64,000 nt of DNA from a bacterium (GCA_963675755.2 CAXXMD010000003.1:64001-128000), one strand, 5' to 3'; positions 1 to 64,000 are shown, counted from the first letter of the stretch. Program-made: numbers and translations. The notes: generated by a model not told the origin, from the letters alone.

Positions 1-27
1 AACTAAATGAAAGGGAGACCGAATATC

Positions 28-1122
28 ATGCTAAAGGAATCGACAAGACCCACACTTTTAAAAATTTTGTATATACTATTATTTTCCCTGGCCGTATTCT
101 CATTTGTCAGTTGCAGCGACGATGATGATGATGACGATGATCTCGTTGGAGATTGGACAGAACTGTCTGATCTCGATGGAGTACCCCGGTCAGATGCTGT
201 TGCTTTTGTTATCGGCACAAAAGCTTATATTGGCACGGGTTATGACGGTGAAGATCGCCTCAAAGATTTTTGGGAATATGATTCTGACCTCAATTCATGG
301 ACCCGTATAGCGGATTTCCCTGGTACAGCGCGTAATGGTGCTGTCGCCTTTGCAACAGATTCAAAAGGTTACGTTGGTACAGGTTATGACGGTTCAGACA
401 AACTACAGGATTTTTATGAATACGATCCTTCAACAAATGAATGGACCCAAATAGCAGATTTTCCGGGTTCGGCAAGATATGGAGCGGTTGCTTTTGCTAT
501 TGACAATATAGGTTATGTAGGTACAGGTTACGATGACAATGTACTCAAAGATTTTTACAGCTATAATCCCGATGGTAACGAATGGACCAAAATCATCAGC
601 ATTGAAGGCGGCAAACGTAAAGATGCGGTAGCCTTTGTTATTGATGGTTTAGGTTATGTGTGTACAGGAATAGCAAATGGTTCATATGAAGATGATTTTT
701 GGGCATATGATCCCGAGGAAGGCAACTGGGTCAAAAAACGTGATATTTATGATGTCTCTGATAATGAATACGACGATGATTATACCAACATTATTGGCAC
801 CAACAAAGTTGCTTTTACTGTAAATGGCAAAGGTTATGTTGCTACCGGTGGTCTCAGCACAACCGGTACCGCTGTTTGGGAATATAATCCCGATACAGAT
901 TTATGGACTCAAAAAACCTCACTTGAAGCTTCCTCACGTCTCGATGCAGTTGGTTTTGCAATTGGTGATATTGGTTACGTAGCCACAGGTAAAGATGGCA
1001 GTGCTGAAGATGATGACTTTGACGACCTGTGGGGATTCAAACCCGGCGCTACACAGGTAGATCTGAATAAAATTATTGTTGTTGATAATAGCAGCAGTTC
1101 TCTGCTTATAGTCAATAATTAA
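28..1122 (+). CDS. Kelch-repeat beta-propeller lipoprotein
   Basis: Lipobox FVSC then poly-Asp; about six repeats of R.GAVAF.I..KGYVGTG.DG....DF.EYDP..N.W; GGGAG RBS before ATG 28 (ORF open from 7). Confidence 0.9.
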   Translation: MLKESTRPTLLKILYILLFSLAVFSFVSCSDDDDDDDDLVGDWTELSDLDGVPRSDAVAFVIGTKAYIGTGYDGEDRLKDFWEYDSDLNSWTRIADFPGTARNGAVAFATDSKGYVGTGYDGSDKLQDFYEYDPSTNEWTQIADFPGSARYGAVAFAIDNIGYVGTGYDDNVLKDFYSYNPDGNEWTKIISIEGGKRKDAVAFVIDGLGYVCTGIANGSYEDDFWAYDPEEGNWVKKRDIYDVSDNEYDDDYTNIIGTNKVAFTVNGKGYVATGGLSTTGTAVWEYNPDTDLWTQKTSLEASSRLDAVGFAIGDIGYVATGKDGSAEDDDFDDLWGFKPGATQVDLNKIIVVDNSSSSLLIVNN

Positions 1123-1132
1123 AATCAGTCAG

Positions 1133-1159
1133 GCCTGTGTGCAAACAATACACACAGGC
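1133..1159 (+). other. Intergenic stem-loop between Kelch and DUF4270 genes
   Basis: gcctgtgtg-caaacaata-cacacaggc perfect 9-bp stem with no adjacent T-run; possible mRNA stabiliser or weak terminator. Confidence 0.5.
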
Positions 1160-1207
1160 TCCCAGTTTCAGATCAAAAAAACCGATTCATTCTAAAATGA
1201 GACTTTT

Positions 1208-2530
1208 ATGAATATAAAGATAAAACAGGTACCCGGTTTTGCAGCGATGGTTTATATTCTGTATACCTTGATATTGTTTAGCTCCGGATTTTTCTTTTCC
1301 TGTTCCAAAGATTCGGATACTTCTATGGGTTCAGATTATGTCAATTCACAAACCGGGTACCAGTTGATTGACACATTGTCTGTAAACCTCTCCACAATCA
1401 TCATAGATACACTCGAGGCTTCCAGCTCGGGCAGCATTCTTTTGGGATACCATAGTGATGAAACTTTTGGAGATGTTTCATGCAGCAGTTTCTTTCAATT
1501 GGGAATTCCGGATACTTGTAACATAGAAACAACAGACACATATGATTCGCTTGCATTGGTGCTAACCTATAATAAATATGTTTATGGAGATACGACACTT
1601 GAACAGAAAATTTTGGTCCACCAATTAACCGAGGTCATAGATGAAGAAGACTCGCTAATTACCAATCAAACCACTTATGAGTATGATCCCAATCCTATTG
1701 GCTCAATTGTCTATACACCTTCTCCTAATAATCCTGTAGACACATTGGTAATCAGAATAGACGATGCAATTGGTCGTGATTTGTATACAAAAATCATTCA
1801 GGAAAACTCTATTGTTACAAACATAAATGATTTCATCGACTATTTTAAAGGGCTCACACTCATTGCAGACGATGCATACCGAGGATGTATAGTAGGATTT
1901 GAAGGCGATGTAGGTGAAGTCAAGCTATCGCTTTTCACTACCAGAAAGGCGTATGATACGGAACACTTGGTTCATGAGTTCAGTCTTTATAATGCATCAA
2001 AACAATTCAACCATATTACACATGATTTTAGTACAACACAATTGAGTGCACTGATTGATCAAAAAAACGCGCTTCCAAGTACTGAAACCCATGGTCTGGC
2101 GTATTTATATGGTGGAATTGGTCTTGCTATCCGGGTAGATTTCCCATCCTTGGGAGACATTCTCTACCTTGATCGCGGAAAGATACTGAAAGCAACACTC
2201 TCCCTTGCACCTCAAAAAGGAAGTTATAATGAATATGACCTGCCGTCACAGATCTATATTTATGAGGCAGATATTCTTAACAATTATGACTATACAGGCA
2301 ATCTTTATTCGTCTTATCAGTATTTAGACAATCTCTATCATGAGGAAACCTACTATTCTTTTGATTTAACCAGTTTTATCACTGACGAAGTATCCGACTC
2401 TTATATTGATCCTGACAGAGGGCTATTGGTTACCCTGCTGGCAGAAAACCTGATAGCACAGTTCGATCGATTGATCATTGATCAGGATAATAACAAAACA
2501 AACCTTAAAATCTATTATTTATCTTATTGA
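1208..2530 (+). CDS. DUF4270-like lipoprotein
   Basis: Lipobox FFSC; LLGYHSDETFG, YDSLALVL.Y..Y.YGDT, F..YFKGL.L motifs and C-terminal LKIYY typical of DUF4270 proteins. Confidence 0.7.
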   Translation: MNIKIKQVPGFAAMVYILYTLILFSSGFFFSCSKDSDTSMGSDYVNSQTGYQLIDTLSVNLSTIIIDTLEASSSGSILLGYHSDETFGDVSCSSFFQLGIPDTCNIETTDTYDSLALVLTYNKYVYGDTTLEQKILVHQLTEVIDEEDSLITNQTTYEYDPNPIGSIVYTPSPNNPVDTLVIRIDDAIGRDLYTKIIQENSIVTNINDFIDYFKGLTLIADDAYRGCIVGFEGDVGEVKLSLFTTRKAYDTEHLVHEFSLYNASKQFNHITHDFSTTQLSALIDQKNALPSTETHGLAYLYGGIGLAIRVDFPSLGDILYLDRGKILKATLSLAPQKGSYNEYDLPSQIYIYEADILNNYDYTGNLYSSYQYLDNLYHEETYYSFDLTSFITDEVSDSYIDPDRGLLVTLLAENLIAQFDRLIIDQDNNKTNLKIYYLSY

Positions 2531-2536
2531 GATATA

Positions 2537-3772
2537 ATGAAAATGATGAAAAAATTGATACCGATATGTTTATTCGTAATTCTGTTACTACCTGTTACAT
2601 CCAAAGCCCAATCTAAAAACTCTGTCTATTCCATGTTTGGAGTTGGGCAGATCATAGATAACAGCTTTGGTATTAACAAATCCCTTGGCGGTACGGGTAT
2701 TGCTTTTCAATCCGGCAGGACCATCAACCATATGAATCCGGCAGGTTATCTGGGTATTCTGCCTAGCTCATTCATGATGGAAACCGGCGCTTATGGGATC
2801 TATAATCAATATGAAAGCGACAATGAAACCAAAAGTAGTGGAAATATTAACGCAAGTTACTTTGCCGCAGCCTTGTACATGAAAAACTGGTGGGCAATGA
2901 GTTTTGGAATTACCCCATTCAGTTATGTTGATTATGAAATATATACCACTACCAATATGCAAGGGGAAAGTAGTGCCATTACACAAAAGTTCACCGGTTC
3001 AGGAAGTCTAAACCGTGCTTACTGGGGAAACTCTTTCAAAATATACAAAGGACTTGCAGCTGGTTTTAATGCGAGTTATATCTTTGGCCCCATTGAACAA
3101 TCAGAAATCGCTGAAAGTGGCACCAGCTTTACCGGCTACGAACTTGCTAACAAGCGCACAGTTTATGGTTTTTATTCGGATTATGGTTTGCAATATTGTC
3201 ATGAAATAAATAACTGGCTTTACTCAATGGGTATGGTATTCGGATTGGGTAAAGACCTGAATGCTATTGATAACATGGAACTCACTTATGAAGATGAAAC
3301 CATAACCATTGAAGAAGATGAAGACGTAAAACTCACCATTCCGGCAAAATTTGGCTTGGGAATTTCAGTCAGGAACAGCGGCGGTTTTAGAGCAGGTTTT
3401 GATTATCAATGGAAAAACTGGTCTGCAATTGATTTGTCAGACAAAGATTATAAAGTCCAGGACAGTAATCGTTATTCAGTCGGCATAGAATATTCTCCTT
3501 ATAAAACTTTGAAAGACAATCTTTTCAAAAGGCTCGTTTATCGCGTAGGTGCCAATTATAAAAACACATATTTACAGGTAGACAATACAGAGGTCAATTC
3601 TGCGGCTGTAAACGTAGGAATTGGAATTCCCTGGAACCGAATCAACATTCTCAATCTTGCTCTGGAGTATGGTCAGGAAGGCACTCTGAACCGTGGGATG
3701 ATCAAAGACAATTACTTTCAAGTATACCTCAACCTCACCATCCACGATTTTTGGAATGTTCGCAAAAGATAA
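2537..3772 (+). CDS. Outer-membrane beta-barrel, FadL/TodX-like (aromatic hydrocarbon/long-chain fatty acid transporter family)
   Basis: Signal peptide; N-terminal SVYSMFGVG...SLGGTGIA...NPA motif; amphipathic strands; C-terminal LEYGQEGT...IKDNYF.V.LNLT..DFW. Confidence 0.75.
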   Translation: MKMMKKLIPICLFVILLLPVTSKAQSKNSVYSMFGVGQIIDNSFGINKSLGGTGIAFQSGRTINHMNPAGYLGILPSSFMMETGAYGIYNQYESDNETKSSGNINASYFAAALYMKNWWAMSFGITPFSYVDYEIYTTTNMQGESSAITQKFTGSGSLNRAYWGNSFKIYKGLAAGFNASYIFGPIEQSEIAESGTSFTGYELANKRTVYGFYSDYGLQYCHEINNWLYSMGMVFGLGKDLNAIDNMELTYEDETITIEEDEDVKLTIPAKFGLGISVRNSGGFRAGFDYQWKNWSAIDLSDKDYKVQDSNRYSVGIEYSPYKTLKDNLFKRLVYRVGANYKNTYLQVDNTEVNSAAVNVGIGIPWNRINILNLALEYGQEGTLNRGMIKDNYFQVYLNLTIHDFWNVRKR

Positions 3773-3813
3773 TAAAAAAAGGGATTGAGCAAAACTTACT
3801 CAATCCCTTTTTT
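3773..3813. terminator. Bidirectional intrinsic terminator
   Basis: A-run + gggattgag-caaaactta-ctcaatccc + T-run between convergent genes. Confidence 0.85.
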
Positions 3814-3835
3814 AACAAATGCACTAAACTAGAAA

Positions 3836-4201
3836 TCAATTTATAGGTAACATTCTAATTCTATACTTGTTGTCATCAATGCTTACAATCGCACCTTTTT
3901 CTAAAAATTCTTTTGAGGAATCTAAAACAAATAATAATCGTCCATTTACATTTTCTGGTTTAGCATTAGATAAACGCAATAAAATCACACTTGGCAGTTT
4001 CTTTCCTGATGCGGCCATCAAGTCCGTAAAATCAAGGTCAAACGTTAAAACGGCTCTATTTTCTTTTATGGCAATATCAAGAATTTCAGTATCAGTAGCT
4101 TTATGCAATCCTCTATCACGGACATGTAAAACATCATAATCATGATCACGTAAAAAGTTTACTGTACTTGAAGATATACACATATCGGCAAGAAATTTCA
4201 A
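3836..4201 (-). CDS. DUF5615 PIN-like toxin (VapC45-like)
   Basis: MKFLADMCIS...D.EI...A..E.R.VLTFDLDF motif; ATGA overlap with upstream DUF433 gene. Confidence 0.85.
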   Translation of the reverse strand: MKFLADMCISSSTVNFLRDHDYDVLHVRDRGLHKATDTEILDIAIKENRAVLTFDLDFTDLMAASGKKLPSVILLRLSNAKPENVNGRLLFVLDSSKEFLEKGAIVSIDDNKYRIRMLPIN

Positions 4202-4434
4202 ACCGTAGCCTCGGGTGTAGTGATAATTTCATCCATAGCTAAATAAGCTGCATATTTTAGACATTGTTGAATATCAAGTTGGTTCAAATCAGGATATTCA
4301 CGCATTATATCTTCATTCGTCAAACCATTTGCCATCAAATTCAATACCATAGATACAGTAATTCGCATTCCCCTTATACACGCTTTTCCCCCCATAATAT
4401 GTTTATTGAATGTTATTCTATCCAAAGAGTTCAT
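4198..4434 (-). CDS. DUF433 antitoxin (VapB45-like)
   Basis: RIT....IMGGKACIRGMRITV..VL...A.G....DI..EYP.L...DI..CL.YAA signature; GGAG RBS before ATG 4434. Confidence 0.9.
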   Translation of the reverse strand: MNSLDRITFNKHIMGGKACIRGMRITVSMVLNLMANGLTNEDIMREYPDLNQLDIQQCLKYAAYLAMDEIITTPEATV

Positions 4435-4509
4435 TACATATCTCCACAACTTGTTTACTGTAACATAAAAGTTATATCAGATAATGTCAATATTTTTCTA
4501 AACAGGTCA

Positions 4510-5781
4510 TTAAATCTTTCCACAGCACTTTTTATATTTCTTTCCGCTGCCACAGGGACAGGGATCATTACGTCCTACGTCGGCATGATCTTTACGTATA
4601 GTTTTTGTCTTTTGCGGTTCCTTCATTCCCCGTTCAATCATCCATGCATCCGCCATTTCACGTAATTTTGTATCCGCATGTTCGAAAAACATTTTATATG
4701 ATTGGCAAAACTGATTTGATCCACCGGTTTCAGGATTCCCGGACCGGTCTTTGGGGCACCCGCCATAACAGTGATTCAACCATTTACACGTTTCACACTC
4801 GCGGGGTCGTTTCAACTTTTCTGCGCCAAACATATTTTGTAATGGAGAGTTGAGCAAATCACCCAGGTTATCATCCTTAATTGTACCCAATTTCCATTCC
4901 GGATCTACAAAAAAATCACAGGAATAGACATCACCATTGTGCTCTATAACGGTATATATTCCACATTCTTTTAGCAGGGTACATTCAGGAGCATCATAGC
5001 CAACATAGGTGTAAAATAATGAATCAAACCATCTCACCGATGTAGTGGGCATGCCCATCCTAAAATCACCTTGCCATAAATCAAAAATATTGCATAAAAA
5101 ATCACCAAAAGCCTCGGGCGTTACTGTATAAGGTGCCGCTTTCCTCGGATTCAAGGGATCGGGTTCAACACAGGGTATAAACTGCATGTGAGAAAGACCA
5201 CCTTTTTTGTGAAAATCATATATCTCTTCCGGATACTGAACAGAATAGTCATTCACAACTACGAGCGCATTTACCTCGGTCCCTACTTCCAGCATGATAT
5301 CCCGAGCCTTAACAACACGATCCCAGCTTGATTTACCACTGGGAAACTTGCGGTACTGGTCATGTATATGCTGTGGACCATCAAGTGATAAACCTACCAG
5401 AAACTGTGCGTCTTTGAGAAACCGGGCCCACTCTTCATTGATTAATACACCATTGGTTTGCAGCCCGTTTCCAACTACCTGCCCTTGCCTGCCATATTTA
5501 CGCTGATATTCAACAGCTTTTTGATAAAATTCCAACCCCATCAATGTGGGTTCTCCACCCTGCCATCCAAAAGAAACACTTTGTCCACCCTGCTGCATAA
5601 TCTGACGAACCATTTCTTTCAATGTCTCATCCGACATGCGATGTACCTTTTGAGCTGAAAACATATCAGCCTTTTCAAGATAAAAGCAATACGTACACCC
5701 CAGGTTACAATCGGGACCAGCGGGTTTAACAAGTACAGAACTCAGTGTCTTTTTCATAATGGGCCTTGGTGATTTATTCAA
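4510..5781 (-). CDS. Anaerobic sulfatase maturase (radical SAM/SPASM) with C-terminal SEC-C motif
   Basis: [16 protein letters not shown] (CxxxCxxC), [13 protein letters not shown] Cys clusters (C..C..C.GGCPK), terminal [19 protein letters not shown]. Confidence 0.92.
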
Positions 5782-6937
5782 AATGTGATTTAAAATTCTC
5801 TAACAGTTTGTTTAAAACCAATATACCTTGTTCTAATTGAGCGGTTTCAATAAATTCGTCTTCGGTATGGGCCTGCTGCATATCTCCTACACCCCATAAC
5901 AATGTGTCATAACCGGCACCACTAAACTGCCCGGCATCAGAATACCAGGGTGCGGTTCGTAACACGTGCTCAATATCCATAGCATTCAAAGTTTCCTGCA
6001 TCAATGGCAGTAACCGGGAATCCTCTTTTAATGCAAAAGGCGGATATATCAGTAATTCCTTGTACTGCGCACCTTTGACAGTATTGATAAAATTCAACAG
6101 ACTGCTTTTATATCCCTCAATATCCGATCCCGGGCCGTAACGACAATCCACTGTCACTTCGCAGCTATTGGGAATGATATTAATAGCATCTCCTCCTTTA
6201 ACCAGTGTCATACTCAATGCGTTCCCATCGGTACTTTCAATAACGGGTTTCAAATCGGATTTCAAAAAATGCATAACATCTGCCATAATATCAATTGCAT
6301 TGATTCCCAAGTGAGGCGTTGAAGAGTGACAGGATTTTCCGGTTGTCTGGATTTGAAATCGCCATGTTCCATTATGACCGGTAACAATATCCATATTGGT
6401 GGGTTCTCCGGACAGCACCATATCCAATGGTATGGGTCTTCTAACCAAATCCTTTGCGCCAAAAGTACCGCCTTCTTCTCCCATGGTAGCCAAAAAGATC
6501 AGGTTAAAGGGTAAATCCTCATACTGGTGTTTTTTAAACCAGTTTAACATTGCAGTAATCATTACAGCCATAGTACCTTTGACATCTGTCGCACCACGTC
6601 CGTACAAGCGTCCATCACGGATCTCGGCGCCAAATGGAGATATTGTCATACCCTCGGTACTGACCGTATCCAAATGCGCTTCAAAAGCAAGTGTAGGTAA
6701 ACCCGGAACAAAAGTCTGGTGTCGGGCCATCATATTGGAGCGGTTCCCGTCAACAGGGAACAAGTTGACTTGAAAATCAAAATTCTCAAAATATTGTTTC
6801 AGCCATTGTGCTAAAAATGCCTCACCCATTCCCGTTTCACCATGGTCAGCGGTTGGGACTGAATTAATTTTAACAAGCTCTACAGCAAGATCAACAACAT
6901 TTAATATTTCATGATAAATGCACAAACATCTGGCCAT
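5774..6937 (-). CDS. M20 family metallopeptidase/deacylase (ArgE/DapE-like)
   Basis: [23 protein letters not shown]...HSS.P..G.NAI and AHT.DE motifs. Confidence 0.88.
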
Positions 6938-6969
6938 TTATTGCGTTCTTTCCTTAAAATGTAAAATAA

Positions 6970-9180
6970 TTATTTTCGCAGTATCATACCGCTTGAAGGT
7001 GGAATTGTCAGAGATTTTACCTTGATGTCACAAATAGGTTGGGTGCCCGCGTATTCATGATCTACAACAAGACACCAGGCGCCTTTTGGAAGATCAACAG
7101 CAATGCTTTTTTGTGTATTACCATTAAGATATACCAAAAAATCATTCGTATCACCGGTTTCTGCCTTGTTGAACATGCAACTTATAAACAAGGGATCAGG
7201 ATGTTCAAAGAACTCGATATTCGATTCATCGCTTTTCCGAAATACAGGGTGCTCATGTCTCAGGCTTATCAGACCTTTATAATAATCTACAAGCTCCCGA
7301 TTAATATCTGCATGTTCAAAATTGATCCAGTTGGTTTCATTGTCCTTGTTATAGCTGTTGTGATCAATCCTGCCCATATGACTGTCCGGTACAAGCGTGG
7401 GTGCGATAACCTTACTGCGTGCAAATTCTTGTCCCTCGCTGATCATCACCGGCCCCTGACATATCATAAGGATCAAAGCACCAAACTTGTTCAATGTCAG
7501 TTGTTCAGGTGTCAATAAAACCTGGTTTGGTGTACCTGCAACTACTTTATCATAAAATGCCTGACGTAACCCCAGCCTTACAAAATCACCAAAAGAGTGG
7601 TCATCATGAGATTCAAGATAATTAACTGAATGACGTTTATCCTGAAACAAACCGCCATCGTTAACAAGATTGCCGGTTATATATCGCTGTATGGTATTTT
7701 TATTATTAAATTCAAAATAATGTCCAAAAATGTATCCCAAGCCATTATCCGGATTTTGGCCTTTTACACCATTTCTCACCTGATCGTTCCAGGCAGCCCA
7801 GCCATGTTCAGAAAACTCGGCAGGATTGTAATACCCGCCACCCCAGGGCTCAGCGATCAAATGCACATTCGGATTTATTTTCTTTGCTTCCTCACGGATC
7901 AAATCCACAGTTTCCATATCAATCATGGCCGCCAGATCGAATCTAAATCCATCAATATGATATTCACGCATCCAATACTTTATACAGTCCACAATCATTT
8001 TGCGTGACATGGCGCGTTCTGTCTTGAAATCATTACCACAGCCGCTTGCCGAACAATAGCTATTATCATCATTCAACCGGAAATAATACTGTTTATCAAT
8101 ATGCTTGAATGGATTACGATCATATTGTGAGACATGATTAAAAACTACATCCAGAATAACTGCAATACCGCCTTTATGGCATGCTTTCACAACCTCTTTA
8201 AGCTCGGAAACCTGTTTACCATCTAATCCATTAACGTTGCCTTCAATCATGGTTCCATCGGTAGTATAATACGATTCAGGAGCAAAAAAATAAGAGGTCA
8301 TATACCCCCAGTGATTGCGGGCATAGGGATTCCAGGTATTGGTACTACCGTTTAAATTCTTGCCATAAGGGTGTTCCATATTACCAAACTCTTGTAATGG
8401 CAAAAATTCAACTGCATTCATACCCAAAGACTTTACATACTCTAATCCACCCTTGATTCCGGATTGAATAAATCCTTCATAACTGCCTTTCAATTTTTCA
8501 TCTACACCAGAGCTTTTGTGTGCGGTCATGTCCCGCAGGTGGCATTCATAGATCAATAAATCTTCCGGAGCAATAGAAACAGGTTTATCGTTTTCCCAAT
8601 CAAATCCATCTGTTTCCATAATCAGTGTTTTGCCGGGATGTAAATACTCATTCCGTGTTGCTACAACCTTGCTATACGGATCACAAATCAGAGTGTTTGC
8701 ATCAAAATATTCCATTCCGTCAACCGGCCGGTCCAGTTTATATCCATAAAAATAGCCTAAATAGTTACCCGGCAAACGGACTTCCCAAACGCCATCGCTT
8801 TGACGATGCATTTCATGCACTGTACCTTTTTGCTGTTCAAATGTTTCAAACAGCTCGAGTTTTACCCATTTTGCACGTGGTGCAAATACTCGAAAAAAAG
8901 TTTCACGATGGTCCCAAAAGCATCCCAATTCGCTGGCAGAGTAAAACCGGTCTAGAACATCACCGGTTTCCACCAATATTTGATTACCTTTGAATTTTAA
9001 TTTATATGTTGTTGCTAAATTTATTGATTCAGTACGTAAAACAATTGCATTATCACGGTTCTCAATTGAAAATATTTTCAAACCCGGAGTGAAAACAAAA
9101 TCCTGTACTTTACACTCGGGTATTTCATCAGCAAAATAAATCCATATTTGGTCAAATTCTTGTATTTTGGCAGTAATCAC
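6970..9180 (-). CDS. pulA: GH13 pullulanase/glycogen-debranching enzyme with CBM48, no signal peptide
   Basis: FRVFAP, DPYSK, IYECHLRD, DVVFNH, GFRFDL (nucleophile), AEPW (acid/base), ESHDD; GTG start. Confidence 0.82.
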   Translation of the reverse strand: MITAKIQEFDQIWIYFADEIPECKVQDFVFTPGLKIFSIENRDNAIVLRTESINLATTYKLKFKGNQILVETGDVLDRFYSASELGCFWDHRETFFRVFAPRAKWVKLELFETFEQQKGTVHEMHRQSDGVWEVRLPGNYLGYFYGYKLDRPVDGMEYFDANTLICDPYSKVVATRNEYLHPGKTLIMETDGFDWENDKPVSIAPEDLLIYECHLRDMTAHKSSGVDEKLKGSYEGFIQSGIKGGLEYVKSLGMNAVEFLPLQEFGNMEHPYGKNLNGSTNTWNPYARNHWGYMTSYFFAPESYYTTDGTMIEGNVNGLDGKQVSELKEVVKACHKGGIAVILDVVFNHVSQYDRNPFKHIDKQYYFRLNDDNSYCSASGCGNDFKTERAMSRKMIVDCIKYWMREYHIDGFRFDLAAMIDMETVDLIREEAKKINPNVHLIAEPWGGGYYNPAEFSEHGWAAWNDQVRNGVKGQNPDNGLGYIFGHYFEFNNKNTIQRYITGNLVNDGGLFQDKRHSVNYLESHDDHSFGDFVRLGLRQAFYDKVVAGTPNQVLLTPEQLTLNKFGALILMICQGPVMISEGQEFARSKVIAPTLVPDSHMGRIDHNSYNKDNETNWINFEHADINRELVDYYKGLISLRHEHPVFRKSDESNIEFFEHPDPLFISCMFNKAETGDTNDFLVYLNGNTQKSIAVDLPKGAWCLVVDHEYAGTQPICDIKVKSLTIPPSSGMILRK

Positions 9181-9282
9181 TCGCTATTTCTTTCTCTTAA
9201 TCGATTTCAAATATTGAAACTCTGAAAAACACACTTCAAATCTGTAATTCCAAATGTAATCAATTTCAAATCTAAATGCAAT

Positions 9283-9723
9283 CTACTTGATTGCCTGTCC
9301 ATAAGTTGTTTTACTATTTTCAGCAAACAACTCGTAATCGCTTAACAATAAAAGATCTATTTTTTCTATAAGCAAAAATCTTTCCAAAAGTTTTTTACCC
9401 AGGTCCCATGCATTAGCCTCAAAAGCGACTTTATGCTCTCCTTTATCAATAGCTAACATTTTATTAAATTCAGCCAGATTATCATCTTTTTTGTACGCCA
9501 ACCATTGTAAAACATGGCCTGCTTCATGGAAAAGAAAAAACAGAACATTACTCAAATCAGAACTGTCAGTGTCATAATACACAACAATAGAATGAAATGG
9601 ATTATTGGGCGGATAATACCAGGCTGTATTTTTTTGTACCGGCACCAATTGGATTGATAAATCAGGAATTTCATCCCAGCATAAAAACGCCTTTGCCGAT
9701 TTTAATGTAGAAAATGAGACCAT
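9283..9723 (-). CDS. Hypothetical protein with HExxH (zincin-like) motif
   Basis: LFHEAGH and downstream E.NAW; ATG 9723 avoids overlap with upstream gene. Confidence 0.6.
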   Translation of the reverse strand: MVSFSTLKSAKAFLCWDEIPDLSIQLVPVQKNTAWYYPPNNPFHSIVVYYDTDSSDLSNVLFFLFHEAGHVLQWLAYKKDDNLAEFNKMLAIDKGEHKVAFEANAWDLGKKLLERFLLIEKIDLLLLSDYELFAENSKTTYGQAIK

Positions 9724-9736
9724 TGCACCATCCTGA

Positions 9737-12700
9737 TTATCTTGCAAGCACCATCTTTTTAACCGATTCAAAACTATCAGTAGTTAAACGATAGAAATAG
9801 ATACCATTCCCCACACTATGCCCCATTGCATCCGTACCATCCCATTGAACCGAATAATATCCCGCAGACTGTTCTCTGTCAATCAGGCGAATCACATGCT
9901 GTCCCAGGACATTATACACATCCAGATTTACATGGGTATTTTCCGTAATGGAATATTCAATCCGTGTCTGCGGATTAAATGGATTGGGAAAATTCTGCAA
10001 CAGTTTAAATGACTCTGGCAATTGAGCGGATTGAGTATTAGAAATACCCGGCATTGGCGGTGTTTCACCCCATGTTTGCGCAAAAGATTTTCTTAAAACC
10101 GAGGGTTTGAACCATTCGTTTTCACCGGAAGATGATTGTGTTGAAATGGTTATCTCGCAGTGTTCCTGTACCGCAAACCAATACGCCTTGCCAGGTTCTA
10201 TAACATCTGTAAAAGTATAAGCAAAACGGACAGGGTCCCAGGCCCAAATATCTGCAACTGCGCCTGCCGGTTCTACTTGAATTTGAGAAACCGGGACCGG
10301 CTCTGAAACAGACCCCAGCAAATTCCATCCCGTCTCACACTGAATCGAATATGTGTGAATGGGTACTCCCGGGACAATTAGTGAACCTGCTTGCTCCGGT
10401 TTTACCCAGAATCCACTGATACTGTCAGTTTTATCGTCTTTAACAAATAATAAATTTTCAGTGTCCAACGTCAACCAGTCACAAACCTGCGGAAACAATG
10501 ATTCTATATTAAAAGTCTCACAATAAAGGGGTAATGAAATCAATTGCCATTCCGGGATATTAAAATCATATTGAAATTCAATACATCCCCCACCTCCGGT
10601 TGCTCCCATATCATTCAAAAGAGATCCCAAACCAGGCAATAAAGGTGTATTATCACTAATGGGATTTGGGACATCATAGTAAACCGGTGATGGATTCCCC
10701 GCATCTATACAGGGTGAAAAGATCGATAAATGGTATACCAATGAATCCGCAAAACCAGGAGCATTGGAAATATTACCAAAGTTCCATAAAAGGTGATTAT
10801 CGGGTGGGTCCTCAAAAAGTATCCAATCCTCTGTTGTATCTATACAACTGTAATTTAATTCAATCTCGTTAGCAACCGTACCCCTGTCCATAAAAAAATT
10901 ATGCCCGTAACGCCCCTCACTGTTACCAACAATACAGTTCATCAATGACAACCGGGTATTTGAATCCAGATACACATTCCCACCACTGCCAATGGTTGAA
11001 TTTTGTGTCAAAGTCACATTTACCAAAATCGGAGCTGAACCATTGTGCATGGAAACCGCACCACCGTCATAACGGCCAAAATTTCTGGCAATCAATACCT
11101 GATGCATCTGTGGAGAGGATGCATCCAGATAAAAGGCACCACCGTATCGAGCTGTATTACTCACAAACTGGCTTGACCGAATCTCCGGCATGGATTGCTC
11201 ACAATACATGGCACCACCATATTGACCTGCATTATTATGAAATTTACAATTCATAATAAACGGAAATGATTTATCAAGATACAGAGCACCAGCCCGGGCA
11301 CGATCCGTATTACTCTCTCCATTAACATCACGGACTGAGCAGTATATCAGCGAATCATCACTACCACTCTCTACAAAGCTCATACCACCCCACGTGCTAT
11401 TGCTGTCTATTGCACAAAAATGTACAGAATCTGTTACAGTACCTTTACTTATCAGCCGGGCATTTTTTCCAATGGTGAACGTATAATCTCCGGTAAATTC
11501 AACGCGGACTCCGGCCTCAATTTCAAGGGTATGCATGGCAGGTATCGCTATATCCGAATAGATGCGATATGGCTGCCCCGCAGCTATCCAGTTACCCCAA
11601 ACCCATGCAGTATCAACAACCGTTCCTTTTTGTACGTTTGCTAAAAGTGTAACCGACTTGAATCCATCATTCATTTGGACAGAAAGTGTATCCATATATT
11701 TTTGATTATAGGTACTGTTGGTTTCAAAACCAATTAACAGGCTGTCTATTTCACCCGAAACAAGTGTATTTGCAGACAGATCAGATAAAATTGTAAAATA
11801 TGTTGAATCAGCCAGATGGATTGAACCGATTTCTATCGTTTGATTTGAGCCATTTTTTATATACATCCAGGCTTGTTCAAGCTTGAAAGGATCTACTAAT
11901 CCCAGATCCAATGGATCAGGAACCAATGCCAACGCAACGCCTGTGCTTGGCGCAGCAAGTGCAGTTCCGCCAAAAGCTCCCATATTTATGCGAAAGCCAT
12001 GCGGGAACGGTTCGTCCCCCACGTCATCATTGGGGTCTCCTGCATCAATACCGGGAGAATTCTCTTCAAGCCTGAAATCATTTCCCAATGCATCCACAAA
12101 TCCGGGTGCATCAAACAGTAAATCCATGTTCTCAACTCTGCTGTCATCAAGCGCCCAGTCATTTGCCAAAGTATCCAATAAAGTATATCGCAATTTCACA
12201 CGATTATCATTGTTCATCCACAATCCTGTACCCGTGTCCGCAGAATTATTATTAATAATAGAATTTTTAATAAAAACAGCGTTTCCCCCACTGAGACTCA
12301 ACAACCCCCTGACAGAACATGAATTGCCATAGATTGTACAATTGACAAGATTTAAAGATGCTCCGGTTTGCAAATCTGCAATCGCGCCATAATACGCATC
12401 ATTATTAACAATCAAACAGTTTTTCAATATCGGGGCTGATTCTTGTCCGCTGACATATAACGTACCAATATCGCCGCTGTTGTTCGCAATTAAGCTTTTT
12501 TCAATCGTTGCATGTGATGCGTTAAATGCTACAGCACCGCCATATATCGCTAAATTGTTCTCAAGCCTTGAATGAGAGATATAGGGATGTGAACCATTTA
12601 TATTCAGTGCGCCACCTTTGTTTATTGTTTCAGATTCTGACCTGCCATCCTGAATAACGCAATAACGCAGCGAATCATCATCACCACTGTCATTAAATGT

Positions 12701-14479
12701 TATACCATACCAGCCATTATCAGCATTATCAGCCCTAAACCGTACCGAATCATTTTCTGAACCGTTCACCAAAAGTTGAGCATTCTCTCCCACCTCAAAA
12801 TAAAAAGGCTCCATAAAAACCACATCAACACCCGGCTCAATAGTCAAAACAGAATTGGGTTCAACTGCAACTGACTGAAAAATATAATACGGAGAACCAT
12901 TTTGCGTCCATGTACCCTGTACCTGCCCATTGTTTACAACTGTGCCTTGCCCCGGTACTCCATATCCTACCAGAGATACCTGCTGCCAGCGGTGTTGATT
13001 AGAATACTCGATCATCAAGCTGCCATCAAACCGACCGACACTGTCCGGAATACATCTCACCCAAACTGAAAAACTGGTTTTGGGCATCAAAACCTTACCT
13101 AAAATCGGTTTTATAAAGGCACTGTCAAATGCAACTTCAAAGTTGGGACTGGGAACAATCTGTCCTACATACAACATTTGCTCACTATTATTATATAATG
13201 TAATTTCAAATGCTTCTGACGTTTCATTTACTCTTGCAGGGTCAATATAGGCAACGCTGTCAGATAAAGCCACGGGAGACACCCATTCATCACCAACCCG
13301 TATATCTACTGTTCCCTTTTGCACCACATTATATCCGGCTCCCATATATTCCGGAATATGATACCACATATCCGTTATGGCATCCGGTTGGGTTGCACCC
13401 CAGCCAAAATTAACATGAAAAAATCCGTTTAAATTGTAACCATCCACCAAAATAGAGTGCCCGGCCACCGGAATGGATTGATTTATTGACAAATGCGCAG
13501 GAAGGGCATTCATCATATTTTCTTTCAAGCGCTGGAATAGCTTTTCATCAGGTTCCATATATTCCGCGCTCGCATAACCAAAACGTTGTTGCAAGATACG
13601 CGGCATAATCCCTGAAAATGTGCCCGAGTTTCCTGAAGCAAAATCCATAAACAATAATTCTGCACTCACTGCACTCAATGCTGAAATTTCGTCATTATCC
13701 AGCGCCTGATCAGATAACCAGGCTTGTCTGATTCGATCCAAATACCCGTTCAATGTCTGTAAAGAAGGAAAATCCAGTTCCAGACTGTCCTGATCAATAG
13801 CAATACCTCGGGTATCGGTTACATAACGATCATCGCGCCCCAGGGTTACCTCACCAATATGCTGATGATAATTCAATATCTGAGATAAAACAACACCCAC
13901 ACAACCAACGGGTGTACGCTGTAATGTTATAGGATCAAGTGGACAAAATCGGTTATACGGGGCACCCTGCTGCCAGGTGGTACTCACCCAGCCGCCGGTA
14001 ACTGAAGTTCCGGCTTCAGGCCATTGCAGAACCGCGGAATCATCTATCGCTCCTGGACCTAACAGATTTCTCCATAGCTGGTGATTTTGAGATATAATGA
14101 CAGGTGCAAGTAATGATCTGTTTTGCAAACGCATTTCCAGATCATATTGCATGAATCGATGTACATCGTTAGAAGAAAAATCAACAGGCGGGGTCTGTCT
14201 GAAATAAGCAATTACAGGTGGAAGATCCGTATTGTTAGATAAAATAGCAAACCCAGCGTCAGCAAAATCGGCAATATACCCAACATCATCAAATGTTGAT
14301 ATTTTTTGCAGGGCAATACTTTTTTTCAACTCGCGGGATTGGAGGGTAGAAACAGCAATATTCTTTTTATAAAACTGCACCGCAGCAGAACCGGCTTGCT
14401 CTATACTAACCGGTTCTGACATGATGGTACCTGACATGCTCAATACAAGGATAAAAAATATGTTAAATAATCGACTCAT
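9737..14479 (-). CDS. Secreted C10 (streptopain-family) cysteine protease with Ig-like and two beta-helix modules and a C-terminal sorting domain
   Basis: Signal peptide, propeptide-like region, WQQGAPYN, PVGCV (Cys), AGHSILVDGY (His), FHVNFGWG; GGA.Y/N.A..GGA beta-helix repeats; LLQNFPNPFNPQT...KKMVLAR. Confidence 0.85.
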   Translation of the reverse strand: MSRLFNIFFILVLSMSGTIMSEPVSIEQAGSAAVQFYKKNIAVSTLQSRELKKSIALQKISTFDDVGYIADFADAGFAILSNNTDLPPVIAYFRQTPPVDFSSNDVHRFMQYDLEMRLQNRSLLAPVIISQNHQLWRNLLGPGAIDDSAVLQWPEAGTSVTGGWVSTTWQQGAPYNRFCPLDPITLQRTPVGCVGVVLSQILNYHQHIGEVTLGRDDRYVTDTRGIAIDQDSLELDFPSLQTLNGYLDRIRQAWLSDQALDNDEISALSAVSAELLFMDFASGNSGTFSGIMPRILQQRFGYASAEYMEPDEKLFQRLKENMMNALPAHLSINQSIPVAGHSILVDGYNLNGFFHVNFGWGATQPDAITDMWYHIPEYMGAGYNVVQKGTVDIRVGDEWVSPVALSDSVAYIDPARVNETSEAFEITLYNNSEQMLYVGQIVPSPNFEVAFDSAFIKPILGKVLMPKTSFSVWVRCIPDSVGRFDGSLMIEYSNQHRWQQVSLVGYGVPGQGTVVNNGQVQGTWTQNGSPYYIFQSVAVEPNSVLTIEPGVDVVFMEPFYFEVGENAQLLVNGSENDSVRFRADNADNGWYGITFNDSGDDDSLRYCVIQDGRSESETINKGGALNINGSHPYISHSRLENNLAIYGGAVAFNASHATIEKSLIANNSGDIGTLYVSGQESAPILKNCLIVNNDAYYGAIADLQTGASLNLVNCTIYGNSCSVRGLLSLSGGNAVFIKNSIINNNSADTGTGLWMNNDNRVKLRYTLLDTLANDWALDDSRVENMDLLFDAPGFVDALGNDFRLEENSPGIDAGDPNDDVGDEPFPHGFRINMGAFGGTALAAPSTGVALALVPDPLDLGLVDPFKLEQAWMYIKNGSNQTIEIGSIHLADSTYFTILSDLSANTLVSGEIDSLLIGFETNSTYNQKYMDTLSVQMNDGFKSVTLLANVQKGTVVDTAWVWGNWIAAGQPYRIYSDIAIPAMHTLEIEAGVRVEFTGDYTFTIGKNARLISKGTVTDSVHFCAIDSNSTWGGMSFVESGSDDSLIYCSVRDVNGESNTDRARAGALYLDKSFPFIMNCKFHNNAGQYGGAMYCEQSMPEIRSSQFVSNTARYGGAFYLDASSPQMHQVLIARNFGRYDGGAVSMHNGSAPILVNVTLTQNSTIGSGGNVYLDSNTRLSLMNCIVGNSEGRYGHNFFMDRGTVANEIELNYSCIDTTEDWILFEDPPDNHLLWNFGNISNAPGFADSLVYHLSIFSPCIDAGNPSPVYYDVPNPISDNTPLLPGLGSLLNDMGATGGGGCIEFQYDFNIPEWQLISLPLYCETFNIESLFPQVCDWLTLDTENLLFVKDDKTDSISGFWVKPEQAGSLIVPGVPIHTYSIQCETGWNLLGSVSEPVPVSQIQVEPAGAVADIWAWDPVRFAYTFTDVIEPGKAYWFAVQEHCEITISTQSSSGENEWFKPSVLRKSFAQTWGETPPMPGISNTQSAQLPESFKLLQNFPNPFNPQTRIEYSITENTHVNLDVYNVLGQHVIRLIDREQSAGYYSVQWDGTDAMGHSVGNGIYFYRLTTDSFESVKKMVLAR

Positions 14480-14547
14480 TTTGCTTCAAAATGTTTATAT
14501 CAATATACTATACAAAAGCTGACAGAATCTGCAAACAATATATTTAG

Positions 14548-15069
14548 CTATCCCCTGATTTCTACAATCTCACCAAAGTAAACGCGATGATAATCTTTTT
14601 TCGGATACAATTTATCAATATCAGAAGCAACAAACTGAGATGGTTCAAAATCGGCTTTATACATGGTTACGCATTCAATAACCATACTGGCCTCATTAAA
14701 ACAAGGGGCCTTGATTCTTGAAGATGCGACGGGGGTTAAACCGGCTTCTTTAATTTTATCACAATCTTTGCCGGAACGACTCCCCAAAATTTGTAATGCT
14801 TTGCGGTAATCTGTATTGAATGCATTCAGAGTAAAAGACTCGTATTTTTCCAGAAATTCCATCGTATAGCGAGTTGGTCTGACTACAATCTGAGCAAAAG
14901 GCTTGTGCCACATGGTACCAAAACTGCCCCATGCAACAGTCATGGCATTAAATTCATTTTTTTCAAAATCACCTGCTACCAGGGCATACCACTGGTTTGC
15001 CCACGCATCGTGGGGTTTTACTTGAAACGATTCTACAGGTATAGTTTTCAAAGACATAAACGCTCCCAT
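14548..15069 (-). CDS. Flavin reductase family protein (flavoredoxin-like)
   Basis: NAMTVAWG, VRPTRYT, G.RSG.D.DK, DYHRVYFGEI. Confidence 0.88.
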   Translation of the reverse strand: MGAFMSLKTIPVESFQVKPHDAWANQWYALVAGDFEKNEFNAMTVAWGSFGTMWHKPFAQIVVRPTRYTMEFLEKYESFTLNAFNTDYRKALQILGSRSGKDCDKIKEAGLTPVASSRIKAPCFNEASMVIECVTMYKADFEPSQFVASDIDKLYPKKDYHRVYFGEIVEIRG

Positions 15070-15072
15070 TAA

Positions 15073-15345
15073 TCAGGATTTGGACGAATTATCACCTCGA
15101 ACCAGGTGCAATATCCACACAAATAAAGCAGAACCAATAATTGACCATACAATGGGAATGCGATAAAAATAGAAAAAATCACGTATTCCCAGTTCTCTAC
15201 TCAACCAGGTTCCAATAATCGCGCCAATAAAGCCCAGCGCAATATTGGTAATACATCCATTACGGTTCACACCGGCAATTGCACTACCGATGGAGCCGCA
15301 AACAGATGCTACGAATAATAATATCAAGAAACCAAACAAAGTCAT
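15073..15345 (-). CDS. GlsB/YeaQ/YmgE (transglycosylase-associated) membrane protein
   Basis: Three hydrophobic helices, NIALGFIGA.IG.WL, SIIGS.L. Confidence 0.85.
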   Translation of the reverse strand: MTLFGFLILLFVASVCGSIGSAIAGVNRNGCITNIALGFIGAIIGTWLSRELGIRDFFYFYRIPIVWSIIGSALFVWILHLVRGDNSSKS

Positions 15346-15361
15346 ATTGAATCCACCCGGT

Positions 15362-16078
15362 TTAATTATTCCCTTTTTTGGCAGTCAAAATCGCAATATT
15401 CAAAAACCGCCAGGGCATCTCAATTTCTTCAAAGCCGGCACTCTTTAGCCATTCAATTTTCTCTTCAATTTCACAAACATAATGCTGCTGCCTGAGAATA
15501 TTAGATTCGGTCAGGCTTTCAATCTGTTCTTTGCTTACTTTGCCCTGAACCATGGCATTTTGAATTATATTTACTTCAATATCATGAAAAACGCGGTTGA
15601 TGCGGTTGTTTTCTGTTGAAAAAAATTCACAGGATATCCAGCGTCCATCTGTATCCAGTTCCTCAATAGCTTCGCTAATCAAATCACGATGTCGATCTGT
15701 TTCCAGATAATCCAGTGTAAACGAAGACATAACCGCATGCAGGGGCCCCAAATTACTACACCATTGGGGATCATTCAAATCTTTATGCATGGGTATAAAT
15801 TGTCCTTTAAAGTCTTGAAGATTCGCTAGCGCTCTGTCCAAAATCTCTGTGCGGTTATCCAGTCCCATAATTACAGCTTCAGGGAAAAACTCAAAAATAC
15901 GCCGGGAGAGTTCGCCAAATCCACAACCCAGTTCCGCAACCCGAATTCTCTCCTCTCGGGGGAAATCCAGCATGGAAACCATAATATCATGGGCTTCACG
16001 AAATTTAGGGATTACAAACTCGTACAACGATTCCAGCAAATCAATTTCTTCTAATTGTGTTTGTTTTTTGTCATTCAT
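15362..16078 (-). CDS. Class I SAM-dependent methyltransferase
   Basis: ELGCGFG motif I, GLD motif II, WLKSAGF; overlaps upstream stop (ATGA). Confidence 0.85.
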   Translation of the reverse strand: MNDKKQTQLEEIDLLESLYEFVIPKFREAHDIMVSMLDFPREERIRVAELGCGFGELSRRIFEFFPEAVIMGLDNRTEILDRALANLQDFKGQFIPMHKDLNDPQWCSNLGPLHAVMSSFTLDYLETDRHRDLISEAIEELDTDGRWISCEFFSTENNRINRVFHDIEVNIIQNAMVQGKVSKEQIESLTESNILRQQHYVCEIEEKIEWLKSAGFEEIEMPWRFLNIAILTAKKGNN

Positions 16079-18369
16079 TTTAACTCGAAATATATTTTAC
16101 GTGAAAAATTTTCGAGACCCGGCTGAACCCGTGTTTGCACTGTAAGTTCATAGAGTCCCGGCTCATTATTTGCGAGATCCAAAGCAATATATTCAGCAGA
16201 GAATTCATTCTGTGAATATCTTTCAACCGTATTGGTTGTCATTGGCATAGCCTTGGAAAACATTTCTGTGATTCTGGTGAAAAAATTCTTTTTTGCGCGG
16301 TCCAACAATTTTATATGATAATCAATCTGATAATTAACTGCATGTTGATTATTCAAAGGTAAATTATAAATCTCAAAATAAACGTTCAAAAAGTCGCCTC
16401 TGTCGAATTTCAATTCAGGATTAGGAAGTATGTACAATCCTTTGCGAAAATGGCTATGATCAAAACGATTTTCCGAAATGCTGTCAGCAAGCAGCAGCGA
16501 ACTCATACTTAACGCGTTTCCACCGTAGGAAGATACACCAGAGTTGAATTTAATAGAGCCCAACCTGTCCGTATCTTCAACAACAACCGAAATTCCGGCC
16601 TTGTAACTGCCTCCGGGCACATTGAACGAAAACATGTCTTGCCATGCTCCAAGTTGTTCAGAAACGGCTTTGATCTCTTTGGCGGTTACTATTTTCTCCC
16701 CTGAAGCAACCTGGTCCCACCGATTTGTATACAAACCACAATTAATTACGACTTTATGCTCAGCATTGTATTCGTTTTCTTTCCAGATATCGCCGGGTTT
16801 TAAAGAATAATAGACTTCAAAATCCGTTTTATCCAGACTGTCTCTGAATGTTGAAGCATAAAACGGCATATTTATGGAAAGTATATCTTTATCCCATGAA
16901 TGCCTGTCAGAATTTAATCCCTCATATACATAATCAATGCTTTGTTTGGCAAGTTCATTTTGTAAACGCATCTGGTCCGCTTGCGAGTCAGATGTATACA
17001 TGTATGAAAAGATGGGGTCCCAATGCAGTCTGCTGCCAACCAGCTCCAAAGGGATTGTAGGTACAAGTCGCCAGTTATTACCCGCGGCATTTTTATCGAT
17101 CACAAAATGAAACATTAACTTTTTTTGAAATTGGTTTTCCGTATACAGCCAGGACTCATTCTGTTCCAATGCTCTTACATTCGCCTGCTGGGGTACAGGA
17201 CCATCAATGCCATGCATCTCGACTGCCTGCTCATCCGGATTACCATGACGAATAAAAATCAAACCTTTATCATTATATTTGTTATTGAGAGAAAAAACAA
17301 CCGGGAATTCCAGATATTTCAACTTGTCCGGATTATTCAATGTAGTTCGAAATCCTTCAAAACGAAAATATTTATCAGCAAACAGCTTGCGACGGACATG
17401 TTCCTGAATTCTAAAATTTCGATTATATGCAGGCAATGGGTTACGTTGGGTCCACATTCTTTTGAAAAAAGCTTTTGCGTCAGAGATGCTTTCTAAATTC
17501 AAATATTCAGCATATTCTTCATCAGACAGGATAAAACGTACATCATTAAAATACAACTCGGCATCTATCGCGCTCTTAATAGAATCAATCGCTTCCATAT
17601 AGTATGCCTCGCAGGCGGCATAATCTTCCTGCCTGTATTTCAAGCGGGACAATGAAAGATAGGCGGGTATTTTTGAAACAGACAAATCCGGACTTTTTAC
17701 AAATAATTGCAAAAGAGAATCTGACTTGCTATAGTTTTCAAAATGATTATAATAATCTGCTAAAAATATAGTATTTCGTTCATTATTATAATGCGCAATC
17801 CAGTCTTTTATCTTAATCTCGTTTCCGGAATACAAAAATGATTCAAAATATTCATACAATGCAATAATTGCCTTGCTGTCTTGATTTTGCAGATCAACTT
17901 GCTGTTGTACAGTGTTCAGAGCAAGCTCGTATTTTTTTTGATAAAAATATAGAATTGACAATTGATAATAGACATCTTTATAAGTGGGTGCCAGTGATAT
18001 TGTAGATAAAAAATATTCTTCTGAACGGTTCCAATCCTGTTGTCGAAAGACCATTGCATGCACTTTACCGGACTCCCGATAACCCAAGGCAAGATAATAG
18101 TGAACAACAAAATCTTTCGGGTCAAGCTCAAGGGCCGCTTCCATCCAGTCGATTGACTGCCCCCAATCATCGCGCTCAGCTTCTATTTGACCAATCATTT
18201 TAACAATATCAATATTTCCGGGATCCTGTTCATGCGCAAGCGTTAATTGCTGAACTGCTTCATCAAGTTCACCCGCTCTGAACATTTGAATACCCTGGTC
18301 ATAATAATCCTGACCAAAGATATTGACATGTATTAAAAATAGTATTATAATGTATTTATATCTTGACAT
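16075..18369 (-). CDS. TPR + GWxTD-domain exported protein
   Basis: Signal peptide, N-terminal TPR-like helices, FFKRMW..RNP.P...N.R..EH.RR..FA...F and NDKG.IFIRHG.PD pattern, C-terminal MSSLLLA...PNP...VYFEIYNL domain. Confidence 0.75.
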   Translation of the reverse strand: MSRYKYIIILFLIHVNIFGQDYYDQGIQMFRAGELDEAVQQLTLAHEQDPGNIDIVKMIGQIEAERDDWGQSIDWMEAALELDPKDFVVHYYLALGYRESGKVHAMVFRQQDWNRSEEYFLSTISLAPTYKDVYYQLSILYFYQKKYELALNTVQQQVDLQNQDSKAIIALYEYFESFLYSGNEIKIKDWIAHYNNERNTIFLADYYNHFENYSKSDSLLQLFVKSPDLSVSKIPAYLSLSRLKYRQEDYAACEAYYMEAIDSIKSAIDAELYFNDVRFILSDEEYAEYLNLESISDAKAFFKRMWTQRNPLPAYNRNFRIQEHVRRKLFADKYFRFEGFRTTLNNPDKLKYLEFPVVFSLNNKYNDKGLIFIRHGNPDEQAVEMHGIDGPVPQQANVRALEQNESWLYTENQFQKKLMFHFVIDKNAAGNNWRLVPTIPLELVGSRLHWDPIFSYMYTSDSQADQMRLQNELAKQSIDYVYEGLNSDRHSWDKDILSINMPFYASTFRDSLDKTDFEVYYSLKPGDIWKENEYNAEHKVVINCGLYTNRWDQVASGEKIVTAKEIKAVSEQLGAWQDMFSFNVPGGSYKAGISVVVEDTDRLGSIKFNSGVSSYGGNALSMSSLLLADSISENRFDHSHFRKGLYILPNPELKFDRGDFLNVYFEIYNLPLNNQHAVNYQIDYHIKLLDRAKKNFFTRITEMFSKAMPMTTNTVERYSQNEFSAEYIALDLANNEPGLYELTVQTRVQPGLENFSRKIYFELK

Positions 18370-18513
18370 CTATCTATATTAGTTTATATTTCTTTTTAAT
18401 TATATAAAAAAATTATACAAATTACAAGCGACAATAAAGTTTGTAAAATTTTCAGGAATAAATTACCACCCAACTATTATTATAGTCTTAAAAATTATAC
18501 TGGAGCAAAAAAA

Positions 18514-19137
18514 ATGGAACTACAACAAGCAATTGAAACACGGGCAAGCGTAAGAAAATTTACGGATAAAGCAGTTCCTGTAAACGATTTAAAAGAAATG
18601 GTGCGCCGCGCAGGACTTGCACCCAGTATAAATAATTCGCAGCCCTGGAAATTTTATGCAATTACCGATCAAAACATTCTAAAAGCAATGGCCAACAAAG
18701 TACAGTTAAAAATTGATGAACTGTTCCCGGATGTTGTTGAAGACTCTAATGTAAAATCAACTGTAAACTTTTTTTCAACAGTTTTTGTTAAAGCTCCGGC
18801 TGTAATTGCCGTTGCCATTGAACCGTATAAAAGCGTTTCTGACAAGCTCTTGAATCATTCTGATCTGACGCACGATGATATGAATGCGTTAAGGAATTTC
18901 CCCGACATTCAAAGTATTGGTGCAAGCATTCAAAATCTCATACTTTCAGCTGTTGACTTGGGATATGGCGCATGCTGGCTGAGTGGTATGCTGGTTGCCA
19001 GAGAAGAGCTTGAAGAAATATTAAAAATTGATAAACCATATCGACTGGTAACATTTGTAGCCGTAGGCCACCCCGAAGGAGTTACAAAACCCAAGGCTAA
19101 AAAAGACGTTGATGAGATATTCTCGGTTATTGAATAA
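18514..19137 (+). CDS. Nitroreductase family protein
   Basis: R.SVRKF, APS..NSQPW.F, QNL.L.A..LGYG.CW. Confidence 0.9.
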   Translation: MELQQAIETRASVRKFTDKAVPVNDLKEMVRRAGLAPSINNSQPWKFYAITDQNILKAMANKVQLKIDELFPDVVEDSNVKSTVNFFSTVFVKAPAVIAVAIEPYKSVSDKLLNHSDLTHDDMNALRNFPDIQSIGASIQNLILSAVDLGYGACWLSGMLVAREELEEILKIDKPYRLVTFVAVGHPEGVTKPKAKKDVDEIFSVIE

Positions 19138-19142
19138 ACCGC

Positions 19143-20402
19143 TCAATCCGTTTTTTGGGGGTGCTTTAAACGCAATTCAATGATTTGGGGTCGGTGGTCA
19201 GAAGCATCAAACTTGATCACTTTGGCGCTGCATACATTAAATTGATCCGAATAAAAAACATGATCTATTCTTAAAAAGTCAAACAATAAAAAGCGTGCTT
19301 TTTCAGGTACGCTTTTTACCAGACTAGAGTAACCAAATGTTCCGCCAATTCCCCAGCCTGCCTTGGCATATGCATTATTTAACGTACTTTTAAACGTTTT
19401 ATAACTTCTGCTATTAGGTGTATCATTAAAATCCCCGGCAAGAATCAACGGTGCATTGACCGGCAATACCTGCTCAGCAATCTTGGCGGCTTCTGTCAAA
19501 TGACGATTATGAGCAATGGTAACCTGTTTTTTAAATGCCTCATAATCCATTTTGCCAAAAGCAAATCGTATAAACAAATTCCCGCTATTGTACAAATGAC
19601 AGTTGAACAAATGCACATCCTGACCATAATAATCAATAATAGCGTGATTCATATTAATATGCCCGGACATGTACTGGGTTTTGATATCATAATTTTTTCT
19701 AAATTTTAATGGCAACCGGGAAAAAATTACGCCACCATTATAGGTTTCAAACTTGTCAGACCAGATTTGATGGGGATACAGGTCCATGAGTTCTTCTTTT
19801 AGCAAAACCCTATCCTGCAGGTTTATTTCCTGCAAAAATACAACATCAGGCTTTTCACGTCGAATAAAATCTATGACTGCTCTGCGTTTCTCACCGGTTT
19901 CACTTACCAATATATTATAGCTCATGAGCTTGAGCGTGTCTTTTCTGTACAATGGTTTAAAGCTGGGCAACAACTGTGAGCGGTAATGCAGCACCAACGC
20001 CAATAATACCAACGTATAAACCAGTATGTTGATCCGGATTGTCTTAAAGGTGGTTATATAGTAAACAAATAATGCAAAGAACGGGACAATCATGTAAAAC
20101 AGGTATTTAAAAAACTGTTCAGGATTGCTCACACCCAATGCCAATATGCAAAGCCCGGCAAGAAAAAATACAATTTTAATCCAGGTAAATTTGGTTACCT
20201 TGGTCAACAAGGCGGACAAATATAGTGGCAAAGTAAATGCAATTGGTATCCAGATTGTATCATTCAGCACATTGGCAATGATCTCAACTACCGGATTGAT
20301 AGAAAACACCAATGAACGGAGGGCGGGCATCCAAACCAAAAGCTCAAAACAAAAGTAACAAACCCAAATAACAGTCAAGAATATAAATAATGTCTTTTTC
20401 AC
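19143..20402 (-). CDS. Membrane-anchored endonuclease/exonuclease/phosphatase family protein (YafD-like)
   Basis: N-terminal TM helices; SYNI, DVVFLQE, ILAGDFND, RIDHVF, SDHRP. Confidence 0.85.
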   Translation of the reverse strand: MKKTLFIFLTVIWVCYFCFELLVWMPALRSLVFSINPVVEIIANVLNDTIWIPIAFTLPLYLSALLTKVTKFTWIKIVFFLAGLCILALGVSNPEQFFKYLFYMIVPFFALFVYYITTFKTIRINILVYTLVLLALVLHYRSQLLPSFKPLYRKDTLKLMSYNILVSETGEKRRAVIDFIRREKPDVVFLQEINLQDRVLLKEELMDLYPHQIWSDKFETYNGGVIFSRLPLKFRKNYDIKTQYMSGHINMNHAIIDYYGQDVHLFNCHLYNSGNLFIRFAFGKMDYEAFKKQVTIAHNRHLTEAAKIAEQVLPVNAPLILAGDFNDTPNSRSYKTFKSTLNNAYAKAGWGIGGTFGYSSLVKSVPEKARFLLFDFLRIDHVFYSDQFNVCSAKVIKFDASDHRPQIIELRLKHPQKTD

Positions 20403-20459
20403 AAATCCGCTCTATTTTTACCAAGTCATATAATTGCATTACCCGAAAAGTGCAGAAAA

Positions 20460-20487
20460 TGCCGACCACACTATGTATGATCGGCAA
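20460..20487. terminator. Stem-loop downstream of pmbA
   Basis: tgccgacca-N9-tgatcggca imperfect stem flanked by A/T runs. Confidence 0.45.
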
Positions 20488-20493
20488 TTATTT

Positions 20494-21816
20494 TTACAGT
20501 CCGCTAAATTGAACTCCACTGAACAACATGGATGGCATCTTGTAGGAGGAATAAGGATACGGATCATTTCCCACTTGCTCCAATTTCTGCCAAAAGTCCT
20601 TAGAGTTTCCGGATATGTTCATTTCATTTACAGGTTTTACAATTTTTCCATTTTCGACCAACAGGCCTACAATACCAAATGAAAAATCACCTGTGGTTGA
20701 ATTGGAATTCCCACCAATAAAACCGGTCACCAAAATGCCCTTGTTGACTTTTTTGATCATATCATCACCACTTTGATCACCATAGTCAAACAAAACATTC
20801 GATGTTGATCCGGAATTGGGCTCCCAGCCCAGTTTATTGCCATAATAATTATCAACCAGATATTCTTTCAATACACCTTTTTCAATCAAAACTCTTTTTT
20901 CTGCCTTCAGGCCTTCTCCATCAAACAGTTTTGATCCCAAACCACGTTGTATAAATGGATCATCAATAACGGTCAAAAGAGGTGAAGCAACCGGTTTATC
21001 AAGCATATCTTCAAGATAAGAGTTCTTTTGTTGTATGGATTGTGCAGACATGGGTCCCAACAGCAATCCCAATAGACGGCCCGAAGTTCGGTTTTCCACA
21101 ATCATATCATATTGTCCGGATTCGATTTTGTCCTGTCCCACTTTGCGTAATGCACGTCGAACAGCATCCTTGCCAAGGCCTTCAGGTTTTGTAAGGTCCT
21201 GATAATATCGGGAAACCGCCCAGGCCCAATCCGAGGGTCTGCCACCGTTGGCATCTTTAACGGTCACTTCGGCACCGCAGTCAAACAGAGTAGACTCTGT
21301 TTCGCCTACAAAGCCGTTGCTGTTCATCTTTATATTGTGATAGCGTGTATCAGAGTAACCGGCCGTAACCGAAATAATCTGATCGCTTTGCTCAAGAGCA
21401 ACAGCTTCTATTGCAGAGGCAATTTCTACACGCTGTTTGGAGTCGATCTTTTCATAAACAGGATCAATCAAATCCAGATTTTTATCAAGAGACTTGGGAT
21501 AATATTTTTTATCTGGTAAGGCTCTGAATTTATCCGGCGTAAGATATTTGGTACTGGCTACTGCTTCTTTAATAAAGGCTTCCAGCGAATCTTTACGCAT
21601 ATCATTCGTAGAATGGCTTGAGTATTTCTGTTCTGTAAATATTTTTAATGACAAACCATTCTGTGTAGACTCTTCCAGCTTTTCCAGTTTACGATCACGG
21701 ATTTCAATACCCACTTCACGCTGATTAGAGATGGATACCGAAGTCTCGCTTGAACCGTATTTTTTTGCCGTTTCAATAACCCATTCGGCAAGATTTATTC
21801 TTTCAGATGTTTTCAT
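20494..21816 (-). CDS. pmbA: PmbA/TldE subunit of TldDE protease
   Basis: DDP....LGS..FDGEG, TGDFS.G..G...ENG....PV.E..ISGN; lacks HExxH; adjacent to tldD. Confidence 0.9.
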   Translation of the reverse strand: MKTSERINLAEWVIETAKKYGSSETSVSISNQREVGIEIRDRKLEKLEESTQNGLSLKIFTEQKYSSHSTNDMRKDSLEAFIKEAVASTKYLTPDKFRALPDKKYYPKSLDKNLDLIDPVYEKIDSKQRVEIASAIEAVALEQSDQIISVTAGYSDTRYHNIKMNSNGFVGETESTLFDCGAEVTVKDANGGRPSDWAWAVSRYYQDLTKPEGLGKDAVRRALRKVGQDKIESGQYDMIVENRTSGRLLGLLLGPMSAQSIQQKNSYLEDMLDKPVASPLLTVIDDPFIQRGLGSKLFDGEGLKAEKRVLIEKGVLKEYLVDNYYGNKLGWEPNSGSTSNVLFDYGDQSGDDMIKKVNKGILVTGFIGGNSNSTTGDFSFGIVGLLVENGKIVKPVNEMNISGNSKDFWQKLEQVGNDPYPYSSYKMPSMLFSGVQFSGL

Positions 21817-21839
21817 AATTTAAATTCCTGTTCCTTTTT

Positions 21840-23381
21840 TTATGAGACGCCACCAACAGTAATTTTTGAAACTTTGACTGTGGGTAATCCCAGTGATACC
21901 GGTACACTCTGACCGTCTTTACCGCAAACCCAGCCGCCTCTGTCCAGTTCAAAATCATCAGCTACCATGGTAATGTCCTTGAGTACCTGGGGACCGTTAC
22001 CAATGATGTTGACATCTTTGACCGGGCGTGTCAGTTTGCCGTCTTCAATGAGATAGCCGGATTTCACATAGAATGTAAAATCTCCGGCGCCAATAAATAC
22101 CTGACCGTTGGTAAAGGATTTTGCGTAAAGACCTTTTTTTACACTGCCAATAATCTCGTCCTTTTTATGAGGTCCGGGCAGCATATAAGTATTACGCATT
22201 CGCGGCAGGGGCGCGTGTCTGAAAGACTGACGGCGGCCGCTTCCAGTCGGGTTTACTTTATAGTATTTTGCGCTGATTCGATCATGCAGATAACTGCGCA
22301 AAACACCATCCTGTACAAGGAACGTCTTTTCTGTATCGTTGCCTTCATCATCTATATTAATGGAACCCCGTATATTGGGATTGGTTCCGTCATCTACTAT
22401 ATTGACAATGTTCTCAGCAACCGGTTTGTTGATCTTGTCTGAAAAAATTGATATTTCTTTACGGTTAAAATCTGCTTCCATACCATGACCAATGGCTTCA
22501 TGCAGCAATATTCCGGAACCACCTGCCGCTAAAACCACTTCCATTTCACCTGCTTCGGGCTTGACCGCTTCAAACAGCGATACGGTGCGTTCAACAGCTT
22601 CGGTTGCAAGTTCTTCAATACGGTCCGGAGTATAAAACTCGATGCCGTATCGACCCGATAGATTATAACCATTCTGTTCTTTTTTACCATCCTGTTCAGC
22701 AGTGCAATATACTCCCATATAAGTCAGAGGCTGATAATCAAAAGCAATTTTGCCTTCTGATGTGGCAATGAGAATCTTGGAAACTTCGTTGGTAAACGTA
22801 ATTCGGGACTTGATAATGCGGGGATCTTTAGCAAAAACCTTGTCATTTACGGTTTGCAACAGCGGGATCTTGCGATCAATACTAACATCCTGCCATGAGG
22901 TTTTAATAGGATAATAATTCGGGGTTTTTTGTAGATTAAATTCTACAGGCGCTATGGTCTTTGAACTGTTGGCAATATTTGCCGCTGTTTTTGCAGCCAA
23001 TAGCATGGCTTCGCGCGTCAACTCTTCGGTAAAAGAAAAACCGGTCTGGTCACCTTTTAATACCCGTATACCCACACCCAGATCAATATCTGAATAGGCA
23101 CGATTCACAGCCTTGTCTTCAAGGCCAACATAATTATATATCTTGTTTTGAAAATACACATCACAATAGTCACCACCCATTGACATGCCGGCAGCAATGA
23201 TTTCTGAAATCAGTTTTTCATCAACGCCAAACAGTGCAAAATAATCGTTCAAAGATTGGGTTTCCATAGCCATCACCTTTTCTACATCAGCCGAAATAAG
23301 TAGAGGTACACTTAACGAGGCTGCAGCCATTCCTGTTGCGCTGTTTTTGATAAACCTTCGTCGAGTCATATTCGGACACAT
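21840..23381 (-). CDS. tldD: TldD metalloprotease subunit with Tat-like N-terminal signal
   Basis: LLHEAIGHGMEAD, DDEG, PRMRNTY, CGKDGQSVPV; N-terminus TRRRFIK + Ala-rich h-region. Confidence 0.92.
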   Translation of the reverse strand: MCPNMTRRRFIKNSATGMAAASLSVPLLISADVEKVMAMETQSLNDYFALFGVDEKLISEIIAAGMSMGGDYCDVYFQNKIYNYVGLEDKAVNRAYSDIDLGVGIRVLKGDQTGFSFTEELTREAMLLAAKTAANIANSSKTIAPVEFNLQKTPNYYPIKTSWQDVSIDRKIPLLQTVNDKVFAKDPRIIKSRITFTNEVSKILIATSEGKIAFDYQPLTYMGVYCTAEQDGKKEQNGYNLSGRYGIEFYTPDRIEELATEAVERTVSLFEAVKPEAGEMEVVLAAGGSGILLHEAIGHGMEADFNRKEISIFSDKINKPVAENIVNIVDDGTNPNIRGSINIDDEGNDTEKTFLVQDGVLRSYLHDRISAKYYKVNPTGSGRRQSFRHAPLPRMRNTYMLPGPHKKDEIIGSVKKGLYAKSFTNGQVFIGAGDFTFYVKSGYLIEDGKLTRPVKDVNIIGNGPQVLKDITMVADDFELDRGGWVCGKDGQSVPVSLGLPTVKVSKITVGGVS

Positions 23382-23455
23382 AGCTCCTCCATATTCTGTA
23401 TTCGTTTCGATGTTTTCTATTCATTTCAAATGTTTACGTAATTTATGTCCTGGGG

Positions 23456-24595
23456 TTACAGATTGTCCCGTTTAATCAACAATCCGGTAATATTTCTTGT
23501 AATTTGAGAAATCAGATCACCGGCGTTCTGAATTGCTGTCTCCAATGACATGGGGCCATTGCATATTGAAAAACAACCGCTTAGCCCTGTTTCTTCCAAA
23601 GATTTTTGGGACGCGGTTACACTTCCCGCAACAGCAATTACCGGTACATTATACTTACCCGCAATGTTGCAGATGCCTGCAATAGTCTTGCCAAAAACGA
23701 TCTGATCGTCAATCCGCCCCTCTCCGGTAATAATATAATCCGCGTCTTGAATGCGTTCCTCAAAACGGCACTCGTTCAAGACCAGTTCCACACCGGATTT
23801 TAATTCCGCATTCAAAAATGCTACCAAACCACCGCCCAGTCCACCGGCAGCGCCAGCACCCGGAATATTGCGTACATCTTTGTGCGCTTTAAGGATATCG
23901 GCAAGATGTTGCATATTTTCTTCCAGTTCATCACAAATTTCCGGTGACGCACCTTTTTGCGGAGAATAGACATATACCGCGCCATTTTCTCCCAACAACG
24001 GATTGGTTACATCACAAGCCGCAGAGATGTGAATTTGGGATGTATCCAGTTCCAGCCCGCTGTAATCCACCCGGCTTACCCTGCCCATCAGGTGTCCGTT
24101 CATTTTTTCGGTAATTTCTTTATCTTTAGAGTCAAAAAATTTCACACCCAATGCCTGTGCCATCCCCGTACCCAGGTCTGTTGTTGCTGAACCACCTATG
24201 CCCATAATGATGCGCTTGCAGCCACGTGCTATTGCATTATGTAAAAGCTCTCCGGTACCATAGGTCGTGGTTTTTAAAGGATTCCGTAGTTCAACCGGGA
24301 CCAGCATCAATCCGCTTGCGGCAGCCATTTCAATAATGGCAGTTTTACCATCACCCAATATACCCCATTGCGCGTTTACGAGTTCTCCCAAAGGCCCTGT
24401 TACCGTCGAGTACTGCATAGTCCCGTTCGTGGCCGAAACCAGGGTTTCTACAGTGCCTTCTCCACCATCTGCAACGGGTATGGATTCGGTAATTATAGAT
24501 GCATCCTGCGCATGGATCGCTTTTTCAATAACCGCACACACCTCTACAGCGGAAAGACTGTCTTTGAAAGAATCCGGCGCAATAATTATCTTCAT
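23456..24595 (-). CDS. glxK: Glycerate kinase
   Basis: IAPDSFK.SL, PVADGGEGT, IEMAAASGL, GIGGSAT.D.G, GAGAAGGLG, TGEG.ID.Q...GK. Confidence 0.93.
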   Translation of the reverse strand: MKIIIAPDSFKDSLSAVEVCAVIEKAIHAQDASIITESIPVADGGEGTVETLVSATNGTMQYSTVTGPLGELVNAQWGILGDGKTAIIEMAAASGLMLVPVELRNPLKTTTYGTGELLHNAIARGCKRIIMGIGGSATTDLGTGMAQALGVKFFDSKDKEITEKMNGHLMGRVSRVDYSGLELDTSQIHISAACDVTNPLLGENGAVYVYSPQKGASPEICDELEENMQHLADILKAHKDVRNIPGAGAAGGLGGGLVAFLNAELKSGVELVLNECRFEERIQDADYIITGEGRIDDQIVFGKTIAGICNIAGKYNVPVIAVAGSVTASQKSLEETGLSGCFSICNGPMSLETAIQNAGDLISQITRNITGLLIKRDNL

Positions 24596-24765
24596 ATGTT
24601 GTCCTCGGTTTAATGAAAAGTTAGTGTTTTTACTGCAAATTGCAAGTAAATAATCTTAAACATTGATCACAAACAAGATAATAACAGTAATTCCATAAAA
24701 TAAAAAACTTGATACTTTATCAATTTTCTATTATACTAAAACAGGGACATTTAAGGGGAGTATTT

Positions 24766-25776
24766 ATGAAATTTTATTATTATATCTTAATCATTGGAAT
24801 TTTATTCGTTTCCTGCTGGAACAAACAAAAACATGACATAACCCGTCCTGTTGTGCCGCATTATAATTTTTATGGCACCACTCTGGATTATGTGACTGGA
24901 CAACCGGTTCCCAATGCAACTTTGAAAGTCACCGGGCAATATATGCTTTATGATATTGAATTTCCTACACAAATTGTGCAATCTGACAGTATGGGAAATT
25001 ACAGCATTGACCCCATATACCCCGGTACTTATACCCTGAGTTTGAATATTGATGATTGCTGGTTAAATGAAATCAGGCTGCAAATTGACCATGAGGACCG
25101 GCTCATGGATATAAAAATACCGGAAACTTTTATTACCAAAGAATTTATAAACGATCCCACATCAAAATACAGATATGTGAATGCGAGTTATCCCTGTTTT
25201 GCTATAAACAGCCTTACCGGTGTTTTACCCGTCAAAACTGTAAATAATTCAACAGGTGAAGCAAGATATTTTTTCAGCAAACTATCATTAAAATACGGAG
25301 TAGGTATATTTCGTTCCGCCCGGGAAACTGAAACGGACTTGTCTTTCACTCATCAGCTCTCCATAGGAAATGGATTATACTATACCTTTAAACATCCGGA
25401 TTCTATCAAAGTATTCGATCAGGTCCAGTGCACCTATTTGCAATCCATTGCAACCGGTATCAATATTAAAGATATTGCTTTTAATATATATGACAGGACC
25501 CTGTACGCCTGCACGGACTCACTCCTCTATTCCATAGATCCAGACTCGTACCAGCCTACCGAAGTCGCTCCGCTTCCCCTGAACGGTGTGTCTCTATTTA
25601 CCTTTCACAGGAATATTCTGTATTTACTCAAAGATGATCTGTTATTCAGACTGGATGAAAACCTGGCAATTGACAAGGTTATGGCGCTTGTAGATAAGGA
25701 TTATAGCAATCAATATGTTAGCATATACGATCTGGCATTTGATGGTTACGACAACTTGTGGGTGAGCATTCAGTAA
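24766..25776 (+). CDS. Lipoprotein with carboxypeptidase-regulatory-like domain and probable beta-propeller
   Basis: GGGGAG RBS, lipobox FVSC, G...D..TG.PV.NA.L...SD..G.Y.I..I.PG.Y.L; C-terminal beta repeats ending LAFDG.DNLWV. Confidence 0.6.
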   Translation: MKFYYYILIIGILFVSCWNKQKHDITRPVVPHYNFYGTTLDYVTGQPVPNATLKVTGQYMLYDIEFPTQIVQSDSMGNYSIDPIYPGTYTLSLNIDDCWLNEIRLQIDHEDRLMDIKIPETFITKEFINDPTSKYRYVNASYPCFAINSLTGVLPVKTVNNSTGEARYFFSKLSLKYGVGIFRSARETETDLSFTHQLSIGNGLYYTFKHPDSIKVFDQVQCTYLQSIATGINIKDIAFNIYDRTLYACTDSLLYSIDPDSYQPTEVAPLPLNGVSLFTFHRNILYLLKDDLLFRLDENLAIDKVMALVDKDYSNQYVSIYDLAFDGYDNLWVSIQ

Positions 25777-25881
25777 TAAAACCCTGGATATATCAAACGG
25801 ATTCATATTTCCGCAAATCCTGAAATAATCCCATAATATGTATATGTTAAACAGATAACATTTAACAACAGGGGTATTTCA

Positions 25882-26835
25882 ATGAAGTATGAAAACATTA
25901 CTAAAGCAGAAAAGAAAAAGCTGGAAAAACTGCGCGAGATCATACACGATCATAAACTGCCGAAAAAAACACTGGACAGTAATCTTTTAATCTCTACGTT
26001 CAATATTCGCGAGTTTGGCAACAAACGACGCGAGAGCTATGCCATAAACGCACTGGCAGAGATCTGCTCTAATTTTGATATCATTGCCATACAGGAGCTG
26101 CGCTCGAATCTGGATGATCTGGACCGCCTCATGAATGTACTAGGTCACCATTGGAAAGCCATATTCAACGATCCCGCCGGTGAGGCCATGAATCCCGGAA
26201 ACGATGAACGACTGGGATATATTTACGACAGCCGCAAACTGACCTTTACCGGTATGGCCGCGGAATTGATGGTAACGGACGATTTTCTGAAAACCGCCGG
26301 CATTCCGGATGATCACATGAGCGTGCCCTGGCGTGTTCCTTATATGGTTTCGTTCAAGACCAGCACTTTTGACTTTGTGCTGTTGACTGTGCACATTCAG
26401 TGGAATTCCAAAGGCGGTATTACCGCCCGCGCTAAAGAGATTGAAATGATCACCAACTGGATTGGTAATCGGGTTAACAAGGCCAAGATCTATGATCCCG
26501 ATATCTTTGTACTGGGTGATTTCAACATCCCTTCTATCCGCAGCAAGACTTTTAAAGCGCTGGAAGAACACGGACTGGTGGTGCACAAAAAGCTGCGTAA
26601 AATCAAAACTAACCTGAAACAGAACGCGCATTACGACCAGATTGCCTATTACGAACAAAACACGGACTGCGAGGTCTCAAACGCCGGTGTAATCAATTTT
26701 TACGACGCCTTTTTCAAAGACGATATGCCGGATTCGGCGTACAAAGCCCTGACTTTTCAGCTCTCAGACCACCTTCCCCTCTGGGCCGAATTCAAAATCA
26801 ACGAAGTAGAATTGGACAAGTATGTGTATCAATGA
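25882..26835 (+). CDS. DNase I-like endonuclease/exonuclease/phosphatase family protein
   Basis: STFNIREF, DIIAIQE, ERLGYIYD, R.PY...F, LGDFNI, YDQI, SDHLPLW. Confidence 0.88.
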   Translation: MKYENITKAEKKKLEKLREIIHDHKLPKKTLDSNLLISTFNIREFGNKRRESYAINALAEICSNFDIIAIQELRSNLDDLDRLMNVLGHHWKAIFNDPAGEAMNPGNDERLGYIYDSRKLTFTGMAAELMVTDDFLKTAGIPDDHMSVPWRVPYMVSFKTSTFDFVLLTVHIQWNSKGGITARAKEIEMITNWIGNRVNKAKIYDPDIFVLGDFNIPSIRSKTFKALEEHGLVVHKKLRKIKTNLKQNAHYDQIAYYEQNTDCEVSNAGVINFYDAFFKDDMPDSAYKALTFQLSDHLPLWAEFKINEVELDKYVYQ

Positions 26836-26940
26836 GGTTAAATTTATAAAGGTCGTAATATTGAATCCCGCACATTGATCGCGATACAGATCCCTGGCTA
26901 TCAAAGTCCCCCTTGTACACTGAATTTCTCTACCACCGAT

Positions 26941-26964
26941 CGCGATGCAGATTCCTGCATCGCG
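26941..26964. repeat. Palindrome family D
   Basis: cgcgatgcag-attc-ctgcatcgcg; degenerate copy at ~26875; related copies at 45339 and ~45168. Confidence 0.7.
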
Positions 26965-27051
26965 GAATATCTTGACGTTATTTATATCCCATTATCATTC
27001 TGAAATACGAGTGAATCCCATATCTCCCCCGAATTCATCTTAATTCAGACA

Positions 27052-27095
27052 AAAAAAATCCGGTACCCGCAAACAAGCAGATACCGGATTATTAT
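27052..27095. terminator. Intrinsic terminator (strongest for minus-strand GLUG gene)
   Basis: A8 + aatccggta...taccggatt stem. Confidence 0.75.
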
Positions 27096-27109
27096 AAATT
27101 TTTAAAATC

Positions 27110-28921
27110 TTATTTGATGAACAAAACCTTTTCAACCAGCGTCCGGTGATCAGCATTCATTTTTACAAAATAAGCACCGGAAGGAACAAGGTTACCTGCC
27201 TTATCTGTGCCGTTCCAGTCGATCTCATAACTACCGGCTGTTTGTTTGCCTGTGTACAAATCCCGTACCTTGCGGCCCAGCATATCATATACCACAATTT
27301 CCACATTCGTAGCATTAGCAAGATGATAGGTAATGCGCGTCTGCGGATTAAAGGGATTGGGGTACGCCTTGTCCAGTTGTGTGGTCTGCGGCAATGCCTC
27401 TGTCTCTACAGACACGGATTTATAGGTGTGCTGCTCTCCATTCACACTGACATCCGACAAGCGATAAGCATAAGTCGCACCGGATTCAGTCTGCGCATCG
27501 GTATAAGCATAACAGCTCTGCTGTGATGTGGTGCCTTGTCCTGCCAGATCGCTACAGGTCCGGTAAGACGCAACAACCTGCCAGGTATTCTGATTATCCT
27601 GCAAGCGTTCTAAAATGAATCCCAGGTTATCTCGTTCACAGGCGGTTGTCCATTCAATTATCACAGACTGTCCCTCACAACGTGCGGTAAACGCGGCTAG
27701 CTCCACCGGTAGACTATTGTCCGCACCAGTTTGCCATGACAAAATCGGATAACCACTGTTCACAGTCTGTTCCTGGTCTGCATCCCAGTAATTATTAATA
27801 CCGTTAGCTGTTTCAACCACAAAGTCCCAACCAGCTGCGGTAAACGTAGTATAATCTTTCATTTCACTGGTCGTTTTAGCAGTAGCACCGGTAGCGGTCG
27901 TCTGAATTGAAGCTTCATAATCAAAAAAGTTGTTTGAATAGGATGGTGTACCGGTTTCGGTCGCGACAAAACCCTTATCAGAAGGATCAGCTCCTCCATC
28001 ATACGTCACAGATCCAATCGAGTAACAATTGGTAATACTGCCGCCATCCTGTTCACCTGCAAATGCACCAAAGCCCGTCAAACTGGAAGTATACCGGGTC
28101 ACATCACCGGTTGAGTAACAATTGGTTATGGATGAAGCACTGTAGCCTACAAATCCTCCTGTCAAATTGTCATAACAGCTGACGTCACCGGTTGAATAGC
28201 TTTGAGAAATGGTCCCTTCATTATCGCCTACCAGTCCGCCTATTTTTTCTGTAATTATTGCAGTACCTTCTACATTACCAAGAGAATAACAATCAGTAAT
28301 AGTAGCTGCTCCAACAGTATGCCCCACCAGACCACCACCCGCCTGAGTACTGGCATATACAGCACAGGCGCTGGCAGAACCAGTAATGTTACCATACAAA
28401 TATCCTACAAGTCCTCCTACAAAAGTACCTCCGGTAACAGTACCGGAAATTTCACAATTGGTTATGGTACAGGGCATGGAAACACATCGGCCAATCATGC
28501 CGCCAACATAATCCTGGCCGGTCACGGTTGCATTCCCAAGCGATACATTCACGATCGTTGCACCATTCGCCTCGCCAAATAATCCAATTGAGCTGGTAGC
28601 AGATCGATTGATATAGAGATTTGAAATAATAAATTCCTGACCGTCATAATCACCGGTAAAACGAGTTGAACTGTTTCCAATAGGGGTAAAACCACTCCCG
28701 CCATCCCATGACGATGAAGCTGCCGCATTGATTAGTGCGGTTTGTTTGAAATACTTGTTCCATTCAGTGCTATTTTGCGTAATCCAATAGAGATTTTCCA
28801 GTGTGGCAATCTCGTAAGGTGCCCCCGAACTCCCGTCTCCAACCGAAGGAGCAGTGGCTGTTTGCGCAAAAGATAATACTGTAAAGCAGAAAAGTAAAAG
28901 CAACAGTAGCAATCGTCTCAT
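27110..28921 (-). CDS. Secreted GLUG-motif beta-helix protein with LPVEL domain and C-terminal sorting domain
   Basis: GGAGG RBS, signal MRRLLLLL; GDG...PYEIAT, FTPIG...FTG.YDG, repeated VGGLVG/CYSTGDV; SLPVEL..F; AYPNPFNP...KVLFIK. Confidence 0.85.
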   Translation of the reverse strand: MRRLLLLLLLFCFTVLSFAQTATAPSVGDGSSGAPYEIATLENLYWITQNSTEWNKYFKQTALINAAASSSWDGGSGFTPIGNSSTRFTGDYDGQEFIISNLYINRSATSSIGLFGEANGATIVNVSLGNATVTGQDYVGGMIGRCVSMPCTITNCEISGTVTGGTFVGGLVGYLYGNITGSASACAVYASTQAGGGLVGHTVGAATITDCYSLGNVEGTAIITEKIGGLVGDNEGTISQSYSTGDVSCYDNLTGGFVGYSASSITNCYSTGDVTRYTSSLTGFGAFAGEQDGGSITNCYSIGSVTYDGGADPSDKGFVATETGTPSYSNNFFDYEASIQTTATGATAKTTSEMKDYTTFTAAGWDFVVETANGINNYWDADQEQTVNSGYPILSWQTGADNSLPVELAAFTARCEGQSVIIEWTTACERDNLGFILERLQDNQNTWQVVASYRTCSDLAGQGTTSQQSCYAYTDAQTESGATYAYRLSDVSVNGEQHTYKSVSVETEALPQTTQLDKAYPNPFNPQTRITYHLANATNVEIVVYDMLGRKVRDLYTGKQTAGSYEIDWNGTDKAGNLVPSGAYFVKMNADHRTLVEKVLFIK

Positions 28922-29024
28922 TCTTCCTCCCAATGTTCTGTTTTTAAAAAAATAATTATGGTAATAGCCCAATGTAAAACAACATATTGTTTTATAAATT
29001 AAAAAACAATGATTTTTATCACAT

Positions 29025-30338
29025 TTACCGGAAAAATTCACGAGTAAATCCGTCACCCAGACGAATAGCTTCCTGAATGGCCCCCGAGTACCCCGGTTTG
29101 ATCAGATTCACATAATCCCACACAATACGCTTATCCGGAGTAACTTCAAACACCCGACCTTTGGTGGTTTCGGTGATAAGCAGGTTTCCATTCTCTAACC
29201 ATTGGTGTTTACCCATTAGGTTAGAGTAAAATGGCCCGGTATTGCTCCCCTCATACCAAACCTCTACACTGCCGTCAGTCACATCTTCTACCAGAATCCG
29301 ACTTTTGCCTGATGGATTTGCATCCGGCAGTTGATTATTGTTATCAAAAACGGATATATGATCACCATCAATAAAATCCGGATCGTGTTGGCGCACATAT
29401 TTACCGGTACTGATATATTTAATTTTCAACGCTACCGGATCAAAAACCAGCACCGTATTGATATTTCGTAACGACACCATCACATCCCCGGGTACAAACA
29501 CTCCTGGCTGCATTGCAGAGGAAAATATTTCTACATCGTTCAGATGCAAAAGGTCCCCGGTTACATTGGCAACTTTATTATCAATGCTTGACATACTCAG
29601 CAGCCCCATATAACCATTGTCTTTTAACAGAGAAAACAGTTCAATCTGCCTGAGAATCTCACCCGTATCCGGTGAAACTTTAAGCACAAGCGGTTCAATC
29701 AGCCACGGTAACAAGTTGGGAAAGCCCTCTATTGGTCCACCATGGTCGATCTGTCCGCACACCCACAAATATCCATCCTCATCCACAAAAACCGAGTGAT
29801 GGGTACGGTGCGCCAGTTTCCAAACTACGTTCCCTTGCATGTCCATTCGCACCAGTCCCAAGTGATCAAAATTGAATACAATATCGCCATTGGGCATTAA
29901 TTTAATACCGTGAATCTGTGTACCGGGCAGGGATTTGGGAACAAACTCGTTCTTTACATGTTCACAATCCGGCCAGATCTCAAACCAGTCAATGCGCCAT
30001 TGATGAACTATTTCCCCCTCAAAATCTATAATCTTTACACTCAGAACCTTGTCCGCATCAATAGAAGATATTAACGTCAAACCCGGCTGAACCGCTGTAC
30101 TATCATAACCCTGTACAGGCTTGTCCAATTCGGTTTCATGAAAAAACCATGTGTCCTGCCCCGTGATTTGGTCTTTAAAATCGCTGGCAGTAGTAAAGGC
30201 ATTTCTGATCAATGGATACGGAAAAATCTTCATTCGCTGGGTTAAAAATCCATATACAAAAAACAGAAAACATAGTGAAAAGATGAATAATATAAAAGGC
30301 AGGTGTTGGAAAAATCGATTTACGGATTTTCGGGCCAA
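29025..30338 (-). CDS. Arylsulfotransferase (ASST) family protein
   Basis: N-terminal TM anchor; THHS, LHLNDV, VSLRN, QHDP, LENGNLLITE...GRVFEV. Confidence 0.78.
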   Translation of the reverse strand: MARKSVNRFFQHLPFILFIFSLCFLFFVYGFLTQRMKIFPYPLIRNAFTTASDFKDQITGQDTWFFHETELDKPVQGYDSTAVQPGLTLISSIDADKVLSVKIIDFEGEIVHQWRIDWFEIWPDCEHVKNEFVPKSLPGTQIHGIKLMPNGDIVFNFDHLGLVRMDMQGNVVWKLAHRTHHSVFVDEDGYLWVCGQIDHGGPIEGFPNLLPWLIEPLVLKVSPDTGEILRQIELFSLLKDNGYMGLLSMSSIDNKVANVTGDLLHLNDVEIFSSAMQPGVFVPGDVMVSLRNINTVLVFDPVALKIKYISTGKYVRQHDPDFIDGDHISVFDNNNQLPDANPSGKSRILVEDVTDGSVEVWYEGSNTGPFYSNLMGKHQWLENGNLLITETTKGRVFEVTPDKRIVWDYVNLIKPGYSGAIQEAIRLGDGFTREFFR

Positions 30339-30519
30339 AACATTTCCTCGTTATCTACTTCAAAAGAATGTAACAGGTTTGACAGGAAATTGCAAGCAGA
30401 ATGTACTCTAGATTCATATTAAAAAATTCACCAAAATTCGCAATTTTAGGTTGACCGGCTTGAATATTTTTGTTATAATTCAAGATACACATTTTACAAT
30501 TACAACCGGAGAATCCCAA

Positions 30520-31992
30520 ATGGCCAGGCAAATTAACAGACGCAGTTTTATGAAACAAACGGGTGTGCTTGCGGCAGCATCCTTGTCTCTTACCCATTGT
30601 TCAAGCACCAATAAAAAACCCAATATCATCTTTATTATGGCAGACGACCTGGGTTATGGTCACCTGGGATGTTATGGACAAAAATATATCAAAACCCCCA
30701 ACATAGACGCTATGGCAAAAGAGGGCCTTAAATTTTCTCAAGCATATTCCGGTTGTACGGTTTGTGCACCCTCACGCAGTGCGCTTATGACCGGTACCCA
30801 TACCGGCCACACATCCGTACGGGGCAACGGTGGTGGTGCTTCGCTTCAGGCCAATGATGTAACCGTTGCGCAGCTGTTACAAAAAGCCGGCTACAAAACC
30901 GGACTCTTTGGCAAGTGGGGCCTTGCTGATGAAGGCAAAGCAGGTATCCCTAATAAAATGGGATTTGACCAGTTCTTTGGTTACCTGCACCAGCTGCACG
31001 CCCAGTTTTACTATCCCGAGTTTTTATGGGACAATGAAAAAAAACACAACCTGCCCGAAAATGCAAATTTTGGACGCAAAACCTATTCTCCCGATCTGAT
31101 TATGGAAAAGGCTTTTGATTTTGTCCGTCAAAATAAAGATAATCCGTTTTTCCTCTATCTTCCAACAACCATTCCACACCACGAGTTTATCGCTCCGGAA
31201 GAAGATTTAAAAGAATATCGCGGCAAGTTCCCCGAAGTCAAAGTAGCCCACTGGCGCGACAATTACGCCCTACCTGAAGAACCCAAAGCCACCTTTGCGG
31301 CTATGGTCTCTCATCTGGATAAACAAGTTGGTAAACTGTTTGCCCTGATACAGGAACTGGGACTCGATGATAATACCATCATCTTTTTCACATCGGACAA
31401 TGGCGGCGCGCAGGGTCCGCTCGAAAACGCAGAATTCTTTGAGGCCAATAAATCTTTTCGCGGATACAAAAGAGATCTGTACGAAGGCGGTATCCGTATT
31501 CCCATGATTGTTCGCTGGCCGGGCAAGGTCCAACCCTCTGCCGATACCGACCAGGTCACTTATTTCCCGGATATGCTGCCCACTTTTCTTGAACTGGCCG
31601 GAGCAAAATCCATGGTCCCTGCGGAAACAGACGGTCTCTCAATTGTACCGACAATCCTGAACACCGGCGAGCAAAAACAGCACGATTTTCTCTACTGGGA
31701 AGACGCGGAATATCAACGCACCGGAACATACCTGGAAGAACCGGGCACCCTCATGCAGGCCGTACGTATGGGTAACTGGAAGGGCGTTAAAAACAATCCG
31801 GGTGCGAAAATTGAATTGTACGACCTCGGTAAAGATATTGAGGAAAAGAACAATATTGCGGCGCAACACCCGGATGTGGTTAAAAAGATCGCTAAAATCA
31901 TGGAAACCGAGCACAGACAAGCCCCGCCGCAAGTGGACTTGACCGTTGCCGAAGCCAAAGATCTCTATATACCCAAACCGGCAAAAAAATAA
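30520..31992 (+). CDS. Cys-type S1 arylsulfatase, Tat lipoprotein
   Basis: NRRSFMK...LTHC; PNIIFIMADDLG, CAPSRSALMTG, GKWGL, SDNG, K..LYEGGIR.P. Confidence 0.93.
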   Translation: MARQINRRSFMKQTGVLAAASLSLTHCSSTNKKPNIIFIMADDLGYGHLGCYGQKYIKTPNIDAMAKEGLKFSQAYSGCTVCAPSRSALMTGTHTGHTSVRGNGGGASLQANDVTVAQLLQKAGYKTGLFGKWGLADEGKAGIPNKMGFDQFFGYLHQLHAQFYYPEFLWDNEKKHNLPENANFGRKTYSPDLIMEKAFDFVRQNKDNPFFLYLPTTIPHHEFIAPEEDLKEYRGKFPEVKVAHWRDNYALPEEPKATFAAMVSHLDKQVGKLFALIQELGLDDNTIIFFTSDNGGAQGPLENAEFFEANKSFRGYKRDLYEGGIRIPMIVRWPGKVQPSADTDQVTYFPDMLPTFLELAGAKSMVPAETDGLSIVPTILNTGEQKQHDFLYWEDAEYQRTGTYLEEPGTLMQAVRMGNWKGVKNNPGAKIELYDLGKDIEEKNNIAAQHPDVVKKIAKIMETEHRQAPPQVDLTVAEAKDLYIPKPAKK

Positions 31993-32106
31993 AAACCATA
32001 ATCAAATTCATTTTTACATAAAAATTTAGAGTTGTAAAAATTTATTTTGTATATTATTTGTTCATAACAAAAATTTTAATAATCACTTTTTTCCCATGGG
32101 GGTCCA

Positions 32107-35100
32107 ATGAAGTACCAAATTTCATTTCTGGTTTTCGTTATAGTGGTGTGTTCTACAACTATATTTTCCGAACCAATCAGACAAGGTTTTATTGATAAAG
32201 AAACCGCAATAGTATACTCAGGACCAACAACAGATTCTACTGCAATCGACACTTTAAAATTCGGCGAGTTTACACTGGTGTATGGCATTAAAACAGATGA
32301 ACAAGACATTTTTAACCAAGAAGGCTGGTCAAAGGTCCGAACGCCAGATGGAAAGTTAGGATGGATTGATTATTCTATACTCTTGATCTCAAATGATGTA
32401 ACCTATGTTGCAAAACCAGGAGATATCATTTATGAACAGCCGGACGCCTTATCAACAGTTGTTGATTCGATAAAAACTATAAATCCGCTCTCTGCATTTG
32501 AGTTAGAAGAGATAGATGAACAATATTGGCTAAAACTATATTCATACAGTGGAACAAAATGGCTACAAATCGACAGTTTATCATTCCAAATTGAATTTAA
32601 ATACTATGAACTGGTAAATAATTTCTTAGGTTATGGTTACCAATTTTTCAATTTTTCCCCTTACAAAGATTATAATAAAGCATTAAAGATTGCACAAGTA
32701 TTTTCAGAAACAATAGATCCGGAAACCAGCTTTATCAGTGATGGAATTTATGAAGATATGGGAAAAGTAAAACTTGGTTCAGGAGCATTTGCTTATTATT
32801 TAAAATTTATAATATATCAAAGATTTGATGAATGGGAAAACGCAATAACAGCACTAGAAAACATAGCTAATATATATCCGAATCAAAGTTTGATTAAAGG
32901 CAATGCAGGTGCCTGGGCCGATCTTGAGATAGGAAAAATATACCACTACAAACTTGAAGAATACAACAAAGCCATCTTTCAATACCATCGGACAATACAA
33001 AAGCATCCTTTTCAGGAATTACATGGCTACGAATCAACGGATTATGTAGATATTCGGGCTGCTTTCAACATCTTTAACATGATAAAAAGCAGCACACATG
33101 ATACATTGGAATCAAATGGTTCTATAATTGTCAATACAGCCGAAAATCCCGCTGCTAAATTGCTTGGTTTTTGTTGCCAGGCTGCAAGTTTAGGAAAACA
33201 AAAAAAATACACAGAACTTTTAGATTTGGTGGAATCTGCAATTACTGAATATCCCGAATGCCGTAGGCTTTATTATTTATCCAGCAGAGATTATTCTACT
33301 ACGCTTGTATCACTTGCATTTGAAATATTAAAAAACAATCAACAATATGACAAATATTATCAATTCAGCAATCGTATGTCTGAAAAATTTAAAAACTATC
33401 CCGTTGGAGAATTAAGTGCATTTAAAAAAGCATATTTGGCAGATATATCAAATGAAGATATTCCAACAATCATATCATACTATAAAACTGTTGATAAAAT
33501 TTCAAGAGACAATGGTAATTATGAATATTTTAATTCAATAACAAACGAAGTCTATTATAGCAATTTATCCAGCAATCGACTTGCAACACTTTCAGAAACT
33601 AAACCTGTTAAAGCAACGACAATACAAGACAGCGTTCAACTTAAATTGGGTATTGACGGAGAATATACAATTTTAGCATTACTACCCCAAAATGTATCAT
33701 TAACCAAACTCTATACAGATCAATTTTTAATTCATACAGATTTTGAAGGGCTTTATACCAAAGTTTTACTCGAGGATTCAACAATTGGTTGGGTATTGTC
33801 AGAACAAATTGAATCTATTATTGAAAACACAATGCCGTCAATAAATGATTCGTTAATTCACAGCATGAATAGAGCACTATCAGAAAACAATCCTGTATTT
33901 GATGGTGATGAAATTCGTAATCCACAAATTGAAAATATTCTTGAGAACTTTAGTGCTAGATTTTTACGATTTTGCGATTTCAATAATGACAATATAACAG
34001 ATTTCATAACTTTTAAAAAAGGTAATTATTTAACTCTAAATGCAATAAACGGCAAGTCATTCGTAATAGAATGGACCTTCTATGTTAATAGCTCGATTAC
34101 ATCACAAAATATTTTGAATGAAAAGTTATTCATCAAAACACGTTATAATGTATTACAATGTATAGACATTTCTAATGGTGAATTGAAATGGGAAAAAGGT
34201 GAAAATCAATATCAGAGACAATTGATTGCACCTTTAATAATAAATAACAAATTATATAATATTTCACAGGACAGTTTCCTGGTATGTTTGGATCCTCAAA
34301 ACGGGCAAGAGTTATGGAAAGGTGATTGTAAACAGAAAAATGTTGATTCTTTCCACGGTAATGATTCTGCTTTGGTAATTTCATACAAAGACAGTCTAAA
34401 GGTATTCAATATTCACAATGGTGAATTTGAATGGGGTATATCTGGAAGAATTTACAACAAACCCACTATTAATAAAAACAAGCTTTACTATTTCAATTGG
34501 GGAAAACGGCGTAGAATTGATCAAATGTGATTTAGTTACTGGTAATATTGAATGGAAATTTGATGCAATCCGTTCATTTTCATCATCTGAAGAAATGCTT
34601 GTCACCTCAAATAATGTAATTTTTAATACAGGGAATTCAATCTATGCGGTAAGTAAAAATGATGGTGAACTTGAATGGCAAAAAAATATTAATGTTAGCT
34701 CTGTTGAAAAGTGTGCTGCAGGAAATACATTGTACGTATTATCTAACAGATTTAGTGATTATTCCGGTTTGGCTGCCTATGATCTTGCGTCTGGTATACA
34801 ACAATGGCAAATGGATCATACTTTGGAATCCATCTATTTTCATTCAAACAGAATATTTGTTGAAGGTTTGACCGGGTTATTAATTATCAACAACGCCAAT
34901 TCAACTCTAACAGAAGAACCCTCACACATTACTGAATTTGCCCTGGACCAAAACTATCCCAATCCATTCAACATGAATACAACGATACAATATCGTGTTC
35001 ATAAAAATGCCAATGTTAATATAACAATTTATAATATGCTGGGACAAAAAATAATAACGTTGATTTCCAAAGCACATTCTCCGGGTATGTACCAGACTAC

Positions 35101-35209
35101 TTGGGATGGCTTGAACAATAAAAATCAAATGGTGAGTAGCGGACTTTATTTTTATCAAATCAATATAGATGGAGAAATTAAAACCAAATCCATGATTTTG
35201 GTAAAATAA
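32107..35209 (+). pseudogene. Secreted SH3/TPR/PQQ-propeller protein with C-terminal sorting domain, split by one frameshift near 34499-34502 (ORFs 32107-34530 and 34418-35209)
   Basis: Signal peptide and SH3-like W.KV.T.DGK.GWI in first ORF; PQQ-like repeats continue across overlapping frames; QNYPNPFN...KSMILVK ends second ORF; removing one G of GGGG fuses them. Confidence 0.72.
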
Positions 35210-35245
35210 GCCAACTATTAAAAGAACATAAAAGGAATTTAATCC

Positions 35246-36247
35246 ATGAAACGTCGAGAATTTATCAAATCTGTATCGTTGGGTTCAGCCGCTGCCGCAA
35301 CACCCTTTGCAATAATCGGTTGTGGTAAAAAATCTGCCCCCGCCATCCAAATGACGCACAGTTCCAACGATTACAATGCTACTATCCGTTTTGCCGCATT
35401 GGAAAAGCCGCTTACGGTTATGCATATTGCGGACTCGCATATTACCAAACTCGATGATTCGGAAAAAGAGTTCCATGCCTACGGTAAACGAATGGATAAC
35501 GCCTTTCATAATGTTGAGCATTACCAAACGGGCAAGACAGCCAGTTCGACCGATCATTTTCTGGAGCTGTTATCAACAATCGACAAGGATATCATTGACC
35601 TTTTGGTTCTCACCGGAGATATAGTCAATAATCCTTCCAAATCCAGTGTCAACTATGTGTGCAGCCTGCTTAAGGATACCGGTGTGCCGTATCTTTATAT
35701 TGCGGGTAATCACGACTGGCATTATGAGGGCATGCAAGGTTCCGCGAACGAATTGCGTAAAACCTGGACGCAGAATAGTCTGCTGCCTTTTTTTGATGGA
35801 TTGGATCCCATGAATTACGCCAAACAAATCAATGGCATCAATTTTATCGGCATTGACAATTCTACCTACCAGGTTAATGCGGAGCAGTTGGTTTTTTTCA
35901 AAAACGAACTTGACCGGGGTCTGCCGGCAGTGCTGATGGTGCACATCCCCATTTATACCCAAGACCACCGGGGTGCCTCCTGCGGCAATCCCCATTGGGG
36001 CTGGGAAACGGACAGAGGCTACGAGATTGAACAACGTGAGCGCTGGCCCAAAAGCGGTAACCTGCAATCTACACTGGACTTTGTCAAGCTGGTCGAAAAC
36101 AGTCCATGCCCCTTGACAGTACTCGGCGGACACAATCACAGACCCATCACCGAGGTTTTGTCACCGTCAACCGTCCAGTATACCACCGACGCCGCCAAAG
36201 GCGGCGCCGCAAGAGTGATAAAATTTTTACCCATGAATCAAATATAA
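35246..36247 (+). CDS. Calcineurin-like metallophosphoesterase, Tat lipoprotein
   Basis: KRREFIK...IIGC; DSH, GD, GNHD, HIP, GHNH motifs. Confidence 0.88.
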   Translation: MKRREFIKSVSLGSAAAATPFAIIGCGKKSAPAIQMTHSSNDYNATIRFAALEKPLTVMHIADSHITKLDDSEKEFHAYGKRMDNAFHNVEHYQTGKTASSTDHFLELLSTIDKDIIDLLVLTGDIVNNPSKSSVNYVCSLLKDTGVPYLYIAGNHDWHYEGMQGSANELRKTWTQNSLLPFFDGLDPMNYAKQINGINFIGIDNSTYQVNAEQLVFFKNELDRGLPAVLMVHIPIYTQDHRGASCGNPHWGWETDRGYEIEQRERWPKSGNLQSTLDFVKLVENSPCPLTVLGGHNHRPITEVLSPSTVQYTTDAAKGGAARVIKFLPMNQI

Positions 36248-36255
36248 CAACGACT

Positions 36256-36281
36256 CCCCCCCGATATAACAGTATCGGGGG
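36256..36281. terminator. Hairpin between convergent genes
   Basis: cccccgata-taacag-tatcggggg. Confidence 0.65.
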
Positions 36282-36295
36282 TTTAAGATATCCCC

Positions 36296-37567
36296 TTATT
36301 TTGTCAGCACCATCTTGATCGTTTGTTCCTCAATGCCGCTTTTCAATGTACAGAAATAAACACCAGACGGCAGTTCTTTTGCTGAAAACTGAATCTGATA
36401 TTGCCCGGGTTCCTGGTAACCATGAACCAATTGCTCAACCTCTTTACCCAGGGCGTTGTAAATTTTCACATCCACCAATCTGCGTTTTTCCAGAGTATAG
36501 GTTATGGATGTGGTCGGATTAAAAGGATTGGGATAATTCTGCATTAACCGCATTTCAGTAGGGACTGTCACCCCACCCTCAATGATTGTTTCGTTTTGCA
36601 TGCGTTCGATTTGAAGCTGCTGCAAATCCGCCCAGCCAATGAGATGTATGCCCTCACTCTCAATCAGATTCCGCATTTCTGCCGAGTCAAACACACGGTA
36701 ATCATAATCCCGATTGCCCCATCTGCTGGTAATGGCCTTGATCTCGTCCGATTCCACTGCGGCATGAATATACAGTTCGGTCACACCCGGCTCTAAATTT
36801 TTAATCATATTACTGTATGCACTCAAGGCATCCTCATAAGAATCGCCATGATCAGAGATCACTTTTAAATAATCAGGCAGTACAAAGCCTTCATTTACCA
36901 GCGAATCCGCCAGGGCTACCAGTTCAGCTTGTCGTGCTTCTGGAATCGCTTCGGTCCAGGGCGAAGACAATTTCCTTGGCAAACGAAACGGTAGATTGTA
37001 TTCCCGGCTGATGCTGAAAATAGCGTCAAAGAAATCCTGACCAAATGCCAACCCGTAAACACTGCCCATATGATTGTCAATATGAGTGGGCGTAATACCA
37101 AATTCAATGGCCTTTTCCACTTGTGCGGTGAGTTCGGTTTTCACCTCGTCTGGGTCGCCATGCAATTCCACATACATCTCGCTTTCCGGGAAAAACCCTT
37201 CCCAGGTCAACAAAGATGGAATAGAGTTCGATGAAGCAACGCCGCCCCATTTGTAATCCCCCCATTCTGCGGTAAGCGTCAAATGTACACCCACGTCCAG
37301 TGTGGGATTCTCGACACAAAATTTGGCAGCTTCCCTGAACCACCCACACGGCACCATGATTGTTGAAGAGGATATCCCGCCGCTTTGCAGCAGATCCATG
37401 GTTGCCTCGTTCTCGGCATGGCACATACCAAAGTCATCTGCGTTGACGATCAAAACCCTGGCATCACTGTCATACCCCAGCATCTCGGCGGTTGACAATC
37501 CAAAGCTCATTTGAGGAATTAAAGCACATATCATTACAAAAAAAATCAAACTCATATCTTTTCGCAT
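36296..37567 (-). CDS. Secreted YdjC/ChbG-family carbohydrate deacetylase with C-terminal sorting domain
   Basis: Signal peptide; IVNADDFGM, GVHLTL, THIDNHMG, TELYIH; MQNYPNPFNP...KMVLTK. Confidence 0.85.
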   Translation of the reverse strand: MRKDMSLIFFVMICALIPQMSFGLSTAEMLGYDSDARVLIVNADDFGMCHAENEATMDLLQSGGISSSTIMVPCGWFREAAKFCVENPTLDVGVHLTLTAEWGDYKWGGVASSNSIPSLLTWEGFFPESEMYVELHGDPDEVKTELTAQVEKAIEFGITPTHIDNHMGSVYGLAFGQDFFDAIFSISREYNLPFRLPRKLSSPWTEAIPEARQAELVALADSLVNEGFVLPDYLKVISDHGDSYEDALSAYSNMIKNLEPGVTELYIHAAVESDEIKAITSRWGNRDYDYRVFDSAEMRNLIESEGIHLIGWADLQQLQIERMQNETIIEGGVTVPTEMRLMQNYPNPFNPTTSITYTLEKRRLVDVKIYNALGKEVEQLVHGYQEPGQYQIQFSAKELPSGVYFCTLKSGIEEQTIKMVLTK

Positions 37568-37757
37568 CTTGCATCCGATCCTGTTTTACTAAAGCTCGTT
37601 AGTGAATTAATTCAATTAAAATAAGCGAAAACCCTCAAAAGCACAATCCCTTTTTCTATAATCTCGGGATTATTCTTTTACATGCTGAACAGAATTTTAT
37701 TTTCCCTCTCGGTTACCCAAAACAAATTGAAATAATGATTATTAATTAAAAGGCTCG

Positions 37758-37851
37758 CTTTGCGGCCTCTGCGTATCCTTTGCGTTCCCTGCGTTTTGTT
37801 TTAAGATTAAAACACATAACGCAGAGGTGCAGAGAAAGCAAAGGCCGCAAA
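37758..37851. repeat. Inverted pair of short tandem motifs (family B variant)
   Basis: ctttgcggcctctgcgtatcctttgcgttccctgcgtt ... aacgcagaggtgcagagaaagcaaaggccgcaaag. Confidence 0.65.
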
Positions 37852-38019
37852 GTATTGAAACGAGTTAATAGCTTGCTTAATAAATTGAATTAATAATATC
37901 TAAACAAATTGAAATTATGAATTTTGGCAGTGAATACAAAAGTTACAAGCTTTGAAATGTAAAGGTACAATCCAGTCTGCTAATTTTAAAATATTTACAG
38001 CAGACCGGATTCTTGAACT

Positions 38020-39657
38020 CTATTCGTAAATTTTCAAAATCGGTATCAATGCGGGATCCACATTGAACAACTGACGCGAATCGCCTTTTTCCGCCACAAA
38101 GACGCGGATCTTGTGTCCCTTGTTGGTGGTAAATGTACGGATACCGTCCTTTAGCTCGTATTTGATCTTGGGCGCTTTGACTTTTTTGCCTTTTTCCGCC
38201 AGCACTACATGCATACCGAACCACATCGGTCCATCAGGGAAAACGTATTCGTCATACTCACGGGGACGAGGATGGTACCGTCCGCTCGAACAGGTATTGT
38301 CGCGGTGCTTCAATTCCAGTTTACAGGGTTCTATCTTTTCATTACTGACTTTAAACGGAAAAAGATGCAGATCATAGCCGTATGCTTCTAGCACAATGTG
38401 TCCCGCTGTATTCTCTTTTTCCTGCCAGTCCCCGGAGATACCCATCCCAAAATCATCAATGGTTTCCAGATAGGTGGACATGTCCCCACGCCATTGCGTA
38501 AACTGCCAGTAGGTGGGTAAACGATTATAAACACAAAAGGTTGAAGTTTCAATCTGATCGGTAAATCCGTTTACCGGTGTAAAAGATCCTTGCAAAAACG
38601 CCTCGGCACGTTCTTTTTCATTTTCACCAACCGCTACCATACAATGGATCTGCTGTTCATAACAGTTACCACCGGTCATACTACCCATGCCTGCATTCGG
38701 TAATTGATAAGTTTGATAGATAAAGGGATTGATAGCCGCCTTGCCCACTGCTTTAAAGGGGTATTTACGATGCTCGTTGATCTCTACTGCTTTTGCCGGC
38801 GGTGTATACCCGTCAATCGGATCTGTGACAACACCGGAACGGACATCATCATTGATGGTAAAGTTGCGGTAATCCCGGCTTATACCGGTAATAGGAATTT
38901 TTAACACCGGATGATTGAGCGCGGATTGCAGCAGGTAGAGATGGTCCATAACCTCATGCACTTCACCTTTTATCCGCTCATCATGGATAAATTCGGCAAT
39001 ATTGGGTAAATGACGAAAGATCAAATGGTTGTAATTGGGTGACGCAAACTCGTCCACACCAAAAAACTGGATGTGATTGTACCAACGCGTCCATTGACTT
39101 TTTGCCATTTTCTGCAAGCGATAATCGTCAAAACGCTCACCTGCCAGTGCAAAGGTCTCTACATAAAGGGCAAAAATATTGCTGTACGCGGTAAAATCTC
39201 TGCCAATATCAAACACCTCGGTTTCCCATCGCCGTACCGCTGCTTCTGTGAGCCGGTTACATGCAATCAGGAACTGCTTGCGCGTGTCTGACGACATCCG
39301 GCTCTGCTGGTCCCACAGCAGATTAAAGAACCTGTCTGCATGAAACAATGCATTGTTAAAATCCACAACTTTTTCACCGTTTTCCCATCTCCAGCCCCAT
39401 TGCCCATAGGTAATAGATTCCGGATCGGGATCCTGTTTGGTGATATATTTTTCAAGAACCGCATCGGCCGTAACATGATCAGTTACATCATCAGAACGAT
39501 ACAAATACCAGGCAAGCTCCCATGATACAGCATTGGGATCAGCTTTATAGTTTTGTATTTGATCATCAAACCGTGATTGCTCAGCCGGGGATAATGTTTG
39601 TGCAGAAACAATAGTAGAGGACAACAGTAAACAAATCAACAACAGCAATTTCTTCAT
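38020..39657 (-). CDS. Exported hypothetical protein
   Basis: Sec signal MKKLLLL...VSA; Trp/Tyr-rich helical N-half with DEFASPNY motif; no family recognised with confidence. Confidence 0.75.
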   Translation of the reverse strand: MKKLLLLICLLLSSTIVSAQTLSPAEQSRFDDQIQNYKADPNAVSWELAWYLYRSDDVTDHVTADAVLEKYITKQDPDPESITYGQWGWRWENGEKVVDFNNALFHADRFFNLLWDQQSRMSSDTRKQFLIACNRLTEAAVRRWETEVFDIGRDFTAYSNIFALYVETFALAGERFDDYRLQKMAKSQWTRWYNHIQFFGVDEFASPNYNHLIFRHLPNIAEFIHDERIKGEVHEVMDHLYLLQSALNHPVLKIPITGISRDYRNFTINDDVRSGVVTDPIDGYTPPAKAVEINEHRKYPFKAVGKAAINPFIYQTYQLPNAGMGSMTGGNCYEQQIHCMVAVGENEKERAEAFLQGSFTPVNGFTDQIETSTFCVYNRLPTYWQFTQWRGDMSTYLETIDDFGMGISGDWQEKENTAGHIVLEAYGYDLHLFPFKVSNEKIEPCKLELKHRDNTCSSGRYHPRPREYDEYVFPDGPMWFGMHVVLAEKGKKVKAPKIKYELKDGIRTFTTNKGHKIRVFVAEKGDSRQLFNVDPALIPILKIYE

Positions 39658-40046
39658 ACCTACTCTCCCGATTTAACGTAAACAAGGTCCATTTTTGAGT
39701 ATAATGTAATTACAAAATCACATTTCGAATTTTACTGCGTATAATATATAAATGCCTGTCCCCCAAAAATCATATTGTATCGTAATGATAAAGCAGATAA
39801 ATAGCAAGAAAATTATATCGGCTATAATCAATGCATAACCATCCAATACCTAAACAAAAATCTTTAATTAAATCTGACAGCACTGACATTTTTCATCTGT
39901 GTTCATCTGCGTGCATCTGCGGTTAATTGTTCCACTGTAGAACGAAATTCATTTCGTTTATCCGCTGTAAGCGGAAAGCTTAATTACGAAGCATATTCCT
40001 GAATTACGAATATTAAGACATAATAGTTAAAAGTCCAACCAAGTAG

Positions 40047-40127
40047 AATCCGTGCAGTTCTGTGTTAATCCGTGGGTAAAAAAATATTTTTTATTGAGCC
40101 ACGGATCGACACAGATCCTCACAGATT
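40047..40127. repeat. Family B inverted tri-repeat
   Basis: aatccgtgcagttctgtgttaatccgtgg ... ccacggatcgacacagatcctcacagatt; single arm also at ~39895-39924. Confidence 0.7.
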
Positions 40128-40170
40128 AAAACCAAAATATGATCTTTTTATATTATTGACCTCAAACCTG

Positions 40171-41169
40171 TCAACCGCACATTTCCCAGCCATTACTTTC
40201 CGCACTGGCAAAGATCGCATCAATCACTTTCATATTGTTGATGGCATCGTCAAAGGATACCGGTACCGGTGTATCATTCAAAATGGAATCTGCAAACTGT
40301 TCAGCCTGAATCTGGTATTGATCCGCAGCATCGATTTCCAACTCCCGGATTTCATCTTGCGTTACCAGCAAAACCTTTGCCGCCTGATCGGGAGGCACGT
40401 TAACCGGGATTTCTATCTCGATCCTTCCCGTTGTACCCACAATTTGCGCGCGTTGAAACGGCATCATTTGCGTCGAGCAGGTAAACACCGATGTTATACC
40501 TTTGGAAAAATCGAGTATCCCGGAGGTTATTCGATCAGTTTTCATTTCCGGGTCCCGGTCGATTATACCCATAACCCGCTCGGGTTCCTGACCAAAAATA
40601 AACCGCGGAAACGAAATACAGTAACAGCCAATATCCATCAGGGCGCCACCACCAATATCCGCCATATTGCGAATATTTTCCGGGTCGTCATTAAAGTATG
40701 AAAAATGGGACTGCACCGTCTTGACCTCACCAATGGCCCCAGAGTCGGTCAGGGATTTAACCCTTTGCCATTGCGGATGAAAACGGTACATGAATGCTTC
40801 CATCACCTTGAGCTCGGGATGTTTTTTGATCTCTGCAGCTAGCAGTTCAGCGTCCTGTACATTCAATCCTATGGGTTTCTCGCATAATACATGTTTGCCC
40901 GCCTGCATGGCCTTGATCGTCCAGGATACATGCAGATGATTGGGCAACGGATTATAAATAGCATCGATTTCCGGGTCCTGAAGCAAAGTTTCATAGGAGC
41001 CATATGCTCTATCAATACCCAACGTATTGGCCGCAGCTTGCGCTGTTTCAGTATTGCGGGAAGCAATTACCGTCACCTCGCAATTGGATGCCTTTTGAAT
41101 GGCAGGTATCACCTTTTGGGTCCCGATATTTGCCGTGCTTAGAATTCCCCAACGTATTTTTTTTGACAT
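40171..41169 (-). CDS. Gfo/Idh/MocA oxidoreductase (cytoplasmic)
   Basis: WGILSTANIG, YNPLPNHLH, GKHVLCEKP, EAFMYRFHPQ, GGALMDIGCY. Confidence 0.92.
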   Translation of the reverse strand: MSKKIRWGILSTANIGTQKVIPAIQKASNCEVTVIASRNTETAQAAANTLGIDRAYGSYETLLQDPEIDAIYNPLPNHLHVSWTIKAMQAGKHVLCEKPIGLNVQDAELLAAEIKKHPELKVMEAFMYRFHPQWQRVKSLTDSGAIGEVKTVQSHFSYFNDDPENIRNMADIGGGALMDIGCYCISFPRFIFGQEPERVMGIIDRDPEMKTDRITSGILDFSKGITSVFTCSTQMMPFQRAQIVGTTGRIEIEIPVNVPPDQAAKVLLVTQDEIRELEIDAADQYQIQAEQFADSILNDTPVPVSFDDAINNMKVIDAIFASAESNGWEMCG

Positions 41170-41268
41170 ATATCCTTCTCTCTTTATGTATATTTTGTTT
41201 AAAAATTGAAACAGCCATATTGTAATAAAAATTCATCTAATATTGAAACAATATTCAGTTCCTAAATT

Positions 41269-41720
41269 AACCACAGATAAACACAGATGAGCACAGATAA
41301 TCATTAATCATTTTTAATTTGAATCATTTAAACGTATCCAATTTCATTAGATAGAATCCGTGATCAAGTTTTTCCTCGTGACCTCTGTGTGCTTTGTGTT
41401 TAAAAAAAATAAACCACGAAGGAAAGAAGAGCACAAAGAATATCTACTCATAATCAGCTCTTATAAACCATCAATTATCTTTTAAACTTTTCGTGGATAT
41501 TTTTTGAGCCACAGATCATCACGGATACACACGGATCGAATGTATATATTTTCTTATTAAAATTTATTTGCAGGTGTCAATTATTATTACAAAGAATGAA
41601 AAAATTGACAACCCAACGTTTTCATAATATTGAATATTGTGTACAATTTCAAGTAACATTTTTTTCGGTCTTCTTTTGAAATCGGTGTTCATTCGTTTTA
41701 TCCGTATCATTCGTGTTCTT
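41269..41720. repeat. Cluster of family B arms in a 700-bp intergenic spacer
   Basis: aaccacagataaacacagatgagcacagat (41269); ctctgtgtgctttgtgtt...aaccacgaaggaaagaagagcacaaag (~41372-41440, also ~53221-53280); gccacagatcatcacggatacacacggat (~41508); atcggtgttcattcg...atccgtatcattcgtgttc (~41680). Confidence 0.65.
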
Positions 41721-41870
41721 GGCTTGAATAGTCAAGAATCTAAAAAAACAATGCTACATTAAATTGTTGAATATCTCCTTGAGTATTGACCAATTTTTAT
41801 GTATCATTCAATACCCCCTTTGGGGAAAAACAGCATGTTCTCTTTTGCAATAATCATATAGGATGGTATT

Positions 41871-43481
41871 ATGAAACGCAGAGAGTTTTTCAAAACAACC
41901 GGAGTTGTCGCCCTGGGCAGCCAACTGGCTTGCACTAAACCCGGCCAATCTCCGTCCCCCAATCAAAAATTCAAGATCAAATCTTTCCCCCTGCTTGAAG
42001 CAACAATCACCGATCTACAGCAATGGATGCAATCCGGTGAATATACCGCCCATTCCATTACGCAGCTCTATCTTGAGCGTATTGACGAAATCGACAAAAC
42101 CGGTCCTTCGCTCAATGCAATCATTGAACTGAATCCCGATGCTTTGGAAATCGCAGAAAAACTCGACCAGGAGCGTAAACAGGGCAATGTTCGCAGTCCC
42201 ATGCACGGTATTCCGGTGCTGATCAAAGACAATATCGACACTGCCGATAAAATGATGACCACCGCCGGCTCTCTGGCGCTTGAAGGATCTATCGCAAAAC
42301 AAGACGCCCACACTATTGCCCAATTACGTAAAGCCGGGGCAATCATTCTTGGCAAAACCAATCTCAGCGAGTGGGCCAATTTCAGATCCATGCGCTCGAC
42401 CAGCGGCTGGAGCGGACGCGGCGGCCAGACCCGTAATCCTTACGCACTGGACCGCAATCCCTGCGGCTCAAGCTCGGGTTCGGGAGCAGCGGTAAGCGCC
42501 AATCTCTGTGCGGTTGCCATTGGCACGGAAACCAACGGATCTGTTGTCTGTCCCAGTAACTCCAATGGTGTTGTGGGTATCAAACCCACATTGGGACTCG
42601 TCAGCCGTTCCGGCATCATCCCCATAGCGCATTCACAGGATACCGCCGGCCCCATGGCGCGCTCCGTTGCCGATGCAGCCCTGCTGCTCAGCTACATGGC
42701 AGGAGCAGATGCACAAGATCCCGTCACGCAAAACAACAATACATTTATTGATTATATGAAATTTCTCGATCCAAACGGATTGCGGGGCAAGCGCATAGGC
42801 ATTGCCCGTAATTTTTTTGATTTTCACGATCGGGTAGATGCCCTGATGCAAGAGGTGATCGATGTTCTCAAATCCCAGGGAGCCGAGGTGATTGATCCCG
42901 CCAACATTGATACCAGCGGGGACTATGGCGACAGCTCGTTCGAAGTTCTGCTTTATGAATTCAAAACCGATCTTAACAAATATCTGGCAAATCTGGGTCC
43001 CAATGTACCGGTCCATTCTTTAAAGGAACTGATCGAGTTTAACGAGAACCATCGTGATCGTGAAATGCCCTATTTTGAACAGGAAATCCTGGTTATGGCA
43101 CAGGAGCGAGGGGACCTTACAACCCCGGCATATCTGGATGCCCTGAAAAAAGTAAAGCACCTTTCACAACAGGATGGCATTGACGCCACCTTAAAAAAAC
43201 ACAATCTGGATGCCATCATGGCACCAACCGGAGGACCGGCCTGGCTGACGGATTGGGTCAATGGCGATCATTATTCCGGCGGCAGTTCATCTCCCGCGGC
43301 ACGGGCAGGGTACCCCAACATTACTGTCCCCTGTGGTGACATTTTCGGATTACCCATTGGCGTTTCCTTTTTCTCAACCGCATTTTCGGAACCCAAACTC
43401 TTACAGATCGCCTATAGTTATGAACAGGCGACCCAACTCAGAAAAGCTCCGCAATTTTTAAATACATGTAATTTTTCATAA
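41871..43481 (+). CDS. Amidase signature family enzyme, Tat lipoprotein
   Basis: KRREFFK...LAC; IKDNIDT, GKTNLSEWANFRS, GSSSGSGAA, GTETNGS..CP. Confidence 0.92.
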   Translation: MKRREFFKTTGVVALGSQLACTKPGQSPSPNQKFKIKSFPLLEATITDLQQWMQSGEYTAHSITQLYLERIDEIDKTGPSLNAIIELNPDALEIAEKLDQERKQGNVRSPMHGIPVLIKDNIDTADKMMTTAGSLALEGSIAKQDAHTIAQLRKAGAIILGKTNLSEWANFRSMRSTSGWSGRGGQTRNPYALDRNPCGSSSGSGAAVSANLCAVAIGTETNGSVVCPSNSNGVVGIKPTLGLVSRSGIIPIAHSQDTAGPMARSVADAALLLSYMAGADAQDPVTQNNNTFIDYMKFLDPNGLRGKRIGIARNFFDFHDRVDALMQEVIDVLKSQGAEVIDPANIDTSGDYGDSSFEVLLYEFKTDLNKYLANLGPNVPVHSLKELIEFNENHRDREMPYFEQEILVMAQERGDLTTPAYLDALKKVKHLSQQDGIDATLKKHNLDAIMAPTGGPAWLTDWVNGDHYSGGSSSPAARAGYPNITVPCGDIFGLPIGVSFFSTAFSEPKLLQIAYSYEQATQLRKAPQFLNTCNFS

Positions 43482-43498
43482 TCCGTAAAGGCAGTATA

Positions 43499-44899
43499 AT
43501 GAAACGAAGAACATTTTTAAAAGGACTCTCACTTTCGGCTGCTACGCCCCTGTTTTTACAATGCACCCAAAAGGAAAGCATTGAAAAGCCCAATATTATT
43601 TTCATAATGGCTGATGACCTGGGATACGCGGATCTGGGTTGTTATGGTCAAAAAAAGATCAAAACCCCCAACATCGACAAACTCGCTGCCAATGGCATGC
43701 GTTTTACCCAGTGCTATGCCGGTGCAACGGTTTGTGCACCTTCTCGCAGTGTGCTGATGACAGGACAGCATACCGGTCATACCCGCATTCGCGGCAACAT
43801 GTGCAAAAACGGCGGAACCGTTGGGCACAAAGGCAATCGTGAGGTGCGGAGAATGAATCTGCTAAAAGAAGATGTCACGGTAGCCAATGTGATGCAAACA
43901 GCGGGATATCGCACCTGCCTGGCCGGGAAATGGCATATTGGCGGTTTTAATCCCGATGCCGGACCGCTTGATCGCGGATTCGACGAATTTTACGGCGCTC
44001 TCACCTATTCCGGACGGGAGCACGGTCCCGCATACTGGCCGCGTAAATGGTTCCACAATCGTGAAATGGTAGCGGTCACAGGCAACCAGAATGGCGAAAA
44101 AGGCTATTACCGCACCGATCTAAATACAGACCGGTCCATCTCGTTTATCAAGAAAAACTTGAACCGGCCTTTTTTCCTCTATCTTGCCTACTCCAATCCC
44201 CACAGTCCCTTTGACGCACCAAACACAAAAGCCTATGACCATGAAGACTGGCCCGAGGAGGAAAAACTATACGCGTCCATGGTGGAGAATCTGGACCGCA
44301 ACGTCGGCAGGCTTGTGCAGGCACTCAAGGAATCCGGTCTAGAGAAAAAAACGCTGGTATTGTTCTGTTCTGACAATGGCCCCCGATCAGAACCGTCAGA
44401 GGTACAAACACGGGTCTCAGAGTTCTTTGATTCCAACGGTCCCCTGCGGGGATATAAACGGGATTTGTACGAAGGCGGCATCCGTGTGCCCATGATCGCT
44501 TACTGGCCGGGTCAAGTACCCAAAGGTACCGTCAGTGATGTCATCTGGTATTTTGCCGATGTGCTGCCAACCGCAGCGGACCTGGCAGGCGCGACTGCAC
44601 CGGACAATATTGACGGCGTCAGCATGGTTCCCTCTCTGATGGACCCGAAAACATTGCCTGAGGAACGCTACTTGTATTGGGAATTCTTTGAAGGTGGATT
44701 CCAACAGGCGGCTCGCTGGCACCAGTGGAAAGCCATTCGTCCCGCATTGGGCAAGCCCTTGATGCTATTCAATCTGGACGACGACCTTGGCGAAGCAAAC
44801 AACATTGCGGACCAGCATCCTGAGATTATTGAACAATTTGAAACTTATCTAAAAACCGCCCGTTCCGAATCCGAAAACTGGCCGCTGGAGGATGCTTAA
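43499..44899 (+). CDS. Cys-type S1 arylsulfatase, Tat lipoprotein
   Basis: KRRTFLK...LQC; PNIIFIMADDLG, CAPSRSVLMTG, GKWH, SDNG, KRDLYEGGIRVP. Confidence 0.93.
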   Translation: MKRRTFLKGLSLSAATPLFLQCTQKESIEKPNIIFIMADDLGYADLGCYGQKKIKTPNIDKLAANGMRFTQCYAGATVCAPSRSVLMTGQHTGHTRIRGNMCKNGGTVGHKGNREVRRMNLLKEDVTVANVMQTAGYRTCLAGKWHIGGFNPDAGPLDRGFDEFYGALTYSGREHGPAYWPRKWFHNREMVAVTGNQNGEKGYYRTDLNTDRSISFIKKNLNRPFFLYLAYSNPHSPFDAPNTKAYDHEDWPEEEKLYASMVENLDRNVGRLVQALKESGLEKKTLVLFCSDNGPRSEPSEVQTRVSEFFDSNGPLRGYKRDLYEGGIRVPMIAYWPGQVPKGTVSDVIWYFADVLPTAADLAGATAPDNIDGVSMVPSLMDPKTLPEERYLYWEFFEGGFQQAARWHQWKAIRPALGKPLMLFNLDDDLGEANNIADQHPEIIEQFETYLKTARSESENWPLEDA

Positions 44900-44911
44900 A
44901 TATACATTCAA

Positions 44912-44940
44912 CCTCCCGAGGGCTCGGAGCCCTCGGGAGG
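44912..44940. repeat. Palindrome family C
   Basis: cctcccgagggctc-g-gagccctcgggagg; partial or degenerate copies at ~45144, ~48810, ~51314, ~51667, ~52044. Confidence 0.7.
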
Positions 44941-44962
44941 ATATTGACACCCGATTATTATA

Positions 44963-45109
44963 CTCCGTCCCAAATTGAATTTGGGACGGAACTTTGGTGC
45001 GAAGCTCTGCTTCGCAAATAATTGTAAATTAAAAATCTGCGCATTGTAAAATTTTCTCCAAGCACAGCTTGGAGCCAACTTTCCTTACCAAATAAAATTT
45101 GGTAAGGAG
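44963..45109. repeat. 147-bp REP/MITE-like element family A, copy 1
   Basis: Terminal hairpins ctccgtcccaaat..atttgggacgga and tccttaccaaat..atttggtaaggag; internal gcgaagctctgcttcgc. Confidence 0.85.
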
Positions 45110-45338
45110 ATTATATGGGTTTTCAACAGTCAAAGGATCTAATACCCTCGGGAGGATATCGAAAACTTGATCGCAATGCAGATTAAAATCCGCTAGATTT
45201 CGGATTTGATAAAAAGATTTGAGTTTTACTAACCAGGATTTCCCGATGGACACATATAAATGCCGACCATGTTTATGTGTTTTATCTGCGTGCATCTGCG
45301 TTTATCTGTGGTTAAAATTTGGAAACAATACATTTGAT

Positions 45339-45362
45339 CGCAATGCAGATTCCTGCATTGCG
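45339..45362. repeat. Palindrome family D
   Basis: cgcaatgcag-attc-ctgcattgcg. Confidence 0.7.
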
Positions 45363-45432
45363 GGATATTGCGCTGGGACATTCGTCCCTAAAATAACCAT
45401 CACTATTGGAAATTATACCACAAGGAGTTCAC

Positions 45433-46797
45433 ATGCAATCAACAACATACAATCGCAGAGACATGCTGAAACTTGGCGGTGCGCTCGTTCTGGGCTCCGC
45501 ACTGAGCGCCAAAGCCGCTCAAAACAACACATCCGCGCCCAAACCGGACCGCCCCATCACCGCGGTAGTACTGGGGGCCGGATCCCGGGGCAACCGATAT
45601 GCATCCTATAGTGAAAAATATCCGGACGAGTTGAAAATCGTCGGAGTGGCCGAGCCCATTGACCTGCGTCGTGAACGATTTTCCAAACGCTACAATATCC
45701 CCGAAAAATACCAGTGGGTCACCTGGGAGCACGCGCTCGAGATCCCCAAATTTGCAGACGCGCTCATTATCACCACTCCCGACGCCCTGCATTATGGTCC
45801 CGCCATGGGTGGCCTGGCACTGGATTATGATATGATCCTTGAAAAAGTGGTGGCCCAGACCTGGCAGGAATGTAACGATATATTAAAACTCGCAAAAAAA
45901 CAGGACCGCATTGTAGCGGTCTGTCACGTTCTGCGCTATTCTCCCTATTTCCGCAAGCTCAAAGAGATCATGGATTCCGGTATTCTGGGCGATGTTACCA
46001 GCATTCAGCACAAGGAAAAAGTAGAGCATGTGCACATGTCGCACTCGTTTGTTCGCGGCAACTGGCGCAACAAGGCAGAATCCAATCCCATGATACTGTC
46101 AAAGTCCTGTCACGATCTTGACATCCTGCGCTGGCTTATTGGCAAGTCCTGTCTGCATCTCTCGTCATTCGGATCGCTCAAACATTTCCGCGCCGAAAAC
46201 GCACCCAAAGGCAGCACGCCCCGCTGTACCGATGGCTGCGCTGTTGAAGCCGAATGCCCCTACTCGGCCCTGCGCATCTATTACCGCAACCGCACCTGGC
46301 TGCACCACATGGACCTGCCGCAATCCGGAGACCAGGGTCCCGCTATTCTTGAGCACCTCAAGAATGGACAATACGGACGCTGTGTGTATCATTGCGATAA
46401 TGATGTGGTAGACCACCAGATTGTTGCCATGCAGTTTGAAGACCAGATCACAGCGACCTTTAACATGGAAGCGTTCACCTCTAAACCGGGACGCGAAACG
46501 CATGTGATGGGAACCATGGGAGATGTAGTGGGAGACGAACATGTCCTCACAACCACAGATTTCCGCACCGGCCAGGAAACGGTCTGGGATGTTCGGGACC
46601 ATGTGGATTCGCTCTCCGGGCATGGCGGTGGTGACTACGGACTGGTACACGATTTCGTCCGCGCCGTGGACCAGCACGACGAGTCCCTGTTGACATCAAA
46701 TATTGAAGCGTCAATGGAAAGCCATTTGATGGGATTCATGGCAGAAAAAAGCCGCCTCAATAACGGCACCAGCATAAAAATCGAACTGGATATTTAA
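45433..46797 (+). CDS. Tat-exported Gfo/Idh/MocA oxidoreductase with Cys-rich insert
   Basis: AGGAG RBS; NRRDMLK signal; LGAGSRG, TPDALH, LEK, HSFVRGNW, KSCHDLD, C..GC....CPYSA, GRCVY.CDNDVVDH, GHGGGD. Confidence 0.88.
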   Translation: MQSTTYNRRDMLKLGGALVLGSALSAKAAQNNTSAPKPDRPITAVVLGAGSRGNRYASYSEKYPDELKIVGVAEPIDLRRERFSKRYNIPEKYQWVTWEHALEIPKFADALIITTPDALHYGPAMGGLALDYDMILEKVVAQTWQECNDILKLAKKQDRIVAVCHVLRYSPYFRKLKEIMDSGILGDVTSIQHKEKVEHVHMSHSFVRGNWRNKAESNPMILSKSCHDLDILRWLIGKSCLHLSSFGSLKHFRAENAPKGSTPRCTDGCAVEAECPYSALRIYYRNRTWLHHMDLPQSGDQGPAILEHLKNGQYGRCVYHCDNDVVDHQIVAMQFEDQITATFNMEAFTSKPGRETHVMGTMGDVVGDEHVLTTTDFRTGQETVWDVRDHVDSLSGHGGGDYGLVHDFVRAVDQHDESLLTSNIEASMESHLMGFMAEKSRLNNGTSIKIELDI

Positions 46798-46856
46798 GTC
46801 ACAAACTATCCACTCGATTATTATTGAAAAGGCATAATCTTGAAAAAACAACAACT

Positions 46857-46909
46857 CTCCGTCCCAAATCAAATTTGGGACGGAACTACTGTGCAAAGCT
46901 CTGCTTTGC
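46857..46909. repeat. Family A element, left half only
   Basis: ctccgtcccaaatcaaatttgggacggaac...gcaaagctctgctttgc. Confidence 0.8.
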
Positions 46910-47132
46910 AAATATAAATAAAAGAGGTAGAGTGCATCCCCTATTTCTTTTTGTGAGAGTTAACTGGTTTCAGAATGAGATCCGCGACGAGCGGAGAGCA
47001 TATAAAAGCGCCGGTTTAGAATATACTACATCCCCAATTCCCAGACTGTGTAAAAATCAGTAAACAATTTTGTTTTTGGAGTGCATCGCCTTTATGCGAT
47101 GCGGGCCGTCAAAGACGGCCTTAATCCATAGT

Positions 47133-47198
47133 CTAGGCGCATCGTCCAGGATGCATACTGAAACGGATAAAAAATCATGGGCCACAGGCCCAGGCTAC
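47133..47198. repeat. Family E GTAG-type REP-like element, copy 1
   Basis: Minus strand begins gtagcctgggcctgtggccc; similar to 47521-47587. Confidence 0.7.
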
Positions 47199-47229
47199 TA
47201 ACTACTAACCTTAAACTAACTAGTAAAAT

Positions 47230-47439
47230 TCAAAAAAACAAAACCCATATTCCAATTAAAGCATGAGTAATAATTGCTATCCATATTCTGGTTTCATGAA
47301 TCCAACTATTCTCAGGGGCAAAAAGCTTACTGCCTGGCTTTATATTTTTAGCTAAAAGTTTTTTTCTAGTAAAGAAATAAATTAAACTTAAAATAATAAA
47401 TAAAAACCCAACAATTAAATGTAAAGGAGCTGTGTTCAC
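47230..47439 (-). CDS. Small two-TM hypothetical protein (AT-rich)
   Basis: GAGG RBS + GTG; two hydrophobic segments. Confidence 0.55.
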   Translation of the reverse strand: MNTAPLHLIVGFLFIILSLIYFFTRKKLLAKNIKPGSKLFAPENSWIHETRIWIAIITHALIGIWVLFF

Positions 47440-47520
47440 TTGATTGTACCTCTGTTAATTTATCCATAAACTTTAAATTATGGTTGATTTCTAATCAATA
47501 CATTCAATTCAGCTCGAAAA

Positions 47521-47587
47521 CTAAGCGCACCGCCCAGAACGCATACTGAAACCAGATAATAAACCCCGGGCCACAGGCACAGGCTAC
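47521..47587. repeat. Family E GTAG-type REP-like element, copy 2
   Basis: ctaagcgcac...gcatactgaaacc...gggccacaggcacaggctac. Confidence 0.7.
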
Positions 47588-47612
47588 GAAATACAAGCGG
47601 TAAATATTCAAA

Positions 47613-48182
47613 TTATAAGATTACTTTACACCATGAAGTTTTAATACTCTCACATATAATCTTAATCTCTGGATTCTTTTTTAAAATTGTTTTCTCATAA
47701 TCATCCAAAAAATAATTATATCCACAACTATCGGGTAGTTCAATTATGGCTCTAACAAGACAGTTTGAGCTCTTTAAACTAAAATCATCTTTCAAATTAC
47801 CATGATAAACTATTGGTATTACAATGGAAGAATCAGGAGATAATATATGCATTTGATGCTTAGCATAAGTTAACACAGCCCAGTTACCATTTATCATATC
47901 GCTTCTAATAATCTCATCTTTGACCTTAATTTCTAAAATTGTATTATAAATGAGCTCATATAATAAACTTGAATCAACACTATTTTCTCTGATAAATCCA
48001 GAACAAAAGAATGCTACAGTATCTTTAGATGTGTTAAATACATTTAATGATAAATAATGTTGATTTTGATGTTTTGAAATATTTAAAGTTAAAAATTCTT
48101 TCTTTTTGTCATTTTGTTTATTAAAACAATTTAACAAAAAGTAGGCTATAAAAATTATTAATAACAATTTTTTATTAATCAT
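47613..48182 (-). CDS. Hypothetical lipoprotein (AT-rich)
   Basis: MINKK + hydrophobic stretch + LLNC; 189 aa open frame in very AT-rich DNA. Confidence 0.6.
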   Translation of the reverse strand: MINKKLLLIIFIAYFLLNCFNKQNDKKKEFLTLNISKHQNQHYLSLNVFNTSKDTVAFFCSGFIRENSVDSSLLYELIYNTILEIKVKDEIIRSDMINGNWAVLTYAKHQMHILSPDSSIVIPIVYHGNLKDDFSLKSSNCLVRAIIELPDSCGYNYFLDDYEKTILKKNPEIKIICESIKTSWCKVIL

Positions 48183-48329
48183 ATTAAACTCTTAAATAAA
48201 TTCCATTTGAATTGATATAATTAAATAAAATCCATTTTCTCCTTAAATAACTCAAATAAAACATTTACTATATATAATTCCTTACCAGTTCGCAACCTGG
48301 GGTGTGTCACCCACTCGATGAACAATAAA

Positions 48330-48770
48330 CTATACTCTACGATTTAAAAAAACATTCATACTTGAGGATACCAACCCGATAATCATTGCTATAAAAACCA
48401 TTTTAATTTGCACAACTGAAAAATAGGAGATATAGTTAATATTTAAACCAATTAGCAATACCAAAACTACTAACCATTTTTTATTAATAAAAATAAATAT
48501 AGGTTTTAATTCATTTTCATGTTTACGATAATAAAAATACCTATTTACATTTATTGGCAATAACAGACCTAACGATAAAAAACTTGTAGTTGAAAAAAGA
48601 AAAAATAACTTTTTAATATAATAAATAAAACCATCATCTATAATTATTCTAAAATGCCAATATATCATTGAAATCAGAAAAAATAACAACAAACCAAATA
48701 TTACTAAACCTAAAGGTGTAAAGAGAGGCATATCATCAATTTCATCTTTATTTTCTTTTGATTCTTTCAT
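48330..48770 (-). CDS. Hypothetical four-TM membrane protein (AT-rich)
   Basis: AGGA RBS before ATG 48770; four hydrophobic segments. Confidence 0.6.
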   Translation of the reverse strand: MKESKENKDEIDDMPLFTPLGLVIFGLLLFFLISMIYWHFRIIIDDGFIYYIKKLFFLFSTTSFLSLGLLLPINVNRYFYYRKHENELKPIFIFINKKWLVVLVLLIGLNINYISYFSVVQIKMVFIAMIIGLVSSSMNVFLNRRV

Positions 48771-48987
48771 ACAGCTTCCTTTAAATTCAAAAAGAATTGT
48801 ACAAACCATCCTCCCGAGTGAATCAAAACCCACGGAAAGATTCTCCGTATCTCAAGGGGTTCAATTTTCTATTTTATCCGTGTAAATCCGTGTAAATCCG
48901 TGGCTAAATATGGAAACTTTTATTGATCCACAGATCTGCACAGATCCTCAAGGATTGTTTGGATTAGTCCCACCCGATCCCCTCATT

Positions 48988-49134
48988 CTCCGTCCCAAAT
49001 TCGACTTGGGACGGAACCAGGGTGCAAAGCTCTGCTTTGCTAATATTTATAAATTAGTGTCTTTTGCACCGCGCAATCCTCTACAGGCACAGCCTGGAGC
49101 CAACTTTCCTGCCCAAATACAATTTGGGCAGGAG
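48988..49134. repeat. 147-bp family A element, copy 3 (preceded by family C ~48810 and family B ~48876-48955)
   Basis: Near-identical to 51508-51654 and 51861-52007. Confidence 0.88.
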
Positions 49135-49187
49135 CTTTACCAATAAACACCATTACTATCAGAAAACCCTCCAAAAGCATTCATCAC

Positions 49188-51125
49188 CTATTCCGAATAC
49201 AATGTAAGTATCTGCCCGCCTTTGATGCAGACAGTATTATCATCTACAAGTAATTCCTGAATTTCAAAAGCATCATTCTCATGAAACGGGTCCGTGATTT
49301 CCGCACGGGTAAACAAGGTCTGCATCCCCTCTACACGTACCTTGACAGCTTTACTATCTTTGTTGAGAATAACCAGAACAGTGTTGTTATTCTGATCTGT
49401 ATACGCGGTTGTTAACAGATTTTTATTCGGGCAGTCCACATCAACCCGTTGTATGCCTTTTAACAGTTTACGGCTAAACGCACCAAAAACCCGCAACTGA
49501 TTTGACGAAGGCGCAGGGACACTGTCATGCAGCCGATCTACACGAAACAAACTGCGTGTGGCGTCAAATGTAGGTTGAGGACCGTTTAACAACGTCCAGC
49601 AGTATATAATAGCCTCTGCATTCATCATTTGCAGATTTTTATGATACAACTGTCCCATTGTCAAAGCAAGTCGGTAGGAACCATGTTGATATGGAGGCTT
49701 GTTAATACAGAGTTCTGTTGACAAAAAGGGCTTGTCCCCAATAATATCATTCCATTCATGGATGTATTCATCATACCCATCCGGATTGGTAAAAAATGAC
49801 TGGTAATCATACATGTTGGTTGCCGCGTAATCAATGGTGTTCCATACTTGCTCATTTTCAGAAAAAGTCCTGGCGGCTTTAATACCTGCATTCAATCGCG
49901 ATCCATTGTGCATATGGATCTTGACATTCTGAAAGCCATGATCATCCAGTTTTTTTCGCAAAGCCAATGTCATAGCATGCCAAATATCGGCAGGCTGGTT
50001 TCTTTCATTCTGAATACCAACAATGGCAGGAGGCATCCCGGTTTTGCGTTTAGCGGTTTGGCAGTAATTCAGCATGGCCTCGGTATATTTCTCAATTACA
50101 GGGATTTTATTACTTTTGGATTTCCGGGTCCTTTCCGGATCCAGCATCCACTGCGGAAAAGCCCAGAATTCAAAGATGACCATTCCCCCGGCATCCTGGA
50201 TTTTTTTATTATACGAAAAATCAGAGATCTCGCCATTGGGGAAATTGTCGCCATAATAATGTACCGATGCATCCTCAAAATTATCCCAGTTGCTGAAATC
50301 TGCTTTGAGCTGCGTACCATTGGGATATTCCCGTTGAATCAGCAGATTATATTCTTTTAAAAACTCCCACCATCTTTCCTTACCCGCCTTGCTCAACTCG
50401 TTATAGGATACAACAGAAGTGATGCCCCCGAACCCCAAAATCTTTTGATGTTTTATATCTTTATGGATGATAAGGGTTTCATGCCCCTCAAGCGGCTCAA
50501 CCAGTTTACCCTGGATTGTACCATTCTTGCCGGTATATTTTAACTGGTGACGGGTGACATCCATGATTATCATTTGGGTCAGGATTTGTTTATTGTTTAA
50601 AAACACCGTGAGCTTTAAATCATGGGACACGGTTACCGCTACCGACTGTAGCTTTCCTTTAATCTGAATGCCGGCTTTTAACAGGGATTTATCGGGGAAA
50701 CGGGGCAATTCATTCCGGGCAACAGCAGATTCGTCATGTAACCCAAATGAATCGTAATAGCGCTGCACAACCACAAGCGAGTCCTGATCCAATTTCAGTG
50801 TAAATCCTGCTTTGGGCCCCGTAAAGATCCACAACAAATCGCCATCTTTAAAATTCACTTTATCAAACAAGAGTTTTCGGCTAAACAATGCCGGCAAAAG
50901 CTCATCCGGATATACGCCCTTTGATTCAACGCCGCGGCCCCATACATGAGACACCACACCACCCTTGCCCAGTAAAAAATCTATTCCATCAGCTTTGTAT
51001 TGCACAGGATTAGCAGTGAATGCATCATTATCAAGATCAACCCGGGATTGATAATCATTTAACCACTGAGCAGATGAAAAATCCGTTAACATTAACAGTA
51101 CTGCAATCCAAAATAGCCTTTTCAT
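49188..51125 (-). CDS. Exported clan-A glycoside hydrolase, GH30-like, with extra N-terminal domain
   Basis: Signal peptide; QKILGFGG, GIQNE (acid/base), LSTE (nucleophile), AFSR....G..RV, TAY......VLVILN. Confidence 0.65.
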   Translation of the reverse strand: MKRLFWIAVLLMLTDFSSAQWLNDYQSRVDLDNDAFTANPVQYKADGIDFLLGKGGVVSHVWGRGVESKGVYPDELLPALFSRKLLFDKVNFKDGDLLWIFTGPKAGFTLKLDQDSLVVVQRYYDSFGLHDESAVARNELPRFPDKSLLKAGIQIKGKLQSVAVTVSHDLKLTVFLNNKQILTQMIIMDVTRHQLKYTGKNGTIQGKLVEPLEGHETLIIHKDIKHQKILGFGGITSVVSYNELSKAGKERWWEFLKEYNLLIQREYPNGTQLKADFSNWDNFEDASVHYYGDNFPNGEISDFSYNKKIQDAGGMVIFEFWAFPQWMLDPERTRKSKSNKIPVIEKYTEAMLNYCQTAKRKTGMPPAIVGIQNERNQPADIWHAMTLALRKKLDDHGFQNVKIHMHNGSRLNAGIKAARTFSENEQVWNTIDYAATNMYDYQSFFTNPDGYDEYIHEWNDIIGDKPFLSTELCINKPPYQHGSYRLALTMGQLYHKNLQMMNAEAIIYCWTLLNGPQPTFDATRSLFRVDRLHDSVPAPSSNQLRVFGAFSRKLLKGIQRVDVDCPNKNLLTTAYTDQNNNTVLVILNKDSKAVKVRVEGMQTLFTRAEITDPFHENDAFEIQELLVDDNTVCIKGGQILTLYSE

Positions 51126-51307
51126 AATACGCTCCTGTTAATAATTGAATCCATTTCCCACAATACAAAAACGCATTCATACAGAGAAATAGATTCTTGT
51201 CAAAACCACAATATTTTCGCTCTTTTGGGAATATAACAAATTTTATTTTACTTTTCAGCCAAAATTTATAAAGGGGTATCCCCGGAAAAGTGAGGAAAAA
51301 GGCCAAA

Positions 51308-52007
51308 TTAGCCATCTTTCCGAGGGATTAAAACTGCTGGAATGATCTGCTATTCCACACTATATTTTGAACCAAATTTGAGATATAAATAAACAGAGGA
51401 TATAATTTCTATTTTTATCTGTGTCAATCCGTGTAAATCCGTGGCTAATTTTCTATTCTTTTTTTATTGAGCCACAGATCTGCACGGATCCTCACGGATT
51501 GTTAATTCTCCGTCCCAAATTCGATTTGGGACGGAACTACTGTGCAAAGCTCTGCTTTGCAAATAACTATAAATTAACGTCTTGTGCACCGCGCAATCCT
51601 CTCCAGGCACAGCCTGGAGCCAACTTTCCTGCCCAAATACAATTTGGGCAGGAGATTGATTTAGCCATCTTTCCGAGGAATTGAAACTGCTGGAATGATC
51701 TGCTATTCCACACTACATTTTGAACTAAATTTGAGATATAAATATCCAGTAGATATAATTTCTATTTTTTATCTGTGTCAATCCGTGTAAATCCGTGGCT
51801 AATTTCCCATTCTTTTTTATTGAGCCACAGATCTGCACAGATCCTCACGGATTGTTAATTCTCCGTCCCAAATTCGATTTGGGACGGAACTACTGTGCAA
51901 AGCTCTGCTTTGCAAATAACTATAAATTAGTGTCTTTTGCACCGCGCAATCCTCTCCAGGCACAGCCTGGAGCCAACTTTCCTGCCCAAATACAATTTGG
52001 GCAGGAG
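51308..52007. repeat. Tandem direct duplication with 353-bp period; each unit is degenerate C + B + 147-bp A element
   Basis: ttagccatctttccgagg starts at 51308 and 51661; both end tttgggcaggag (51654, 52007); only scattered mismatches. Confidence 0.92.
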
Positions 52008-52071
52008 CGTTAAGGGATCGTTACTTATATACAAGGATTGAGAACCCTCGGGAGGATTTGCTGTTATACCA

Positions 52072-53070
52072 TCAAACCATCGGTCGTTTAAAGTATTCAA
52101 CTTTACCATCCGCCAGATCTGCAACCTGAGCAATCAAATCATTGCGTTGAGTTTCGCTCAAACTGACAAAAGACTTGGCCAGTCCGATTTTCTCCTTTAC
52201 CAGCTCTGCATTTTCAGCGCCGGTTATCAATACACTCACCGGTAACGACCATACAAAATTCAACGCCGACTGGATACTCATCCTGTCCGGCACAACCGGA
52301 GTCTCTGTTTCCCACTGAGTGTCTCCAAGCTTTTCTTTTTTCGCAAAGAACCTGCCATCCGCCAGGGTCTTCATAGCCAACAGGGATATATTCTGTTTTT
52401 GTAATTCGGGTACGACTTGACGAATAAAACTGTGGTAACTGGGATCAATTACATTAACGGGCATCTGCGCGGTGGTGAACACGTTCATTCCTTTGGTACG
52501 TTCCAGCATACGCAGGTGAGCTTCAGGATTACTGTGTCCTGTAAATCCTATATGGCGCACTTTGCCTTGTTCTTTGGCTTTGATAAATACATCCAGCACA
52601 CCATTCTCAATACGTGTATCCACATCCTCCGGATCGCGCAGCGAATGGATCTGCCACAAGTCCAGATAATCCGTGTTTAACCGTTTTAACGAAGCATCCA
52701 GATGCGCCTGCACGGTTTCCGCATCTTTGCCGGTGGTTTTGGTCATGATAAATGATATATCGCGATATTGGGGAGTAAGATACTTGCCGTATCGTTCTTC
52801 ACTGGTATGCGGTCCGTAGGATTCCGCCGAATCAAAAAACCGGATGCCGCCTTCAAGCGCGGCTTCAATTGTTTCCTGCGCGTCCCGTTCGGTTGTCCAC
52901 CCCACATGGTAACCGCCAAGCCCCAGCATGGTCACCTTTTCATTGGTGCCCAGTAATCGCTGGGGCAACAGAGCTCCCAACCTGTCTTTTGTCTGCAATT
53001 CTGTTGCACATCCTACCAGAATGGCAGAGGTTGCCAGCGACATATTTTTGATAAATTCTCTTCTTTTCAT
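52072..53070 (-). CDS. Aldo/keto reductase, Tat lipoprotein
   Basis: GGAGG RBS; KRREFIK...LVGC; LGLGG, FFDSA..YG..SE, MTK, SL.RL.TDYLDLWQIH, G.VR.IGFTGH, AMKTL. Confidence 0.9.
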   Translation of the reverse strand: MKRREFIKNMSLATSAILVGCATELQTKDRLGALLPQRLLGTNEKVTMLGLGGYHVGWTTERDAQETIEAALEGGIRFFDSAESYGPHTSEERYGKYLTPQYRDISFIMTKTTGKDAETVQAHLDASLKRLNTDYLDLWQIHSLRDPEDVDTRIENGVLDVFIKAKEQGKVRHIGFTGHSNPEAHLRMLERTKGMNVFTTAQMPVNVIDPSYHSFIRQVVPELQKQNISLLAMKTLADGRFFAKKEKLGDTQWETETPVVPDRMSIQSALNFVWSLPVSVLITGAENAELVKEKIGLAKSFVSLSETQRNDLIAQVADLADGKVEYFKRPMV

Positions 53071-53342
53071 GGTTACCTCCTTGTTGACAAATCTATTACT
53101 TCTGAATCGCCAAATCTCAATATATTCAACCACGAATGTATGAAAATTATTCTAACGGAATCTTTTTAACGGGAAATACACCAAATGCATGGCAAAAGAC
53201 AATACGTGTCTAAACTATTTTCTCCGTGTATTATGTGTTCAAAAACTATTAAACCACGAAGGAAAGAAGAACTCGAAGAAAATTTAACTATCCATTCCGA
53301 AATTAATACTATTAATCACAAGCCTGACAAGTGAATTCATCT

Positions 53343-54017
53343 TTAAAACCGGTAACTCAACAAATCCATTTTAACACCCGGTTTGCCGCAGGAATCCTGG
53401 AAATAGCCCACTTGCCCTATAGATACATTTTTATCCGACTTGACGGGGCCTAAATTATAGGATAATATCGAAAAAGCAGGTGGTAAGACATATGTTAAAA
53501 CAACTCCCAAATTAGAATCAGAGGTTTCCAATGCTACCATCGCAATACCCGTCCCCAAAACAGAACCGCCCAATGCCCACAGAAAAGACCGGTCTTTTTT
53601 TGCTATCACTCCTGTAACATGTACGCCACCCGCTATTCCCAACGCGTAACCTGCAAAAACCGTAAGAAACAATCCTCCCACATCTGTATCCCGATTATTG
53701 ACAAACTGATTGCCATCAATTGCCAATCCCGCTGCCACACCCAGGGCTCCCCCCAATTCTGCCAGAATTAACTGCACCACGTAATAATCGGTCTCATATA
53801 CAGGATGCTTCATATCAGATAATCGCAAAGCATTCATTGAAATACCCGGTTCTGAATTATACCGAAAGGTATTCATACAAAAGTCATTCTGAGAAGCATT
53901 GGATCGGGGGAAAAGTTGATGTCCAGATGAATTGTGCTGTACTTGTGCAGAAACTAACGAGCTGAACATAAACAGCAACGCCAATATTACTTTAACAAAA
54001 ACAATTTCTTTTCTCAT
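53343..54017 (-). CDS. Array paralog P1: exported glycine-zipper protein with C-terminal ...KMDLLSYRF
   Basis: Signal peptide; QLILAELGG, GYALG..GVH..G, SF..AL.GS..G, LPP..S...YN, GQVGYFQDSCGKPGVKMDLLSYRF. Confidence 0.8.
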   Translation of the reverse strand: MRKEIVFVKVILALLFMFSSLVSAQVQHNSSGHQLFPRSNASQNDFCMNTFRYNSEPGISMNALRLSDMKHPVYETDYYVVQLILAELGGALGVAAGLAIDGNQFVNNRDTDVGGLFLTVFAGYALGIAGGVHVTGVIAKKDRSFLWALGGSVLGTGIAMVALETSDSNLGVVLTYVLPPAFSILSYNLGPVKSDKNVSIGQVGYFQDSCGKPGVKMDLLSYRF

Positions 54018-54040
54018 AACTTTTTCCCTCACAAATCACA

Positions 54041-54736
54041 TTAAAACCGATAGCTCAACAAATCCATTTTAACACCAAGGCCGCCGCAGGCATCCTGATA
54101 ATAGCCTAGCTGTCCTACAGAGATTTCAGGAGAATAATCAGTCCCGTTCAACTCTTTGTGATCTTGGGGTTTTGCTTTTTTATTATACATCGCCATTGAA
54201 CAAATCGGTGGCAACAAAAAACCAGCTGTGATACTCAAAGTTGAATTACCGGGATTTGAATCAGTTTCCAATGCTAAAACACCAATTGCTATTGCTGTTC
54301 CTAATAGAGACCCCAACAATGCACGCTTGTAAGATCCGTTTTGCCCAAATGCTTCACCTATACCATATGATCCCAATGAAACTCCCATAGCAAACCCTGC
54401 ATAAGTAGACAGCACTCCTCCGGCCATCGAACCGTCAAGAATATTAAAACCTATTAATGCTCCTGCAAATAAACCCAAACAACCCGAAACTTCAGCTATA
54501 ATAAATTGTCCAGCCAAATAATAACCATCATAAATATCTGTATTTGTTGCTACAGCAGATTCACGATCATTTAATCGCGGAGATTGATATTGACACAGAT
54601 TTACCGACCTCTCGCCCTGGTAATTGTATGGCACCAACCGGGGAGTGTTATCGGATTTGCTTTCGGGTTCCTGTGCGAAAACCGTAGAAGAGAATACCAT
54701 GCAGATAGTGACAAGAAACAAAAAGCTGTTTTTCAA
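54041..54736 (-). CDS. Array paralog P2
   Basis: AAGGAG RBS + TTG; signal, QEPESKSDNTPRLVPYNYQG, same core motifs, EISVGQLGYYQDACGGLGVKMDLLSYRF. Confidence 0.82.
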   Translation of the reverse strand: MKNSFLFLVTICMVFSSTVFAQEPESKSDNTPRLVPYNYQGERSVNLCQYQSPRLNDRESAVATNTDIYDGYYLAGQFIIAEVSGCLGLFAGALIGFNILDGSMAGGVLSTYAGFAMGVSLGSYGIGEAFGQNGSYKRALLGSLLGTAIAIGVLALETDSNPGNSTLSITAGFLLPPICSMAMYNKKAKPQDHKELNGTDYSPEISVGQLGYYQDACGGLGVKMDLLSYRF

Positions 54737-54973
54737 AATATGTCTCCTTGATAAAATTATAGCCCAAACAGGATTTTCCCCATGCGTTTTAAATTAAATT
54801 TTTTAGAGGTAATGTATGTATGTACGAATGGATATACTCAATGTTCCATTTTGAAACCGCGCAAATCCTGCTAAAGACCGGGAGCGTTTGTAAGAGTTCA
54901 GCACTAAAAAAATCAAACATTCAATCCTATCATCCTTAAATCCGATAAATCATAATTCAGACAGATAACCCGA

Positions 54974-55681
54974 TCAAAACCGGTAACTTAACAAATCCAA
55001 TTTAATGCCAGGGCCGCCGCATGCATCCTGATAATATCCGAGCTGCCCGACAGAGATTTCAGGTGAAAAACCAGTCTCTTTGAATCTATTGGGATATTTG
55101 GATTTAAATTTTCTGTTATAATTTATCATGGAACAGATTGTGGGCATAAGAAGCAATGCTGGACCTGTAAATACCGGAGTCTTGCTGTCTTTTTCTATTG
55201 CTGCTATGGTCATTCCTATACATGCCCCAAATAAAGAACCTTCAAGTGCTCGCCAATATGTACCATTTTGTACCTGTTTATAACCTGTTCCGTGTACTCC
55301 AAAAGCAACCCCTAATGTATACGACGTATACCCTATAACGATTGCAGCAGCAAGTCCATCCCATCCTTCTCTCCTGAACAAAGCTGGCCCCACGAGTACA
55401 CCGGTTGTCATCCCAAGCCCACCTATAAACTCTGCCATTAAAAATTGTTTAACAAAATATCCGAACGTAGCGCCTTGACCGGTTTCTGATAAAGGTTCGA
55501 CAGAACCCTGTAAATTCAATGGATCGGGATAACACCAATACAAGTTGACAGTACTTTTACCCTGAAAATTATAGGGAACAAGCCGGGGAGCATAATCAGA
55601 TTTGCTTTCGGGTTCCTGTGCAAAAACAGTAGAAGAGAATACCGTGCAGATAGTGACAAGAATCAAAAAGCTTTTTTTCAA
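54974..55681 (-). CDS. Array paralog P3
   Basis: AAGGAG RBS + TTG at 55681; QEPESKSDYAPRLVPYNFQG; ends QDACGGPGIKLDLLSYRF. Confidence 0.82.
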   Translation of the reverse strand: MKKSFLILVTICTVFSSTVFAQEPESKSDYAPRLVPYNFQGKSTVNLYWCYPDPLNLQGSVEPLSETGQGATFGYFVKQFLMAEFIGGLGMTTGVLVGPALFRREGWDGLAAAIVIGYTSYTLGVAFGVHGTGYKQVQNGTYWRALEGSLFGACIGMTIAAIEKDSKTPVFTGPALLLMPTICSMINYNRKFKSKYPNRFKETGFSPEISVGQLGYYQDACGGPGIKLDLLSYRF

Positions 55682-55835
55682 AATATGTCTCCTTGATAAA
55701 ATTATAGCCCAAACAGGATTTTTCCCCATGCGTTTTAAATTAAATTTTTTAGCGGTAATGTATGTATGTACGAATGGATATACTCAATGTTCCATTTTGA
55801 AACCGCGCAAATCCTACCGAGGGCTGGGAGACAGA

Positions 55836-56564
55836 TTAGAACCTGCAACTCAACAAATACATTTTAACACCGAGGCCGCCGCAGGCATCCTGATAATAGC
55901 CAAGCTGCCCCACAGAGATTTCAGGAGAATAATCAGTTTCTTTGAATCTATTGGGATATTTGGGCTCAAGTTTCATGTTATACGCTGCCATAGAACAAAT
56001 CGTCGGTAGAAAAACTATAGATGCAAATATAATATTGGTTTCCTTTCGATTATAATTGTCAAATGGCCTAAATGATTCAGAATGTGCAGCAATGATCCCC
56101 AAACCCATTCCTGCTGTCGCCCCAATCAACGACCATTCGTACGAGCCCTTCTTTTTTGCTTTTCTGCCCATTCTGAAAACACCGTTGGCAACCCCAAAGG
56201 AATAACTTGCATATATAATATACAATCCTGTATCAATAGCGTGCTCCTCATCGGCTGCTCCAATCAAAGCTACACCCAAAGTACCCGCCAGAATCCACAT
56301 GAATCCGCTTGTTTCAGCCACAACAAACTGCAATATATAATAATCAAGAGGAGAAATTGTTTCCCAGGATACGGAATTCTGTTCAATTCTGTAAAAATCC
56401 GGCAAATCCGTAATATCTTTGTATAAATTAAAGGTGTTTTTTCCCTGGTAATTGTACGGAACCAGCCGGGGAGTATTATCTGATTTGCTTTCGGGTTCCT
56501 GTGTGTAAACCGTTGAAAAGAATGCCATAAAGATACTGACAAGAAACAAAAAGCTATTTTTCAA
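55836..56564 (-). CDS. Array paralog P4
   Basis: AAGGAG RBS + TTG; QEPESKSDNTPRLVPYNYQG; ends QDACGGLGVKMYLLSCRF. Confidence 0.82.
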   Translation of the reverse strand: MKNSFLFLVSIFMAFFSTVYTQEPESKSDNTPRLVPYNYQGKNTFNLYKDITDLPDFYRIEQNSVSWETISPLDYYILQFVVAETSGFMWILAGTLGVALIGAADEEHAIDTGLYIIYASYSFGVANGVFRMGRKAKKKGSYEWSLIGATAGMGLGIIAAHSESFRPFDNYNRKETNIIFASIVFLPTICSMAAYNMKLEPKYPNRFKETDYSPEISVGQLGYYQDACGGLGVKMYLLSCRF

Positions 56565-56798
56565 AATATGTCTCCTTGATAGAATTATCCTGGCAGGAAC
56601 AAGCCCCTTTGCGATTTAAATTCATTTTTTAGCAATATTGTATGTATGTACTATTGTACCAGCCCGATGTTCCATTTTGAAACCGTGCAAGTCCTGCTAA
56701 AGGCCGGGAGCGTTTGTAAGAGTTCAGCACTAAAAAAAACAGCATTCAAACCTTTCATTCTTAAATCCTATGAATCATAATTCAGACAGGAAACCCGA

Positions 56799-57494
56799 TC
56801 AAAACCTGCAACTCAACAAATCCATTTTAATACCGAGGCCGCCGCAGGCATCCTGATAATAGCCAAGCTGTCCTGTAGATATTTCTGGTCCATGGGATTT
56901 AGAGTTGCCTTTATTATACAATATCATTGAAAGCGGAATCGGCAGTAGAAACGTCAATGCCGCCCCCACATTAGCGACTTCTGAACCTTGTCCCGCAATA
57001 ATGGCGCCCAGCCCAATACTGGTTCCAATTGCAGATCCCATCAAAGCCTGTAAAAACGGCAAGTCCTTATTATTGATGATACCAACCACATGCACACCTG
57101 TTGCAACTCCCAGAGCATATCCCGCATAAGCAAATCCAACCAGTTTTACAAAATCACTGCCCTCTTCATCATCACTGAATTCAACCCCGCTAAAGTTCAC
57201 TCCTGCTGCTGTCCCCAACGCTCCTCCCAATCCTGCCATTAAAAACTGTGATATTAAATACCCGCCTTCTGGTTTATTTTTTTTATTTAGGGATGTATTA
57301 TCAGCATTTCTGAACAAACTCGAATTCGCATGATAGCGGTTCAAATCCACTCCCATATCCTTTTGCTGAATATAGGGAATAATTCGGGCTGCATTTTCAA
57401 ATGTAATGCCTAAACCCGGGTCGGTCGCATACACTGCCTGCGTAAATAAAAGACAAACCATTAACACACTGCCAAAGCCAAATATCTTTTTCAT
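56799..57494 (-). CDS. Array paralog P5
   Basis: Signal peptide; QFLMA, GYALGVATGVH; ends QDACGGLGIKMDLLSCRF. Confidence 0.82.
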   Translation of the reverse strand: MKKIFGFGSVLMVCLLFTQAVYATDPGLGITFENAARIIPYIQQKDMGVDLNRYHANSSLFRNADNTSLNKKNKPEGGYLISQFLMAGLGGALGTAAGVNFSGVEFSDDEEGSDFVKLVGFAYAGYALGVATGVHVVGIINNKDLPFLQALMGSAIGTSIGLGAIIAGQGSEVANVGAALTFLLPIPLSMILYNKGNSKSHGPEISTGQLGYYQDACGGLGIKMDLLSCRF

Positions 57495-57581
57495 TCAAGC
57501 ACCCCATTTCTGTTTATAAACCCGGATTTATCCCCGGGAACCTAAAAAAAATCTATACCGATTACAAAGCAATTCCGACTA

Positions 57582-58295
57582 TTAAAATCTACAGCTCAAT
57601 AAATCCATTTTAACGCCTGGGCCGCCGCATGCATCCAGATAGCATCCAAACTGACCGGCAGATATTTCCACAGAGCGGGTATTATTCGCACTTGCAGAAT
57701 CCCGTTTATTATAAAGTATTATGGAACATACCGGCGGCAGTAAAACAAGAGACGAAAGACTAATTACAGCCTGGGGCTTGTTATTATCCAATTGAGAGGT
57801 AATGGCTATTGCCAATCCTACTCCAATAAAAGATCCTTTTAGCGCCTTACCAAAAGAACCGGAGACATTTGCATAACTCCCAACCTTGTGAACACCAAAA
57901 GCCGAACCCAATGCATACCCGGCATAAGCACCGATCACGACAAATTCAATTCCATCCATATCTTCACTTTGACTATCCACAAAAGGTATGCCGCAAATCC
58001 CCCCAACAAAGGACAGGATTATACCATTAATCTCTGCAGATACAAATTGCTTGATATGCAATTTGGAATTTATATTTTTTTGTTCATTTTGATTTATGTC
58101 AGATAACGCAATTCCGGAATACTGTCCTGTGCTCATACGAAAAGCCGATAGGTTATCCCCGCTGTAATGTAAAGACACAGGGAACGATTTTACATGGGTC
58201 TGGTTAGAATTGTGCTGACCGGCAAGGATTTTTGTGGCAGACAACAGCGCCAAAATTAATAGTAACTCTAAATGTATTAATCGAAATTTCAACAT
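57582..58295 (-). CDS. Array paralog P6
   Basis: Signal peptide; QFVSAE, GYALGSAFGVH, GSF.KAL.GS, LLPPVCS...YN; ends LDACGGPGVKMDLLSCRF. Confidence 0.8.
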   Translation of the reverse strand: MLKFRLIHLELLLILALLSATKILAGQHNSNQTHVKSFPVSLHYSGDNLSAFRMSTGQYSGIALSDINQNEQKNINSKLHIKQFVSAEINGIILSFVGGICGIPFVDSQSEDMDGIEFVVIGAYAGYALGSAFGVHKVGSYANVSGSFGKALKGSFIGVGLAIAITSQLDNNKPQAVISLSSLVLLPPVCSIILYNKRDSASANNTRSVEISAGQFGCYLDACGGPGVKMDLLSCRF

Positions 58296-58336
58296 CTCCC
58301 CTCTCAAATATTAATAATCGCAATAGATAATCCGCT

Positions 58337-59092
58337 TTAAAATCGCCAGCTAAAAACATTCACAATAACAGTATTCCCCCTCTTTTCATCATGAGAATAG
58401 TTGAACGCATTCATGGACAATCCTACATTTCCGCCATCAATGCTCACAACAGAATTCAGATCATTCATATGACTGGTAATATTATAACTTGCGATAGCGC
58501 CAATGGTTGGCAAAAAAAGAGTCAAAACCGAAATACTTTTATCATCATTAAATTCTTCATCACTTTCATCATAAGCATTTTCAACCATTAATCCCACCCC
58601 TGTTCCAATTAGCGCACTGGTCAACGTCCACCAAAAAGAGCCGTATCTATTCGCTTTTTCACCAACCCGATACACACCATCCACAACGCCATATGTATAA
58701 CTAGCAGATACAACATAATATCCGGTTTCAGACATATCCCAGTCATTCCCCACGTGAACAGCATATACAACCAGGGCACTTGTAAGCAGGCATATAAGCC
58801 CTTCGGTTTCTGCCATTAGAAACTGTAAACCATAATATTGTATAGAATTAAATACACTTAGATCATGAGCTCTATATCCATCTGTTACTGAATTATAAAC
58901 CAGAAAATCCAGATCCAATGCCTCTTTCCCCTGGTAATTAAAAGGAACCAAAACCGGACTATCGTCTAGTGTATTAAATTGACTGGTCATTTCTGTTGTT
59001 TTTTTATTCCTCTGTAAAAGGTTTTGCGGAAAAACGGTTGAACAAAAAATCAGTGCTAATAAAATCCCGGCCCGTAGTGATCTGAGATACAT
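58337..59092 (-). CDS. Array paralog P7 (most divergent tail)
   Basis: Signal peptide; PVLVPFNYQG, QFLMAE, SYTYGV..GV..VG, GSFWW.L, FLP.I.....YN; ends VIVNVFSWRF. Confidence 0.78.
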   Translation of the reverse strand: MYLRSLRAGILLALIFCSTVFPQNLLQRNKKTTEMTSQFNTLDDSPVLVPFNYQGKEALDLDFLVYNSVTDGYRAHDLSVFNSIQYYGLQFLMAETEGLICLLTSALVVYAVHVGNDWDMSETGYYVVSASYTYGVVDGVYRVGEKANRYGSFWWTLTSALIGTGVGLMVENAYDESDEEFNDDKSISVLTLFLPTIGAIASYNITSHMNDLNSVVSIDGGNVGLSMNAFNYSHDEKRGNTVIVNVFSWRF

Positions 59093-59213
59093 TCATATCC
59101 CCCAATTTATGACAGCCGGTCCGGATTAATAAATCTGCAGATAAAAATCGCGGTACATTATAGGGAACCAACTATCAGGATAAAAAGCTGTCTATTGATT
59201 ATTATCGTTTAAC

Positions 59214-59248
59214 TACCCGCTTTAAGGCCAAGTTCCTTCAAGCGGGTA
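59214..59248. terminator. Hairpin downstream of GH106-like gene
   Basis: tacccgctt...aagcgggta stem. Confidence 0.55.
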
Positions 59249-59276
59249 ATTTTTCAAATCGAACAGCCAGCGATGT

Positions 59277-61316
59277 TTATCCCAATACTCCGGAACTGTC
59301 TACTGCCACAACGACCATCTTGTGTGCCGGCAGATCAAGCGGAGCATTTGCATCCATAGCCACAGGTTTGGAAGATTTAATATCCAGCAAATACAGTTTA
59401 CCGGAAAGGCTGAATTCGGGCTTCACTTTAAGGTCTGATTCGCCTTCATTAAAAATCATATAGCAGTTCAAGCCTTCTTTAACAACATGCCGTACCCGAA
59501 TATCTTTGGCGTCTGCACCAAATTTAACATCCCGGTCTGTTAGCTTGTCTATGGCAGAAACAAGTACTGCACTATCCATACCGGGGTTCCAGCGGATGAC
59601 TCGTCCCGCTTTTTCTAAAATGTCTAAGGCGGATTTGGCCTCTTCCGGTATTATCACCTCCGGTTCAACAACAAGGGTCTTGTAATGCATACCGGCAATA
59701 TGAATACCGTCTTTATCCACTTTAGCGTCTTCCCATAAATGCCGTGCTTCCAGATAATTAAAGTCGATCTGGTTTTGAAAACAAACCTTGGCAGATGGCC
59801 AGGGCAAATAATCGTTCAATCCCAGAATTGCAACATCACACACCTGTTTGCTGTCAGTATTCAACCAGCATAAACGACTGGTAGCATCGGCAAAGGGCTT
59901 GAATTCGCCCCACCAGGTATTGTTGGGACCAACATCCGGCGGACGTTCATCAACACGCGGGCCCCGCACAGAGTAATAAAACGCATGCGGATATAAAAGA
60001 TTGCAGCCACGAACAATCAGCCAGTTTGCCAGCCATTTCATTTCACGAAAGGTAAAATCGTGCCCATACGCGCCGCAATACTCGTTGGAATTGCGTCGGC
60101 GTCCCAGGTGAACCATAGCAGACGATGCACACTTGCCCATGGTAGATTGGGGTCCTTCCAGCGCGTTGGGTTTACCCGGTTCAACATAGCGCCATACAAT
60201 ATCCTGTCCCGGAAAATGAAAATAACGCAGATGCCCAATATCATCGGGATCCGCCGGGTGTCCGGCCAAAGCGACATTGTGTTCGCTGCACCACTCGGAT
60301 ATAGGTTTGTAATAGGTTTCTTCCAGACGTGCTTCCAATGCACGGTCATAATCCAGCCTGTACTTTTCCGCGTCCGGTTCATCATCAAACCATAATGCAG
60401 CCAAATGCGGAGTAAAATCATAACCCAGCCACTCGTTTACAAATTTCAACACATCCGCGTTGCCGGGTTTGGCGCCGCGTTCGCCCCGCTTGCCAAAAAA
60501 TGAAGGTTCATCCGTAAACACAGCTTTGATGGTTTTGCCGAAATGTTTTGAAAATTCATCATAATATCGTTGATAGACCAAACGGATAAAGCATTGCATG
60601 GCCTCAGGATTCAAAATATCGCCCAGTTCCGGCATATTTTCAGGGACTTCTTTTTTTTCAGGACGGCGTTTTGCGTCAGGATCGACAAAATGCAATCCGC
60701 GTATCAAAGAATACCCATCACTGATAAACCGGTCAACAACTGCAATTTGGTGTCCGTCCTGTTTACGTTTCACAATGGTAATCAGGTTTTGATCTTTTCC
60801 CATAACCGGTTTGCCATCCGCACCGATCTTGAATCCCTGTACTTCATCACCAGGTTTAACACTGTCCAGATCGATATAAAACAACCCGCGGGGACGATAA
60901 GCGCGGTTCTCTGCAACGACCTGTCCGCTTGCAGAACCACTGGGGTACATGCCTTCATCATACAGTACCACCCACATGTCCTTTTTTTCTGCCAAATCAA
61001 TTGCATAACGCATATAGTGGATCATTTTATCACTCATCCAGCCAATATCACGCGGTAATCCGGCACGGGGATGAATCACAAATCCATAAACACCATGATC
61101 GCAAAAGTCCTGCATTTGACGTGCAATTTCTTTTTCAGTCAAACCATCATTCCAGAACCAGAACGGTGCCTGAGAAAACTCGTGTGGCGGTACAGACCAG
61201 CTTTCAAGAAAAGCGTGTTGTGGAGCTTGGGAACTATTGAAACAATTCAATGCCGCGGCAGATCCGGCCACAGCAACTGAACCTATAAAATGACGCCGGG
61301 ATATTTTCATAATCAT
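59277..61316 (-). CDS. GH106-like (alpha-L-rhamnosidase-related) glycoside hydrolase, Tat lipoprotein
   Basis: SRRHFIG...LNC; PFWFWN, IHPRAGL, LYDE..YPSG.A.G.V, FTDEP, PG.D, SSA....GR....E..GAYG, G.N...PHAFYYS. Confidence 0.7.
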   Translation of the reverse strand: MIMKISRRHFIGSVAVAGSAAALNCFNSSQAPQHAFLESWSVPPHEFSQAPFWFWNDGLTEKEIARQMQDFCDHGVYGFVIHPRAGLPRDIGWMSDKMIHYMRYAIDLAEKKDMWVVLYDEGMYPSGSASGQVVAENRAYRPRGLFYIDLDSVKPGDEVQGFKIGADGKPVMGKDQNLITIVKRKQDGHQIAVVDRFISDGYSLIRGLHFVDPDAKRRPEKKEVPENMPELGDILNPEAMQCFIRLVYQRYYDEFSKHFGKTIKAVFTDEPSFFGKRGERGAKPGNADVLKFVNEWLGYDFTPHLAALWFDDEPDAEKYRLDYDRALEARLEETYYKPISEWCSEHNVALAGHPADPDDIGHLRYFHFPGQDIVWRYVEPGKPNALEGPQSTMGKCASSAMVHLGRRRNSNEYCGAYGHDFTFREMKWLANWLIVRGCNLLYPHAFYYSVRGPRVDERPPDVGPNNTWWGEFKPFADATSRLCWLNTDSKQVCDVAILGLNDYLPWPSAKVCFQNQIDFNYLEARHLWEDAKVDKDGIHIAGMHYKTLVVEPEVIIPEEAKSALDILEKAGRVIRWNPGMDSAVLVSAIDKLTDRDVKFGADAKDIRVRHVVKEGLNCYMIFNEGESDLKVKPEFSLSGKLYLLDIKSSKPVAMDANAPLDLPAHKMVVVAVDSSGVLG

Positions 61317-61331
61317 CCTTCTTGTATATTA

Positions 61332-62957
61332 TTATAATTTTCTATACCAGGGTAAACGTGTCAATGGTGCATCAACCTCAATCTTTGTCGGACCTTTGAC
61401 GATAGAACCATCATCACCTTTCCACTTGCCCTCCGGCAGGTATACAATTCGGCTGCGTGCCCCTTTATCCAAAACAGGCGCAACCAGAATAAAACTGCCC
61501 AGCATAAATTGATCTGTTATTCTATCATAGCCCCTGTTGGGGAAAACATAATCCATAGATCGAACTATGGGCTCACCACTTTTTGCAGATTCTTTCGCCA
61601 AGGCCAGAATCTCTGCACCCATATCCGTGTGCAGATTGGCCATATCTACACATATTTGCAAATTCTCTTTACTTAAAATCCGCCAGGGTGCAACCGAAAA
61701 CTGCATCATGGGCATCAGTGCATGACATTGCGCGGCACGCACAACAAGCTCCTGATCAATTTGTTCCAGGTCCATGAATGACAAATATTCTCCCCCGCCT
61801 ATCATATCGGGACATGTAAAGGGATACCCCATCAATCCCTGGTTGATAATTCCGGGAATGAGTTTATGCAAATCCTGCCAGTTATGGGACTTGTCCCGCA
61901 AGCGCATGGCAATTGGCTGCCCGCCCATTTTCCAGGCGGCCCGATATTCATTATACGGATAATCCAAACCCACCTTGACAAACAATTCCGAATGTTGGTT
62001 GGGTGTTATATCTTTTTGAAAAGAAAGCGTGGGGCTCAGGAACCGTTCCGCGGTATAATGCTTTGCGTCCCCGCCATCAAATTTAAATCCATCAATACCA
62101 TAGGTTTCTACCAGATAGTCAAGTTTTCCGGTAAACCAGGCTCTCCCATCCGGATGTGACAGATCCACAACATGGCTGTATCCGTTCCACCATTGCATCA
62201 CTGCCGGGTAATCTGGGTTTTCGGCATTGACTATCCAGATTGTATCTTTTTTAGCTTTATAATCTAACCATAATGTTTTCCAATATTGCCCATCTGAAGT
62301 GATGTACGGACAAATCCATAATATCACCTTGAATCCCAACTGATGCAGCTCAGTCATCATGGATTTCGGATCAGGGAAACGGGTCGGCTCAAACTCCCAA
62401 TCGCCATAGGTCTTGAACCAGCCTTCATCAATCATCAAAACACCGGGTTCAAATCCGCTTTCAACAATCTTGTGTGCGTATTCTAATATTCCCTGTTGAT
62501 GTTGATCATAAGTAAACTCTATCCAGGTATTAAATTGTGGTTTTAAAAACAACTCTGGCGCAGGTATTTTCCCTGAAGCGGGGAAATAACGGCTGCTGAC
62601 ATATTTATATACGTCTTCAAGGGATCGTCCATGAGTACCGCTTTGCAAGGACCCGAATTGCGACTCTACTTTTAATACTTTATTACTGAATTGGAATTTA
62701 AACGGATCCTCAGACCAAATATATCTACCTTTATTGGATAATAACAAAGGCTGTCCCTGGTTTCCGGCAATATTACCTAAAAAATCAAATTGAAAATCCT
62801 CATCATGAACAGGCATCAAATGCGATTCAGCAACAACACCCATCCACCATTGTTCATCCTCTAAAATTTGAAATTCCAGAACATTATTTTGTGAAAATAG
62901 CGTTATCGGCAAAAAATAAATAACACAAACGATTGAGAGGAATATATTTTTTTTCAC
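61332..62957 (-). CDS. Exported GH31 glycoside hydrolase
   Basis: GTG start with signal peptide; PQFNTWIE, MIDEGW, GFKFDGGD (nucleophile), CPDMIGGG (acid/base), PMMQFS.APW, DQFMLG..ILVAPV. Confidence 0.88.
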   Translation of the reverse strand: MKKNIFLSIVCVIYFLPITLFSQNNVLEFQILEDEQWWMGVVAESHLMPVHDEDFQFDFLGNIAGNQGQPLLLSNKGRYIWSEDPFKFQFSNKVLKVESQFGSLQSGTHGRSLEDVYKYVSSRYFPASGKIPAPELFLKPQFNTWIEFTYDQHQQGILEYAHKIVESGFEPGVLMIDEGWFKTYGDWEFEPTRFPDPKSMMTELHQLGFKVILWICPYITSDGQYWKTLWLDYKAKKDTIWIVNAENPDYPAVMQWWNGYSHVVDLSHPDGRAWFTGKLDYLVETYGIDGFKFDGGDAKHYTAERFLSPTLSFQKDITPNQHSELFVKVGLDYPYNEYRAAWKMGGQPIAMRLRDKSHNWQDLHKLIPGIINQGLMGYPFTCPDMIGGGEYLSFMDLEQIDQELVVRAAQCHALMPMMQFSVAPWRILSKENLQICVDMANLHTDMGAEILALAKESAKSGEPIVRSMDYVFPNRGYDRITDQFMLGSFILVAPVLDKGARSRIVYLPEGKWKGDDGSIVKGPTKIEVDAPLTRLPWYRKL

Positions 62958-63051
62958 AATCCGGTCCCTACAATTTATAAGCATTCTTTTATTGTAAAGA
63001 TTTTTTGATTGATTTTCAAGTTCTTTTAAAACAAGGATCAAAGAAAAAATC

Positions 63052-63086
63052 AAAAAAAAAGCACTGACAAACAATCATGTCAGTGC
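63052..63086 (-). terminator. Intrinsic terminator of VOC gene
   Basis: Minus strand gcactgaca-N8-tgtcagtgc followed by T9. Confidence 0.85.
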
Positions 63087-63115
63087 TCAAATATTGTTGT
63101 ATTTAAAACCCTTTT

Positions 63116-63535
63116 CTAGGCTTCCGCTTCATAGTTAACCATCCAGATAATTCCATATTTATCTACCAGTTGACCAAACATTGCGCCCCAAAATGTCTTA
63201 CCCCAGGGCATTACCACATTCGCACCTTCGGACAGGTTATTAAACCAGGCTTCTCCTTTTTTCTCATCATCTATCTGAATTATTATTTGCACATTATTGC
63301 CGTTTTCCAGTTTGCTTCCCGGCATTATGTCTGCTCCCATTAAAAGGGCTTTACCATCAATTTTCAATGAAGCGTGCATAATTTTATCAAGATACTCGGG
63401 CGGCATTTCTGCTTCCACAGGTGTTCCTTTAGCCGTCATGGTTTCCAGCTCAGCACCCAATGCGTTTTTATAAAAAGTCATAGCATCCAAACAGTTTCCA
63501 TCAAATGACAAGTATGGATTTATAGAGATAAACAT
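63116..63535 (-). CDS. VOC family protein (PhnB/YjdN-like)
   Basis: INPYLSFDGNC..A..FY..ALG, IMHA.L, LMGAD, TFWGA.FG...DKYGI.WMVN. Confidence 0.9.
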   Translation of the reverse strand: MFISINPYLSFDGNCLDAMTFYKNALGAELETMTAKGTPVEAEMPPEYLDKIMHASLKIDGKALLMGADIMPGSKLENGNNVQIIIQIDDEKKGEAWFNNLSEGANVVMPWGKTFWGAMFGQLVDKYGIIWMVNYEAEA

Positions 63536-63720
63536 ATTTTCCTCCTACAATTTTGGGATTATAAACGCATAAAACAAATCAAAGGGCTTGATTATTCTTG
63601 ATACAAGAAAAAAACAAACATTTTACGCATATCTGATAAATGAATCGATATGTAAAAATTTAATTGTTTTTTTATAATAAAATTGGTTATATTTACCACA
63701 ATAATAATAATCAGAGAATT

Positions 63721-64000
63721 ATGAACACACAAAATCCCACATATTCAATGTCTTTACCGTCAGCATTAGCTAACGGCCGGGAATCTGTGTGCCTGTGGAA
63801 AAATCTGAATATTATATCCTCATTAGTAAACATACCGGGTGTGATTGTACAACGCCTGGTGGTCGTCGTCCCTGTTATTCTTCTTAACCTCTTGTCTGTG
63901 GGTGTGGTGGTTCGCGTCAGCGAATAACAACCCGGTGCAAGAGGAAATCTCGTAATACATCCAAACATTTAACACAACGCTCTCAACCCATCCTCTGCAC
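63721..64000 (+). promoter_or_regulatory. Probable branched-chain amino acid attenuator: Val/Leu/Ile-rich leader ORF (stop 63927) plus alternative pairings
   Basis: Last 28 codons VIVQRLVVVVPVILLNLLSVGVVVRVSE; accgggt(63834)/acccggt(63930) and gtgcaagagg(63935)/cctctgcac(63992) pairings; truncated by window end. Confidence 0.55.

Follow-up and report, generated by a model that had tools for sequence, protein, structure and literature searches.

Seven tandem glycine-zipper proteins as possible outer-membrane anchors in a diderm bacterium

Among the described proteins closest to those studied here are the SlyB/YfgH/OsmB outer-membrane lipoproteins (PF05433, "Glycine zipper 2TM," Rick_17kDa_Anti), which share with them Sec export, diderm hosts, a beta-strand segment after the zipper, and GxxxG helical hairpins of equally low hydrophobicity. 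In a preprint, SlyB is described as forming ring-like oligomers in the outer membrane (10.64898/2025.12.22.696046). Barrels that depend on BAM also combine a Sec signal with a final strand that ends in phenylalanine, is hydrophobic at positions -2 and -4, and is polar at -1 and -3, and autotransporters likewise place an N-terminal passenger before a C-terminal anchor. Tim17/Tim22/Tim23 and DPMS form compact up-down bundles of four glycine-rich membrane helices; the known ones reside in energized inner membranes with a normal charge bias and lack both a signal peptide and a beta tail. In several toxins (CdzC/CdzD, the N terminus of Tde1, TelE, and EsxX), glycine zippers are described as the element that drives membrane depolarization or translocation, and the known ones are exported by type I, VI, or VII systems and have cognate immunity genes.

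Seven tandem paralogs of 229 to 251 amino acids (aa), all on the minus strand, occupy positions 53343 to 59092 of the window, the 64,000-nucleotide stretch of bacterial DNA analyzed here. The ORF listing gives P1 at 53343 to 54032 (229 aa, GTG start), P2 at 54041 to 54736 (231 aa), P3 at 54974 to 55729 (251 aa counted from the first ATG), P4 at 55836 to 56564 (242 aa), P5 at 56799 to 57494 (231 aa), P6 at 57582 to 58307 (241 aa), and P7 at 58337 to 59092 (251 aa), so that the seven co-oriented paralogs of the initial annotation were recovered at exactly the coordinates it gave. P2 to P7 are 27 to 40% identical to P1, and a family profile recovers all seven in the genome with E values of 1e-77 to 1e-103 (4.8e-83 for P1), which places their relatedness far beyond chance. 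Alignment of the seven yields 17 invariant columns, taking in Q..A...G in helix 1, G...G....G in helix 2, L.....G in helix 3, P.......YN in helix 4, and the terminal S.RF; the glycine-rich segment motifs read earlier from the sequence are among them. Each protein has the layout proposed at that stage, namely, a signal peptide, a linker, four glycine-zipper segments, and a Phe-terminal hairpin. Signal peptides were called by visual inspection only, from a K/R-bearing n-region, a hydrophobic stretch, and V-x-A or a similar motif before Q, T, or G, and these features occur in all seven. The lipobox motif [LVI][ASTVI][GAS]C is present at the cleavage region of none of the seven N termini, which distinguishes the array from the SlyB class, and in the wider family, just 3 of 149 representatives fit a less strict lipobox pattern.

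Conservation is distributed unevenly along the chain. Over the last 28 columns, mean identity among P1 to P6 is 79% (range, 67 to 93%), compared with 34% in the core and 25% in the N-terminal part. The tails of P1 and P4 end in ..LLSYRF and ..LLSCRF; that of P7 shares just 27% identity with the others, yet it still closes with ..SWRF (..VFSWRF in full). The near-invariant tail reported for six copies, with P7 as the divergent one, is thus confirmed, as is the loop cysteine (D[AS]CG), which is present in P1 to P6 and absent from P7. This cysteine is also missing from the wider family.

The array is no assembly artifact, since a sister species whose complete chromosome was obtained independently (G001/L019) has seven such genes in the corresponding position. 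Its orthologs of P1, P2, P3, P5, P6, and P7 are 88, 95, 88, 90, 79, and 79% identical, with omega values of 0.15, 0.13, 0.32, 0.28, 0.30, and 0.34, respectively, and the six pairs are under purifying selection (omega, 0.13 to 0.34). Tail omega ranges from 0.02 to 0.30 across the pairs, and no sign of diversifying selection was seen in any region of the six (omega, ≤0.55). P4 has no ortholog in the sister array, where its best match is only 44 to 46% identical, a case of gene turnover between the sister genomes.

P2 was the paralog chosen for folding. Its signal peptide, called by eye, covers aa 1 to 21, and the following linker (aa 22 to 70) is predicted by AlphaFold to be disordered (pLDDT, about 50). 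Four predicted helices of 21 to 29 residues (71 to 99, 104 to 129, 136 to 160, and 166 to 186; block pLDDT, 84 to 98) pack intramolecularly as one bundle (aa 71 to 186; nucleotides 54179 to 54526, minus strand), and a four-helix bundle with a pLDDT of >90 is seen again in a distant family member. The C-terminal hairpin (aa 204 to 231; nucleotides 54044 to 54127, minus strand) is modeled as four strands of only 3 to 5 residues each (204 to 206, 210 to 214, 220 to 224, and 228 to 230; pLDDT, 60 to 87), which as modeled are too short to span a membrane. The bundle is predicted with confidence, and the hairpin is predicted with moderate confidence. SlyB differs from this model in having one zipper hairpin instead of two and a beta domain in place of the Phe-terminal hairpin. 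The contrast with BAM-dependent barrels is that the array anchor would be mostly alpha-helical and would carry only a hairpin; no single-chain beta domain of 8 or more strands is present in the P2 model. No relative of P1 to P7 was found among solved structures (PDB). When the fold was submitted to a structure search, a check proposed in the initial annotation, the best matches were inner-membrane four-helix domains, led by DPMS (119 residues superposed with an rmsd of 3.8; Z, 8.1), with TIM23/TIM22 chains as the Tim17/22/23-like neighbors (Z, 5.0 to 5.3). All these scores are of a size that unrelated helical bundles also reach, and they stay below the level at which they would mean more than a common arrangement. 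SlyB was not among the fold matches listed.

No Pfam or NCBIfam model matches P1 to P7, which, with the search of the PDB, agrees with the earlier description of the proteins as uncharacterized. PF05433 was matched by none of the seven at an E value of ≤1 and weakly by 2 of the 149 wider-family representatives (best E value, 4.8e-4), and hhalign comparison of an 84-sequence profile with E. coli SlyB, a single-sequence target that limits sensitivity, gave a probability of 4.4% over 25 columns. A profile search at an E value of ≤0.001 retrieved a wider, unnamed family of 604 representatives, with Latescibacteria, Aerophobetes, and Ignavibacteriales among the database names and the nearest Atlas clusters in Aminicenantota, Ignavibacteriota, and Myxococcota. 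The family is mostly single-copy outside this genus, and the array was found in this genus only. Tentatively, and with less than even confidence, we regard the array as a tandem expansion, specific to this genus, within a family of Sec-exported membrane proteins that is widespread but unnamed, a view that goes together with the outer-membrane reading developed below.

In some relatives the linker is swapped for another domain, namely, SNase (3 of 149 representatives), a TPR repeat (1), or a DUF4901/PepSY-like domain (1), and the occurrence of such domains in the linker's place suggests that the bundle and tail form an anchor module. The initial annotation had envisaged the display of diversified helical domains. 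A display or anchor role gains from the passenger-swapped relatives, but the helical core proves to be conserved, and it is the N-terminal linker that diversifies, the seven copies differing chiefly there. Among 131 complete representatives, signal peptide and tail occur together in 85, the signal peptide without the tail in 24, the tail without the signal peptide in 9, and neither in 13; given these last 13, the inner membrane can presumably house the core as well.

The organism is diderm, with 14 Omp85 matches, and its own outer-membrane proteins offer a comparison for the tail. A C-terminal phenylalanine ends 19 of 38 TonB-dependent receptors and 10 of 14 Omp85 proteins, versus 372 of 4916 ORFs overall in the same genome; it ends all seven array proteins and 82 of 141 wider-family representatives. 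In the wider family, tail positions 0, -2, and -4 are hydrophobic in 100%, 86%, and 94%, and positions -1 and -3 are polar, as in the TonB-dependent receptors and Omp85 proteins of this genome. Farther in, hydrophobic residues recur at -5, -7, and -9 instead of -6 and -8, and this register shift at -4/-5 is unlike the simple every-other-residue pattern of a barrel strand that faces lipid. The BAM beta-signal invoked earlier therefore holds up as a resemblance of the Phe-terminal tail to the organism's own outer-membrane protein ends but not as an uninterrupted hydrophobic alternation. Tail HMMs, another check put forward with the initial annotation and run here on the organism's own genome, found only family members: among 18328 ORFs, they retrieved the seven array genes and, with the broad-tail HMM, one tail-bearing singleton, the next match having an E value of 0.019. 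Because of this restriction, we assign the tail to the module. A shared C-terminal sorting tag (T9SS CTD and the like) was rejected, the tail being absent from unrelated cargo across these ORFs, and Por_Secre_tail has no match in P1 to P7.

Charge and hydrophobicity bear on which membrane holds the bundle. Across 84 sequences, loops 1 and 3 contain 64 K/R and 271 D/E residues, and the N-flank, loop 2, and the segment that follows helix 4 contain 461 K/R and 334 D/E residues. Since an N-terminal signal peptide is present, this distribution is opposite to what the positive-inside rule predicts for a protein of the inner membrane: an exported N terminus would put the K/R flanks in the periplasm and the acidic loops in the cytoplasm. 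On an approximate, position-independent scale of insertion energy, none of the 28 array helices reaches ≤1 kcal/mol, the approximate threshold for Sec integration (median, +4.2), whereas 100 multi-pass ORFs from this genome, a control set picked with that same scale, have a segment median of -0.32 kcal/mol, and 81% of their low-energy segments (≤2.5 kcal/mol) reach ≤1 kcal/mol. The zipper helices of E. coli SlyB score +4.4 and +8.4 kcal/mol on this approximate scale. By Kyte-Doolittle, 11 of the 28 helices reach 1.6. The 84 sequences thus show no positive-inside bias, and the 28 array helices show no stop-transfer hydrophobicity for Sec on the approximate scale. Three indirect lines, namely, the inverted loop charges, the SlyB-like weak hydrophobicity, and a tail that resembles the organism's own outer-membrane endings and mostly accompanies a signal peptide, favor export and an outer-membrane, SlyB-like location over an ordinary inner-membrane one. 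That the proteins are exported, carry glycine zippers, and are uncharacterized, as first annotated, is supported by signal peptides called by eye, the invariant zipper motifs, and the lack of a family match.

The reading that we prefer, although it falls somewhat short of probable, is that the array proteins are outer-membrane four-helix glycine-zipper anchors, SlyB/YfgH-like in function but with a doubled zipper and with a beta-signal-like tail where SlyB has a lipid anchor. The module would consist of the four zipper helices in one bundle, a short basic stretch, and the aromatic-ended beta-hairpin, preceded by a variable N-terminal "passenger" that in the array is only a disordered linker of 45 to 60 residues. 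The chain would cross SecYEG by means of its signal peptide, and the whole protein would reach the periplasm, because helices of such low hydrophobicity, flanked by the wrong charges, would not be stopped in the inner membrane. The beta-signal-like hairpin would then bring the protein to the outer membrane, perhaps via BamA or another Omp85 protein, where the two helical hairpins would insert from the periplasmic side with their acidic loops outward, and the basic flanks, passenger, and tail would remain periplasmic. Such proteins could serve as an anchor or an envelope-stabilizing belt, possibly oligomerizing, with the seven copies as a set of anchors bearing different periplasmic or surface stalks, and they may point to an undescribed mode of outer-membrane anchoring. 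In keeping with this reading, two relatives from different taxonomic families have the gene one gene away from a POTRA-less Omp85, but such a neighbor occurs in only 2 of the 29 loci examined. Also counting against it are the inner-membrane identity of the best fold neighbors, the lack of homology to SlyB in the profile comparison, the register shift and short modeled strands of the tail, the location between BatA- and BatB-type genes in three genomes, and the 13 representatives with neither signal peptide nor tail; nor do we know of a precedent for a two-strand BAM substrate.

An unlikely but substantial alternative is that these are inner-membrane four-pass proteins, with the signal peptide cleaved or kept as a fifth helix, whose periplasmic linker and tail would leave the tail to bind a PDZ protein or an Omp85 POTRA domain or barrel. 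Four hydrophobic helices in a compact predicted bundle and the inner-membrane identity of the nearest structural neighbors are consistent with it, and the 13 forms without signal peptide or tail would fit an N-in/C-in topology that obeys the positive-inside rule. BatA- and BatB-type products are thought to be anchored in the inner membrane, and in three genomes of one family (G058, G067, and G059) the gene lies between genes of these types; the window array itself is outside any MoxR/DUF58/BatA/BatB operon in the scan of flanking ORFs. In two others (G055 and G053), a PDZ-domain histidine kinase is encoded upstream. Against this placement stand the charge distribution and insertion energies given above, and the tail, with only 28 to 45 residues, would if folded not be long enough to extend from there to the outer membrane.

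A bolder form of the outer-membrane anchor reading, which we consider doubtful, would make the proteins a new class of non-lipoprotein alpha-helical glycine-zipper outer-membrane bundles, delivered to and locked into that membrane by a C-terminal beta-hairpin, with BamA or a dedicated POTRA-less Omp85 as its partner, and possibly forming rings whose hairpins make a beta collar. If true, helical membrane proteins would have a route that depends on BAM/Omp85, and exported enzymes of the FCB group and other diderm phyla would have a modular C-terminal anchor.

It is improbable that the tails of many subunits, in homo- or hetero-oligomers, form one shared outer-membrane beta-barrel or pore that displays the helical domains, with the loop cysteine perhaps cross-linking subunits. 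Oligomeric barrels with 2 to 4 strands per subunit exist, e.g., MspA, CsgG, and trimeric autotransporters, and the terminal phenylalanine with hydrophobic positions 0, -2, and -4, the predicted hairpin, the conservation of the tail (the strongest along the chain in P1 to P6), and the cysteine kept in six of seven copies would all suit such an assembly. However, the register shifts in the middle of the last strand, the model has four short strands instead of one long hairpin, and the helices are hydrophobic throughout and so look membrane embedded rather than displayed. The cysteine is not a family feature, and since the family is mostly single-copy outside this genus, hetero-oligomers of paralogs, as first suggested, cannot be its general mode.

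That the proteins are exported effectors, either membrane-permeabilizing glycine-zipper toxins or beta-signal mimics occupying BamA/Omp85, with the array as a polymorphic arsenal, is very improbable: the zippers of Tde1, TelE, EsxX, and CdzC/D, the BAM inhibition by protein antibiotics through C-terminal beta-signal mimicry reported in a 2026 preprint (10.64898/2026.09.25.754295), nuclease fusions in the family (as in Tde1), and gene turnover between sister genomes speak for it, but a Sec signal would deliver the proteins into the producer's own periplasm, selection is purifying, the distribution elsewhere is single-copy and housekeeping-like, the 8- to 237-bp gaps between the array genes hold no immunity-sized ORFs, and the eight flanking ORFs scanned (six encoding glycoside hydrolases, oxidoreductases, or a glyoxalase-like protein and two without a match) include no secretion-system, type I secretion or immunity, or toxin-associated genes. 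The CdzC/D-type link raised initially was not found, and there is no sequence match to the known toxins.

The gaps upstream of some genes are themselves conserved. The region upstream of P2 (54737 to 54973, minus strand) has similar copies upstream of P3 (about 55682 to 55835) and P4 (56565 to 56798), which fall into direct-repeat families D3 and D5 (74 to 83% identical) and can be aligned. No match to Rfam was obtained, and the three regions are probably individual promoters or 5′ leaders. The first 48 nucleotides of P3 fall within the leader that is conserved but noncoding upstream of P2 and P4, and the database form of the protein (P0002) has 235 aa; for these two reasons, the true start of P3 is probably 16 codons downstream of the first ATG, at about 55681, giving a protein of 235 aa.

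The ORF listing contained seven minus-strand ORFs of 229 to 251 aa at window positions 53343-59092 (P1 to P7), and their alignment, with 27 to 40% identity to the first paralogue, displayed 17 invariant columns at the start of helix 1 (Q..A...G), in helix 2 (G...G....G), helix 3 (L.....G), and helix 4 (P.......YN), and at the terminus (S.RF). A profile of the seven sequences recovered every array member from the whole genome (E values of 1e-77 to 1e-103), and the tandem array and motifs described in the initial annotation are thereby borne out. Mean identity among P1 to P6 is 79% over the last 28 columns, 34% in the helical core, and 25% in the signal peptide and linker. The near-invariant tail and its loop Cys, which the same annotation had emphasized, hold for P1 to P6, while P7 keeps only ..S.RF of the tail and lacks the Cys. 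The tail DNA is 77 to 89% identical and differs at synonymous sites; the conservation of the tail is therefore due to selection and not to recent conversion. The first ATG of P3 lies inside a leader that is noncoding upstream of P2 and P4, and the database form of this protein has 235 aa.

Conserved minus-strand regions upstream of P2 (54737-54973), P3 (about 55682-55835), and P4 (56565-56798) are 74 to 83% identical over about 130 nt and share a GTACATACATACA stretch together with an AAGGAGA ribosome-binding site. Each of these three genes seems to retain its own promoter or leader. Promoter and terminator scans gave only background levels, the Rfam scan of window positions 52000-60000 returned no match, and the sigma-54 consensus was matched 5 times in the window (5.0 expected), with none of the matches in or upstream of the array (53343-59400).

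An array occupies the equivalent position on the complete chromosome of a sister species, bounded by the same flanking genes, which are 95 to 97% identical. Six one-to-one orthologs were identified, with protein identities of 79 to 95% and omega values of 0.13 to 0.34; the array genes are real and under constraint. The N-terminal part evolves fastest (omega, 0.22 to 0.55), with tighter constraint on the core and tail. P4 is present only in this genome, and the sister array (locus L019 of G001) holds a different extra paralogue at positions 6803-7513, between the orthologs of P2 and P1. Array membership therefore changes by gain and loss, which shows recent birth and death of its genes.

No Pfam family matched the seven proteins at better than E = 0.096, and NCBIfam gave nothing meaningful. 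When 1.84 billion representatives were searched exhaustively with the profile, 604 matched at E ≤ 0.001, 40 at ≤1e-10, and 8 at ≤1e-30, the last being the array and its sister copies. At the sequence level, these searches establish a new family without a name, comprising at least 600 clusters at 50% identity. Among the matches listed (the best 150 of the 604), the C-terminal residue is F in 90 and L in 20. A Pfam scan of 149 representatives found no family for the core and only stray weak glycine-zipper matches (PF05433 in 2), and PF13488 and PF13441 each matched once among 84 aligned members. A profile search of the PDB sequences gave low-complexity matches only (best E value, 0.05), and a word-indexed search for homologues that used the family alignment yielded 8 matches and was dominated by low-complexity words. 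The nearest ESM-Atlas clusters, from Aminicenantota, Ignavibacteriota, and Myxococcota, are unnamed, and members appear in the sources as "hypothetical protein" (Latescibacteria and Aerophobetes) or, where fused to a nuclease, as "thermonuclease family protein" (Ignavibacteriales). The open-access papers searched yielded no description of a helical bundle joined to a beta-signal-like tail. The earlier view of these exported-type glycine-zipper proteins as new to existing families is upheld.

Within the phylum, a match at E ≤ 1e-5 occurs in 30 of 167 genomes (28 of 165 without the unpublished genomes G158 and G162), mostly as one or two copies; ten copies are found only in this genus, in the form of the array and three dispersed singletons outside the window (G000:C3:2725072-2725740, 968407-968958, and 2373159-2373713). 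The tail of one singleton is Phe terminal and of the wider-family type; the other two have a signal peptide and end directly after helix 4.

The AlphaFold2 model of P2, built on the 84-sequence alignment, consists of a signal-peptide helix, a disordered linker (pLDDT of about 50), helices at residues 71-99, 104-129, 136-160, and 166-186 (block pLDDT of 84 to 98), and strands at residues 204-206, 210-214, 220-224, and 228-230, all of them short (pLDDT of 60 to 87). The same four-helix bundle was obtained by AlphaFold for a distant family member (pLDDT > 90), and a four-helix glycine-zipper bundle followed by a hairpin is predicted with confidence. Foldseek gave no PDB match at E ≤ 0.001. With VIA-align, the top match (Z, 8.1; rmsd, 3.8 over 119 residues) was to the four-helix membrane domain of dolichyl-phosphate mannose synthase; tetraspanins and Tim17-like chains came next (Z, 5 to 6), TraT scored Z 4.1, and SlyB was not among the matches listed. 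According to the tool, such values lie in the range of unrelated helical bundles. One representative of the wider family, P0137, is the only one with a 217-residue C-terminal extension, beta-rich in appearance, and this was dropped as a clue to fusion because it has no homologue found, no Pfam match at E ≤ 10, and an AlphaFold pLDDT below 50.

Inner-membrane proteins obey the positive-inside rule. Across the 84 sequences, loop 1 contains 48 K/R and 214 D/E and loop 3 contains 16 K/R and 57 D/E, against 461 K/R and 334 D/E summed over loop 2 and the flanks of the bundle (15 residues ahead of helix 1 and 12 following helix 4). Since a signal peptide exports the N terminus, which carries secreted-type domains in relatives, the basic side must be periplasmic, and this charge distribution is the reverse of the rule. 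The helices are also weakly hydrophobic: 11 of 28 reach a Kyte-Doolittle value of 1.6 and 4 of 28 remain under 1.2. On an approximate Hessa biological scale (values summed independently of position), none of the 28 contains a 19-mer at or below 1 kcal/mol (median, +4.2), compared with a median of −0.32 for low-energy segments taken from 100 multi-pass ORFs in this genome, a control flattered by its selection with the same scale. The zipper helices of Escherichia coli SlyB score +4.4 and +8.4 in this calculation, and the proximity of these values suggests that the array helices resemble outer-membrane glycine zippers and not Sec stop-transfer segments.

The tail was evaluated against the outer-membrane proteins of the organism, which is a diderm with 14 Omp85-family matches in its genome. 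A terminal F is found in 19 of 38 TonB-dependent receptors and 10 of 14 Omp85 proteins versus 372 of the 4916 ORFs of at least 150 aa genome-wide, and in this terminal pattern the array proteins resemble the organism's own outer-membrane proteins. A crude rule for signal peptides was applied to 131 complete representatives, after removal of 10 fragments and 8 array relatives. It assigned both signal peptide and tail to 85, a signal peptide only to 24, a tail only to 9, and neither to 13 (odds ratio, 5.1; the P value of 0.001 overstates the case, as the sequences are related). Several of the nine tail-only cases appear by eye to be missed signal peptides or truncated starts. By these counts, the tail is mainly a property of exported forms. 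As for other domains that might carry it, a tail HMM run against the genome's 18328 ORFs found family members only; the tail is thus integral to this module and does not serve as a general sorting tag.

We infer that the protein would be exported in full through Sec and that the tail would target it to the outer membrane, possibly via BamA or another Omp85, after which two helical hairpins may insert from the periplasm with their acidic loops outward. Its role could be that of a SlyB/YfgH-like anchor or envelope stabilizer, possibly oligomeric. The main alternative, that these are four-pass inner-membrane proteins, draws on the fold neighbors and on an operon position in one taxonomic family, where a member lies between BatA- and BatB-type vWA genes (loci L027 in G058, L028 in G067, and L034/L049 in G059), separated at L027 from its Bat (aerotolerance) neighbors by 5 and 73 nt. 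Both the charge distribution and the low helix hydrophobicity oppose it, and we consider it unlikely for the array proteins. The existence of family forms that have no signal peptide or tail counts against an outer-membrane strand role and shows that the core presumably can also reside in the inner membrane with normal topology.

The outer-membrane reading has a sub-case, put forward in the initial annotation, in which the tails of several subunits form a shared barrel, with the loop Cys as a possible cross-link. In 112 wider-family C termini, hydrophobic residues occupy positions 0, −2, and −4, and the register then shifts to −5, −7, and −9. This mid-strand shift coincides with a break in the AlphaFold tail, would speak against a role as an outer-membrane strand, and argues against a simple lipid-facing strand in a barrel. 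A four-copy multimer prediction of P2 residues 66-231 on an 84-row alignment scored 0.00, with the partner fold uncertain, and weighs neither way; a shared barrel seems very improbable. A toxin or BAM-mimic function, for which published reports offer precedents both in glycine-zipper toxins and in C-terminal beta-signal mimicry, is highly unlikely here, given the lack of immunity genes, secretion genes, and diversifying selection at this locus. The initial interpretation is supported in part, for a family that is uncharacterized.

Integral outer-membrane proteins are nearly all beta-barrels, and the few helical ones (SlyB, YfgH, Wza, and TraT) are lipoproteins that use the Lol pathway. According to a preprint, SlyB and YfgH are glycine-zipper lipoproteins that span the outer membrane and, under stress, assemble or are predicted to assemble into ring-like oligomers that surround lipids and outer-membrane proteins (10.64898/2025.12.22.696046). 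The present family differs in having neither a lipobox nor an HMM match to that class, and the hhalign probability of its profile against E. coli SlyB is 4.4%, a comparison whose sensitivity is limited by the single-sequence target. Judged by sequence, it is at most similar in its mode of action and not a member. It would belong in kind with the glycine-zipper envelope membrane proteins, from which the putative combination of a bundle and a beta-signal-like tail without a lipid anchor sets it apart; that it constitutes a categorically new class of beta-signal-dependent helical outer-membrane proteins appears doubtful. If the outer-membrane location is correct, the family would represent a second way of placing helices in this membrane. 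The Omp85 machinery would then have a broader range of substrates, and exported enzymes of poorly studied phyla, nucleases among them, would have a natural anchor module. Were it an inner-membrane family, it would depart from the positive-inside rule in an unusual way, and with at least 600 clusters and a confident new four-helix model it would still merit a name and a Pfam entry.

The N-terminal passenger varies across the family. Of 149 representatives, three have a staphylococcal-nuclease domain in place of the linker, one has a TPR repeat there, and one a DUF4901/PepSY-like domain; several representatives carry two cores. In the nuclease fusions from Ignavibacteriales (P0090, P0126, and P0149), the nuclease is N terminal to the four-helix core and Phe tail, which makes these proteins candidate membrane-anchored exported nucleases. 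The swapped passengers fit a C-terminal anchor module for exported domains.

The array in the window is neighbored by glycoside hydrolases and oxidoreductases, and no conserved neighbor is common to most of the 29 loci examined. A co-directional row of seven genes including a family member was found at L041 (G055:C4, 4216-13382), in the order PDZ-domain histidine kinase, sigma-54 response regulator, exported beta-plus-glycine-zipper protein (232 aa; no Pfam), family member, unknown 295-aa protein, POTRA-less Omp85 (385 aa), and endonuclease/exonuclease/phosphatase-family protein. This row looks like an envelope-stress-type regulon, and no sigma-54 consensus was found upstream of its genes. In G053, from the same genus, the upstream part is common and the contig ends just past the family member. 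In G062, from another taxonomic family, the member is one gene away from a 382-aa Omp85. A 5'-nucleotidase/metallophosphatase adjoining this Omp85 (L042, G062:C60, 2861-4783) bears a type IX secretion C-terminal sorting domain, which indicates that the phylum uses T9SS. The 6.5-Mb genome that carries the array, with its 14 Omp85-superfamily and 38 TonB-dependent receptor matches, has an unusually large Omp85 repertoire that includes several short POTRA-less forms (open frames of 400 to 473 aa).
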